64,000 bases of DNA from Eledone cirrhosa (taxonomy: Eukaryota), in the NCBI GenBank assembly GCA_964016885.1, contig OZ024741.1:151032001-151096000 (forward strand), read 5' to 3'. The translations under genes were made by a program, and so were the position numbers. Under the pieces are notes generated by a model. The model had not been told where the DNA came from. It saw only the letters and a program-made list of their open reading frames with translations, and made no database searches. Every line of letters begins with the position of its first letter. Within the stretch, counting starts at the first letter, position 1. This document shows, one piece after another, positions 1 to 64,000 of the stretch.

Positions 1-62
1 TTCAGATAAAGAATCTTGCTAAACAAATTCAGAAACGAAATATATATATATATATATATATA

Positions 63-281
63 TAGGAAAAATTATAAACTCGACGGCAGACCTCAAGCCG
101 TTTCGACGGCTATTTCTGGACTAAAAAACACATTTTTTTTTCAGTCCGGAAATAGCCGTCGAAACAGCTTGAGCTCTGCCGTCGGGTTTAAGCTTTTTCC
201 TATTACCCAATCTACTTCCCTAAGCATTGAGTACTCTGGTGCGTTATGGTCCATCTGGTTCCTTACCACACTTCCTTCGTT
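63..281 (+). mobile_element. Family A short fold-back element carrying the 3' half of a hammerhead, flanked by (TA)n
   Basis: Inverted arms 64-122 and 143-200, then a unique tail ending ...ccttcgt(TA)n. Contains GAA-stem III-GTC. Related copies at 15654, 25131, 34285, 38884 and 54656. Confidence 0.8.
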
Positions 282-417
282 ATATATATATATATAGGTT
301 TATCCCGGGTTCAATCGGGGGTAACCACAGTAAGTAAGGTACTCAATACATAGCAGAGTATAAATATTTAATGACTTCTACAGGACTAGAACTGTTTTAT
401 TCTGGAGAATCCATCAG

Positions 418-468
418 GGCTTCCTGATGATTTCTCCTGAATGAAACAGTTCTAGTCCCGTAGAAGCC
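418..468 (+). ncRNA. Type I hammerhead ribozyme (family E) inside hairpin 371-471
   Basis: ggcttc-CTGATGA-tttc/tcct/gaat-GAA-acag..ccgt-A-gaagcc. Stem I is ggcttc/gaagcc. The inverted copy has ctgt, which restores stem III. Partial copy at about 58020-58050 (-). Confidence 0.75.
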
Positions 469-486
469 ATTTCTATATTAAATATA

Positions 487-520
487 CTAGCAGAAAAACC
501 ACCCTTCAGGTGCATGTAGA
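487..520 (-). mobile_element. Helitron-like 3' terminus
   Basis: The minus strand reads a small hairpin followed by ...ttttctgCTAG, the same terminus as at 48195-48231. Confidence 0.5.
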
Positions 521-1139
521 TATGATACATCAAATGAAATCGTAATTGACAATATACACAGAAATTGAACGAAGTCTATGTTACACTGTCTTATGTAATC
601 ATTAAAGTAATCTATGATACATTTAAAAAAAGCCGATATTATATATAAACTGCATTAGGAGAAAATTAGCGACGGAAATATACGCGATATTTTTATAAGT
701 GTTGTAATATAACGGCCGCTAACCGAAAGTATTGACATTTGAAAATGTTAAAGAAGTGAATCTTTAAATAGGCTATAAAATATATTTAATCAACAGCCAC
801 GAAATTTAGCACATAAATTATGTAATATTCATTCATTATTTATTCAAAGTAATCCAACTCATTTTACAAACGGAGTAAAAATATATATTCTGGACGCAGT
901 CCCGCACTCCTTTCTTTATTATAGTTAAGATATACATATATGTGTGTGTATGTGTGTGTGTATGTGTGTGTATGTATATGTGTGTGTGTGTGTACGCATA
1001 TGTGTGTGTATATACATTTATATGTGTGTATGTGTATATACGTATGTATGTATGTGCGTAGAAAAGCAGGGCAACCCGGAGGAGAATATGAAAGCTAATG
1101 GACCTCTCTGTTAAATATAAATTCAGAAAAGTCCTATGC

Positions 1140-1810
1140 GATGATTGACAAAAGGGATGAGTTATGTACTTATCGCATTGAAGGCAATTGAAAGTTTCTA
1201 CGTGACAACTTACTACAGACTGTTGATGAGATTTGCAGCTGGAGCAAAGCACCATCCAAACTTAGGAGAACATGATAGTGGAGATAGGCATGGAAAAACT
1301 GGCAAAACGGGCGAGAGGCAGTAAAGATCAGTACTGGGTAGCTAAAAGAGATGCCAGACGACATGTGTTCTTAGCGCGTAAAGAAGCTGAAAGCATGTGG
1401 TTTGACAACACCTAGAGAGGATGTGAGACGTGAGGTGTTTTATATCTCAAAGTAGTGTGTCAGAGAAATTCAGGATGTTGTTGGGGAACAATATGGCCGA
1501 AATGACACCTTGCACTTAAAGTCACAAATGCTCACATGAAAGCGGTATGAAAATGCTTTTATAAAGGGTTGATGTATATGAAAAACGAGTGAGGGAATGA
1601 GAGACTAACCCCATCTGGCTCAACAAAGAGACCAACGATCGAAAGAGTGGCTAAGAAGAAGTCAAAGAGATGGAAAGTGGTAAAGTTTCTGGTCCACCAA
1701 ATGCTGAAACCAGGAGAAGTAGGACCGGAATTCATCACCCGCATAGTCAATCAACTAACATATGATTGGGTCGCCCCATGACTGGTGTAGCAGTACACTC
1801 ATTAATTGTT
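1140..1810 (+). pseudogene. Degenerate LINE (RTE-like) ORF2 fragment from the region between endonuclease and RT
   Basis: Broken frames give WKNWQ, KRDARRHVFLARKEAE, QDVVGEQ, MESGKVSGP, MLKPGEVG and DWCSSTLIN. Confidence 0.6.
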
Positions 1811-1987
1811 AACCCCAACACTTATTCACAAATATGTAGATGTAGATGTCTTTTTAATAACTTATAACAACAACAACAACAACAACAGCAATAACCTGAG
1901 CAGGAAAATCAAACAAACATAGAAAGTGACAAACATACGCTCATACACCTCTACACAAACACACACATATATAACCACACAAAAGCT

Positions 1988-2073
<86 letters not shown>

Positions 2074-2615
2074 ACAAACACACACGCAATCGCGACATAA
2101 GCACGGACACAAACACGCACAATCACTTCATGCATACGCACAGACACTTCAAATACGCACACAAACATATTCACACTTATTATCGTAGTAGATTAATATC
2201 TGCAACAGAATATATTTTGGTTTTATGACATTTGCAGATATGTTTCCATATAAAGTCATAATACTTGGTTTCCCAGCATATGCCGTTGACAGGAACATTT
2301 ACGTGAAGAATCAAATGTTAACTGACGTCATATAAATATTACAACGTTTCGTCTCTCCTGTCGACAATACTCAATTGATTTCATAGTTTCTATGTATTTA
2401 TTTTATTTTTCTATATATACTTACTATACTTCATATTTTTATGGATATACTTACTGTTGCTGTTTTTAATTTAATTTTTTTTTTTACTGTTTAGTCAGGA
2501 AAGAATGGATGGCACCTTTGACCATTTCCTGTGACACCAAGATTGGAAGAAAAGAGGAAAAACGTATTTTTGTATTGGAGGTCTATCTGCCTTGAAAGTT
2601 TACAATAGAATGGCA

Positions 2616-2895
2616 TCTGCCAAAGGTGGCAAAGGAGTGACAAGCGGTGTCAAACTGAACAACAGAGGTTACTTCACTAAAAAAACGCAATAGCCAGTTG
2701 GTGGCGGTGTTAAATTAGACAACAGAGTGTGTTCTGCCAAAAGTACCCAAGAACATGGTGGTGGCGTTAAACTGAACAACAGTATGGATTCTGCTAAATA
2801 CACCCAGGGCCAGGTGACAGTGTTAAACAGGGCAAAAGAGTGGGCTCTGTCAAAGATATCCAAGGATAGTGGAGTTAAACATGACAATAGAATAC
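2616..2895. repeat. Degenerate 53-60 bp tandem repeat, about 5 units
   Basis: The motif ggtgt(c/t)aaactgaacaacag recurs near 2649, 2709, 2766, 2821 and 2874. Confidence 0.7.
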
Positions 2896-3099
2896 CAGAT
2901 CAGCTTGCCACACACTCACGCATATACACACGCATAAGCACTGACTTTGAGCGTTAAAGTACTATTCTCCAAAATTATATATGTATATGTATATGTGTAT
3001 GTCTTTTTGTATGTATACATATATGCATATACGTACATATATTTATATAAGTAGGTAATATGTGTTGATATATATATATATAAATTTATATGTATTATG

Positions 3100-3163
<64 letters not shown>

Positions 3164-3548
3164 CATAAAATATCATACACACGTAGTTACATATGGACTT
3201 ACATTCAGAATAATGGCATCAACATTATTCATAAAAGAATTCCAAGAGAGCAGAATATTGTAGAATTAATTCAGCTGTTCCGTAGTTAGTGTTTCATGTA
3301 TTCTGATGTTCAATTCAATTGATTAATATGTCGTGCAAGAAATGAAGTTAAAGAAACTCTTTGATTTCTGGCTCATCACATTTCTACCTTCAACATAGCA
3401 AAGGTGGACAATATATAAAATAATATTTTAAGCGAATCAGTAATAGAAACATTGTACATATGCGTATCGATGCTTACATAAACACCAGATCAAATTTATA
3501 TATTCAAATTTTCATGCACGCATGCATGCCTGCATATATGTATGTTTA

Positions 3549-4170
3549 TGTCAGGTTTCGCTTAAGTGCTGCTGGTAACATGTAACCCAGTACAACCTGT
3601 CGCATGGTCGGGTCGTCGGCGACTAATCCGGCAACCCCACCAAGTTTACTTGGTGAGGAGGGTGATTTTGGACACACTGCAGGACAAAAATCAAAACCTG
3701 ACAAAGGGCAGAGGAACTCATAAGAGTAAACGGCCATCCAAAAATGTGTAAATATGTCTATGTATAAGTATGTATATGTATATATGTATATGCATGTGTG
3801 CATGTGTATGTATATGCGCGGGGACATAGTAATAGTCGGGCTGGGTACCCGAGCGCGCATTTAAACCACTGGGAGTGAAGGAGCCCTAGTCTTTGTCAGG
3901 GCATTCTTCTAGGAGAAGGCAACTCAGGAAACTGGGTTAACTCCAACATAAAACCTGCGGCTCAGTAGATACCGATGATCTTGAGCTCTTCTTCTTTTCG
4001 GGTTATAGCTACTGTCGCTCAGAGAGTGGGATTGGCTCAGTGCAAGTCTTTCCTCACTTTAAAAAAAATCTCCACGCACAGGCATTGCACGATAGCATTA
4101 ATTGATAATTATTAATAATGTTATAACGTGCAATGCCCATACTCGATAACGAAGGGGCAGCCATCATCAT
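3549..4170 (+). mobile_element. Non-autonomous RTE-derived retroelement in a (TATG)n context
   Basis: Has an RTE-type leader motif (ctaggagaagg..aactc). Its 3' end ..catactcgataacga.ggggcagccatc is shared with the RTE 3' end at 20630-20678. Near-identical copy at 40470-41085. Confidence 0.7.
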
Positions 4171-4641
4171 ATATGTATGTATTCATGGTGGCTATATTGA
4201 AAGAAGTCGTGTGTCAGACGCGTTTGAAAGGGTTGAAAAAACCCACCTTCATTTGCAAATGAAGGGCATATGAATTAACGTTTTCGAAGAGGAAAATTTA
4301 TGGAAAAATAGGTGAGAGCGGTGAGCATGTTCTTAGAGAAAGGGAGTATATATGTTCCTGCATGTATGTACATACGTACCTGTATTTATATAGGTTTGTA
4401 ATAAGTATATAATTCTCCGTCGATTTCAACGATAATTTTTCCAGTTGTTCGATCAGGGAAACAGCTTACACGTGTACCCATAACATAATGGACATTCCAC
4501 CAAATGGTTTCCACACAGTTTTCTTTTACTCAATTTCTTTCACAAAGCTTGGACAAGTGACACTTCCACAAGATACCACACAGGGGGATCGATCACAGAA
4601 TCTAATGATTGCAAAATGATCTTCTTAAACAGACCATGCTA

Positions 4642-5268
4642 CGGGGTGTGTCAGAAAAGAAATAGGACTCAGGTGACGCAAAAATGTATGTCCCGACACA
4701 CTTGCATGCGCCGCCCCTTTGGGTCATCGTTAAGCAGCTTTGGTACAATCTTCGCGCAGATCTTCAGCATATCCAAATCTTCGGTAATAATCTTCCAAAC
4801 ATTGTCGCGGTTCATGCCCAGCTCACTTGTGATCAATCGAAGAGTCAGCCGACGATCGCCACGCACCACATGCCTCACGCGCTCAAAGTTTGCCTCAGTC
4901 CAACTCATTGAAGGCCTTCCGCTCTTGGGGTCGTCTTCCACCTTTTATGCCTATCGAAAACCCGGGAGCGCGATATCGTCTCATCTCCGTACACTTGCTG
5001 CATTATTCCGAATGCTTCTGATGGAGGTTTCCCCGGCCGAATCAGAAACTTTATGCTGGTTTGTTTCTCTGTGCTCTGTGTTGAGCGGCATTCAACTGAG
5101 GAGCTCTTAACAAAACACGCGAAAAAACATACCGTGGCTGCATAGAGCTGAGATCGCAGTTATATACTCTCCGGATATTATGACACATGGTAACACAGTC
5201 CGCTAATACCTACCCCATTCATATCTCATACATCACACTAAGTCCTGCTACTTTTCTGACACGCCTGC
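4642..5268 (-). mobile_element. Internally deleted mariner (Tc1/mariner) element
   Basis: TIRs at 4642-4669 and 5241-5268 with flanking TA. Minus ORF 4669-4941 (EDDPKSGRPS, RLITSELGM, KIVPKLL) is a mariner HTH region. Confidence 0.9.
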
Positions 5269-6149
5269 TACGTCCATATGCATGTTTATCTTGAAAATAA
5301 TTACCATAGTTCCCATAATCACCTTAGGCGTGGAAGATGCTGTATTTTTACCCCCATAAGCCTAGAAAATTTACCCGTGTATCTTGGAGGTTAAAAGTTT
5401 CTTTTGTCAATTTATACTAACTTTACTTTTATAAATTTAGCAACTAACATTTTGGTGCCGCCACGACGGTGGAGCGTCTTCGATACCGGGAAATACTCTA
5501 TGTATTCTATTCATAAACAGTGTATACACTATTTGTGTATATACTCATTGAATATTCCACATTTGTTTATATAATATAAATTAAATACGAACTTACTTTC
5601 TATTTGTAAACATAATGCAATATGTAATTTCCAATAATCCTTTGATCAAAACCATTTAATATCAACCATAATAATACGCTACCCGTGTTTGTATATTTAA
5701 ATAGGCTTCTGACTGTAACTCTTTAAAATTGAAGCACACAAACATACATATATATATATACACGCAATTCATTTGCTATTCCAGTAATATACAAGAAGTT
5801 CGTTTTCGACACACGCGGCGCTGGATTCTAACCCTACATTTGCCCCTGTAAATATTTATTTATCCTAAGTTTCTCATGCATTTAATCCAGTATGCTGAAT
5901 AGTTATATAATTATGTCCTACAAATGAATGATTAAAATTGATTAAAATGTAATTCTTATCTTTAATCACTTCAAACATATCAGTAATCAACATACACTAT
6001 AGGATTTCTCTCATGAAAATCATTAATTTATCAAAAAGTAAATTTCCATAATTGTTCATATATTTGGTAATACTTGTATATATATGGCAATCGTGGACTC
6101 CCAAAATCAAATATGTTTAACTTTTCATTATAAATAAATTAATATAGAC

Positions 6150-6436
6150 TGAGGAGTGGGAAAAGTGAGAGAGGGCGCTTGCCCTGGTGGTCAGAGTGGC
6201 CGGGGCCTTTTTGTGTGGTTTTCGCCACGAGTTACCCTCGGAGGTTTCCCACTTTTTGGGGAATTTTTGTTGTTTGAATTTTTTTGATTTCTAGCCCAAT
6301 TTTGTTAGAACCTGTTTACACGACCAAAACAAACTTTGCATCGTCCTGTATTGCTCTGTGCCGTCTCTAATGTTTTTCTTCGTGTCAGCCCTTGTGCCCA
6401 ATAAAGAAATCGTTATAAATAAATAAAGAAAGAAAG

Positions 6437-6473
<37 letters not shown>
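6150..6473 (+). mobile_element. 3' UTR fragment of an L1/Tx1-type LINE with an (ATT)n tail
   Basis: Homologous to 8745-8970 (gagagggc..ttgccctggtggtcag ... aataaagaaa.. gcattattatt). Confidence 0.7.
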
Positions 6474-8970
6474 GGCGACCTACGTAGGAAGTCGTATCAC
6501 CGTGAGCTCCGCAAAGGTTTGTTGTTTTCGTTTGTTTAAAATTGCCATTTATGGAACATTTTTGTTGTTAACTGTTTCTAAATCACAAAATTTGCTTTCG
6601 GAAAAAGACACTCAATAAGATTGGGGCCTTGAGCCCAGAATTTCAACTTTTATAATTATCAAACAAAAAATTTCCTTGAAAAAATCATGGACGACTCACA
6701 GCTACACCAAACAGCTGAGAGCCTTCCTCACAAACTAACACCTCACACCAACACCACCATTTTAAATATTACTACGTTTGCCAACACTAAAAATATAAGC
6801 AGTAGCAATAATTTAAATTTGTCTCATGCAGATATTCATTTCCCGCCATTACCAATGACTGCAGGTGTCTAAGCCGCCACCATCACAGTGACAACAGAAA
6901 CAAAAGAAAAAACTAAATTATCTCGTGACATCGAAATGGATTCACCCAGAATGGACTCTTCCACACCGAACACCACTGACGCCACCACCACCACCACAAC
7001 TGAAACTAAAAATAACAATAACAAAAGTAACAATAACAACAACAGCAACAACAACAATGAGAATAACAACATCGTGTCATTTGCCAAGCAGCCAAAAAAT
7101 GCGAAACAATCCAGGTAACTCAGGAGGAATTAGATGAAGCCAAGAGAATGGTAAAGAAAGATGGGTACAGAGTCAGCTTCACCCCCCCACCAAATAAAAT
7201 GGATCATCAGCGCCTATGCACCATGTTTTGTCGGACGATTAACATAAAATCGCACCGAGTGGAACAGGCATCCGAGTCCCAAATCTAAAAGGTTTTGGGA
7301 CATGTGTGGGCCAAAAACCCCACATCAGACGTGGGCAGAAATATGGAACCGTGGACGTGTTCTTTGGAACACCCAGGAGGCCAGAGAGCACTCCATGGCC
7401 CCATTAAGAAGCGACGACTTCACACTCGTCCCAAGCTATTGTGGCCAGAGACTCGTAAAGATCAGGGTGACCCACGTTCCACCGGCCATCGAAATTCCCT
7501 GGCGAATGGCTGCCGTCCTCGCTGGCATTGAGGCCAACACCAGAATAATAGAAATAGCAAAAGAAAAGCAGGAGAACTGGTCCGGATCTGGGATGGAGCT
7601 CCTGATCCAAGCGGACCAAAAAAGCATTGAGGAGTTCCCAGAGGTAATAGACCTCACTGACGGCAGCCACATCACCGTAATCGTCGAGGGTAGAAGACCT
7701 AGGTGTGTCGTTTGTGGTGAAAGAACCCACCTACGGGCTTTCTACCCTCAGGCTAAAAAGTTGAGGCCACCTCTCTTACCCACCCCAGTGACTCAACCAT
7801 CCACACCACCAGCAGCAGAAATGGCAGCAACAACTGTAGCAGCAACAACAGAAGCAACTGTAGCAGCAACAACCCCAGCAACGGTAGCAAAACCAACACC
7901 ACCACCACCCAACGCGCCAGAAAGCACCAGCGCCTACACCATCCACCACGCCACAACCAAAACCAACCCCTGTGGAGGATTTTCCACTCCCCGGCCTATC
8001 ACAACTGGAGACAGATTGTGACGACGAGGAGTGGGAAACGGTATCAGGAAAAAAGAAAAAAAGAAAAAGAAGCCAAAAAAGAAAAAATCCTGTTCCTTCC
8101 CTCTCCAAAAACAAAATACAGAAGGAAACAAATAAACTATCAAACAAAAAAGTTAGGACAGCTATGCCACCATCCACACCAGCATCACCAACCCCATCAC
8201 CCCAAACACCAACACCATCACCATCATTAACCCCAACACCACCATCACCATCACCACAAAAGTCACCAAAAAGCGAAACAGAAACAAACCCACAACAAAC
8301 GCAAACAAAACAAAACAACCAAAACGATACACACTACACAGCATTACATTTGAACAACAACCAACTATTACACTACATCCAACACAAAACCAGCATCACA
8401 GAAAAAGACTACACAACACCCCAAAAGTTTACACCACCTCCACACATACAAATCACTCGCATCACACAGAAAACGTACACGACACTAAAACAAAAATTAC
8501 CCAAAGACATCGGAGACTTCCGACAAGCACTCTCCAAGAGGATTTATAAGGACATCCTTCCGGAGAAGGGCACAAGCAGTGAAAAGGATAGACAAACCAT
8601 CCTTCTACGAGAAGTAAGGTAAGTGTTCTTTCCCATCTTTTCCACTCCATTTCAACATGACCTCACTCAGAATAGGCAGCATAAATGCGCGTGGCTTGGG
8701 GTCGTCATGGAAGCAGGGCCACCTGCTCAAGGACCTCAGGAAAACTGGGAGAGGGCATTTGCCCTGGTGGTCAGGGTCACTGTGGCCTTTTAATGGGCTT
8801 TCTCCACAAATGTCCCTGGGGAATTTTTCATTGTTAATTTTTTGTTACACCCTCTGTTTTTGTTTTTACACGCAGAAATGCCCATTTTGTATCGTCCTGT
8901 ATTGTCCTGTACTGTCCTTAATGTCTACTTTATGTAAACCCTTGTGGTTAATAAAGAAAGCATTATTATT
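6474..8970 (+). mobile_element. L1/Tx1-clade LINE with frameshifted ORF1 and ORF2 deleted after about 29 codons
   Basis: ORF1 pieces 7302-8021 and 7972-8622 include a knuckle-like CVVCGERTHLRAF and WETVSGKKKK. ORF 8657 starts MTSLRIGSINARGL (APE endonuclease N-terminus), then joins the 3' UTR, AATAAA and (ATT)n. Confidence 0.8.
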
Positions 8971-8974
8971 TCAT

Positions 8975-9400
8975 GAGGTATCAGTAGACAGTCGGACACC
9001 ATGCTTTGCAGTATAGAGTTACGGCCCTTTACAGTCTGAGTTCAAATCCTGCCGAGGTTCACCTTGCCTTTCATCCTTACGGGGTCGATAAAATAAAGTA
9101 CCAGTCACGCACTGGAGTCAATTTAATCGCCTTTCCCCTCCGCCAAAATGGTTGGCTTTGTGCCTATATAAGAAACCATTATTTGATTGGCAGTATCGGT
9201 AGAGCGTCAGACACTATACTTTGCAGCATATAGTTCGAATTCCGCCGAGGTTAACTTTGCCTTTTATCCATATGGGATGGATAAAATAAAGTATCAGTCA
9301 ATAAAATAAAGTACTAGTAGGCACCGGCGTCGATTTAATCGACTTTCCACTCCCCTTCAAATTGCTGGCTTTGTACCTAAAGTAGAAACAATTATTATTT
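8975..9400 (+). mobile_element. Two tandem tRNA-derived SINEs with a Meta-like core
   Basis: B-box-like gagttcaaatcc/gttcgaattcc, core gcctttcatccttacggggtcgataaaataaagtaccagt, and short ATT tails. Confidence 0.85.
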
Positions 9401-9669
9401 CTTTCTCAATATGGTTTTTATTTCTTATTGCCGTCATTATTGACAACACGGGTTCAATAGCAGGTTACAAGCATCGTAGCCTATTATAAAGAACTTTTTA
9501 TATTTTGTTCCGTTTAGATGTAAATATAACCGTACGAATAAAATTGTGTTGTCGTAAAATTGTAATAGAGAAGATTCCTACATACTTATTTATGCAAGCA
9601 GGTTGGGTGTTGTACATTAAACGCACATATGTTGAAAAATAAGCTCAAACAAAGCTCAAATAACATTTA

Positions 9670-9800
9670 ATTGTTTCTACTTTTGGCACAAGGCCAGCCA
9701 TTACCCAGTACATTACTGGTACTTTATTTTATCGACCTCGTAAGGATGAAAGGCAAAGTTAACCTCGGCGGGATTTGAACTCAGATCGTAAAGGGACGTA
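9670..9800 (-). mobile_element. Meta-core SINE fragment
   Basis: Reverse complement of the core and B box seen at 8975-9400. Confidence 0.8.
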
Positions 9801-10221
9801 ACACATCACATCCATATACACACAGACACAGACACCCGCCTAAAGTGACACACAGACAGACTAGGACTAATCTACGTATGTTTCATAAATAAGTTAGAAC
9901 GACGTATCCTAAGTTAAAGGAAATAGGGAAACAATAAATTGTACATTTGGGATGTTATCTGAAAGTAATCTAAAAGGAGACAGATTCGGACATCCAATAG
10001 ATAAGACAGGACAATCTAGTCTGCCATTACTTACAAGAGAAGGTATGTGAAGAAATCTTGACAGAAAATCTCTGATTCAGATGAATTTCTTCTAACATTT
10101 GGAGAATGTTGCTCCCAGAAACGAAAAGAGGGAAAAACAACGGAATATAATTTTGTCTTTGTCGTTGTCTTGTCTTGTCTTGCAATCATTGTAAATATTG
10201 CAAATAAGAATAATAACGACA

Positions 10222-10570
10222 ATAAAGCCAGACATTTTGGGGGGAGGTGACCCCAGTGCATTACTGGTGCTATATTTTATCAACCCAGTAAGGATGAAAA
10301 GTAAAGCTAATCTTGGCGGGATTTGGACTCAGAACATAAAGGTCAGTAACTCTATGTATCGAAGCATAGTGTCCGACTCACTACCGATACTGCCCATCCA
10401 CCGACCCCATACAATAATAATAGTAATTATTATCATTATAATAGTTTCTGATATAGGCAGAAGGCCAGAAATTTTGGGGGCAGGGGAAAGTTGGTTAAAT
10501 CGGCCCCGCAAGGATGAAAGGCAAAGTTAACCTCGGCGGGATTTGAACTCAAACCATAAGGGGCCGCAAC
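10222..10570 (-). mobile_element. Two Meta-core SINE copies
   Basis: aggatgaaa.g.aaag.taa.ct.ggcgggatttg.actc occurs twice. Confidence 0.75.
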
Positions 10571-10999
10571 CCTTTTCTGCTAAGCATGATGATAATGATG
10601 ATAATAATGAGAAGAAGAGAAAAGAAAACAAAGTGAAAGGAGAAAAAAAAAAAAGAAGAAACGGATAAAAGACAGAAGAAGAGGAAGGAGAAGAAAAAGA
10701 AGGAAGAAGAAATGAAGAAAAGAAGAGGTAAAAATAACAGCGAGGATAAATCGATATAGAAAGTAGCTGGCTATTGGCAGAAACAAAACTAATAAAATCA
10801 GGGAAAAAGCGGAAAATCCCGTTTTCTAACCGAAGTTAAAACACCAACGGCTTGATTACATGCCAGATAGGTTTATATATATATATATATATATGTCTGT
10901 GTGTATGTGTATAAGTGTGTTTGTGGGTTGTGGCTGGGTGCATCTGTGTGTATGTGTGCCTGTATGTGTGTATATACATACTTATATATATACAAATAT

Positions 11000-11275
11000 A
11001 AGGTTTCATTTTAGACCCAGTCCTCCTCTCAACAAGAAAGATGAACAGACCTTCTTCAACACTTAATTTAAAATGTAAATTCTTTTAAATTCTTTTTAAT
11101 TGTAATATTTAACATTTGATAAGATGGATTACACCGATACGTTGAAACTGGTTATATTTTATATATTCTATATACATTATAAAAATTCCTTTTTAAAAAA
11201 AAAATTGTTCCTCTCTTTTTTTCAATTTGATGGATCAAAGAAGAAAAAAAGAAAAACAGATTCTTTAAACATACT
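11000..11275 (+). mobile_element. Family G (TA)n-associated repeat with a degenerate hammerhead-like motif
   Basis: Reverse-complement copy at 47350-47645. Motif TTGATAA-(atg..c(a/g)tt)-GAA-ac(c/t)ggt-T at about 11112-11157. Confidence 0.55.
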
Positions 11276-11345
11276 TTCGGTGCTGTTTCCAATTCCATTT
11301 TTTTAATAATATAACCGGTGTTTTGTATAGAACCTTATTCCCGTC

Positions 11346-11406
<61 letters not shown>

Positions 11407-11526
11407 TGTGTGTGTGTGTTTAGGTACTCAATACATTGGTAGAGTACAGGCATTTTTATTATATGTGGAAATGACATCTACATGACTAGAAGTGTTTCAT
11501 TTGCATGAAATCATCAGTATGCGTGC

Positions 11527-11604
<78 letters not shown>

Positions 11605-11635
11605 GTATATATATATATATGTATATATATATATG

Positions 11636-12325
11636 ATTATGTGACCTTGAGCTGTTCCACATTTTGAGTTCGAAGAATAAGTTACTCAACAATAAAATCG
11701 AAAGATCAATTTATTGTAACCATAGACTCAAAGAAAGGTTTTCGCACTACAAGTGCAAAGCGAACCCTTGACCTCTTACTACCAACTGACAAACTGCATA
11801 TACTTAGACTTTATACCCTCTTATTGTATCTAACCCCTTTAATTACCCACAAAAACCAATACCTATATCCCTCCCTTCTTCATTCCTCTTCTATTTCGTC
11901 GTTTTCTTCCTTTCTTCCCTCCCCGTTTTGGCTATCTTTTCTCTTCTTCTTTCTACCCCCTTCTTTACTTACGAGTAAATACAATTAAAAAAAAATTTTT
12001 TTCTCTATATATTAAGAACTATTTCAAGAGTAACTTACTCACTATTTTGAAAATTTGGGCGTGAACAACAATTATAATTGAGTGGCTGCTATTTGCAGTA
12101 TAGCAATATAAGGTTGCACTTACCAATGAAACGGTCGTAAATACCTGGATCAAATTTTTCTCTTAATGCTTACCTGTGTTTTCTCTTTTATACTTTATAC
12201 TCCAAGATTGAACGGAATTCTTACAAACTTGTGGAGTTACCCCTAACCGTACGTTGAAACCGTCCATGAAACTGGCTTTCTTAGCCACGAACTGGATCAC
12301 AATAAGCAATTTTCTGCTTCCCTAA
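11636..12325 (+). mobile_element. Penelope-like element 3' remnant (endonuclease C-terminus plus 3' region)
   Basis: Translates [32 protein letters not shown], matching the C-termini near 36670 and 41670. Degenerate HHR at about 12043-12143. (TA)n on both sides. Confidence 0.7.
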
Positions 12326-12497
12326 CTATATATATATATATATATATATGAAGTGTAAAATCAGTAATGTCTGTGCAAAAGGATTTTCTCCAATGCTCCT
12401 TGCCCAACACCTCATAGACACTCTCCACCCTATTGCCATGTTATGGCAACATATCCAGATAGGACATGTAGTGTTTAAATAATCACATTACGACAAA

Positions 12498-12682
12498 AGG
12501 CGGTGGATTAGCAGTATCGGTAGAGAGTTGGACGCCATGCTTTGCTGTATAGAGTTACGTCCCTTTTCGGTCTGAGTTCAAATCCCACCGTGGTTAACTT
12601 TGCCTTTCATCCTTGCGGGGTCGATAAAATAAAGTACCAGTAATGCACTGAGATAATTGTTGGCCAAAAGTAGAAACAATTA
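12498..12682 (+). mobile_element. Near full-length Meta-core tRNA SINE
   Basis: A-box-like tagcagtatcggtagag, B box gagttcaaatccc, and the core. Confidence 0.85.
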
Positions 12683-13380
12683 TATTATATGACAATACTA
12701 GACTATATATAAATGCAAATGCATATATAATTCAAAGTCATAACCGATCATATATAATAACAGCAGAATATACACAAATACATATATCATACGACATCAT
12801 ATCATAAAACATATAGACCAGCCGGTCGATATAGCACTAATAATATAATAAAATCAAAAGAATACATACTAGGAAAATGCATATATCATGTGACATCTTA
12901 TCGGTTTCTCCTCAGCCCGAGCGAATATATCGCTTTTTACATATATCATGTCAATATCATTTACTATCGATATCATATCATAAAACCACCACAACATATA
13001 CAATACAAATACACACACAGGCACACACTCACACACACATACATACACACACACACACAAACAAACACTCACGAACACACATTCTCTCTATATATAATCA
13101 TATCATTTCTGGCTATTGTTTGCGAAGCTTTCCTTTGATCTATATTTAATCTATGCCATTCAAGTATAATCTAAGTGTCCAGGCTAAATCACAAGATGTC
13201 CTTACAGGTCATCGAATCACCAGGAATCAATATATCAAAGCATTTATTTGTTATTGAACTTGACACGTTAATACTATCAATTAATAAATCTAAATAAAGT
13301 AGCAATATTTTGCGTTATTCGTTCTGGATTTCTGCGCTCTGGGGGACAACTTTGCCTTTCATCCTTTCGGTGTCGATAAA

Positions 13381-14455
13381 AAGAGACCTACTGTGGAAGG
13401 TTCTGCAGAAGTACGGTATCGATGATCAGCTTCTTGCTGTCCTGATGTCCCCATACGAATGCCTGAGTATTTGTGTTCAGATAAATGATGCTAAATCGAG
13501 ATCATTCAATGTAGGAGTCGGACTCCGCCAAGGGTGCGTACTGTCACCTCAACTGTTCATTATTTCTATGAACAAGATTGACACACGCAGCCAGTTTGGA
13601 AGTGTTATAATGACTGGTAGGTGGAAAATCAGTCGGCTGGAATTTGCAGACAACATAGTGTTACTTAACTTGACAGAAGGTGATCTCCAGCTTGCACTTG
13701 ATAGGTTTGATGCCGAGTGATACATGGCTGGAATGAAAATCAGTGCTGCGTAAACTCAGACACTTGTTCTCTCAAGGAAGCCAGCGCAGTGCACTCTATA
13801 TGTGAATGGATTAAACCGAAGCAGCTGGAGAAGTTCAAGTATCTCGAAGCTGTGTTCCTGAGTGATGGAAGGCTGGAGGCTGAATTAAGTGCAAGAATTG
13901 CAGGAGCTGGTGAAGTAATGCGCCAACTTCAGCATTCGGTAACCAGAAGAATTGAGGTAGCCGCAAACGCCAAACTTGCTATCTTCAATTCGGTATTTGT
14001 GCCCAAACCTTCCCTATAGATATGAATCTCGAGTAATGACTGAAAGAATTCGATCGGGAATACAAGCGGCCCAAATGTGGTTCTCCCGACGGGTGTTTGG
14101 AGTAACGGTACTCGATAAAGTGCATAGCTCGGTGATCAGAGCGTCACTTCAGGTAGAGCCACTACTTCTCCGAATTGAGAGATCACAGCTCCGATAATAT
14201 GGCCAGGTGGTTAGTATGTCTCAGGACAGTATCGTTGGATACATTTTACGGGCAAAAGCAACAGCAGGAGAGCCAGGGGTAGAACCAAAGCAAGGTGGTT
14301 GGATAATATCCATGAGCTTGGCTGGTATGGCTTGGGGATCCAGCCGGAGGAGTTAGAGACGGTTGTTTCTGAGAGGGCTCACAGGAACGAGTGTTTGAGG
14401 ATTCTGTTTCCATGACCCTCTCAGGAATAAGTGAGCGGAGAAAAAGAAGGGAAGA
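13381..14455 (+). pseudogene. 5'-truncated RTE LINE (RT C-terminal half and 3' end)
   Basis: GLRQGCVLSPQLF, FADNIVLL, FKYL, IQAAQMWF and IERSQLR across frameshifts. Same family on the minus strand at 44403-44800. Confidence 0.9.
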
Positions 14456-14539
14456 AGTTATCTATAGAAAATGATTTTTCAGAGCGTGTATCAATGTATT
14501 ATACAAATATTAAAAGGTATTTTGTTTCGTGCTGACTCT

Positions 14540-14720
14540 AAAGTAAGAATACTGCAATAGCGTGGCGTTCAGAGCTCCCCAGCTCTTTAATATACTTCCA
14601 AAACATGTGAGAAACCGACATAAGATGGAAGTAGTATTCGGATTTTATTATGATTTTCTGTTGTATAAAATCCCAGATGAGCCAACCCAACACAAGACCA
14701 AGCCAAGACTCGCAAATTAT
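14540..14720 (+). pseudogene. CR1-like LINE ORF2 C-terminal fragment
   Basis: FRAPQLFNILPKHVRN...IPDEPT. Confidence 0.6.
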
Positions 14721-15065
14721 GGTGATGGGTTGAAACTTATTTATTCTTTAATAGGCAACCGAGAAAGTACGGCTGTAGAAAGTGTACACCAGCATTTCAC
14801 TAGACTGTGTGCTAGAACACGCATAAAAGTAAAAGAGTAAGCCCAATAAAATTATCATCATTAAAATATTCGGTTTCTGTTAATATATAATCAAACCCAC
14901 ACCAATACAATTTCTGGGTAAGAACAATTTTCTCAAGAACGATAATTCTTGTTTTTTTTTCTCACTTCTAGAATTCAACGTTCACTCTCATACATCTATT
15001 CATCCATACTCACGTCCTTACGTATATATACATACATACCCACACATACATGAATGTACAAATAT

Positions 15066-15105
15066 ATGTATGTAAGTATATATATATAAATAAATAAATA
15101 AATAA

Positions 15106-15151
<46 letters not shown>

Positions 15152-15317
15152 TTATTTATTTATTTATTTATATATATATACTTATATATACTTACATATG
15201 CTTTTCAAGAGTAGAGTTGAGATGGAGTGTTTTTGGTTTTTCTCGCTTATATATATATATATATATATAAGCGAGAAAAACCAAAAACACTCCATCTCAA
15301 CTCTACTCTTGAAAAGC
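15066..15317. repeat. Two adjacent palindromes centred on (TA)n
   Basis: First is (TAAA)n(TA)n(TTTA)n at 15066-15199. Second has perfect arms of about 50 bp at 15198-15247 and 15269-15317. Confidence 0.9.
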
Positions 15318-15360
15318 ACAAGAACTGCGCAACCGTTGCATTTTCGATTTCGTCATTTTT

Positions 15361-15408
<48 letters not shown>

Positions 15409-15596
15409 GTTTGTATATGTATAATAAAGCCAAAACAATGCAGGTATCGACAGGGAATAAAGAATGCAAATGCAAAAGATATTGTTGACAATTTATTTAA
15501 ATGTCCTTAATTTTCGAGATAATATCTCTTCTTCAGAGGAAAATAAAGCTCTCAAACCAGTGTTCTAAATAGCTTGCCAAGTCATGCTGACAGGAA

Positions 15597-15653
<57 letters not shown>

Positions 15654-15656
<3 letters not shown>

Positions 15657-15794
15657 CAGTCCAGAATTAGCCGTCGAAACGGCTTGAGGTCAGCCGTCGG
15701 TGTCTTACTTGTTCCTATTACCCATTCTACTGCCATAAGTATTGAGTACTTTGGTGTGTTATGGTCCACCTGGTTCCTTACCACTTTTCCTTCG

Positions 15795-15796
<2 letters not shown>
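15654..15796 (+). mobile_element. Family A copy without a fold-back arm
   Basis: gtccagaattagccgtcGAAacggct..agccGTC through ..ccttcgt, between (TA)n tracts. Confidence 0.85.
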
Positions 15797-15833
<37 letters not shown>

Positions 15834-15916
15834 TTCAAAATATTTATAAATGTAAAATATTCTCATAATCAAAATATATATTTTATTATACATATTCCAA
15901 ACGTTCATGTATACCA

Positions 15917-15997
<81 letters not shown>

Positions 15998-16149
15998 TAC
16001 AGATAGATATACACATACATACACCATATAAATATACATAGACGTCTATATACATATATATATATTATATATATTCAATATATATATATAAATGTACTCA
16101 CATATATACTCATACATCCAGTTCAATACATACATATCTACATACGTAT

Positions 16150-18170
16150 GTAGCTAGATTCTTATATACATTTGAACATACATACATACATAATACGTAC
16201 ATACATAAATATATGTATACATACATACATAATACGTACATACATAAATATATGCATACATACATATACACATAATACGTACATACATAAATATATGCAT
16301 ACATACATACATAATACGTACATATATAAATATATGCATACATACATATACACATAATACGTACATATATAAATATATGCATACATACATACATACATAA
16401 TACGTACATATATAAATATATGCATACATACATACATACATACATAATACGTACATACATAAATATATGCATACATACATATACACATACATAATACGTA
16501 CATATATAAATATATGCATACATACATAAACACATAATACGTACATACATAAATATATGCATACATACATACATAATACGTACATATATAAATATATGCA
16601 TACATACATATACACATAATACGTACATACATAAATATATGCATACATACATAATACGTACATATATAAATATATCCATACATACATATACACATAATAC
16701 GTACATATATAAATATATGCATACATACATACATACATAATACGTACATACATAAATATATCCATACATATACACATAATACGTAGATATATAAATATAT
16801 GCATACATACATATATACATACATACATACATAATACGTACATATATAAATATATGCATACATACATACATAATACGTACATATATAAATATATGCATAC
16901 ATACATATACACATAATACGTACATATATAAATATATGCATACATACATACATAATACGTACATACATAAATATATGCATACATGCATATACACATAATA
17001 CGTACATATATAAATATATGCATACATACATACATAATACGTACATACATAAATATATGCATACATACATATACACATAATACGTACATATATAAATATA
17101 TGCATACATACATATACACATACTACGTACATACATAAATATATGCATACATACATATACACATAATACGTACATATATAAATATATGCATACATACATA
17201 TACACATAATACGTACATATATAAATATATGCATACATACATACATACATAATACGTACATATATAAATATATGCATACATACATATACACATAATACGT
17301 ACATATATAAATATATGCATACATACATATACACATAATACGTACATATATAAATATATGCATACATACATACATAATACGTACATACATAAATATATGC
17401 ATACATGCATATACACATAATACGTACATATATAAATATATGCATACATACATACATACATAATACGTACATATATAAATATATGCATACATACATATAC
17501 ACATAATACGTACATATATAAATATATGCATACATACATACATACATAATACGTACATACATAAATATATGCATACATACATATGCACATAATACGTACA
17601 TATATAAATATATGTATACATACATACATACATACATAATACGTACATACATAAATATATGCATACATACATATACACATAATACGTACATATATAAATA
17701 TATGCATACATACATACATACATAATACGTACATACATAAATATATGCATACATACATATGCACATAATACGTACATACATAAATATATGCATACATACA
17801 TACATACATAATACGTACATATATAAATATATGCATACATACATATACACATAATACGTACATATATAAATATATGCATACATACATACATAATACGTAC
17901 ATACATAAATATATGCATACATACATATGCACATAATACGTACATATATAAATATATGTATACATACATACATACATAATACGTACATACATAAATATAT
18001 GCATACATACATACATAATACGTACATATATAAATATATGCATACATACATACATACATAATACGTACATACATAAATGCATACATACATATACACATAA
18101 TACGAACATACATAAATATATGCGTACATACATATACACATAATACGTACATACATAAATATATGCATAC
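16150..18170. repeat. Minisatellite of about 36-44 bp units, roughly 50 copies
   Basis: Unit cataatacgtacata(t/c)ataaatatatgcatacatac plus variable TACA/TA blocks. It explains the 700-aa pseudo-ORFs. Confidence 0.95.
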
Positions 18171-18629
18171 ATACATACATACATACATACATACATACAT
18201 ACATACATACATACACATATACATTCGCACATACATACATACACACATGCATACATATATACATACAAACACACCTATTTCCCCTTTTTCTCACGTTCTT
18301 CGTCTGTTGGATAAGTTATCGTTACTGTGTCGCAAGTATAATGAATAGCAATGCCAAGCAAGATAGAAAGCTATGTCGATTATCTGTCGCCTTGTCAACT
18401 GTGACGTCACACTTAATAGACGAAGGTCAGCCGTTTCCTCTTCACATAGCGTCGGTTGGCATGGTTGCAAAGGTTTCCGAGTCCAAACTGATTTCTAGAA
18501 AGTTCTTTGCGAAAAATTCTTTTCAATTATCAGATTAGTTGCGACAAGAGTGAAAGTGGTTCACTTTGTGTACTTGACTATATATTTTTATATATATAGA
18601 GATATACGTATATATATATATATATATGT

Positions 18630-18674
<45 letters not shown>

Positions 18675-18748
18675 CACGTATCTGTATATATGTTTGTACA
18701 TGCGTATGTATATATGCATATATATAAGCATACATACTTACACACGTA

Positions 18749-18911
<163 letters not shown>

Positions 18912-19161
18912 GAATATATGATAAGACAATAAAACTATAAGAAGCAGACACACAGAAATAACACAATACAAGAGACAATGGTGATGGTAGTAGTTTAGTT
19001 GGAATAGAATATAGTTATAACTTTAATGTTTTAGAGGTAAGTCTTTCATCTAAAAGGAAAGGTAAATAAATGGCAAGAGCAAATAGAAATCATCGAATAT
19101 AAAATGGAATGACGAAAAATGATACATGGTGTTATATATATATACATGTGTGTGTGTGTGG

Positions 19162-19219
<58 letters not shown>

Positions 19220-19414
19220 TTTTTGGGGGGTGTATTGGAAAAATGGTATGAAGCTGTATTGGTCTTTGCCTTTCACTTGGATCACGACAGTCGCGTGGAG
19301 AAGGAGACTGCTAGTCTTCCACCAAATGACCTTGCCTAGAGGGGAACATATTCTCTCTCTCTCTCTCTCTCACACACACATACACAGACACACACAGACA
19401 TGCACACACAGACA

Positions 19415-19470
<56 letters not shown>

Positions 19471-19844
19471 CAATTGGAAGCTTAGTAAAAATCGAAGCTT
19501 TTGCTGCGGTCAAGCAAAATCGACCTACAATAAGGGTAGGCCCTCAGAGTAATAACATACGTTTCGATAGCTTGACAAATTGAATATTGCGGCAGGCAAA
19601 ACCCAGCCATACAATACCAAAACAACGAAAAAACTAATCAGGTTATATATATATATATTCAGCATGTTTCAAAAAGGCTATACTTCAAATGGCTATATCT
19701 TTTAAACAAATGGCCATATAATCATGCGATAACTTGTTCAATACATGTCTGAATATAAAGTTTTAAATAAAATCAGATGATTTGTTTTCACTGTACACGT
19801 ATGTATATATATGTATGCTTTTCTTTCTCTTAATTTCGAGTACA

Positions 19845-20435
19845 TTTTTCACCGGCGACCTTCTTGGTGGCAAGGTTGTAAAAGAAAAGAAATTGTCAGC
19901 CTGTGAATCACAAGAATGTTTTGCAAATTTTGATGGTGCCATCTATTGCAAACATTTGTAGTCTATATATTAGGGAGCTGCGCTCTTTGTCCATAAATCC
20001 AAGTTCAGTCATATATATGTATGTATGAATGTATGAGAGTCGGTCTCTTATTTGTTCTGCATAGATATTCTCCTTTTCGGTAATCTTTAATAATATATTG
20101 GCATCTGCTGGGTAGCTAACGTCTACAACTGTGCATGCCGTCTGTTCCCCTCCCATATAATTATATCTGGTCTGTTATCCCTGCATGTTATTGGGGGTTT
20201 GACTGAACATTCCACCAGTACTCTTTCATATTATGTATGTGTATGTCTTCCACATTGCTGTAGCTTTTAATGTGTTTATTTTCGGGGTTATCTTTTCTAC
20301 GGATTGCATTGTACAGTGTTTTATCCATCATAGATAGTACCGTGATGACATCTTTGGACAGCTGTTTATGACATGGGTGACATCTTTGATGTTAATTCTG
20401 CAGTCTGCATTTGTTGTCACATCTAGGTGTTCTGC
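19845..20435 (-). pseudogene. 3' fragment of an R4/Dong-type RLE LINE
   Basis: THVINSCPKMSSRYYL and VDVSYPADANILLKITEKENIYAE match 53460-54030. Confidence 0.85.
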
Positions 20436-21008
20436 ATGCATGTATTTATGTGGAAGAGAGTGTAGATCAGCAGGAGGGTCCAAACGACATACAAAAGTAC
20501 ATGAAATCAAAAACCAACTGGCTATTGCCAGTGAAAGCTTTGGTTGCCAACTCTGTGCAAGACATTTTAGATCATTGGCTGGGCTAAAAAGCCAGATTCG
20601 ATCGAAGCACCGTTAATTATTAATATATACGTTTTCGTGCAATGGCCATACTCAATAACGAGGGGGCAGCCATAATCATGTATGTATGTATGTATGTATG
20701 TATGTATGTATGTATGTATGTTCTTCTTTTTGGTAAATATCATCTTGGTTAAGAGAGTGGGACTGGCTTTGTGCAGTGCCATTGCTCACTATAAAAGCTT
20801 CACGGCACAGGCATTGCTTTATATCTGGAGATCTCTCTGCACTTGTCGTCACATGGTACCATGGGCCCAGCACTATGTGTCAATAATTGTCACAAGTGTA
20901 GTGTTTGTACCAGAGTTTTCAAGTCGCTGGCTGGACTAAAAAGTCACACTCACTCAGCACATCGGTAGGGGTTCTCCTACATGGATATAAAGTATTGGCA
21001 GCCACCAT
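20436..21008 (+). mobile_element. Two RTE-type 3' ends with C2H2-like fingers, separated by (TATG)n
   Basis: CGRECRSAGGSKRHTKVH and CQLCARHFRSLAGLKSQ. Region 20720-21008 is the reverse complement of the 3' part of the 50117-51376 units. Confidence 0.75.
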
Positions 21009-22189
21009 GTATGTATGTATGTACGTATGTAATATGTATGTATATATGTATGTATGTATGTATTTATCTATCAATTTATCTATCTATCTACCTATCTATC
21101 TATTATCTATCTATCTATTTATCTATCTATCTGTCTCTCGATAAAATTAATTCAAAAAGCGTTGGGGGACGACGACGGAGAAACGAATGAAACACAAGAC
21201 AGATCCCCCTCATCAATATTTGTGGGCCTAATGCTTTCAGTGCATTAAGTATGTTATGATTCAGTAAGTAGCTGGGTGTACAAATATATATATTTTTATT
21301 TTGAATAAATATATTTTCTTCTATTTATTCTTGTGTGGTCTGTGTGTGTGTCTGTGTCCATGTCTGTGTAGCAATATATATATGTATATATATCTACTAT
21401 ATAAATTGGAAGTGGTCGGACGTTGTATATTTAAGTAAGTAGGTGTAGTCGGATAAACGTCGAAATGGCTTGGTGGAATGCAGCGAAAATTTACACAGTT
21501 ATGCAGAATGACCCGAGGAGGCGTTGGGTCGACTTTCAAGCAACAAGCTTCCATGGTTACGGAGATAATCGATGAAACATGAATTTCCCATTCGAATTGA
21601 ACTGAGAGTAATCTGTGAACTCAGAAGTAAATATTTTGAGAAACGTTGCAACCGAACGAAAACAGGAAGACGATATTTTGGTTCGTGAAGACGTTCCCTG
21701 GCAATGAACGGGAAAAAAGCGAGGATAATACGTCGTTATGTGGAGCGAGAAGAACAGTATCATGCAAAGACAAGACCAAGTTTATGGTATAAATGGAGTC
21801 GTTAGACTAATATTCTATTTAACATAACAGAATGATTTCCAGCCCCGGAGTTTAAGAAGGATGTAAATAACATTGAAAACGAAAATGACAGAGGTTATTA
21901 AAATAGTAAAAGTAAATAGTGAAGATTTAGGCCAGTACATACGTATGCCCCGACGGACATACACTTACATACGCACACACAAATGCATACACCCCCCCCC
22001 ACACACACACACACACGCGCGCGCGCGCACGCGACCTTATGCATTTCTACAGTATTTTCACTAAACTTAAGGTATAGGTTACTTATGTACTCCGGATGAT
22101 CATGGGCACTTTCATTTTTCCAGATATTGATTATAGGGCCTCCCGGCAGATAACCCCCTTTAACCACTTCCTTGGAGTCGACTGAAGCA

Positions 22190-22461
22190 CTGCAGTGCAA
22201 TGCAACAAAACGTCATAACTTCTGGAGTTCGCAACCGATTTTCACAAAACTTGACACATGGGCTACGTTTGTCCTACTGATGAATGTGAACTCCCAGACT
22301 TGGCACATATTGAATAGGGGACCCCAGGGGACAGGAACCCCCTTTTGGAAAAAGCCGATGATTTTGTAAAAGTATAGTTTTCGAAGCAGCACTGAAGTAT
22401 TGACATAAATGGTATACACAACTGCTATTTAATACCCGAGCAACGCCGGGTACCTCTGCTA

Positions 22462-22462
<1 letters not shown>
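22190..22462 (+). mobile_element. Non-autonomous Helitron-like element, 3' part
   Basis: Subterminal hairpin cccgagcaacgccggg then tacctctgCTAG followed by T. Internal caaccgattttcacaaaactt resembles 48290-48315. Confidence 0.75.
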
Positions 22463-22515
<53 letters not shown>

Positions 22516-22710
22516 TTTTTCTCAAGATTCAGTTCTGTCGTTGCTACGGAACCCGGCTGAATTACCAGTCGCTGTCTTCATTTTGCAAAGCCCTTTAAAC
22601 TGTATGTTATTACTCTGAGGTTCTATATCTTGTCGAGTGCTTGGCTGCACTGCTGAAACCATTCGTCGGCTTAGCTGCGACTCGAGCTTCGAATATGCTG
22701 TACTTCCATT

Positions 22711-22802
<92 letters not shown>

Positions 22803-23088
22803 TATATATATATACACACAAATGATACGTATGATTACATCTATACCTATATGACTTGGATAATTGAAGTCATTCGTTACCCCATGTGGTATGCTGGGAA
22901 ACTTAGGATTGCATGGATTCACAGCCCCACAGCTATGATACGGAGATATTGATCCCAACAGGAGACTGGAGTAGATGATATTGTAATCGTAAGGGATAAC
23001 ACGGACGAGTGGAACACATAGATACATGTATGTATGTATATATATATATATATATGTGTGTGCGTGTGTGCGTGGGTCTATGTAGACT

Positions 23089-23126
<38 letters not shown>

Positions 23127-23846
23127 TACGCAAACGTTATGTTCTACTGATATATATGATGATTGCTTTCACCTGCTTCCACTACGCTTTGCTTTAGCGA
23201 CCTATATGTTCTGTGAACCACACAGATAAATTGCATTTGAACGCCACCTATAACACTTGTTGCCATACTGTGATGGATACATGGAATTCCACTATATGAT
23301 CGCTTCATCTGACTCTGCTTACATTCACTTTGGTTGATACCATTCTTAAACTGTCACCTCTGGAATCCTGTACTGTCTACAACCATATTTACTTGCATTT
23401 ATTTACATTGCTTATATAATGTGTTACCTTTTATGTTTCATTTTTATTTTTATTTTTATCACCTCCTATTTTTTATTCTAATGTTTATTTAAATTTTATT
23501 ATTTGTTATTATTTTTTACATTTCCTTATACTATCATCACTTTATTGTTATCTTTATTTCTCCTTACTTCTAGAATCTACCCTTTACGTTTTATCTCTTA
23601 TCTTTAATTACTTTATCTTTTATTTTTCCTTATCTTTAACTATTTTTCCTTATTCTTCCTTATTTTTCTCTATCTTTCCTTATCTTTAATTATTGTAACT
23701 AATTTTGGACTTAATATGCATCGGCTTCTAGCGGTGACGCGTCGTCCAAGCACCCCACTCTTCTTAGTCCTCTCTGCTTCATATGGATCGTTCTTCTGAT
23801 ATAGGTCGGTAGAGCTTATACTATTGATCTAATTCCTCTTTATAAC

Positions 23847-23891
23847 GCTCTGATGAGTCCTGCAATTATGCAAGGACGAAACACAGTCAGC
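23847..23891 (+). ncRNA. Type I minimal hammerhead ribozyme (cleanest example)
   Basis: gct-CTGATGA-gtcc-tgcaattatgca-aggac-GAA-ac-aca-GTC-agc. Intact core and a G10.1-C11.1 pair. It follows a pyrimidine-rich tract and precedes (TA)n, as in the PLE 3' end at 41195-43139. Confidence 0.9.
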
Positions 23892-24068
23892 AAATAAATA
23901 TTAATTGATGATGTAAGCGGTCTTTGTTTTTCTTCCATATAACGGCTCTGCTTTCAAGCATTGAGGTAATTAAATACTGTCATATATTCGACAGGACGCC
24001 TGTATCTTATACACACGTTCTGTTGTCTAAACATAATAATTATATATATATATATATATATAAACATT

Positions 24069-24419
24069 AAGTATAAGCTAACAGGATAAAATTAACTTCG
24101 TTTGGTCATAGTCACTGTTATATATATTTCGGTGATAACCATTATGCAACAACTCAGATCTCACCAGACAGCTAGAATTTGAACAGAAAACATGCTACCG
24201 GGGATTTGAGAAAGCAACACCAAAATTCAGCCCGGAGCATATCTATGGAATCGAAACAACAGAAGTCAGGAATATTTTATCTTCCTGTTTTTCTGGGTAT
24301 TTTCCGTTCAAATTCTGGCTGTCTGATGCGGTCATACCTGTAACATAATGTTTAACACCGAAATATATATAACATTGACTATGAATAAACGAGGTTAATT
24401 TTAACCTGTTAACTTATAC
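24069..24419. mobile_element. Diverged inverted repeat with a hammerhead in each arm (24319-24375 on +)
   Basis: tgt-CTGATG(c)-ggt...acc-GAA-atatatat-A-aca. The left arm on the minus strand reads ctgt-CTGGTGA...acc-GAA-atatatat-A-acag. Confidence 0.65.
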
Positions 24420-24536
24420 ACTTGATTTTTATAAATATACTCCTGAGTAAATATACCCACCGGCGCACTTCGTCGAGTGCTGTATACTGAAGTGTTGGTG
24501 ATTTTTGAACCCCACCTCTAAACAATTAATTAATTG

Positions 24537-24579
<43 letters not shown>

Positions 24580-24584
24580 GTATA

Positions 24585-24660
<76 letters not shown>

Positions 24661-25130
24661 TATATATAAATATATATATCGCCTAATAGAGGTGTTGCCT
24701 CCCTTGCTGAACCCCACGTGGGGTCAGTAATACCCACACTTATCTATAGCATTTTGGAGCAAAACCCGTTGATAACACGGCTTCCTTGTTCAATCATCTT
24801 ACCAGAAGCCCAACATTCTTTATGTAGGCGGACAGTACCTGATTTTGGAGTCGCAGAAACCAATAGTGGATTTGACCATCAGTCCAGGGTCCGGGAAAGT
24901 ATCAACACATATATTTTTATTGTTTGACCCGAATTACTTGGTCGTTTGTTTTGGCTGTGCGGATGATATGTTTAACCATCATCTCAGTGTGTTTTGGCCC
25001 TTAACGTATGTTGTAGCTCTGATTCACATGAATCATCGAGCGCTTGCCACACATATCGGACGTTGATTTTCGTTAATTCCTGACCTGAAATACGATTCTC
25101 GCTAATTTATATTTATATATATATATATAT

Positions 25131-25333
25131 AACGAAGGAATTGTGGTAAGGAACCAGATGGACCATAATGCACCAAAGTACTCAATACTTAGGGTAGTAG
25201 AGTGGGTAATAGGAACAAGTATGACCCCGACAGCAGAGCTCAACCCGTTTCGACGGCTATTGCTGGACTCAAATAGTCCAGAAATAGCCGTCGAAACAGC
25301 TTGAGCTCTGCCGTCGGGGTCATACTTGTTCCT
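25131..25333 (-). mobile_element. Family A fold-back element
   Basis: Arms at about 25210-25269 and 25276-25333, (TA)n on both sides. Confidence 0.85.
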
Positions 25334-25344
25334 ATATATATATA

Positions 25345-25560
25345 TATATATATCGTTTGTGCTGAAGATAAACCAAAGAGCGCGATAAAAGCTTTCTACC
25401 AGAGACGTCGCAATCCATTTCTGCAGCTGAGTAAACTGGAGCAAGGTGAAATGAAATTTCTTGATCAAGAACACAACGCAAATAAAGTGTCTTGCGGCAA
25501 TCAAACGCAAAATGTCACGATTGTGAACGCAACGCTCTAATCACTAAGCGACGTGCCTCA
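25345..25560 (-). mobile_element. tRNA-derived SINE with a V/CORE-like domain
   Basis: The minus strand has an A-box-like head and gtgttcttgatcaagaaatttcatttcaccttgctccag. Related copy at 29010-29121 (+). Confidence 0.65.
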
Positions 25561-26617
25561 CATTTACTTTTGTGCGTGCGTGCATGTATGTGTGTTTGTA
25601 GGAGTTAATCAACTTATCTTTCTACCAACCAATCTATCTATAAGATATAAATAAGACAAGACCTATGTATTCTGTTTGTATGTGGTTGATATTCCATTGC
25701 TTGCCAGTTGCAAACATGAAAGGTTGAACCATTCTATACAGAGTTTACTTAATACATGCAATTGTAAGATAAATCAATGTATTCCAAGCACGGAATGCTT
25801 CAGAAGTGAAACCGCATTTAAATTACTATTAATTATTTATTTTATTTTATATCGTATTTAGAAACTATAAATATATCATAGATTTAATTACACTGTGTGA
25901 ATCTGGTTTAGAATAGGTACACTCTATCTATACATGTCGAATGAGGCGACTAAAATGTTTAGCATCAGAAAAACGTTGCCTAAACTCGGGCCTCATAATG
26001 ATTATCAATTCTATGATGGAGCTCACCTTAAAGCAACTATTGTTATTGATGTTATTGCTATATTGCTACTGGCATGGATTACAGGTCTTCAATGAGCCTA
26101 AAACGCCGATTCTTGGCATTGCTGGCGCGGCCGGAGTCATTATTGGTCCCTAACCTCTGATTCAGTCGTAAAGGCATCGTAATGACAGCTGAGCTTTATA
26201 GCATTTGGGTTCAGAGTGCAGAGAGCTGGGACGAAAACTAAAAAGAATTTAATTTGACGTTCTAATGACTTCGCTATATCATCGTTTGTATGTATGTACT
26301 TATATGAAGGGCGGAGGAACTCAGCCGAGTCAACAGCCATCCAAATAGTCATTTTTTCCACCTGGAGGTGAAAGGCCCCCAGTTGTTGTCACAACACCTT
26401 TCTAAGAAAGGGAAACTCTGAAAAAAAGATCTGCGGCTTTGGAAGCATCCGATGATGTTGACAAGTTCTTTTCGGGTAGTGTTTTCGATGCTCAGAGAGT
26501 GGGATTGGTCAAGTGCAAGACCTTTCCCCACTTAAAAAACCTTCAAAGCACAGGCGATTGCAATACTCTTGGCAGAGTTTGCAGCCATCATATATATATA
26601 TATATATATATATTAAA

Positions 26618-27299
26618 AATGTAAGTTATCGCCGTATTTTGACTAAAGAAATTGTTTAGCCTGATAGTGGGGTTAAGAACCCTCGGAGAAATGGAAAAAT
26701 ATGAGTATTGACGTACATGGGAGTCGAACCCACATCTTTGGTTATCCGGACCACTGTGCTACCAATTACACCAACACATTACCCGTCTTTTTCCATTCAA
26801 ATTAGAAGCTATAAACTTAGCGACTGTAATGTCAAGTAAGAATATTTTCAAAACAGCGAGTTGGTTTGAAATTATTAGAAATGTAAGCTATCGCCGTATT
26901 TTGACTAAAGAAATTAAAGAAATTATTTAGCCTGATAGTGGGGTTAAGAACCCTCGGAGAAATGGAAAAAGATGAGTATTGACGTACATGGGAGGCGAAC
27001 CCACATCTTTGGTTATCCGGACCACTGACATTACAGTCGCTAAGTTTATAGCTTCTAATTTGAATGGAAAAAGACGGGTGATGTGTTGGTGTAAATGGTA
27101 GCACAGTGGTCCGGATAACCAAAGATATGGGTTCGACTCCCATGTACGTCAATACTCATCTTTTTCCATTTCTCCGAGGGTTCTTAACCCCACTATCAGG
27201 CTAAATAATTTCTTTAATTTCTTTAGTCAAAATACGGCGATAGCTTACATTTCTAATAATTTCAAACCAACTTGCTGTTTCGAAAATATTCTTACTTGA
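26618..27299. mobile_element. About 274-bp unit: two tandem minus copies plus one inverted plus copy, between (TA)n tracts
   Basis: 27026-27299 is the reverse complement of 26618-26832 and of 26832-27025. Confidence 0.9.
27080..27151 (+). tRNA. tRNA-like cloverleaf (pseudo-tRNA with a non-canonical anticodon loop)
   Basis: Acceptor GATGTGT/GTACGTC, D arm GTGT/GCAC, TGGT-CCGGATA-ACCA, T arm ATGGG-TTCGACT-CCCAT, and a T5 run at 27161. Minus copies at 26709-26780 and 26981-27025. Confidence 0.6.
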
Positions 27300-27534
27300 T
27301 ATATATATATATATATATATACATATATCTATACGAGATAGAATGAGCGCAACACGTGTCTCTCTCTTGGATTAATATTGATTTAAAATCAATCAGTTAG
27401 TAGGTTCACGCCAAAGAAAGGAAAACATAATACACTGATCATATCAGGTTTGGTTATTCGATTACGAGCTCTAGATAAGTATTAACGTTCATTTGCTGAG
27501 ATAAATGAGAAATTACGCGAAACTACGCCATTAA

Positions 27535-27820
27535 TCCGCGCATTGCCTGGGAACTTAGCTGAGAATAGACTCCCTGATGACGTAATGAATTCTCGATAGT
27601 TACATTGTGTAACTATATTTATCCCATTACAGAAACTAATTAGTTGGAGTGAAAATTTTAGTAAGTAAGTTAATTTTTAATTTTTAAAATTTTCTTATTT
27701 TACGTCTTTCATATAATTGTTCTGCATCCCTCTGCATTGAACCACCTAGGTACTTTGACATAACTTATATATTTACTAGTATTAGTGTACATCTGTACGC
27801 ATATGTTGGTAGATGTATTA
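27535..27820 (+). mobile_element. Family B repeat with hammerhead at 27570-27649
   Basis: ctcc-CTGATGA-c-gtaatg...cattac-a-GAA-ac-taatta-GTT-ggag. Confidence 0.8.
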
Positions 27821-27822
27821 AT

Positions 27823-27861
<39 letters not shown>

Positions 27862-29009
27862 TTTGGATTGCTGGAATATTGTTCTTCCTTGTTGATAATC
27901 CAATAATATCCACTTTCTGTGACTTACCATCTGATTAATTGGTGAAATATATTTCTTTAATGAAATATATTCAGGGAAGATTAATCATTAAAAGGTATCT
28001 ATTTTTGAAGTTCTAGTTAACTTTATTTATTTGTTACCTACTAACCATGCGTGGTTACACGCTTGTAAAAATTATCTCCTGTGATTATTCATGTTTATAT
28101 TTATTTATATATATGTTGATCAATTTCTAGTTATTATATATATATATAGATATATTTTTTTTCATATATATAATTTAAATTAAAAGATATGTGTATATAT
28201 ACTGTATATATAAAGAAAGCCATATATCGTTTGAGAAACATATAGTATTTTGTACATATATGTAAAGCAAATAATATTTAGGAAAAAGTACATACTTTAA
28301 GGTGGAACATTTCATATTTTCCTTATGGTTCCGTTACATAGTTCTAAAACCGAAGCAAAAATGGATCTAAGTAATCGATTATAGATCACCAACTATCAAT
28401 TGTTGTAAAGCTCGGAAGACGGGAAACTAATCATCAGAGAAATCGTCTTTGGATACATTCCAGTAGAGTACAAAATATCTTTATATCTGTCGGGATCCGA
28501 TAGTTAGCCCAAACTACAGACAGTATTGTGTGAGAACATTTAAACTTTGGTGGCAGATACAAATAGAACTGGATGCCGTATCCGCTAGAAAGAGATGCGA
28601 AGTACTAGTCACAGTATAAGCAACTCAACAAATTAAGAACCTGGAGTAGTTCTATACTAATTTAAGCTATCATAACATATATATAATATACAATATATAT
28701 GTATGATGATTATGTTTCTCAGTAGAAAAGAACAATTAAGAGATATATGTATAGAGAGATAGAGCCATATATCGCTGAGAAATACATAGTATTTTGAACA
28801 TATATATATATAAAGCACTAAATATTTAGGAAAACGTAAACATTTGAAGGCGGAAAAGTTCTTATTTTCCTTCCGGTACCGTTTCGTAGTTTCCTAAACC
28901 AAATTATTGATGCTCTTGGCAAATATCTATTGTGAATTTCCGTCGAGCAACATAATCATCATACATATTATATATTATATATGTTATGATACCTTAGATT
29001 AGTATATAA

Positions 29010-29121
29010 TTTGGCTCAATGGTTAGAGAATTGAATTCGCAATCATGAGATTGTGGGTTCGATTCCCGGGCTGGGCGATGCGTTATGTCCTTGGGCAAGA
29101 CACTTTATTTGACGTTGCTCC
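29010..29121 (+). mobile_element. tRNA-derived SINE with a V/CORE-like domain
   Basis: A box tggctcaatggttaga, B box gggttcgattccc, then tgtccttgggcaagacacttt. Confidence 0.8.
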
Positions 29122-29584
29122 TTCTACCTGGAGTTGCGACCGATAGAGAGTATTAGCAATAAGAAAGACCAATGGAAACATTGTTTCCTCGGTTCAATTT
29201 GACGAAAGTCGATCGACTGTCTATATATATATATATGTGTGTATGTGTGTGTATGTACGTAGATACGTATGCCGAGCTTCTGGGTTAACTATAATTTGGC
29301 CTTAGGCTTTTACAACAAGCTATGTTAAGAGAAACTTTACTTACTAATTGATAAATGTATGGTGGTGATGAATCAAGCTTGGCTCTGAATGAGAAACGAA
29401 CCTTTTAAGCACACACCCAAAATTCTACATCATTGCAAACAAATACGTGCTATGAAAATCTACATTGAGATTGGAAAAGCCCCAACAAAGCACAAAAACA
29501 ATGCAATGGACATACATTCTAAATTACGTATCATTTTATATTTTACTTCGACTTCAACATTTTTTTTGAAGACGCCATTTTCTC

Positions 29585-29694
<110 letters not shown>

Positions 29695-29902
29695 GTTGTT
29701 AATACAAAGCTTAGTTTCCTAATGCATGTATATCACTTTTCTGGAATTTTATTGTTTATTTTTATTCTAATACTGCTACATTGTTTTCCATATATATAGA
29801 ATTTTGTTTCATTTCACAGGATTTTACTAAAAACACACAACACAACAGTATCTGTTACTTCAGTATTATGTATCGTCTTTAGCTTGTTTTTAACTAACTC
29901 AT

Positions 29903-29990
29903 TTTCTTCTTCTTCTTCTTCTTCTTCTTCTTCTTCTTCTTCTTCTTCTTCTTCTTCTTCTTCTTCTTCTTCTTCTTCTTCTTCTTCTTC
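29903..29990. repeat. (TTC)n microsatellite
   Basis: Perfect trinucleotide run, the source of the poly-E ORF. Confidence 0.95.
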
Positions 29991-31152
29991 ACAACGGTGC
30001 ATTAATTGAACGCAGTGACACTATTTTCTATATATCAACACTATTTTAAAGGCCCTTTATGTTATTTTATTTATAAAAAAAAACTAGTATTGTCTTTGCA
30101 GATACATTGAAATAAAGTTTTATGGTGTATTAAATCGATTTAGTTCGCTAATATGGACACTATATTACACATATGTAGCAAACATCTTCAACATTTTTCT
30201 ACTCATCTGGTGGAAAAAGTATCGCGAAGAATACAAAACAATGAAACAATAGTGAACAGTTATAGTGTTATTAGTTTAACGTTATGAGGAAAAATAGAGG
30301 GGGTGTGTTCAAAGTTTCGAACAATGGAGGTCTTTGTCGGGAGAGAAAGGAACATTCTTCCTTCGGAAAGCGAAGAGAAAAGTACGTGCTTTGCCTGATT
30401 TCTCCTTTAGTAAAAAAAATATTAGTGACGGAAGAAAATTGGAGTCAGAGACGTAGGCAAAGGGAGATAATAATTGTGGTGCATTGTATGTGTATGAGTG
30501 AAGTGCTAAGTGCGTGTGTATGTATTATATAGATAGTGATATTTTCCGAGAAGTTTACGTGTGGTGGTGGTGGGGATATATGTGCATTGTGAGTGAGCAT
30601 TGTGGTGATATAGTACAGGGAGTATATCAATATAAGTATGTGTGTAGACGCTCGTTACTACATAATGGCAAGTCGTTTGTTTCGACAAAAATGATCTCCC
30701 CGTTAGAACGAAAAATGTCGGTTCACATGTCCCACAAACTTTCAACTAAATTGATTATACCTCTCTGCACCTATCTGTTTTTAATGATATCTTATGCAAC
30801 AAGTCTGCTGTTCTTTAACTGTTACGCGAACAGCAAGAAATCTGTCTTGGTATTGTAAATTGCTGTGCGTTTGAAAAACTCACCTTCTACTAAGATGCAC
30901 AATCACATGCATTGCAAATATGCACCCAAATCACAACATAAATACGAAATATCACCCCCTCCACAAGGCACACACTTACACAGCTTTCTCACATTCTTTC
31001 TATCTCTTTATCGCTTCTTTTTAGAAGAAATCACCCGTGTTCAGAACGTGTGAGAGATGAGCTCCACTATGTTAAAGTGCCCAAAACACGTCGTATGCCA
31101 CGACAACGTCTCTACGAAATCCATGCATCCATTCACCCCTACATAATACATA

Positions 31153-32067
31153 CGAGGTGGGTCAGATAAGTTCCAGAACTGATGCCACAAAAGATTTATT
31201 TCAAACCCAAACTTCACACTAAGAGTTTTCTACTTCAAAGTAATGCCCTGGAGTATGTAACTGTAATCTTAGCTCTCTGCAGCGATCAAACTTTTTTCTT
31301 CATAATTTTATATACATGTCCTCTGTTTCAGGTCGTCAAGCAATGAGCACAGAGCAACGAACAAACTTGAAGTTTCTGGGACGGTTGGGGAAAACTCCGT
31401 CAGAAGCACTGGGATTGCTGCAGCAAGTGTATGGAGATGAGACGATGTCACGCTCACGTGTTTTTGAGTGGTGCAAGAGGTTTATATAAGGACGCGAAGA
31501 CGTGGAAGATGAGCCCAGGAGCGGAAGGCCGTCAACAACCAGGACTAAGGTCAACGTTGAGCGCGTCAGGCAGATGGTGCGTAGCGATGGTCGGTGACTG
31601 TTCGACTGATGGCAAATGAGCTGGGCATGAATTGGGACAGCGTCTGGAATATTCTCACTGAAGATTTGGACATGCGGAAAGTCTTCACGAAGATGGTGCC
31701 AAAACTGCTGAATGATGACGAGAAGGGTCGACGCATGCAAGTGTGCCAGGACATCCTCGAGCGTCTTGAAACCGAACCAGACTTGCTAGGAACAGTCATC
31801 ACCGGTGATGAGTCATGGATCTTCGAGTACGACTCGGAGGGGACCCGTTTTGAAGACGTGGACGACATCAAAAAGGCCGTGACGACGGAACTGAGGAGGA
31901 TCCCGGAAGAATCCTTCCAGTAGTGCATGCAAGCGTGGCAGAAAAGGATGGAAAAGTGCATTAGACTCCAGGGGGATTACTTTGATGGTGAAAACTCTTA
32001 GTGTGAAGTTTGGGTTTGAAATAAATCTTTTGTGACATCAGTCCTGGAAATTTTCTGACCCACCTCG
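31153..32067 (+). mobile_element. Mariner element with about 77-bp TIRs and an internally deleted transposase pseudogene
   Basis: TA on both sides, TIRs at 31153-31229 and 31990-32067. ATG at 31343 gives MSTEQRTNLKF..VFEWCKRF..GRPST..MVPKLL..ITGDESWIFEYDSE, joined directly to GTRFEDVDDIK..GDYFDG. Confidence 0.95.
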
Positions 32068-32125
32068 TACATACATGCATATATAGATAAATATATTAAT
32101 ATACATAGAAATGAATAAATAAATG

Positions 32126-32213
<88 letters not shown>

Positions 32214-32303
32214 ATAATAATAAATGTGATGACTAAAATCTGAAGAGGGCTCGATAAGGATAATATATATATATAAATATTTAAAAACCGTAGAGCAAAT
32301 ATT

Positions 32304-32428
32304 TATTAAAATAAGAGATTAAAGTTTAAGCAAAGAATCGCTGCTTTCACCCTTAACAGGATCTTCAGAAGATCCCGTTCAAGGTGAAAGCAGAGATTCT
32401 TTGCTTAAACTTTAATCTGTTATTTTAA
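32304..32428. mobile_element. Family D palindrome centred on a hammerhead core (second copy at 32701-32825)
   Basis: Arms of about 60 bp meet at gatcttc-a-gaagatc. The unfolded copy at 37487-37539 (-) shows the full HHR-like layout. Confidence 0.75.
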
Positions 32429-32431
32429 TAT

Positions 32432-32515
<84 letters not shown>

Positions 32516-32518
<3 letters not shown>

Positions 32519-32690
32519 GTGTATTTTGCAATACATTGTATGCTAAATAAAAAGCATTTTGAAGACCTTATGCTATTGTTTTAGAGTAGTGACAGACTCA
32601 CTTACTTTAATTTTAGCAAACAGGGGGAGATAAAGCTGACAAGGCCTTGTTTCTGCATTTATTGATGCTTATCAAAGCCAACTACTCCTC
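32516..32690 (-). mobile_element. Family C arm, inverted partner of 34034-34208
   Basis: Near-perfect reverse complement over about 175 bp. Confidence 0.9.
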
Positions 32691-32816
32691 CAACTACTAC
32701 TATTAAAATAACAGATTAAAGTTTAAGCAAAGAATCGCTGCTTTCACCCTTAACAGGATCTTCAGAAGATCCTGTTCAGGGTGAAAGCAGAGATTCTTTG
32801 CTTAAACTTTAATCTG

Positions 32817-32880
<64 letters not shown>

Positions 32881-32885
<5 letters not shown>

Positions 32886-33916
32886 TAATTTAATATATCT
32901 ACTAACATAAGCGCACAGATGTACGCTAATGCCAGCAAATACACCGGTTATGTCATAGTACCTAGGTGGTTCAATGCAGGAGGATGCAGAACAATAATAT
33001 AAAAGACGTAAAATAAGAAAATTTAAAAAAAAAAATAAAAAGAAAATTAACTTACTTACTTAAATTTTCACTCCAACTAATTAGTTTCTGCAATGGGATA
33101 AAGACAGTTACGTAATGAACTGTTGAGAATTTCATTGCGTCATCAGGGAGATCATTCTCAGCCAAGTCTCCAGGCAATGCGCGGACACTGGGAACTCATA
33201 TAAAAATAATAATAATTCGGAAGTGGTTTTGGCAGGTTTGCTCGACAAATCAGTGATTTGGAGATAAATATAGATAATTTAATATATCTACTAACATAAG
33301 CGCACAGATGTACGCTAATGCCAGCAAATACACAGGTTATGTCATAGTACCTAGGTGGTTCAATGCAGGAGGATGCAGAACAATAATATAAAAGACGTAA
33401 AATAAGAAAATTAGTACTATGACATAACCTGTGTATTTGCTGGCATTAGCGTACATCTGTGCGCTTATGTTAGTAGATATATTAAATTATCTATATTTAT
33501 CTCCAAATCACTGATTTGTCGAGCAAACCTGCCAAAACCACTTCTAAATTTTTTGCGGGTGTTAGTAGGCGTCTGTCATCTTACCATCCCATTCCTACTA
33601 ACTAGCCTCTGTGTCACGTGATTGATTCTTTAGAATCGGCCATATGACCAGTGGCAGTGAGAATTTTCAGTACCTGGAATCCAGTCCTCGATAGCTGTTC
33701 CATTTACCGAATTATTATTATTTTTATATGAGTCCCCAGTGTCCGCGCATTGCCTGGAGACTTGGCTGAGAATAATCTCCCTGATGACGCAATGAAATTC
33801 TCAACGGTTCATTACGTAACTGTCTTTATCCCATTGCAGAAACTAATTAGTTGGAGTGAAAATTTAAGTAAGTTAATTTAAAAAAATTTTTTTTAAAAAA
33901 ATGTTCTTAATTTACG

Positions 33917-33922
<6 letters not shown>
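32881..33922. mobile_element. Family B tandem-plus-inverted array with hammerheads at 33071-33150 (-) and 33777-33856 (+)
   Basis: Direct repeat 32882/33271 with a period of about 389 bp, inversion near 33414, (TA)n flanks. Confidence 0.85.
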
Positions 33923-33998
<76 letters not shown>

Positions 33999-34045
33999 TT
34001 ATTGATGCTTATCAAAGCCAACTACTCCTCCCGGGAGGAGTAGTT

Positions 34046-34091
34046 GGCTTTGATAAGCATCAATAAATGCAGAAACAAGGCCTTGTCAGCT
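34046..34091 (+). ncRNA. Family C hammerhead with a U3-A8 core variant
   Basis: ggct-TTGATAA-gcat-caataa-atgc-a-GAA-aca-aggcct-tGTC-agct, with a palindromic stem III. Confidence 0.65.
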
Positions 34092-34206
34092 TTATCTCCC
34101 CCTGTTTGCTGAAATTAAAGTAAGTGAGTCTGTCACTACTCTAAAACAATAGCATAAGGTCTTCAAAATGCTTTTTATTAAGCATACAATGTATTGCAAA
34201 ATACAC

Positions 34207-34238
<32 letters not shown>

Positions 34239-34479
34239 GCTATTTCAGAGCAACAATTCTAATATATATATATATATATATCAGATAGGGTGTGGTAAAA
34301 ACCAGGTAGACCATAACCCACCAGAGTACTCGATACTTGGGGTAGTAGAGTGGGTAATATGATAAGTTTCAGGACCCTGACGGCTGAGATGCGGAGGTTT
34401 CGACAGCTAGATCCGAACTCCGATATATATATACGAATTAGTACTTAATACCGAAGTCGAATTTATATATTCTTTGTTA

Positions 34480-36930
34480 TGGCTAAGTGGGGAAGTTTGT
34501 TACTTTGGAGCTTCATAACATAACCATAATGAATATATATAACAAAGGTGAGAAGGAGAAAAGGAGAGAATCCTCAAAAAACGGTTACTATTCAAACGCT
34601 AAATCAATTATGCAAAACTATTGAGACGGCAATGCTACAAAAGCCAGAACAAATCTTAAAACCAGTAAAAATAGATCTAGGATGACAAATCCATTAAGTG
34701 AAAAACACCCTGAGCCATATATGGACTCAAAATCTTACAGCCCGGGAATTAGCCTTTTGGTATTTTGTAAAAAATAGCAGCAAAGCAGAAATATATGAAA
34801 GATGGATCAATTCCACTCCAAACACCCCCGTCAAAAATTTCAAATAAAGCCTATCCAGAATTAACCTGAAAATAATCAAAACTTTCATGAAAAGTTGGCT
34901 TTAGAAAAATACAAAATGGCAATAGAATTATTACGGCAAATGGAAGTAGAAATTTGAGATGATTCCGAAGGCTAAATTTATGAAAACACCAAAATCTCTC
35001 AAAGGGATTAAAATTCACCCCCAACACCATACTACTCAACCTCAATGAGATATAGGACACTATTTCACACTTCTGTATAAAGATACGCCTAACAGAAGAA
35101 GTTTTAGACAAGGAAACAATGACAAGTCAATTGTACGGAATAAAAGCAATTACAAACCTACAAAAGATAGGAACAAAGTTTGTGACGACATATCAACTTT
35201 CCGATACAGTGAACTACCACATCCTAAACCCAAATCCAACATCAGCCAAAACGAATGGGAAACTATCCAAGAATTGAAGAACATTCACTAGGTCATAATT
35301 AAGGAAGCGAATAAGGGAAATATTGTCGTCGTTATGGATATTGGACGCAATATAAATTCTATATCTTCTCTCCTACAAGACATTGCCTATTATGAAAAGA
35401 CAAACAATTACCAGCAATCAAATACGATGACAAGACTAAACAAAATCGTTTAAAACACTAATCACCAGCTAATATGAAGGTCTAGTTGGATAGATGAAGG
35501 TCTAGTTGGATAAATGAAGGTGTGAATTATATCTGGTCTTAAAGCTATTCGATGTAGAGCCTATATATACTTTCGAGATGTGATTGGCGGTTACAGTACC
35601 GGAGTAGACAATGTCTTTAATTCGGCAGTTCTTATTTAATGGACATGTCTGTGGTGTTTCTTAGGGTTATTGCTGTGGTGTGATTTAACTTTTTGTACAG
35701 GAGTCTACGAGAATACATTTAATCGTAACTCCCAATACTATAATGAAGCATTAGCCCGTTCCGGCCATAGAGATAAAATTAAATTTAAACCTAAATCGTC
35801 AACCACCCATAGACAACCTAATATAATTTCACACAACATGGCCATGAATAAAAGTAAATAAATCACCCCACAGCAATAACCCTAAGAAACACCACAGAAA
35901 GAAAAATATAGATATGAATGAACCTAACACCACACTAAACAGTAGTATGAATAACAACCATAGGAAGAATAGAAGAAGTAGCACATATTTTAACCCTCCG
36001 TTCAACGTAAATGTATCAACAAACATATCTAAAGCTTTCTTCTCTACTCTAGACAAAAACTTCCCAACTAACCATAAATACCACAACCTATTTAACAAAA
36101 ACACAATTAAAATATCCTACTCCACCACACCTAACATAGCAGACCATATAGCCAGCACCAACAAGGGAAATATTGAAAAGTACTTCAAACTACACCAAAG
36201 TAATAATGTCCAGCATAGAAATAACCCGAACAACAACATAGTACAAAATCATACAACAAGTCATACTAATAATACAAATATTAATAACACTCACCATAAT
36301 TATAACACTAGAAGTAGAAAGAGAAACAACCACTCAAATGCACACCACCTTAACCAATATAGTAGTAAACAAAACAATTGTAACTGTAGGGCTAAAATGA
36401 CGTCCATTAAATAAGAACTGCCTAATTAAAGACATTGTCTACTCCGGTATTGTAACCGCCAATCACAACTCGAAAGTATATATAGGCTCTACATCGAATA
36501 GCTTTAAGACCAGATATAATGCACACCTTCATTCGTCCAGAAACCCTAAACTTAGAAACGTAACCTCAATATCCACATACATACACTCATTAAAATCAAG
36601 TAATATACCATACACCTTAAAATGGGAAGTGATAGCTAAGGCATCTTCATATAAACCACCTAACACATTTTGTAACCTTTGCATCCTCGAGTTTAAAAAT
36701 ATTATTCACTCTAACCTTAGCCTACTAAATAGGAAATCAGAGATCTTCTACACGTGTCCGCATTACCATAGATTCTCGTTCCACTACTTCAAACCTAGCA
36801 ACTAATAATAATAAAAATAAAAATAAAGACTAATGTCGGAGATAACACTAGACCACCACATTGTAACTTATACCAACTAGACCTTCATTTATCCAACTAG
36901 ACCTTCATCTATCCAACTAGACCTTCATGA
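34480..36930 (+). pseudogene. Penelope-like element, RT core replaced, GIY-YIG endonuclease region retained
   Basis: LSKGLKFTP, IIKEANKGNIVVVMD, YFNPPF..NTIKISYS, CNCR, DIVYSGIVT..VYIGST, CNLC..LLNRKSEIFYTCPH. Confidence 0.9.
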
Positions 36931-37193
36931 ATATAGGACTGCACCTTAATTAAAAGACCACACTGACCTACATACAGTCAATACATCTCTGTTTGATCTA
37001 TTACATTATACAATGAAAATATTTAAATGATATAGACACCCTAATAAATTCCCAATATACAACACCAACTAAATAGCAGACAACTGTGTATATAACTCCA
37101 ATTACTCCAGTATATATTATGCAACTCACTATCTTGTCATAAAAAAACTTCAACTATCTCTACACAATCAGTATGTTTGCATGTATATATATG

Positions 37194-37249
<56 letters not shown>

Positions 37250-37373
37250 GAAACACACAGATACATGCGGACACACACATATATACATGAATGCATCCGC
37301 ACCCAACTGTGAGTTAAGGGTGCCATATATATATATATATATTGCATGTATATATATGTGTATATATATATGG

Positions 37374-37476
<103 letters not shown>

Positions 37477-37486
37477 TAACAGATTA

Positions 37487-37539
37487 ACGTTTAAGCCAAG
37501 AATCGCTGCTTTCACCCTTAACAGGATCTTCTGAAACTT
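37487..37539 (-). ncRNA. Family D hammerhead-like motif
   Basis: Minus strand: aagttt-C(A)GAAGA-tcct-gtta-aggg-t-GAA-agc..gCTT-aaac. The copies at 32304 and 32701 have CTGAAGA. Confidence 0.5.
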
Positions 37540-37674
37540 GGATTTTAGTCTTGAAATATATTATTATTACTATATATATATATATATCAACCTAACAGCT
37601 CCTTCTAGCACTGATGGTGATTTTCGCTAAATATTGATGTTGATTTAGTTATTCATATTAATATTACTTGAGCA

Positions 37675-37798
37675 CCCACTGAAGATTTGTAAGAGCCCAC
37701 TTGCATAAGAATCCGTTGATCTTACACAAGTTTATACATAACTTGGTATAATTCCCCCCCCCCATGTAGAAACCTTACAATGAAACGATTCGTTTGGG
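37675..37798 (+). ncRNA. Type I hammerhead with an extended stem II
   Basis: ccca-CTGAAGA-t-ttgtaag...cttacaa-t-GAA-acg-att-cGTT-tggg. Confidence 0.75.
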
Positions 37799-37976
37799 AA
37801 ATGAGATCTTTAATATATCTCATATAAGATAATACATCCAATTATCCACACAATACAATATAGTTAGCACTCCAAACGTTTAATTGGGAATATACTCCGG
37901 TATTTCCTAATGTTTGCTGAGCGAGTTGGAAATTGGTCGCAGTATCGCTATTAACTTTCTCCGTTTATGTAATTTG

Positions 37977-38017
<41 letters not shown>

Positions 38018-38130
38018 GGACATTTAAATAAATTCAAGGTGAAAGACGAATTCACATCAATATCTTTCACTATTGCATTCTTTTTTCTATGTCCATACCT
38101 GCATTGTCTTGGCCTTATTACACATATTCA

Positions 38131-38197
<67 letters not shown>

Positions 38198-38452
38198 ACT
38201 ATTGTGAATCACTATCTTCGTGCTAATGGTAATTAATTCCGTAATGTATGCAAATACGTATCTATTTAGATGTCATACTTATATAAGCTATACTTCATTT
38301 TGCCTCAGTAACGTGAGTACAATTCTTGAAGGATAAGAGGTTCCAATCCTTCACATGATTACTAATCACAGCTTATAAACACCTCTAGCAGATACATGTA
38401 TATTTGTTATACACAGAAACATTGTATGTGCATCAACGTGCACCCCAGTATG

Positions 38453-38490
<38 letters not shown>

Positions 38491-38494
<4 letters not shown>

Positions 38495-38866
38495 GGTTTG
38501 AGGTTCACCACTGGATAGAGCTGGTCAATTCCGTATGGTCAATCTTAATGTAATAATATGGGGAGTACTCAACGTAAAGCAATTCAACCATCTTTGTTTT
38601 TGTAGTTGGTGGTGCTAGTACGGAGTTAAATATTATAATGAAATGACAGGAGGCTGGACTTGTGTAAATCCTTGAAAGGCTTATTATACTATGATCATTT
38701 CAATGATTTTCAGCCCCATGGATTTTATCTATTACATTCACTTATTATATTTCGAATACCTGATGATATCACCGGATTCATACGGAACCCGGTCATCGAA
38801 ATGATCATAGTATAATAAACCTTTCAAGGATTTACACAAGTCCAGCCTCCTGTCATTTCATTATTA
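38491..38866. mobile_element. Family F fold-back element with hammerhead at 38756-38813 (duplicated at 39257-39314)
   Basis: atac-CTGATGA-tat.accgg..ccggt.atc-GAA-atgatcAT-A-gtat. Same sequence as the arms of 61151-63451. Confidence 0.8.
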
Positions 38867-38883
38867 TATATATATATATATAT

Positions 38884-39059
38884 AACGAAGGAAATGTGGT
38901 AAGGAACCAGGTGGACCATAACGCACCAAAGTACTCAATACTTAGGGTAGTAGAGTGGGTAATAGGAAAAAGTAAGACCCCGACGGCTGAGCTCAAGCCG
39001 TTTCGACGGCTAATTCCATCGAAACGGCTTGAGCTCAGCCGTCGGGGTCTTACTTTTTC

Positions 39060-39061
<2 letters not shown>
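38884..39061 (-). mobile_element. Family A fold-back element
   Basis: Arms at about 38962-39006 and 39019-39061, (TA)n flanks. Confidence 0.85.
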
Positions 39062-39091
<30 letters not shown>

Positions 39092-39529
39092 TATTTTCCG
39101 TTGTGTTGTAATATAAATATTATAAGTTAAATATTATAATGAAATGACAGGAGGCTGGACTTGTGTAAATCCTTGAAAGGCTTATTATACTATGATCATT
39201 TCAATGATTTTCAGCCCCATGGATTTTATCTATTACATTCACTTATTATATTTCGAATACCTGATGATATCACCGGATTCATACGGAACCCGGTCATCGA
39301 AATGATCATAGTATAATAAACCTTTCAAGGATTTACACAAGTCCAGCCTCCTGTCATTTCATTATTATATATATATATATATATAACGAAGGAAATGTGG
39401 TAAGTATGTGTATATATAAACGTCCATAAGTATGTGTATATATATGTGAAAATGTATATAAATAAGTAAATATATATATATGTTTGATGTGTATAGTTAG
39501 ATGTAAGTGTATTCATGTATTAAAGTGCT

Positions 39530-39564
<35 letters not shown>

Positions 39565-39587
39565 ATATGTGTGTATATATGTATGTG

Positions 39588-39618
<31 letters not shown>

Positions 39619-40208
39619 GTATATGTATATATGTATATATATATGTGTATGTATGTATGTGTATATGGATGTGTATGTATGTGTATGTGTGTACACATGG
39701 ACTAGAGTATGTATGTATATATGTGTGTGTCTATACGTGTGTATATATAAAGATAAGTTGAGTATGAAAATGTATACACATGAGCGCGTATGTATGTACA
39801 TGAATACATGTGTGTATATATATGTGTATGCATGTGTATATATATGTAAGTATGAATATGTGAATTGTGAGTATATGTATTTTTGTAGAGGTGTGCAAAT
39901 ATATTTGTGTGTGAATGCGTGGGTGAAAGAATACGTACACTTGAAAGAAAAATTTAAGTCTGAATGTTAAGTGCAAACACAAAACCAACCACGCATATCT
40001 TTACTATCTCTAATCCTTCTATAGATTTAGAAAAATAACCAATAATATATTCTATAAAAATGTCAAAACAACAGATGGGAATCTAATTAATCACTGCCAC
40101 CAAGAATTCTCACTGCTATCGAAAAACCACTCCTTCAACTATTCTTCTAACAACTTCACCCCTTCCTCCTAATATTCTCTATAAAAACTAAATAGGTCCT
40201 CAGTAATA

Positions 40209-40325
40209 TTATTCTGATGAAATGACAGTAAATAATAACATTGAAATATTGAATGTCTGCATAACTAAAAGTTTGTAGATAGCTGTTTTAGGTTATGTAA
40301 CTGTTATAGAAACACGTGTCAATAA
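40209..40325 (+). ncRNA. Type I hammerhead with an extended stem II and a palindromic stem III
   Basis: ttatt-CTGATGA-a-atgacag...ctgttat-a-GAA-ac-acgt-GTC-aataa. Confidence 0.8.
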
Positions 40326-40359
40326 ATTCCTTTCAACTAAACTGTATCCATTCAAATCT

Positions 40360-40425
<66 letters not shown>

Positions 40426-40469
40426 ATACAAAGATGTATGATATATATATATGTATGTATGTATATATG

Positions 40470-41084
40470 CACTCTTGAGTGCTACTGGTAACATGTAACC
40501 CAGTACAACCCGTCGCATGGTCAGCTCGTCGGTGACTAAACTGGCAACCCCACTAAGTTTACTTGGTGAGGAGGGGGATTTTGGACACTCTGCAGGACAA
40601 AAAACAAAACCTGACAAAGGACGGAAGAACTCATAAGAGTCAACGGTCATCCGAAAGTGTGTAAATATGTATATATACATGGACATATGTATGTATATGT
40701 ATATATACATGGGTGCATGTGTATGTATATGCGCGGGGACATAGAAATAGTCGGGCTGGCTACCCGATCGCGCGGTTAAACCACTGGGAGTGAATGACCC
40801 CTAGCCTTTGTCAGGGCATTCTTCTAGGAGAAGCCAACTCAGGAAACTGGGATAACTCCGATATAAAACCTGCGGCTCAGTAGTTACCGATGATCTTGAT
40901 ATTTTCTTCTTTTCGGGTTATAGCTATTGTCGCCCAGACAGTGGGATTGGCTCAGTGCACAGTCTTTCCTCACTTTAAAAAATATCTTCACGCAGAGGCA
41001 TTGCACGATAAAATTAATCAATAATTATTAATAATGTTATATCGTGCAATGGCCATACTCGATAACGAGGGGGCAGACATCATG

Positions 41085-41085
<1 letters not shown>
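40470..41085 (+). mobile_element. Non-autonomous RTE-derived element
   Basis: Colinear with 3549-4170 and ends in a tatg tail. Confidence 0.8.
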
Positions 41086-41120
<35 letters not shown>

Positions 41121-41194
41121 TATTGAAATTTCCGTTGGAAACAGAAAAGGTCATAGAAATGAAGAGTGCTCTATGTAAGTATCAGAGCAAAATT

Positions 41195-42256
41195 TAATGT
41201 ATAAAAATCAATACAATATAATTACCTCATTACCAGAGGTTTCATAGATACTATAAGATCTTTAACAGAAACTGTGTTAAAATTAGCTATTCCTGCGGTC
41301 CCCCTATTAAGTCCTATATCCTCAACAAAATATCACCTAGAGAAAATCAAACTTGCTCCTGTAGAATCAAAAGTGAATGCCCATTACAAGGTAAATGCAA
41401 CACCAAAGCCATTGTATATGCGGCTAAAGTGACAACCATCAGCAACAACCAATCAGCCACCAGTGAACGATATGTGGGTATGACGCAAGACAGATTCAAA
41501 ACGCGTTATTACTCACAATACGCATCTTTCGACATCCAGAAAAAAGATTTACAACAGCTCTGGCTAGCAGAATTTGGGATTTGAAAGACCAAGGCATCCA
41601 ATGTAAACTAGATTGGTCAATTTTGAACCAATCTAAAAAATATGCTAGAGGAACAAGAAAATGAACGCTCTGCATAAATGAAAAATGTTGGATATTGCAA
41701 AATCTAAAATCACCAAAGACCTGCCTGAACACAAAGACGGAAATTTTCACCAGTTGCCCACACATGAAATCACACCTGCTTTCCAGCTCATATAAACTTA
41801 ACACACTTTCAGATACTTATCCTCCATAAACTCTTATTATTCTCTTTTTAATTACCCTTTCTGACTTACTTTCATTTTTATCCTTGTCAATAATTTCATT
41901 TATTTTTATTTTTATTTTTATTTTTACTTCACATCCACCCCCCCTTTATTCTCCGATTCACTTTCCATTTTTTACTTCCCCTTCTTTTACTTCCCTTTTT
42001 CCTCCACTAACTGATTACACTTGTCTTTTGTGTTTTTCAATCCAGATATATTTTTCATTTTCATTTTTATTTTTATTTTTATTTTATTTTTGCGCAGCCT
42101 ATCTTACAATTTTATATTTGTACTTATTTATCCACAAGTTTTTTACACCCTGTATCAATATGGCTGAACGCCTTAATGTGTGTATACTTTTATATATGTA
42201 AATGAGTGACTACGTATGTGCGCGCGCGTGCGTGTATGTATATATATATATATATA

Positions 42257-42289
<33 letters not shown>

Positions 42290-43135
42290 ATGTATATATT
42301 ATGCGTATGTGTATGTCTCTTTATATCCGTGTTTTTGACATCTCGGTTTTATGTTTTGTTCCTTTCTTCTTCTCCCCCCCCCCCTTTCCTTTTTTTACTT
42401 ACTCAGTTTTATGCGTGTGCATGCAAACAGGTTTATATGCGTGAGTATAAGTATGTGCGTGTATGTGTGTGTATGTACGTATCGAACGTATGGATGTGTA
42501 AGTGCGCGTGTGTATATAAGCATCTATATTTTTACATTTCTTTTGTGAGACATGCGTGTCTGTGTATGTATGTACCCTTTTTTTGTCTTCTTTTCTTCAA
42601 TTTTTTCTTTCTAAAAATATTTTTTCTTTCTAATTTATCGTTATTATATTTTTATAAATATATCGAGACTGATACTTTTCTTTTAATTATTACACTCCCT
42701 TACCTCCTTTACTTCCGCATCTAAGTGTAAGAGTGTGCAGGCGTTTTATGCGCGCGCCTTCATATTCATATATTTATGATGTAACTATTCTGTTTGTAGA
42801 TTACAGACATATAGATACATTTGCCCTAAATTTTAGAATTACGCACACTTTCTCACTATACGTATACATGTGTGCATATACATATATGCACATCTGTGAG
42901 CGTATATACATAAATATACACACACCTAACTATATTTTTTGATAGATTTTTATATATTTCAATTTCTATTTCATTTGTCTATATCTTTTTTTGATTTTCT
43001 TGATGAGTTTTTCTGGGTATTTACCCATGTCTTATATTGCCTCGTCTGACGAACGAATGAAGTCGTTTATTTCGTATTCGCCTCATTCGGGAAACCTCTG
43101 GTAATGAGGTAATTATATTGTATTGATTTTTATAC

Positions 43136-43139
<4 letters not shown>
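41195..43139 (+). mobile_element. 5'-truncated Penelope-like element with an inverted terminal segment, GIY-YIG remnant (41243-41829) and hammerhead (43037-43112)
   Basis: KIFNRNCVKISYSC..CSCRIKSECPLQGKC..IVYAAKV..RYVGMT..CPH. 41195-41243 is the reverse complement of 43091-43139. HHR reads ttgcctcgt-CTGACGA-a-cgaatga..tcattcg-g-GAA-acc-tct-gGTA-atgaggtaa. Confidence 0.9.
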
Positions 43140-43204
<65 letters not shown>

Positions 43205-43999
43205 GTTTACATATGCATAAATTTATATATGTTACAACCGGTCACTTTTTAGCTCTATGAAGAATTAATAAATTAAATACTCAGAGCAATATATTATTAT
43301 AAATCATGTCTACAGAATTATTAGATAAACAAAATATATACTCCATTTCCTCTGCCAAACATATATATATATATATATATATATATAACCATATTAGAAG
43401 AAGAAAAACATCAAGTTAGGAATATTTCGATAAGCAAAGTATGAATATTAAGAAATACGATTCCGTTATGTACTTTGACATTTTAAACCAAACTAATTTG
43501 TTATGTCTTTCACAGGGGACATTGAACTGGTTGTTTTTCTCGAAAGAACCAAATTACATTTATAATAAATAATATACTAAGTGTGAAAGATACTGGTTGT
43601 GTTAGTGAGCTTAACTTTTTGGGGAATATGACAAGAATATGACAAGAAAACTACTGAGGTTGAAGTGTGAAATATGGTTGCACAATATTTCTGTGGCTTA
43701 CAGTAAGAAAGATCTGCTGTGCTGTTGCCAGATTAAAAAGCTTATTAATATTTTGAGGCGAGTGATTTCCAGTGACATTCGAGTTCTGTAGTGTAGGTTA
43801 TGAATATAACGTTTTAGAATACATTTTTACCTGAACGTTGTGTATAGGAACCCCATAGGTGTCTCGAATTCTATGTGCATTTGCATATCTATCTATCTAT
43901 TTGTATCACTCTGTCTATCTCTCATTTTGTAGATATACATACATACATGCACACATACACACGCACGCGCACACACACATGCACGCACACACACACATG

Positions 44000-44041
<42 letters not shown>

Positions 44042-44402
44042 TACACACACATAATATATGTGTATGTGCATATTTGAAAACGTTGAAATCCAAATACAAA
44101 ATTGTTACACTGATAAGAATGTGAGACACTCGGCTTAATTACCCTTAGGGATAGAAAATAAGTGACCAGCTGCCACTACGTGGTCGTTGTTGGAGAATTA
44201 TTCTTGTCTCGATTTTCTAATGCAGTTATCATTGTAGTGATTTTGTTTAGATTTCAGAGTTTTCAAATTTAAAATCACCCAAACGCTTCGATAAATCGAA
44301 ATATTTATATATTTGTAGAAGAAAAAGAATGTGTGTTTGTATGTATGTATTTATGTATATATGTATGCATACATACATAAATACATACATACAAACACAC
44401 AT

Positions 44403-44800
44403 TCTTCTTCTCTCACTTATTCCCGAGAGATTCGTAGGGTAATAGTCCTTAAACACTCCTTCCAGCGGGATCTGTCAGAAGTAACAGTCTCCAACTGATC
44501 TGTCAGGATCCCCTAGCGAAACCAGCCAAGCTAATGGATGTTATCCAACCATCTTGCTCGGGGTCTACTCCTGGATCTCTTGCCGGTTGGTTTTGCTCGT
44601 AAAATCTGTCCAGCGATTCTTTCCCAAGATACTCTAACTACATGCCCATTATATCTGAGCTGTGATCTCTCAATTCGGAGATGTAGCGGCTCTACCTGGA
44701 ATGACTCTCTGATCTCCGAGCTATGCACTCTATCGAGTAACGTTACTCCAAAGATCTTTCCGAGGAACAATATTTTGGTCGCTTGTATTCACGATCGTAT
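44403..44800 (-). pseudogene. RTE LINE 3' fragment
   Basis: ORF 44531-44770 IERSQLRYNGHVVR..RPRARWLD, homologous to 14040-14455. Confidence 0.85.
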
Positions 44801-44859
44801 TGTTTCGAAAATCGTGAAAAATAATTGTTTTTTGTTATGAAGTTCCAATTTTTTGTTGA

Positions 44860-45480
44860 TCTCACCCAGTATTTGCACAGTATCTCTAGGATAACCCTCG
44901 ACAAAGTACCCAGATTGAAACTAAAATTCCTAACGAATTCTTTAAAATAATAGATAAAATATTCCTAAAACCATCTCATAAATACTACAAATTTCTTAAT
45001 TATTAAACAATCAAATTCTCTAACTCTACCACTAGGAACGCCGAAACCTTTATAACTATCTTAAATCATAAACATCAATAACGAAATCAACTCCTTACCA
45101 CAACACTACGACAGCATCAACGACAACGGATCTAACAACAATCATATAACCTAATCAATCCCAAATAACAATTTTCTAACAAATTAGAAAGCACATAAAC
45201 ACAACACTCTCAACCTCCAACCCATAACACCTCTACCTAATACTATAGCAAGATTCGGTTACAAACAAAATAAGGCCCCCCCCCCCCAAAAAAAAAGAAT
45301 CTGTATCTGTAGACAGCTTGAAAATGGCCCTAGAGAGAAAATGCCTGTATATGAACATAGTGTTCTAATATGAGCTAACTTCCACAGGAGGCACATATAA
45401 ATATATAGTGTAGCAAAAAACAACTTCAAAATACCACACTATCTACACACACCTTCATTAAAATATCTGAATCTTGAAAC
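44860..45480 (+). pseudogene. Highly degenerate Penelope-like fragment
   Basis: IDKIF..SHKYYKFLN..TIKFS.STT and CICR..KCL..NIVF align to 36000-36500. Confidence 0.6.
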
Positions 45481-45984
45481 AATATCAACTACAAAATGCC
45501 ATAGTCTATCGTACGACCTGCAAAACCTTACTAGAGTAAACGCCGAGAATGTGATTGCTGCCCGGTTAAAGTACTGGAAATTATAACTTGAAGGACTTAA
45601 TAAACTATAGACAGTTCAATCGAAACATTTTCCAGGTACAACGAATCAACAACATGCAGTTCTAAATTGTCTAAAGCCCAATTAATTACACTTCTCCTCT
45701 CCAATTGCATACGACTGCAAGCCACCATAATAAATTTCCTAGTTCTATATACTGAACTCAATCTGTTCCTCACAACATATACACAACCATTACTCTGCAA
45801 ATAAGTATAGACAGCTCTGTATTTGTCCATAATACACAATAACAGATGTAATGATAACAATAAAAAAGTAAAATGTAGATAGTTAAGTATAATATTCTTA
45901 TAGGTTCTCCGATACATCCATCTACTCAATTCGAACTCACTAACTCCTCACACAGGAAATACACATAAAACTCACATCAAAATA

Positions 45985-46362
45985 ATTGTTTCTACTTTTG
46001 GTACAAGGCCAGCAATTAAACCAGTGTATTACTGGTATTTTATTTTATCGACCCCGTAAGGATGAAAGGTAAAGTTAACCTCGACGGGATTTGAACTCAG
46101 ACCGTAAAGGACCGTAACTCTATGCTGCAAAGCATGGTGTCCGACGCTCTACCGATACTGTAAATCCACCACCCTTCGAGTTTCTACTTTTGGCACAAGG
46201 CCAGCAAATACACCAGTGCATCACTGGTACTTTATTTTATCGACCCCGTAAGGATGAAAGGCAAAGTTAACCTCGGCGGATTTGAACTCAGAACACAAAG
46301 GGCCATAACTCCATACTGCAAAGCATGGTGTCTGACGCTCTACCGATACTGCCAAACCACCA
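45985..46362 (-). mobile_element. Two tandem Meta-core SINEs
   Basis: Each is the reverse complement of 12498-12682. Confidence 0.9.
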
Positions 46363-47267
46363 CATCAAAATAATATTATATGATTATACCCCTAACTTTT
46401 AACATTTATTACGCCTCTGTATTGTCATAACAAGAACATTTCACCCCTTTTCTCTAATAAAACAACTTATCTCAAAACAAAACATCTCTTACTACTGACA
46501 ATTACTACGAAATCTATCAAGGATCGCACAGGAAAAACATGTCACCAGTGAATAAGATAAGTTCAGGATAACGGCACCAATAAAAGACAATTGAAATGTA
46601 GTTTCTTTATCTTCATATCTAATTAAGCAAATTTACAATATAAGCTATAAGTCAAATTATTGATAGATATTTTGGGCGATTGTTTAATATTAAAGTAATC
46701 AGAAAATACTACACTGATTGGATGACTATCATATTTAAGAACATTCCACCAGTTGCCAAAAATTGTTTGGTGAACCTCCACTAAAACCTACATAACCGGC
46801 TCACCTCTGCGATATCTGACCCTCAACACAGTTGAACGCCATTCGTCTCTGAAGAGCTGTAATTACAATATTTTCCAGTACAGTGCGCAGTAATGTTTTG
46901 CTTACGTATAATCAGATGTATTCGATTACAGTGAAACATGTGTCAGAATTATTAATAATTGAAATATTGAATATCAACCTATCAGCCTCTGTGATTCCTA
47001 AACCTCAGCTTTCTCTCTTTCTCTCTCTCTCTCTCTACTCTTTCCCTCTCTTTATATATAACTGTGTGTGTGTGTATGTGTGTACAGAAAACTACACACA
47101 CGCATGTAAATATATCTCCTATATATCATATGGATAAATAACATACAGAGCATAAGACGACGGAAATAGAACGAGGGCAATTTGATGTGCTGCAAGAGTG
47201 TATATAATATACATTAAATAACATATTATCTATCTCTGTATATGTGATGTATATATATGTCTGCTCC

Positions 47268-47348
<81 letters not shown>

Positions 47349-48194
47349 TAGTAGAATATTTAAAGAATCTGTTTTTCTTTTTTTCTTCTTTGATCCTTCA
47401 AAGTGACATTATTGAAAAAATGAGCGGAACAATATTTTTTGAAAGAAAAAGAGTTTTATAATGCATATAAAATATATAAAATATAACCGGTTTCAATGTA
47501 TCGGTGTAATCCATATTATCAAATGATGAATATTACAATTAAAAAGAATTATAAAGAATTAAAAAGTTAAAATTTAAAATTAAGTGTTGAAGAAGGTCTG
47601 TTCCTCTTTCTTGTTGAGAAGACTGGGTCTAAAATGGAACCTTATATATACATAACATGTATTAAGTATCGTTTTAACTGTTGTACTTCCATCCTTCTGC
47701 AAATAATTAATTCTTGATTGATTGTTTGATTGACTTTTAGCTCCTATTAATTAATCAATCCTTAATTAATATATCAGCATAGATATGCCTGTATGTTACT
47801 CCACTACCTACAATTAGGTGTTAATATTTATTTATGTTAATTATTCAATCATTGTAAGGTCTGTATAGCAATGGTAAGCTATGACATACTAGGAGAGGAA
47901 TCTAACAGTTTTATAACTGGTAAGTCACTATAGACAGGAAAAAGGTATGTCATGAACAACTAGGAAAGGATTCTAATACCTGTTATATATATATAGTATG
48001 TCTTGACAGACAGAAGAACAGTTGCTAATACTCCTTATACAGAGCTGGTATGCCATTAGAAACTAGGGAATGTAACCAATAATCTTTATATAGAACCTGA
48101 AAGCCATTGTAGCATGGGAAATGTATCGCTTGTATAGAGCTTGTGAGCGCTGTCCAAACTGGGAACGTATCTAATACCTATTATATATAAATGA

Positions 48195-48590
48195 CTAGCA
48201 GAAAACCACCCAGGGGGCGGTTTTCTGCTAGTCTATATATCTAAAACAGAGAATGTCTGTCTGTCAGCTCACTAAAACTTGAGAACCATCCAACCGATTG
48301 TTTTCAAACTTTAGACATGTAATACTTATGGTCCTGTGAGTGTTTGGAGCAAAAATTATTTCAAATTTTCCATGCCCTAGGGACCGCATTAGGCGATTTA
48401 GCGTTCTCTCTATATAATTCTTAGTTTTTCTTTTTAGATAGATACATAGATATAACGTTGCGCCCTTATAATATCTGTCTGTATGTCTGGCTGTCTGCAT
48501 TCCGTCATTATGACGCGCTCAGCGCGATTCCCTCGGCCTCAGTGACCAAAGTCAGTGGAGAGGGGAAGGTAATGTTTCTGTAGCACGTGT
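48195..48590 (+). mobile_element. Helitron-like 3'-end palindrome joined to a 5' TC start
   Basis: CTAGcagaaaaccaccc-a-gggggcggttttctgCTAG followed by TCtatatatctaaaac..gtctgtctgtc..caaccgattgttttcaaactt. Confidence 0.65.
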
Positions 48591-49126
48591 TTTAGCGTCT
48601 ATTCACTCTCTCTCTCTCTCTCCCTCTCTCACTCCCGCTATCCTCCTCTCGTAGTCTGTCTCTTTCTTTCACTCTCTCTCTACGCACGTGTTTCCACTGT
48701 CGGACAGACAGACAGAGAAATTGCTGGTTATATATATAAGTAGATAAGTTATGACAGACTGTGAATGTATCAAATAACCTTATAATTAAGAAACAATAAC
48801 AAGAAAGAAAGAAAGAGAGAAGGAAATAAGGGAGCGAGAGAGAGGGAGGGAGGGAGGGAGAGAGAGAGTGTAAGAAGGGGAGAGACATGGAAGGAAGGAA
48901 ACAAGGCAAAAGATAAAAAAAGGTGAAAAAGAAGGACAGCTACAAATCAGTTACATATTTCTGTTGTTAAATATTTTCGTAGCCTTCATGTAGTGGAGGA
49001 TCATGTTTATTGTTGCTAGATCCTGTTTACTGTTTGATAAGCTATATTTAGAAAGGTTATATAAAAGTACAATAGCCTAATGTCAAATGACCTTAGCAAA
49101 CTAGTCTACCACATTGGAACTCATTT

Positions 49127-49308
49127 TGGCAGTATCGGTAGAGGGTCGGACACCATGCTTTCCAGCATAGTTAAGTCCCTTTACGATCTGAGTTCAAATC
49201 CCGCCGAGGTTGACTTTGCCTTTCATCCTTACGGAGTCGATAAAATAAAGTACCAGTAATACACTGGAATAATTGCTGGCCTTGTGCCAAAAGTGGAAAT
49301 AATTATTA
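49127..49308 (+). mobile_element. Meta-core SINE
   Basis: Same A box, B box and core as 12498-12682. Confidence 0.9.
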
Positions 49309-49719
49309 AATACTTTGATATAGCTTCAATCTCAACCCAAAGGAATTGTATGAATGTATGAGTCAATACACATATACCTATGTGTATACATGTATGTGTA
49401 TATATGTATGTATTTATGCATGAATATATATATATTACGTTATGAAGGGCCTGGTTTTATACCTTGAGCTCATTAAATTACAGGGGATTAACGTGAGTCT
49501 TTAACTCCGTTTTTTTCATTTGATATTTTAGCTCCTAACGAACGTTCTGTATGTTTGTTGAGCTTCTTAAGTTGAATGGTTATAGGCTGCTATTTATAGC
49601 GTTTTTTTTTTTATCCATTCAAGCCACTATGTACTGTTTGACGCGCGTGTTTCTCTTCTCTCTCCACGTGCGATTCAGTTATCTAAAGTCTCTTTAGAAG
49701 TGCAGTTCATATCATCTCT

Positions 49720-49802
49720 ACACCTGATGACGAGCCCTGGGATGTTATGATTCTGACACTGTTTATGGCGAAACATTCTCTTCTTTGAGTCTGTCCAGGT
49801 GT
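49720..49802 (+). ncRNA. Hammerhead (C3A variant) between about 80-bp direct repeats at 49440 and 49962
   Basis: acacctg-ATGACGA-gcc...ggc-GAA-aca..tGTC-caggtgt. Confidence 0.65.
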
Positions 49803-50039
49803 TTTATAGTTATAAAGGTGGGTTAGTGCATTTGAATTTACCTTTCCAATTATTATGTATTTTCCACATTTTTCGTAGACTTTATGTATTTCACTCTAGT
49901 GGTTCTCTAACCCTCGTAATTCAAAACATACTCTTTTGTATGTTCTTTTCTATATATTATATTATGAAGAGGCCGGTATTTATACCTTGAGCTCATTAAA
50001 TTACAAGGGATAAACGTGAGTCTTTAACTCCGTATTTTC

Positions 50040-50091
<52 letters not shown>

Positions 50092-50116
50092 CATACATAC
50101 ATATATACATACATAC

Positions 50117-51376
50117 ATGGTGGCTGCCAACTCGTTTTCGAGTACGGCCACTACTTTATATCCATGTAGGAGAACCCCTACTGATGCGCTGAACGAGTGT
50201 GACTTTTTAGTCTCAGCCAGAGACTTGAAAACTCTGGTACAAACACTACACTTGTGACAATTATTGACACATAGTGCTGGGCCCATGGTACCATGTGATG
50301 ACAAGTGCAGAGAGATCTCCAGATATAAAGCAATGCCTGTGCTGTGAAGCTTTTATAGTGAGGAAAGGCACTGCACAAAGCCAGTCCCACTCTCTTAACC
50401 AAGATGATATTTACCAAAAAGAAGAACAAGTCAACATCATTGGATACCATCAGGGTTGCAGGTGTTATATCAGAGTTTTCCTTCTCCTAGAATTCTGCCT
50501 TGACAAAGGCTAAGGGGTCATCTCTCCCGGTGATTTTGGATGGCCATTGACTCTTAAGAGCTCCTTTGCCCTTTGACAGGTTTTGTTTTTAGTCCTGCAG
50601 GATGTCCAAAGTCACCCTCCTCACCAAGAAACCTTGGTGGGGTTGCCAGTTTAGTCGCCAACGACCCGACCATGAGACAGGTTGTACTGGGATACATGTT
50701 ACCAGTAGCACCAACTGGTGACCTGACATAAATACATACATACATACATACATACATACATAAATGGTGGCTGCCAACTCGTTTTCGAGTACGGCCACTA
50801 CTTTATATCCATGTAGGAGGACCCGTACCGATGCGCTGAACGAGTGTGACTTTTCAGTCCGGCCAGCGACTTGAAAACTTTGGTACAAACACTACACATG
50901 TGACAATTATTGACACATAGTGCTGGGCCCATGGTACCATGTGACGACAAGTGCAGAGAGATCTCCAGATATAAAGCAATGCCTGTGCCGTGAAGTTTTT
51001 ATAGTGAGCAAAGGCACTGCACAAAGCCAGTCCCACTCTCTTAACCAAGATGATATTTACCAAAAAGAAGAACAAGTCAACATCATTGGATATCATCAGG
51101 GTTGCAGGTGTGATATCAGAGTTTTCCTTCTCCTAGAATTCTGCCTTGACAAAGGCTAAGGGGTCATCTCTCCCGGTGGTTTTGGATGGCCATTGACTCT
51201 TAAGAGCTCCTTTGCCCTTTGACAGGTTTTGTTTTTAGTCCTGCAGGATGTCTAAAGTCACCCTCCTCACCAAGAAACCTTGGTGGGGTTGCCAGTTTAG
51301 TCGCCAACGACCCGACCATGGGACAGGTTGTACTGGGATACATGTTACCAGTAGCACCAACTGGTGACCTGACATA
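50117..51376 (-). mobile_element. Two head-to-tail RTE-derived non-autonomous elements (period about 646 bp) in (CATA)n
   Basis: Units 50117-50730 and 50764-51376 differ by scattered substitutions. The 5' leader is shared with 3549 and 40470, and the 3' part has C2H2-like remnants. Confidence 0.85.
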
Positions 51377-51444
51377 CATACATACATACATACATACATA
51401 CATACATACATACATACATACATAAAGTATGTATGTATGTATGT

Positions 51445-54260
51445 AAGTGCTTAATAAAAGATTCAGACGAAACCAAACATCAAAAGTGCTTAATAAAAGA
51501 TTCAGACGAAACCAAACATCGAAAGTGCTTAATAAAAGATTCAGACGAAACCAAACATCAGTCTATAGAGATATGAATGGCAAAATAATAAGTGTCACTG
51601 AGGCTCCATTCCAGAAAGACATAGATTCTTTTGGAGAAAATTATGGGGTGAAAAGAAGAATTTCAACCAAGGTGCAGTGTGGCTAAGAGAAATCCGAAAG
51701 AACTATTGCTCCTACACTACAACAAAAACATACGAAATAAGTGAGGGTACCCTTGAGACTGTGATAGGAAAACTCCAACATAAGAAAACACCAGGAAGAG
51801 ACATTATTGTCGGCTACTGGTACAAAAAACTAATATTCTATCGGAGACCTCTACCAACAAGTTCTTAAGGGATATATACTTATACCAGAATGGTTGTCAT
51901 TAGCACAAACGTTACTGGTCCCCAAGAACAAAGACACCCACTTGGCAAAAAACTACCGACCCATTGCATGCCAGAACCTGATGTATAAGATGTATACAGC
52001 CTACCTCAACCTATTCCTCCAAGATCGCTGTGAAAATAATAACATCAACACAGATGAACAAGCAGCTGGAAAGAAAGGGGTTTGGGGATGTGCTGAGCAA
52101 CTCCTAATCAACAAAACTGCGATGTAGGAGGTGCGACAACTTAGGTGGAATATGACTACAGTCTGGCTGGACTACAAGAAAGCTTTTGATTCTGTTCCCC
52201 ACTCTTGGGTGATAGAGGCCTTCCAACTTGCTAAAGTCCCAGACATTATTGTCATAGTCATAGAGAGGCTGTCTTATTCTTGGGCTACTATCCTAAGGTT
52301 AAAGACAGAGAGTGAGGACTCTATTTTCACTGATAAAATAAAATATTGCAGGGGTATATTTCAGGGGGACAGACTCTCTGTGATATTATTCATCTTGTCA
52401 TTAAACCCCTTGTCCTTTCTGCTCAAGAAATGTGAGGGATACATCATTGGCTCTCGGGAGGACAGAAATACGAACCTAACCCATAACTTCTTTGTGGACG
52501 ATCTGAAACTCTATGCCAAGAACATGGATGGGATGAAGAAAAATCTTGACCTGGTTACAACGTTCTCAAAGGATATAGGAATGGAGTTTGGCCAAGATAT
52601 GCTCATACATGACTGTAAAGCGGGGAAAAACAACAACCCAATCTAGCAACATTGTCATCAATGGCCTAACTGTCTCACGGATATCTGATGAGGACTGCTA
52701 CAGATACCTGGGGATAGATGAGAACATATCCTATAATGGTATCTGTAATAAAGAACGCGTAACCAGGGAATACTACACCCGATTAAGAAAGATCTGGTCA
52801 TCGGAACTCTCTGCGCAAAACAAAACAGTGGCTCACAATGTGTTCACTGTGCCTGTCCTAGCACCAACGTTTGGAATACTCAATTGAACGATAGACGAAA
52901 TCCGAGCCGTTGATGTTGGAAGACGAAAAATACTGAACAACACCGGAAACTTCCACATCAACAGTGACATAGACCGCCTTTACTTGAAACGTAAGCAGGG
53001 AGGTAGAGGCCTAACATCAGTCCAGACAACATTTGAATGTCGCATCATATCTCTCCGACAACATCTACGAACCTCGAAGCATAGGAGCCCGTTTCTCGAG
53101 CAAGTCTATCTGCATGAAACAGATAAGATCATGAGAGTTGGGAAGGAACTCCTTGAGAGATATTCCCTGTGTGATAATCAAAAACTCACACCCAGAGATG
53201 TCGCTCAGCAGTATTGCAGTGAATCCATGGATGAAAAATTGCATGCCTATCAGCAAAATATCATGCATGGATATGTTGCCAGGAAGCTCCAGAGTGAGAG
53301 TAATATAGATAAGGAAAGTAGTCTATCTTTGACCAACAACCGCTATATTGGCTCCCACTTTGAAGGATACGCTTTTGCAATCCAGGAACAGGAGATTAGC
53401 ACGAAATACCTGATTCACAAAAGAGATAGGGATGCAGGCAAAACACCTAGATGTGATAACAAGTGCAGACTCTGCAGAACTAACATCGGGGATATGACCC
53501 ATGTCATCAGCAGCTGTCCAAAGATGTCATCGCGGTACTATCTACCTATGAGGCATGATGTAGTGGCCAAAACACTGTACAAAAGATAGCCCCGATAATA
53601 AACACATTAAAAGCTACAACAATGTGGAAGACATCAATGTACATAATATGAAAGAGTACTGGTGAAATGTTCCAGTAAAAACCCCAATAAAATGCAGGCA
53701 TAACAGACCAGATATTATGATATGGGACAGGGAGAAGAAAACATGCGCAAAAGTGGAAATTAGCTGCCCAGCAGATGCCAATATAATATCAAAAATTAGT
53801 GAAAAGGAGAATATTTATGCAGAACTGATGAGAAATCTGCAGATACTCCACCCTGATTACACCTTCAGATTAATGCCTGTGATTATTGGGACATGTTAGT
53901 AACTGCCTCAATACAAATCTTGAGAAGCTAGGCTTCACAGGAACAGAAAGAACACAACTAGTTAGGAAATTACAAGTACAATCCATTAATGGAACATTAA
54001 AAATATGTAAAACATTCCAAACATTTTGCATCTAATAACTGCATATACACATGTACAGATACCAAGCATATACACATGCACACATACAACTCAAAACTTA
54101 CACATTCACACATACAATAACATCCATATCTACACATGCATGCATACATAAATATCTACCTAGTTGTTGTGTAAATTCCAATGAGAGAGTCTTGTGTCTA
54201 TGTTAGAAACCGACTCTCTCTCTATTGGTAAAACTTTGTGAAATTATAAAACCAGAAGAA
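51445..54260 (+). pseudogene. 5'-truncated R4/Dong-type non-LTR retrotransposon (RT plus restriction-like endonuclease)
   Basis: NYRPIAC, WLDYKKAFDSVPH, GIFQGD, FVDDLKLY, YRYLG, GGRGL, CRLC..HVISSC, RHDVVA, RPDI. Few stops or frameshifts, flanked by (CATA)n. Confidence 0.9.
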
Positions 54261-54277
54261 CATACATACATACATAC

Positions 54278-54335
<58 letters not shown>

Positions 54336-54345
<10 letters not shown>

Positions 54346-54593
54346 CGTAAAATAAGAAAATTATAAAATTAACTTACTAAAAAATCAATTCCATTTGAAT
54401 GTCGCATCATATCTCTCCGACAACATCTACGAACCTCGAAGTAAGTTAATTTTATAATTTTCTTATTTTACGTCTCTCATATTATTGTTCTGCAACCCCA
54501 TGCATTGAACCACATTGTTAATAAGACAAAACCTATATATTTGCTAGCATTGATATGCATCTGTGTGTATATAAATGTTACTAGATATAAATT

Positions 54594-54595
<2 letters not shown>
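54336..54595 (+). mobile_element. Family B-related hairpin fragment
   Basis: Arms 54336-54378 and 54440-54482. The tail matches 27660-27820. Confidence 0.8.
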
Positions 54596-54655
<60 letters not shown>

Positions 54656-54658
<3 letters not shown>

Positions 54659-54868
54659 AACCAGTAAGACCCCGACAGCTGAGCTCAAGCCGTTTCGACG
54701 GCTAATTCTGGACTAATTATTCTAATAATATCCAGAATTAGCCGTCGAAACGGCTTGAGCTCAGCTGTCGGGGTCTTACTGGTTCCTATTACCCACTCTA
54801 CTACCTCAAGTATTGAGTACTTTGGTGCGTTATGGTCCACCTGGTTCCTTACCACATTTCCTTCGTTA
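54656..54868 (+). mobile_element. Family A fold-back element
   Basis: Arms at about 54656-54712 and 54731-54788, (TA)n flanks. Confidence 0.85.
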
Positions 54869-54989
54869 TATATATATATATATATATATATGTGTATATG
54901 TCTGTATGTATGCATCTGGTTAATCAAATATGTGGTCAACACAAACAAAGCATTTAAATTTGCGTTCCTGGAAGATTAGAAAACTCAGG

Positions 54990-57690
54990 GAAACTAATCC
55001 AAATTTGGAACGAAGATCAGCTCTCCTTTGCAACGCACTCAACAAATTTAATATGGAGATATGTGCCATAAGTGAAACCCAACTCTCTGGCACATCTTAG
55101 ATAGAAGATGTGGGAGAAGAGTATACAGTCTTCTGGTCCGAAAAACGTGAAAAAAACTACTGGCATTAGATCTTCCATTGTTAATCCCTAATATCATTCC
55201 CCAAAGGTGTTACTGATCGTATCATTACTTTTTCTGGATCTAGCAAACAACACCTCTACTAAATTGGCGAGTTGTTACACTCCAACTCTCTATCCACCTG
55301 AGCAGGATATCATATATTCTATGATGAACTTCGCCAAGTCTTGGGAGACTTCAATGCTAGAGTTGGAAATGACTATCAAACATGGCATGACGTCCTTTGG
55401 TTTAATAGAATTGGAGCTATGAACCCAAATGGGCCGCTTTTATCTTGCAAGGAATTTGATCTTAGCATCTCTAATAGATCTTTCAACAACCTGCAAACCA
55501 TAAGTCAACATGGATGTATTCTATATCAAAGGAATGGCACATGAGTGACCATCTCATCATACACGAACGTGAGGAAAAGCATTTCAAAATAACTCACTCT
55601 TTTACTCTTTTTGATATCTCTTGAATCATGTATTGCTGTGCAGTAAGATTTCATTCATTCTTCCCAACAAAAGGCGTCTTCAAAAGCCACCTTTCCACTC
55701 AAGGTTGATATGGGTGCTTTGAAATCTAGTGATAGGAGGCTGGAACGTTTTGCAAAACTTGGCCCATTCCTTGACTATGTCAAATTTTTTTTACGACAAT
55801 GAGGCTCAAAGACGCCATATATGCAGCCACCTTGGAAATCTTAGGGTTTTCTATGAGAAAAAACACCAGCACTAGGGTGATGAAAGCAACTCAGATGTCC
55901 AGAATCTCATCAGCGATATGCGTAACATACAGAGATAAAAACTCAACAAGTAAAAAGAAAGCCTATACTGACTATAAGCAGCAGGCCCAGTCCTCACTTG
56001 GAAAGACGAAGGATGCCTGGTGGCAACAGCTAAGGCAACTGAACTACAAGAAGATGTTAATAAAATGATTCATGGGCCTTTTATAATGATCTGAAGGTGG
56101 TGTGTGATCCGAAGTAGTGCAGGTCAAATCCAAATCTATACTCTGATGTTACAACCCCATACACAGACAAATCTGAGATATTCTCTCGGAGGAAGAAACA
56201 TTTTGAAAAGGTCTTAAATGCTGAGTCAAACGTAGATGAAGATGCAATATCATCTATTCCACAAAGGTCAGAGATACCTGAATTAGCATTCAACCCAAGT
56301 TTGAATGAAGAACATATCACAATCAAGCAACTGTCATCAATAAAACTCCCGGAGAAGATTGCATACCACCTAAAATGTTTAAATATGGTGGTCGAAACCT
56401 GGTTCGAAAGCTTCTTCAGTTATTTCTGGAAATCTAGAATGTCGAACATGTTCCTCAAGACGTCCGAAATGCATCGATAATCTCTTCAAGAACAAAGGTA
56501 AAAGCATATCTGTGACAACTTTCGCGCCATCTCCGTTCACAGTATTGCTGGTACAGTGCTTGCCCGTGTCATTCTCAACAGAATTACATCCTATAGATGG
56601 TAGCTACCTATCTTGAAAACCAATGTGGTTTCTACACAGGTGGGGGTACTATTAACATGAACTCCATTCGCAAGGTTGCAGAGAATGTTCGTAAAAAGAA
56701 AGAACTGTTTATGGTTTTTGTCAGCTTGACCAAAGCCTTTGACATTGTCAGTCGCAAAGCTTCCTGGAAAATTCTCAAAAAAATTGGCATCTCTGCCAAT
56801 AAGCTGAATGTCATCATGTCTTTTCATGAGGGCTTGGAGGCATCAATTATGTCAAATGGCGAATGCTCTGAACTGTTTGATGTCACCAGCGGTACAAAGC
56901 AGGGTTGTGTCGTGGCTTCTGTTTTCCTTGCTTTGTAATGGTGACATTTGAATTCCGTACATCAGGTGGCTATTCAACTATCAACACTTTCAGGCTAAAC
57001 TTCTTACAAGAATAAATGATATTCGTGAGTTACTGTTTGCTGAAGATGCAGGACTTGCTGCATCATCCCTCGAAGAAGCAGAGGAATTGATGAACCGCTT
57101 CTCACTTGTCTGCAAGGCATTTTGTTTAACAACCAGTTTAAAGAAGACTGAGGAGGTACATTAACAAATGGCACCCGTTCCAGAAAAGTAGAAGATGTTA
57201 AGCAGGGACAGCCACGACAAGGGTATCTACAGCTTACTATCTCATTACTGTTGATGGCAAGGATCTGAACTTATTGGCAAGGATGTTGGTGGCAAGGAAA
57301 TTTACTTATTTTGGCAGCAATGTGAATCCCCCTGCATCCCTGGATCATGGGACCATCATTCACGTCTCCAAAGCAACTTATCCGCTTGGCAAACTACATC
57401 ATCATCTTCGGGATTGAAACGAAAGTTGCAGTTTATCGTGCAGTGGTACTGCCAAATCTTTCATACAGCTCGGAGTCATGGACACTTTATCACACCCACA
57501 TTTATATGCTTGATATCTTCCTCAAACATTTTTTTCGCTTTATCTGTGGATATGCACTTTCTGACAGAATCTCCAATGCGGATCTGATCACGCGGTATAA
57601 CAACCGTGGGATCGAGTCATTTCTGATGCAAACCCAACTTAGAATATTATATCATATTTGCACCGTTAGAATATTTGCTAGAGAATAAAC
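54990..57690 (+). pseudogene. Degenerate RTE (BovB-like) LINE ORF, APE endonuclease plus RT
   Basis: ERRSALL, ICAISET, YTVFWS, LGDFNARVG, LTKAFDIVSR, GTKQGCV, LFAEDA, YRAVVLPNLSYSSESW. Confidence 0.9.
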
Positions 57691-57731
57691 AATGTTTATA
57701 AGTGTGCTTTGATTCTCCTTCACAATTTTCT

Positions 57732-57768
<37 letters not shown>

Positions 57769-58092
57769 TGAAAAATGGGGAGCTGTGTTGTTGCAAATAG
57801 AATATATATAAAAATGAGGAATTAGAAATAGAAGCCAGGAATATCCGTCATCAGTGGTCTACTAGCCATTATAGGTATTTCTTCGCATTGCAGACCATAT
57901 ACCTCAGGCTAGGGCGATGCAATAACTAAAATAAGTTATTGGGATAAAAAGAGTTGGGTGGAGAAAGAGCTACTCAATGCGTAGAACAAATTTGATATAG
58001 AAACTTAATATAGAAATGGCTTCTTCTATAGGACTAGAACTGTTTCATTCGAATAATGTAGAAGTCTATGTTAAATTATACACATGTTAAAT

Positions 58093-58148
<56 letters not shown>

Positions 58149-58473
58149 CATATATTTACATACATACAGAGAGAGAGAGAGAGAGAGAGAAATATATATA
58201 TGTGTATGTTATCTATCTATCATATCAAAAACCATTTCCCTTTTTACTGTCTGTACATTTGACTCTCTAGCTCACATACAATGAATCCAAATATCTCCCT
58301 CGTAATCTTTCACTGATCAACTTAAAAGACGAAACGAAGAATCAAACAATTGAAACGAAATGAAAATGTCTGAGTTATTTTAAACACTTCGAATAGCAAG
58401 AACTGTCTGACATCTTTACAATTTATATACCCATATATATGTATATATATATATATATATATACATACATACA

Positions 58474-58550
<77 letters not shown>

Positions 58551-58600
58551 GTATATACATATATATATATATGTGTGTATGTGTGTGTATACGTGCGTAC

Positions 58601-58662
<62 letters not shown>

Positions 58663-60358
58663 TATAATTGCACAGACACACAGATATCCATTTAATGTTT
58701 TAATAATAGTCGCTGCCTAAAGTTCCGGTATATATATATGCCTTGTGATTTAGGAATTAATTGAAATTGACGTAATTGACCTCATAAATGATGGGTGACC
58801 CGTCTAGATAAAGCGAAATTCAATTCACATTGTTAGTTTTATGTGATATTTAAAATCATAAATACTGACCCTCTATCCTCGCATATCACCATAAACCATC
58901 TCAACCCTCTTTTCTTAACATCCATATATTTTATCTCTTGTTTCTTTTTCTTGTTCCAGCTTTTAGCGGGCAAATGTCTAGAGATTAATTGTTTTGGAAA
59001 ATTTTTAGGAGCGGTGTTCCAGTATGGCCTTAGTAACAATGGCCAAAAAATAGAAAGAAAGGAGCATATCATCAAATCGGATCAAGAAAGCTATGTTACC
59101 ATTGTTTTTTCAATTACTGACGCATCTCCTTGCAGAATGAAGGGTGAATTGAACTCGTATTGAACAGGATCATATATCGCAAGTCATCCCGTTAGACTCT
59201 TTAATAAATTCGCTAATCTAGCGCTCTTTAAGACTTTATTTATCTACCCTGAAAAGATGAACGTCAAAATTGACTTCGGCGGGATTTGAACTCAAAGCGT
59301 GTGAGACGGAACAGATACCGAGGCATTTAATTCGAACCACTAACGAATCTACCAATTCGCTAGCAATATAATATTGGCTGGATATAAGCTTGTTTTATTT
59401 CAGAAATGGTCTTAAAGGGCCAGACTTGCCATACTCTCTATCACGCTGAATTAACCCGAGAACTAAGTTAAGGGTACACGTGTTTGTGGAATTTTCAGCC
59501 ACTTGCACGTTCATCTCACGAACATTCTGTTCATTGATAAAACAACCGGAACGCTCTTCATTGGAACCAATGGTGGTGAAACCTATCTAGTGAGCTGAAA
59601 ATATTCAGTAGACTGAGGTTAGCTACACTATTAGTAGACATGATCCCTGCTTTCAGGCAACAGGAAGGAAGAAGTCTCCAACGACATCGGTTGATCAACG
59701 TAATATATTTATATGGCTGAAGTCAATGGCGAGAGAACATCGCAAGTTGTAACCTCTGCTTGAGGTGTTGCTGCACCCTTACAATATAATTCTCATATGA
59801 TGTTAATACAAATTTAAAGGGCATGACAACCGCTCCTTAAATGGGAAATATAATTTGTCTATATTCTTATTAGTGTTCATTCTCTAACGGTGTCCACGTA
59901 GTGTCCAATTGCAAGTGCATTAATCAAGGTAGGGCTTAATTTAAAAGGCCGATTCCATGTGTACTAATCTGTGTCATAGTAGTATCCAATTAAAGTAGTG
60001 TCCAATCTATCTCCAGGATGTGGTTGATTTAGGTAGAAACCAACACCATGTACTAAAATATGTTTCATTGTGAAACAGTTGGATGTTTGATTCCTTTTAT
60101 ATCGCAAACACCTCCCATGGTAACCATGAACACTATGATAAAAACCACCACCACCACCACCAAATATCACGACAACACCCTACGACGATGATCATAGTTG
60201 TCAATTTTATCATCAATAACCTCACTGTATTTTTTCTGAATCACACAATCTTCACGTATAGATGCGCATATACAGCTACAGTGACGCGCGAACATCCGCA
60301 TCTCTCTCTCACTCACTCTCTCTTTCTTTCTCCATCCCTTTCTCTCTCTCTCTCTATA

Positions 60359-63451
<3,093 letters not shown>

Positions 63452-64000
63452 AATAATGCTCCTGAAATGTTGAGCACTTCCAAATATAATAATGAACAGC
63501 GGCATGGGACTGAATATATCTAACTACCATTCGGATTTTGGCTACTCAGTGTTTTTGGCTACTCAGTGTTTTTGCCTACCGCCCACCTGGCCCATTGCTA
63601 CTTCACTCTCAGAATATTCGTAATTCGATGAAATTCTACGGATTACACCATAACATGTATTCTACTGCACTGTATTAACTAAATTCGCTACCCTTCAGGG
63701 CATGTATAACTCACACTGGATTCTCAGACTCGAAAACACACTGATTCCATTTCCACATCTATATGCATTATCTGACTGCAACTTGAACTATATTGTATTT
63801 CTCCTGTGTTTTGATCTCTCCATTTACTCCACCACCACTCTTGTTTGTTTATTTATATCTTTATATCTTTATACCTTTGCTGTATTAATGCTTTTTCCAC
63901 GTATTATACTTCTATACATCCATGTATTTTTTACTTCCCTTATTCGGACTTTTACTCGCGTGTACCCTTTAGCACACGACACTGGAATGTCTCCCCCTGG

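Follow-up and report, generated by a model that had tools for sequence, protein, structure and literature searches.

Positions 54336-54482 of the window (by which we mean the whole 64,000-nt stretch of Eledone cirrhosa DNA analyzed) hold two inverted arms of one repeat, here called family B, with a stretch identical to part of a neighboring LINE between them. This arrangement raises the question of how foreign DNA comes to lie at the center of an inverted structure. An earlier note on the same DNA had read the locus as a hairpin whose loop was filled by a local template switch. Here, we report the layout of the locus, the probable source of its center, and how both compare with other elements of the window and with published insertion scars.

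The 50-nt filler at 54392-54441 is identical to 53030-53079 (50/50 nt, same strand, 1362 nt apart; no extension possible on either side), which bears out the earlier note's claim of identity with a LINE about 1.36 kb upstream. The chance expectation for such a 50-nt match in the window is ~1e-25. Of ten public sequence runs that share words with this stretch, four, which may be neither from this species nor from this individual, were aligned to 54341-54594. The AAG at 54439-54441 is common to the LINE tract and family B, and B contigs in three of these runs align from 54439 onwards, as expected of the microhomology claimed for the right junction. At the left junction, CA is shared with the LINE tract, provided that the spacer at 54379-54391 is family B. 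The filler does lie between inverted B arms, as claimed; the loop content was described incompletely, since 13 nt of non-LINE sequence (54379-54391) had been missed. The inter-arm space is thus 61 nt, made up of these 13 nt and 48 nt of the 50-mer, whose last 2 nt double as right-arm sequence. Coordinates of all parts are collected in Table 1.

Table 1. Parts of the locus and of its neighboring LINE (positions in the window)
Feature	Position	Strand	Remark
Non-LTR element, dead, 5'-truncated	51565..54260	+	RT, then motifs presumed to be CCHC knuckle and restriction-like endonuclease; both ends approximate
Donor tract of the 50-mer	53030..53079	+	Inside LINE ORF, codons T-F-E-C-R-I-I-S-L-R-Q-H-L-R-T-S-K
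(CATA)n then (TA)n microsatellite	54261..54339	.	At LINE 3' end; left side of insertion target
Short family B copy, inverted	54336..54378	-	43/43 complementary; 3' end at internal site
Spacer, 13 nt	54379..54391	-	Likely further 5' continuation of short B copy; then CA
Filler	54392..54441	+	Identical to LINE tract; right-end AAG common to family B
Long family B copy, 5'-truncated	54440..54596	+	157 nt; 54440-54482 pairs with short copy
Extra 3' part ("tail") of long B copy	54483..54596	+	114 nt
(TA)n	54597..54656	.	Right side of insertion target

The arms (54336-54378 and 54440-54482) are complementary at 43/43 nt (fold z = -15.8) and AT-rich, and 54340-54596 is flanked by (TA)n runs on both sides. 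The structure fits two 5'-truncated family B copies that overlap head to head in (TA)n better than it fits a free hairpin. The long copy is identical at 125/151 and 126/150 positions (83-84%) to two further B copies, at 27.7 and 32.9 kb, and belongs to a minority type, most records of the public runs differing from it at 54515, 54516, and 54521. The short copy ends 114 nt inside the end of the long one. Its internal 3' end recurs at 33913-33921 and in 16 contigs of run X3, in each case entering (TA)n, and is therefore a trait of family B.

Together with the next two letters, which bring the short copy to ~58 nt, the spacer aligns to the 5' continuation of all three other B copies in the window. 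Equal scores in this anchored alignment were reached by 0.7-3.3% of 12000 random window sites (p 0.007-0.03), a modest likeness from which the 13 nt are likely to be further family B sequence. If they are, the short copy extends ~15 nt further 5' than the long copy, so it would not be a fold-back copy of it. Searching the rest of the window with up to 2 mismatches gave no other source for the spacer, and an exact search of metagenome contigs for arm plus spacer gave 0 matches, which says little about an animal repeat. Extended, imperfect homology of the spacer to the LINE sequence immediately preceding the donor tract, which would have fixed the direction of copying, was rejected, because 17-34% of nearby windows scored equally.

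Family B likely behaves as a non-autonomous end of a Penelope-like element. Its inverted, 5'-truncated copy adjoins the 5' end at 54336-54596 and at 32884-33921, with 4 further joints in X3; it has two fixed 3' ends, 114 nt apart (the published tail is 30-40 bp); it forms a pLTR-like partial tandem at 32884-33413 (one 389-nt unit, then a partial second); and all three B loci of the window end in (TA)n. It also carries a hammerhead-like motif (CTGATGA plus stem), non-canonical in having GTAA in place of GAAA. Rfam gave no hammerhead in family B at the gathering score or among the best 150 of 176 rows at E 10; at the gathering score, the only matches were two tRNA-like ones, with nothing at the 54336-54596 locus. 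No ORF, and hence none of the telomerase-like RT and GIY-YIG endonuclease kind that marks Penelope-like elements, adjoins any family B copy in the 64-kb window. With no linked ORF, a non-canonical motif, and a tail longer than 30-40 bp, we treat family B as a probable and not an established member of the Penelope group. The locus at 32884-33921 is itself complex, combining long and short ends, the partial tandem, and an inner 131-nt perfect inverted repeat. Within it, a 162-nt segment (33545-33706) is present in one B arm only, and its edges are one base off those of a minus-strand GT-AG intron.

In published descriptions of Penelope-like elements, 5'-truncated copies in inverted orientation, a tail on one side only, and insertion into (TA)n recur (PMC8557442, PMC3846280). 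A hammerhead ribozyme in the pLTR is a further feature of the group, absent in Naiads. Our locus resembles Penelope, Neptune, and Naiad (PMC8557442, PMC3846280, PMC11167929) in its head-to-head inverted truncated copy with a one-sided extra 3' part, its (TA)n target, the lack of a clear target duplication, and partial tandems. Unlike these, family B has no linked ORF in the window, its extra part measures 114 nt against 30-40 nt, and the center is foreign DNA matching a neighbor instead of a palindrome.

Other loci of the window repeat this head-to-head arrangement in (TA)n, pairing a short 3' end with a long one: 4/6 aligned copies of a second repeat (family A), one locus of a third (family D, 38492-38864), and the family B locus at 32884-33921. 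At the family D locus, the short arm extends 92 nt further 5' than the long arm. The family A arms are nearly nested: the short arm reaches further 5' in one of four (by 2 nt), the two are equal in one, and the long arm reaches further in two, which is also what a fold-back would give. Two GIY-YIG-coding elements have an inverted end as well (35474-36928, with a Pfam GIY-YIG match, and 41119-43137). The second of these lies between (TA)n runs and bears a 47-nt inverted copy of its own 3' end at 41197-41243, preceded by 78 nt that match nothing in the window. The family A copies (65-280, 15655-15795, 25132-25332, 34282-34422, 38885-39060, and 54657-54866) nearly all end at one 5' point, keeping only the 3' half of a hammerhead-like core, and have fixed short and long 3' ends ~77 nt apart. 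The family D locus at 38492-38864 has, at 38760, a hammerhead-like core of minimal form whose loop is palindromic. Close by, 39125-39365 is a 241-nt exact duplicate of 38624-38864. The identity carries on through (TA)n to the opening 19 nt of a family A copy, which suggests a recent local duplication with 36 nt of filler.

With moderate confidence, we propose that the adjacent LINE served as template for the filler during the joining of two Penelope-type cDNA ends, each primed on its own. A Penelope-like protein acting in trans would have cut both strands within the (TA)n, and each 3' end would have primed reverse transcription on family B RNA, forming two cDNAs, one begun at the distal site (157 nt made) and the other at the internal site (~58 nt made). 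One cDNA end may then have paired over 2-3 nt with the LINE lying 1.36 kb upstream, copied 50 nt from its DNA or from a nascent transcript of the locus, and been released; the extended end would have paired, again over 2-3 nt, with that of the other cDNA, and the gap would have been filled. In the simplest direction, the long cDNA would pair at AAG with the LINE sense strand and finish at CA, copied by either the element's RT or a host end-joining polymerase. The filler's orientation is compatible with a DNA or a sense RNA template. Two separate cDNAs, and not one, are suggested by the spacer, which is B-like and adjoins the short arm, and by the 92 nt by which the family D short arm outreaches its partner. 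Foreign DNA between the arms and longer-reaching short arms fit such separately primed cDNAs better, in agreement with in vitro work from 2024, in which a purified Penelope-like protein cut both strands of its target, extended both, and began copying at two positions on the RNA (PMC11167929); this would yield two head-to-head cDNAs.

It is unlikely that a single cDNA snapped back, in which case a long B cDNA would have switched at AAG onto the local LINE, acquired 13 nt from some other source, and later folded back, so that 43 nt were copied and joined to (TA)n. The arms, identical at 43/43 nt even in letters absent from most family copies, fit such folding, as do the nearly nested family A arms; junctions of this kind form a published R2 class (PMC11331408), and self-priming has been proposed for Penelope palindromes (PMC3846280). 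Against it, the spacer resembles antisense B beside the short arm, which is impossible in a copy of the long arm, and the family D short arm exceeds the long arm.

Later repair of a finished B hairpin, in which the fragile palindrome center broke and end joining patched it with 50 nt from the nearby LINE, also seems improbable to us. In its favor are the 13-15 nt missing from the long arm but apparently retained in the short one, microhomology at the junctions, and AT-rich, perfect 43-nt arms. Polymerase theta-mediated end joining likewise leaves short copied tracts bounded by 2-3 nt microhomologies; its templates are usually no more than tens of bases from the break. Against it, the arms (43 nt) and the filler (50 nt) together hold no difference from their sources at 93 positions (95% bound ~3%), which would place insertion and repair close in time, and such filler is already known at retroelement junctions. 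For the reading that we prefer, the age contrast with the LINE, which has 2 differences from the family majority in 110 nt and at least five disablements, is a point in favor. Judged from these letters, a local donor would make the filler the younger of the two; the earlier note had dated the hairpin as well, and that extension holds only if filler and insertion are coeval.

The donor LINE (Pfam RVT_1, E 2.5e-14) has as its best named match a protein from Octopus bimaculoides (61% identical; the one named octopus hit among 90 proteins) and is disabled by at least two in-frame stops (52885 and 53663) and three frame changes within 52128-54026. Its translations contain RT followed by CRLC..H....C and RPD..EISCP motifs, which we take to be a CCHC knuckle and a restriction-like endonuclease, and the element is putatively R4/Dong-like. 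It ends at ~54260 in (CATA)n/(TA)n, with the B element directly after. At its truncated 5' end, three 39-nt tandem copies occupy 51445-51561.

That the donor was local, by whichever route, we consider very probable. The local template switch of the earlier note fits, microhomology included; the word "local" rests on proximity, as filler and LINE share no private change. Under an assumed 500-10000 LINE copies in a genome that we take to be 2.7 Gb, a copy would lie within 1.4 kb of a random site in 0.05-1% of cases, an illustrative figure given that the copy number is assumed. LINE and family B both favor microsatellites, which raises the chance of proximity, though probably not to parity, and so weakens this sum.

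Comparison with paralogues, which the earlier note had proposed, does not single out the local copy, because the 50-mer, matched by the local LINE at 50/50 nt, is equally the commonest form of the LINE family in the public runs. In runs X1 and X2, one contig apiece equals the 50-mer throughout, yet carries family-type flanks. The main variants within the 50-mer in run X8 fall at 54414 (1914/4355 reads), 54399 (429/3793), 54404 (446/4296), and 54431 (224/4041), and even the most variable site has the same letter in 56% of reads. The local LINE departs from the family majority at 53004 and 53081, both outside the donor tract, the latter two letters past it. At this ~2% divergence, a 50-nt tract would have no private change 40% of the time, so the comparison is not negative for a local donor. 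Protein homologues were rejected as a source of the LINE's private changes, the best being only 61% identical and too distant. Derivation of the whole loop from a different R4-like subfamily was rejected as well, since such X1 records diverge after 54428.

The same commonness of the 50-mer would suit a donor elsewhere in this LINE family, whether a different genomic copy or mRNA from an active member, the neighbor match being coincidence; this we hold to be very unlikely. The orientation of the 50-mer suits an RT jump to sense RNA. Octopus vulgaris has 1129 young Dong-R4 insertions, a sign of recent activity of these families (PMC13282606), and in one L1 study, insertions built from two RNAs (9) outnumber those with sequence templated from nearby genomic DNA (3) (PMC11702581). 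Such a donor would require capture of this one family at a site with one of its copies within 1.4 kb, the small chance given above for assumed copy numbers.

Among the records listed for the four runs, no read or contig bridges either 50-mer junction, and the source individual may differ; the filler junctions are confirmed in the assembly only and are unverified by reads. In the LINE records listed, loose ends run into further LINE sequence; in the B records listed, those at 54439 run into B, which supports AAG as shared. The earlier note had asked whether this loop recurs in family B copies at unrelated loci; four X3 contigs join both B arms across other centers (short sides 21-26 nt where given), so B hairpins occur elsewhere without it. 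An assembly or library artefact, from a chimeric molecule or a mis-join, could account for the missing bridges and for the best of the ten runs containing 0.59 of 27 sampled words, but is scarcely credible given B hairpins with other centers in 4 independent contigs, outer ends both at family-wide sites, and words wholly in B or LINE over about three quarters of the stretch, so that an insertion-free individual would give a partial share.

As a single event, the locus is an insertion scar of a kind already known from L1 and R2, and we propose no function for it. As in non-canonical L1 insertions (PMC11702581, PMC10191854), opposite cDNAs, short microhomology, and extra sequence templated near the site would occur together, and for L1 locally transcribed pre-mRNA has been found co-inserted (PMC10191854). 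Unlike ordinary twin priming, the pieces here overlap by 43 nt of one element, and unlike the L1 cases, the insertion is germline-fixed, in an invertebrate, and of a non-L1 element. As in the R2 5' junction classes termed "snap-back" and "extra template" (PMC11331408), a cDNA 3' end would have grown by copying either a DNA strand close by or another RNA; unlike R2 snap-back, which yields the reverse complement of cDNA or adjacent rDNA, the filler is in direct orientation and probably comes from 1.36 kb away.

The locus is of value chiefly for what it suggests about the origin of Penelope inverted ends. Craig (2021; PMC8557442) describes the origin of Penelope tandem and inverted structures as undefined, and Arkhipova (2013; PMC3846280) proposes self-priming and describes host DNA captured beside pLTRs and template jumps. 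Nearby-DNA filler at a Penelope inverted junction was not found in the available portions of the literature searched, which covered few subscription papers; nor are such centers described in the accessible text of PMC13282606 or bioRxiv 10.64898/2026.07.22.740005. We advance tentatively, as a possibility, that Penelope inverted ends in general arise by two-ended reverse transcription, in which separate cDNAs would be made from both cut (TA)n strands at two fixed RNA sites and end-joined, sometimes with filler from nearby DNA. If this two-ended model were true, the many centers in cephalopod genomes would form a natural record able to settle how the inverted structures form.

Other centers of the window were surveyed, as the earlier note had suggested, for matches to nearby DNA. 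Among 14 centers or fillers, nearby foreign DNA was matched in one, namely 54392-54441, so such capture is uncommon. Of the other 13, two gave long matches (40 and 35 nt) within their own element family, and the remaining 11 matched over 10-16 nt, near the length in shuffled controls (8-14 nt).

Several further structures were seen in the window. At 23850-23895 there is a canonical-looking hammerhead core, not reported by Rfam at the gathering score, and another candidate lies at 49724. Between (TA)n runs, 26614-27298 forms a nested inverted structure with two tRNA-like segments (26709-26780 and 27080-27151). Family D also occurs as an inverted repeat at 61153-63449, with arms of ~930 nt at 96% identity around a 436-nt center.
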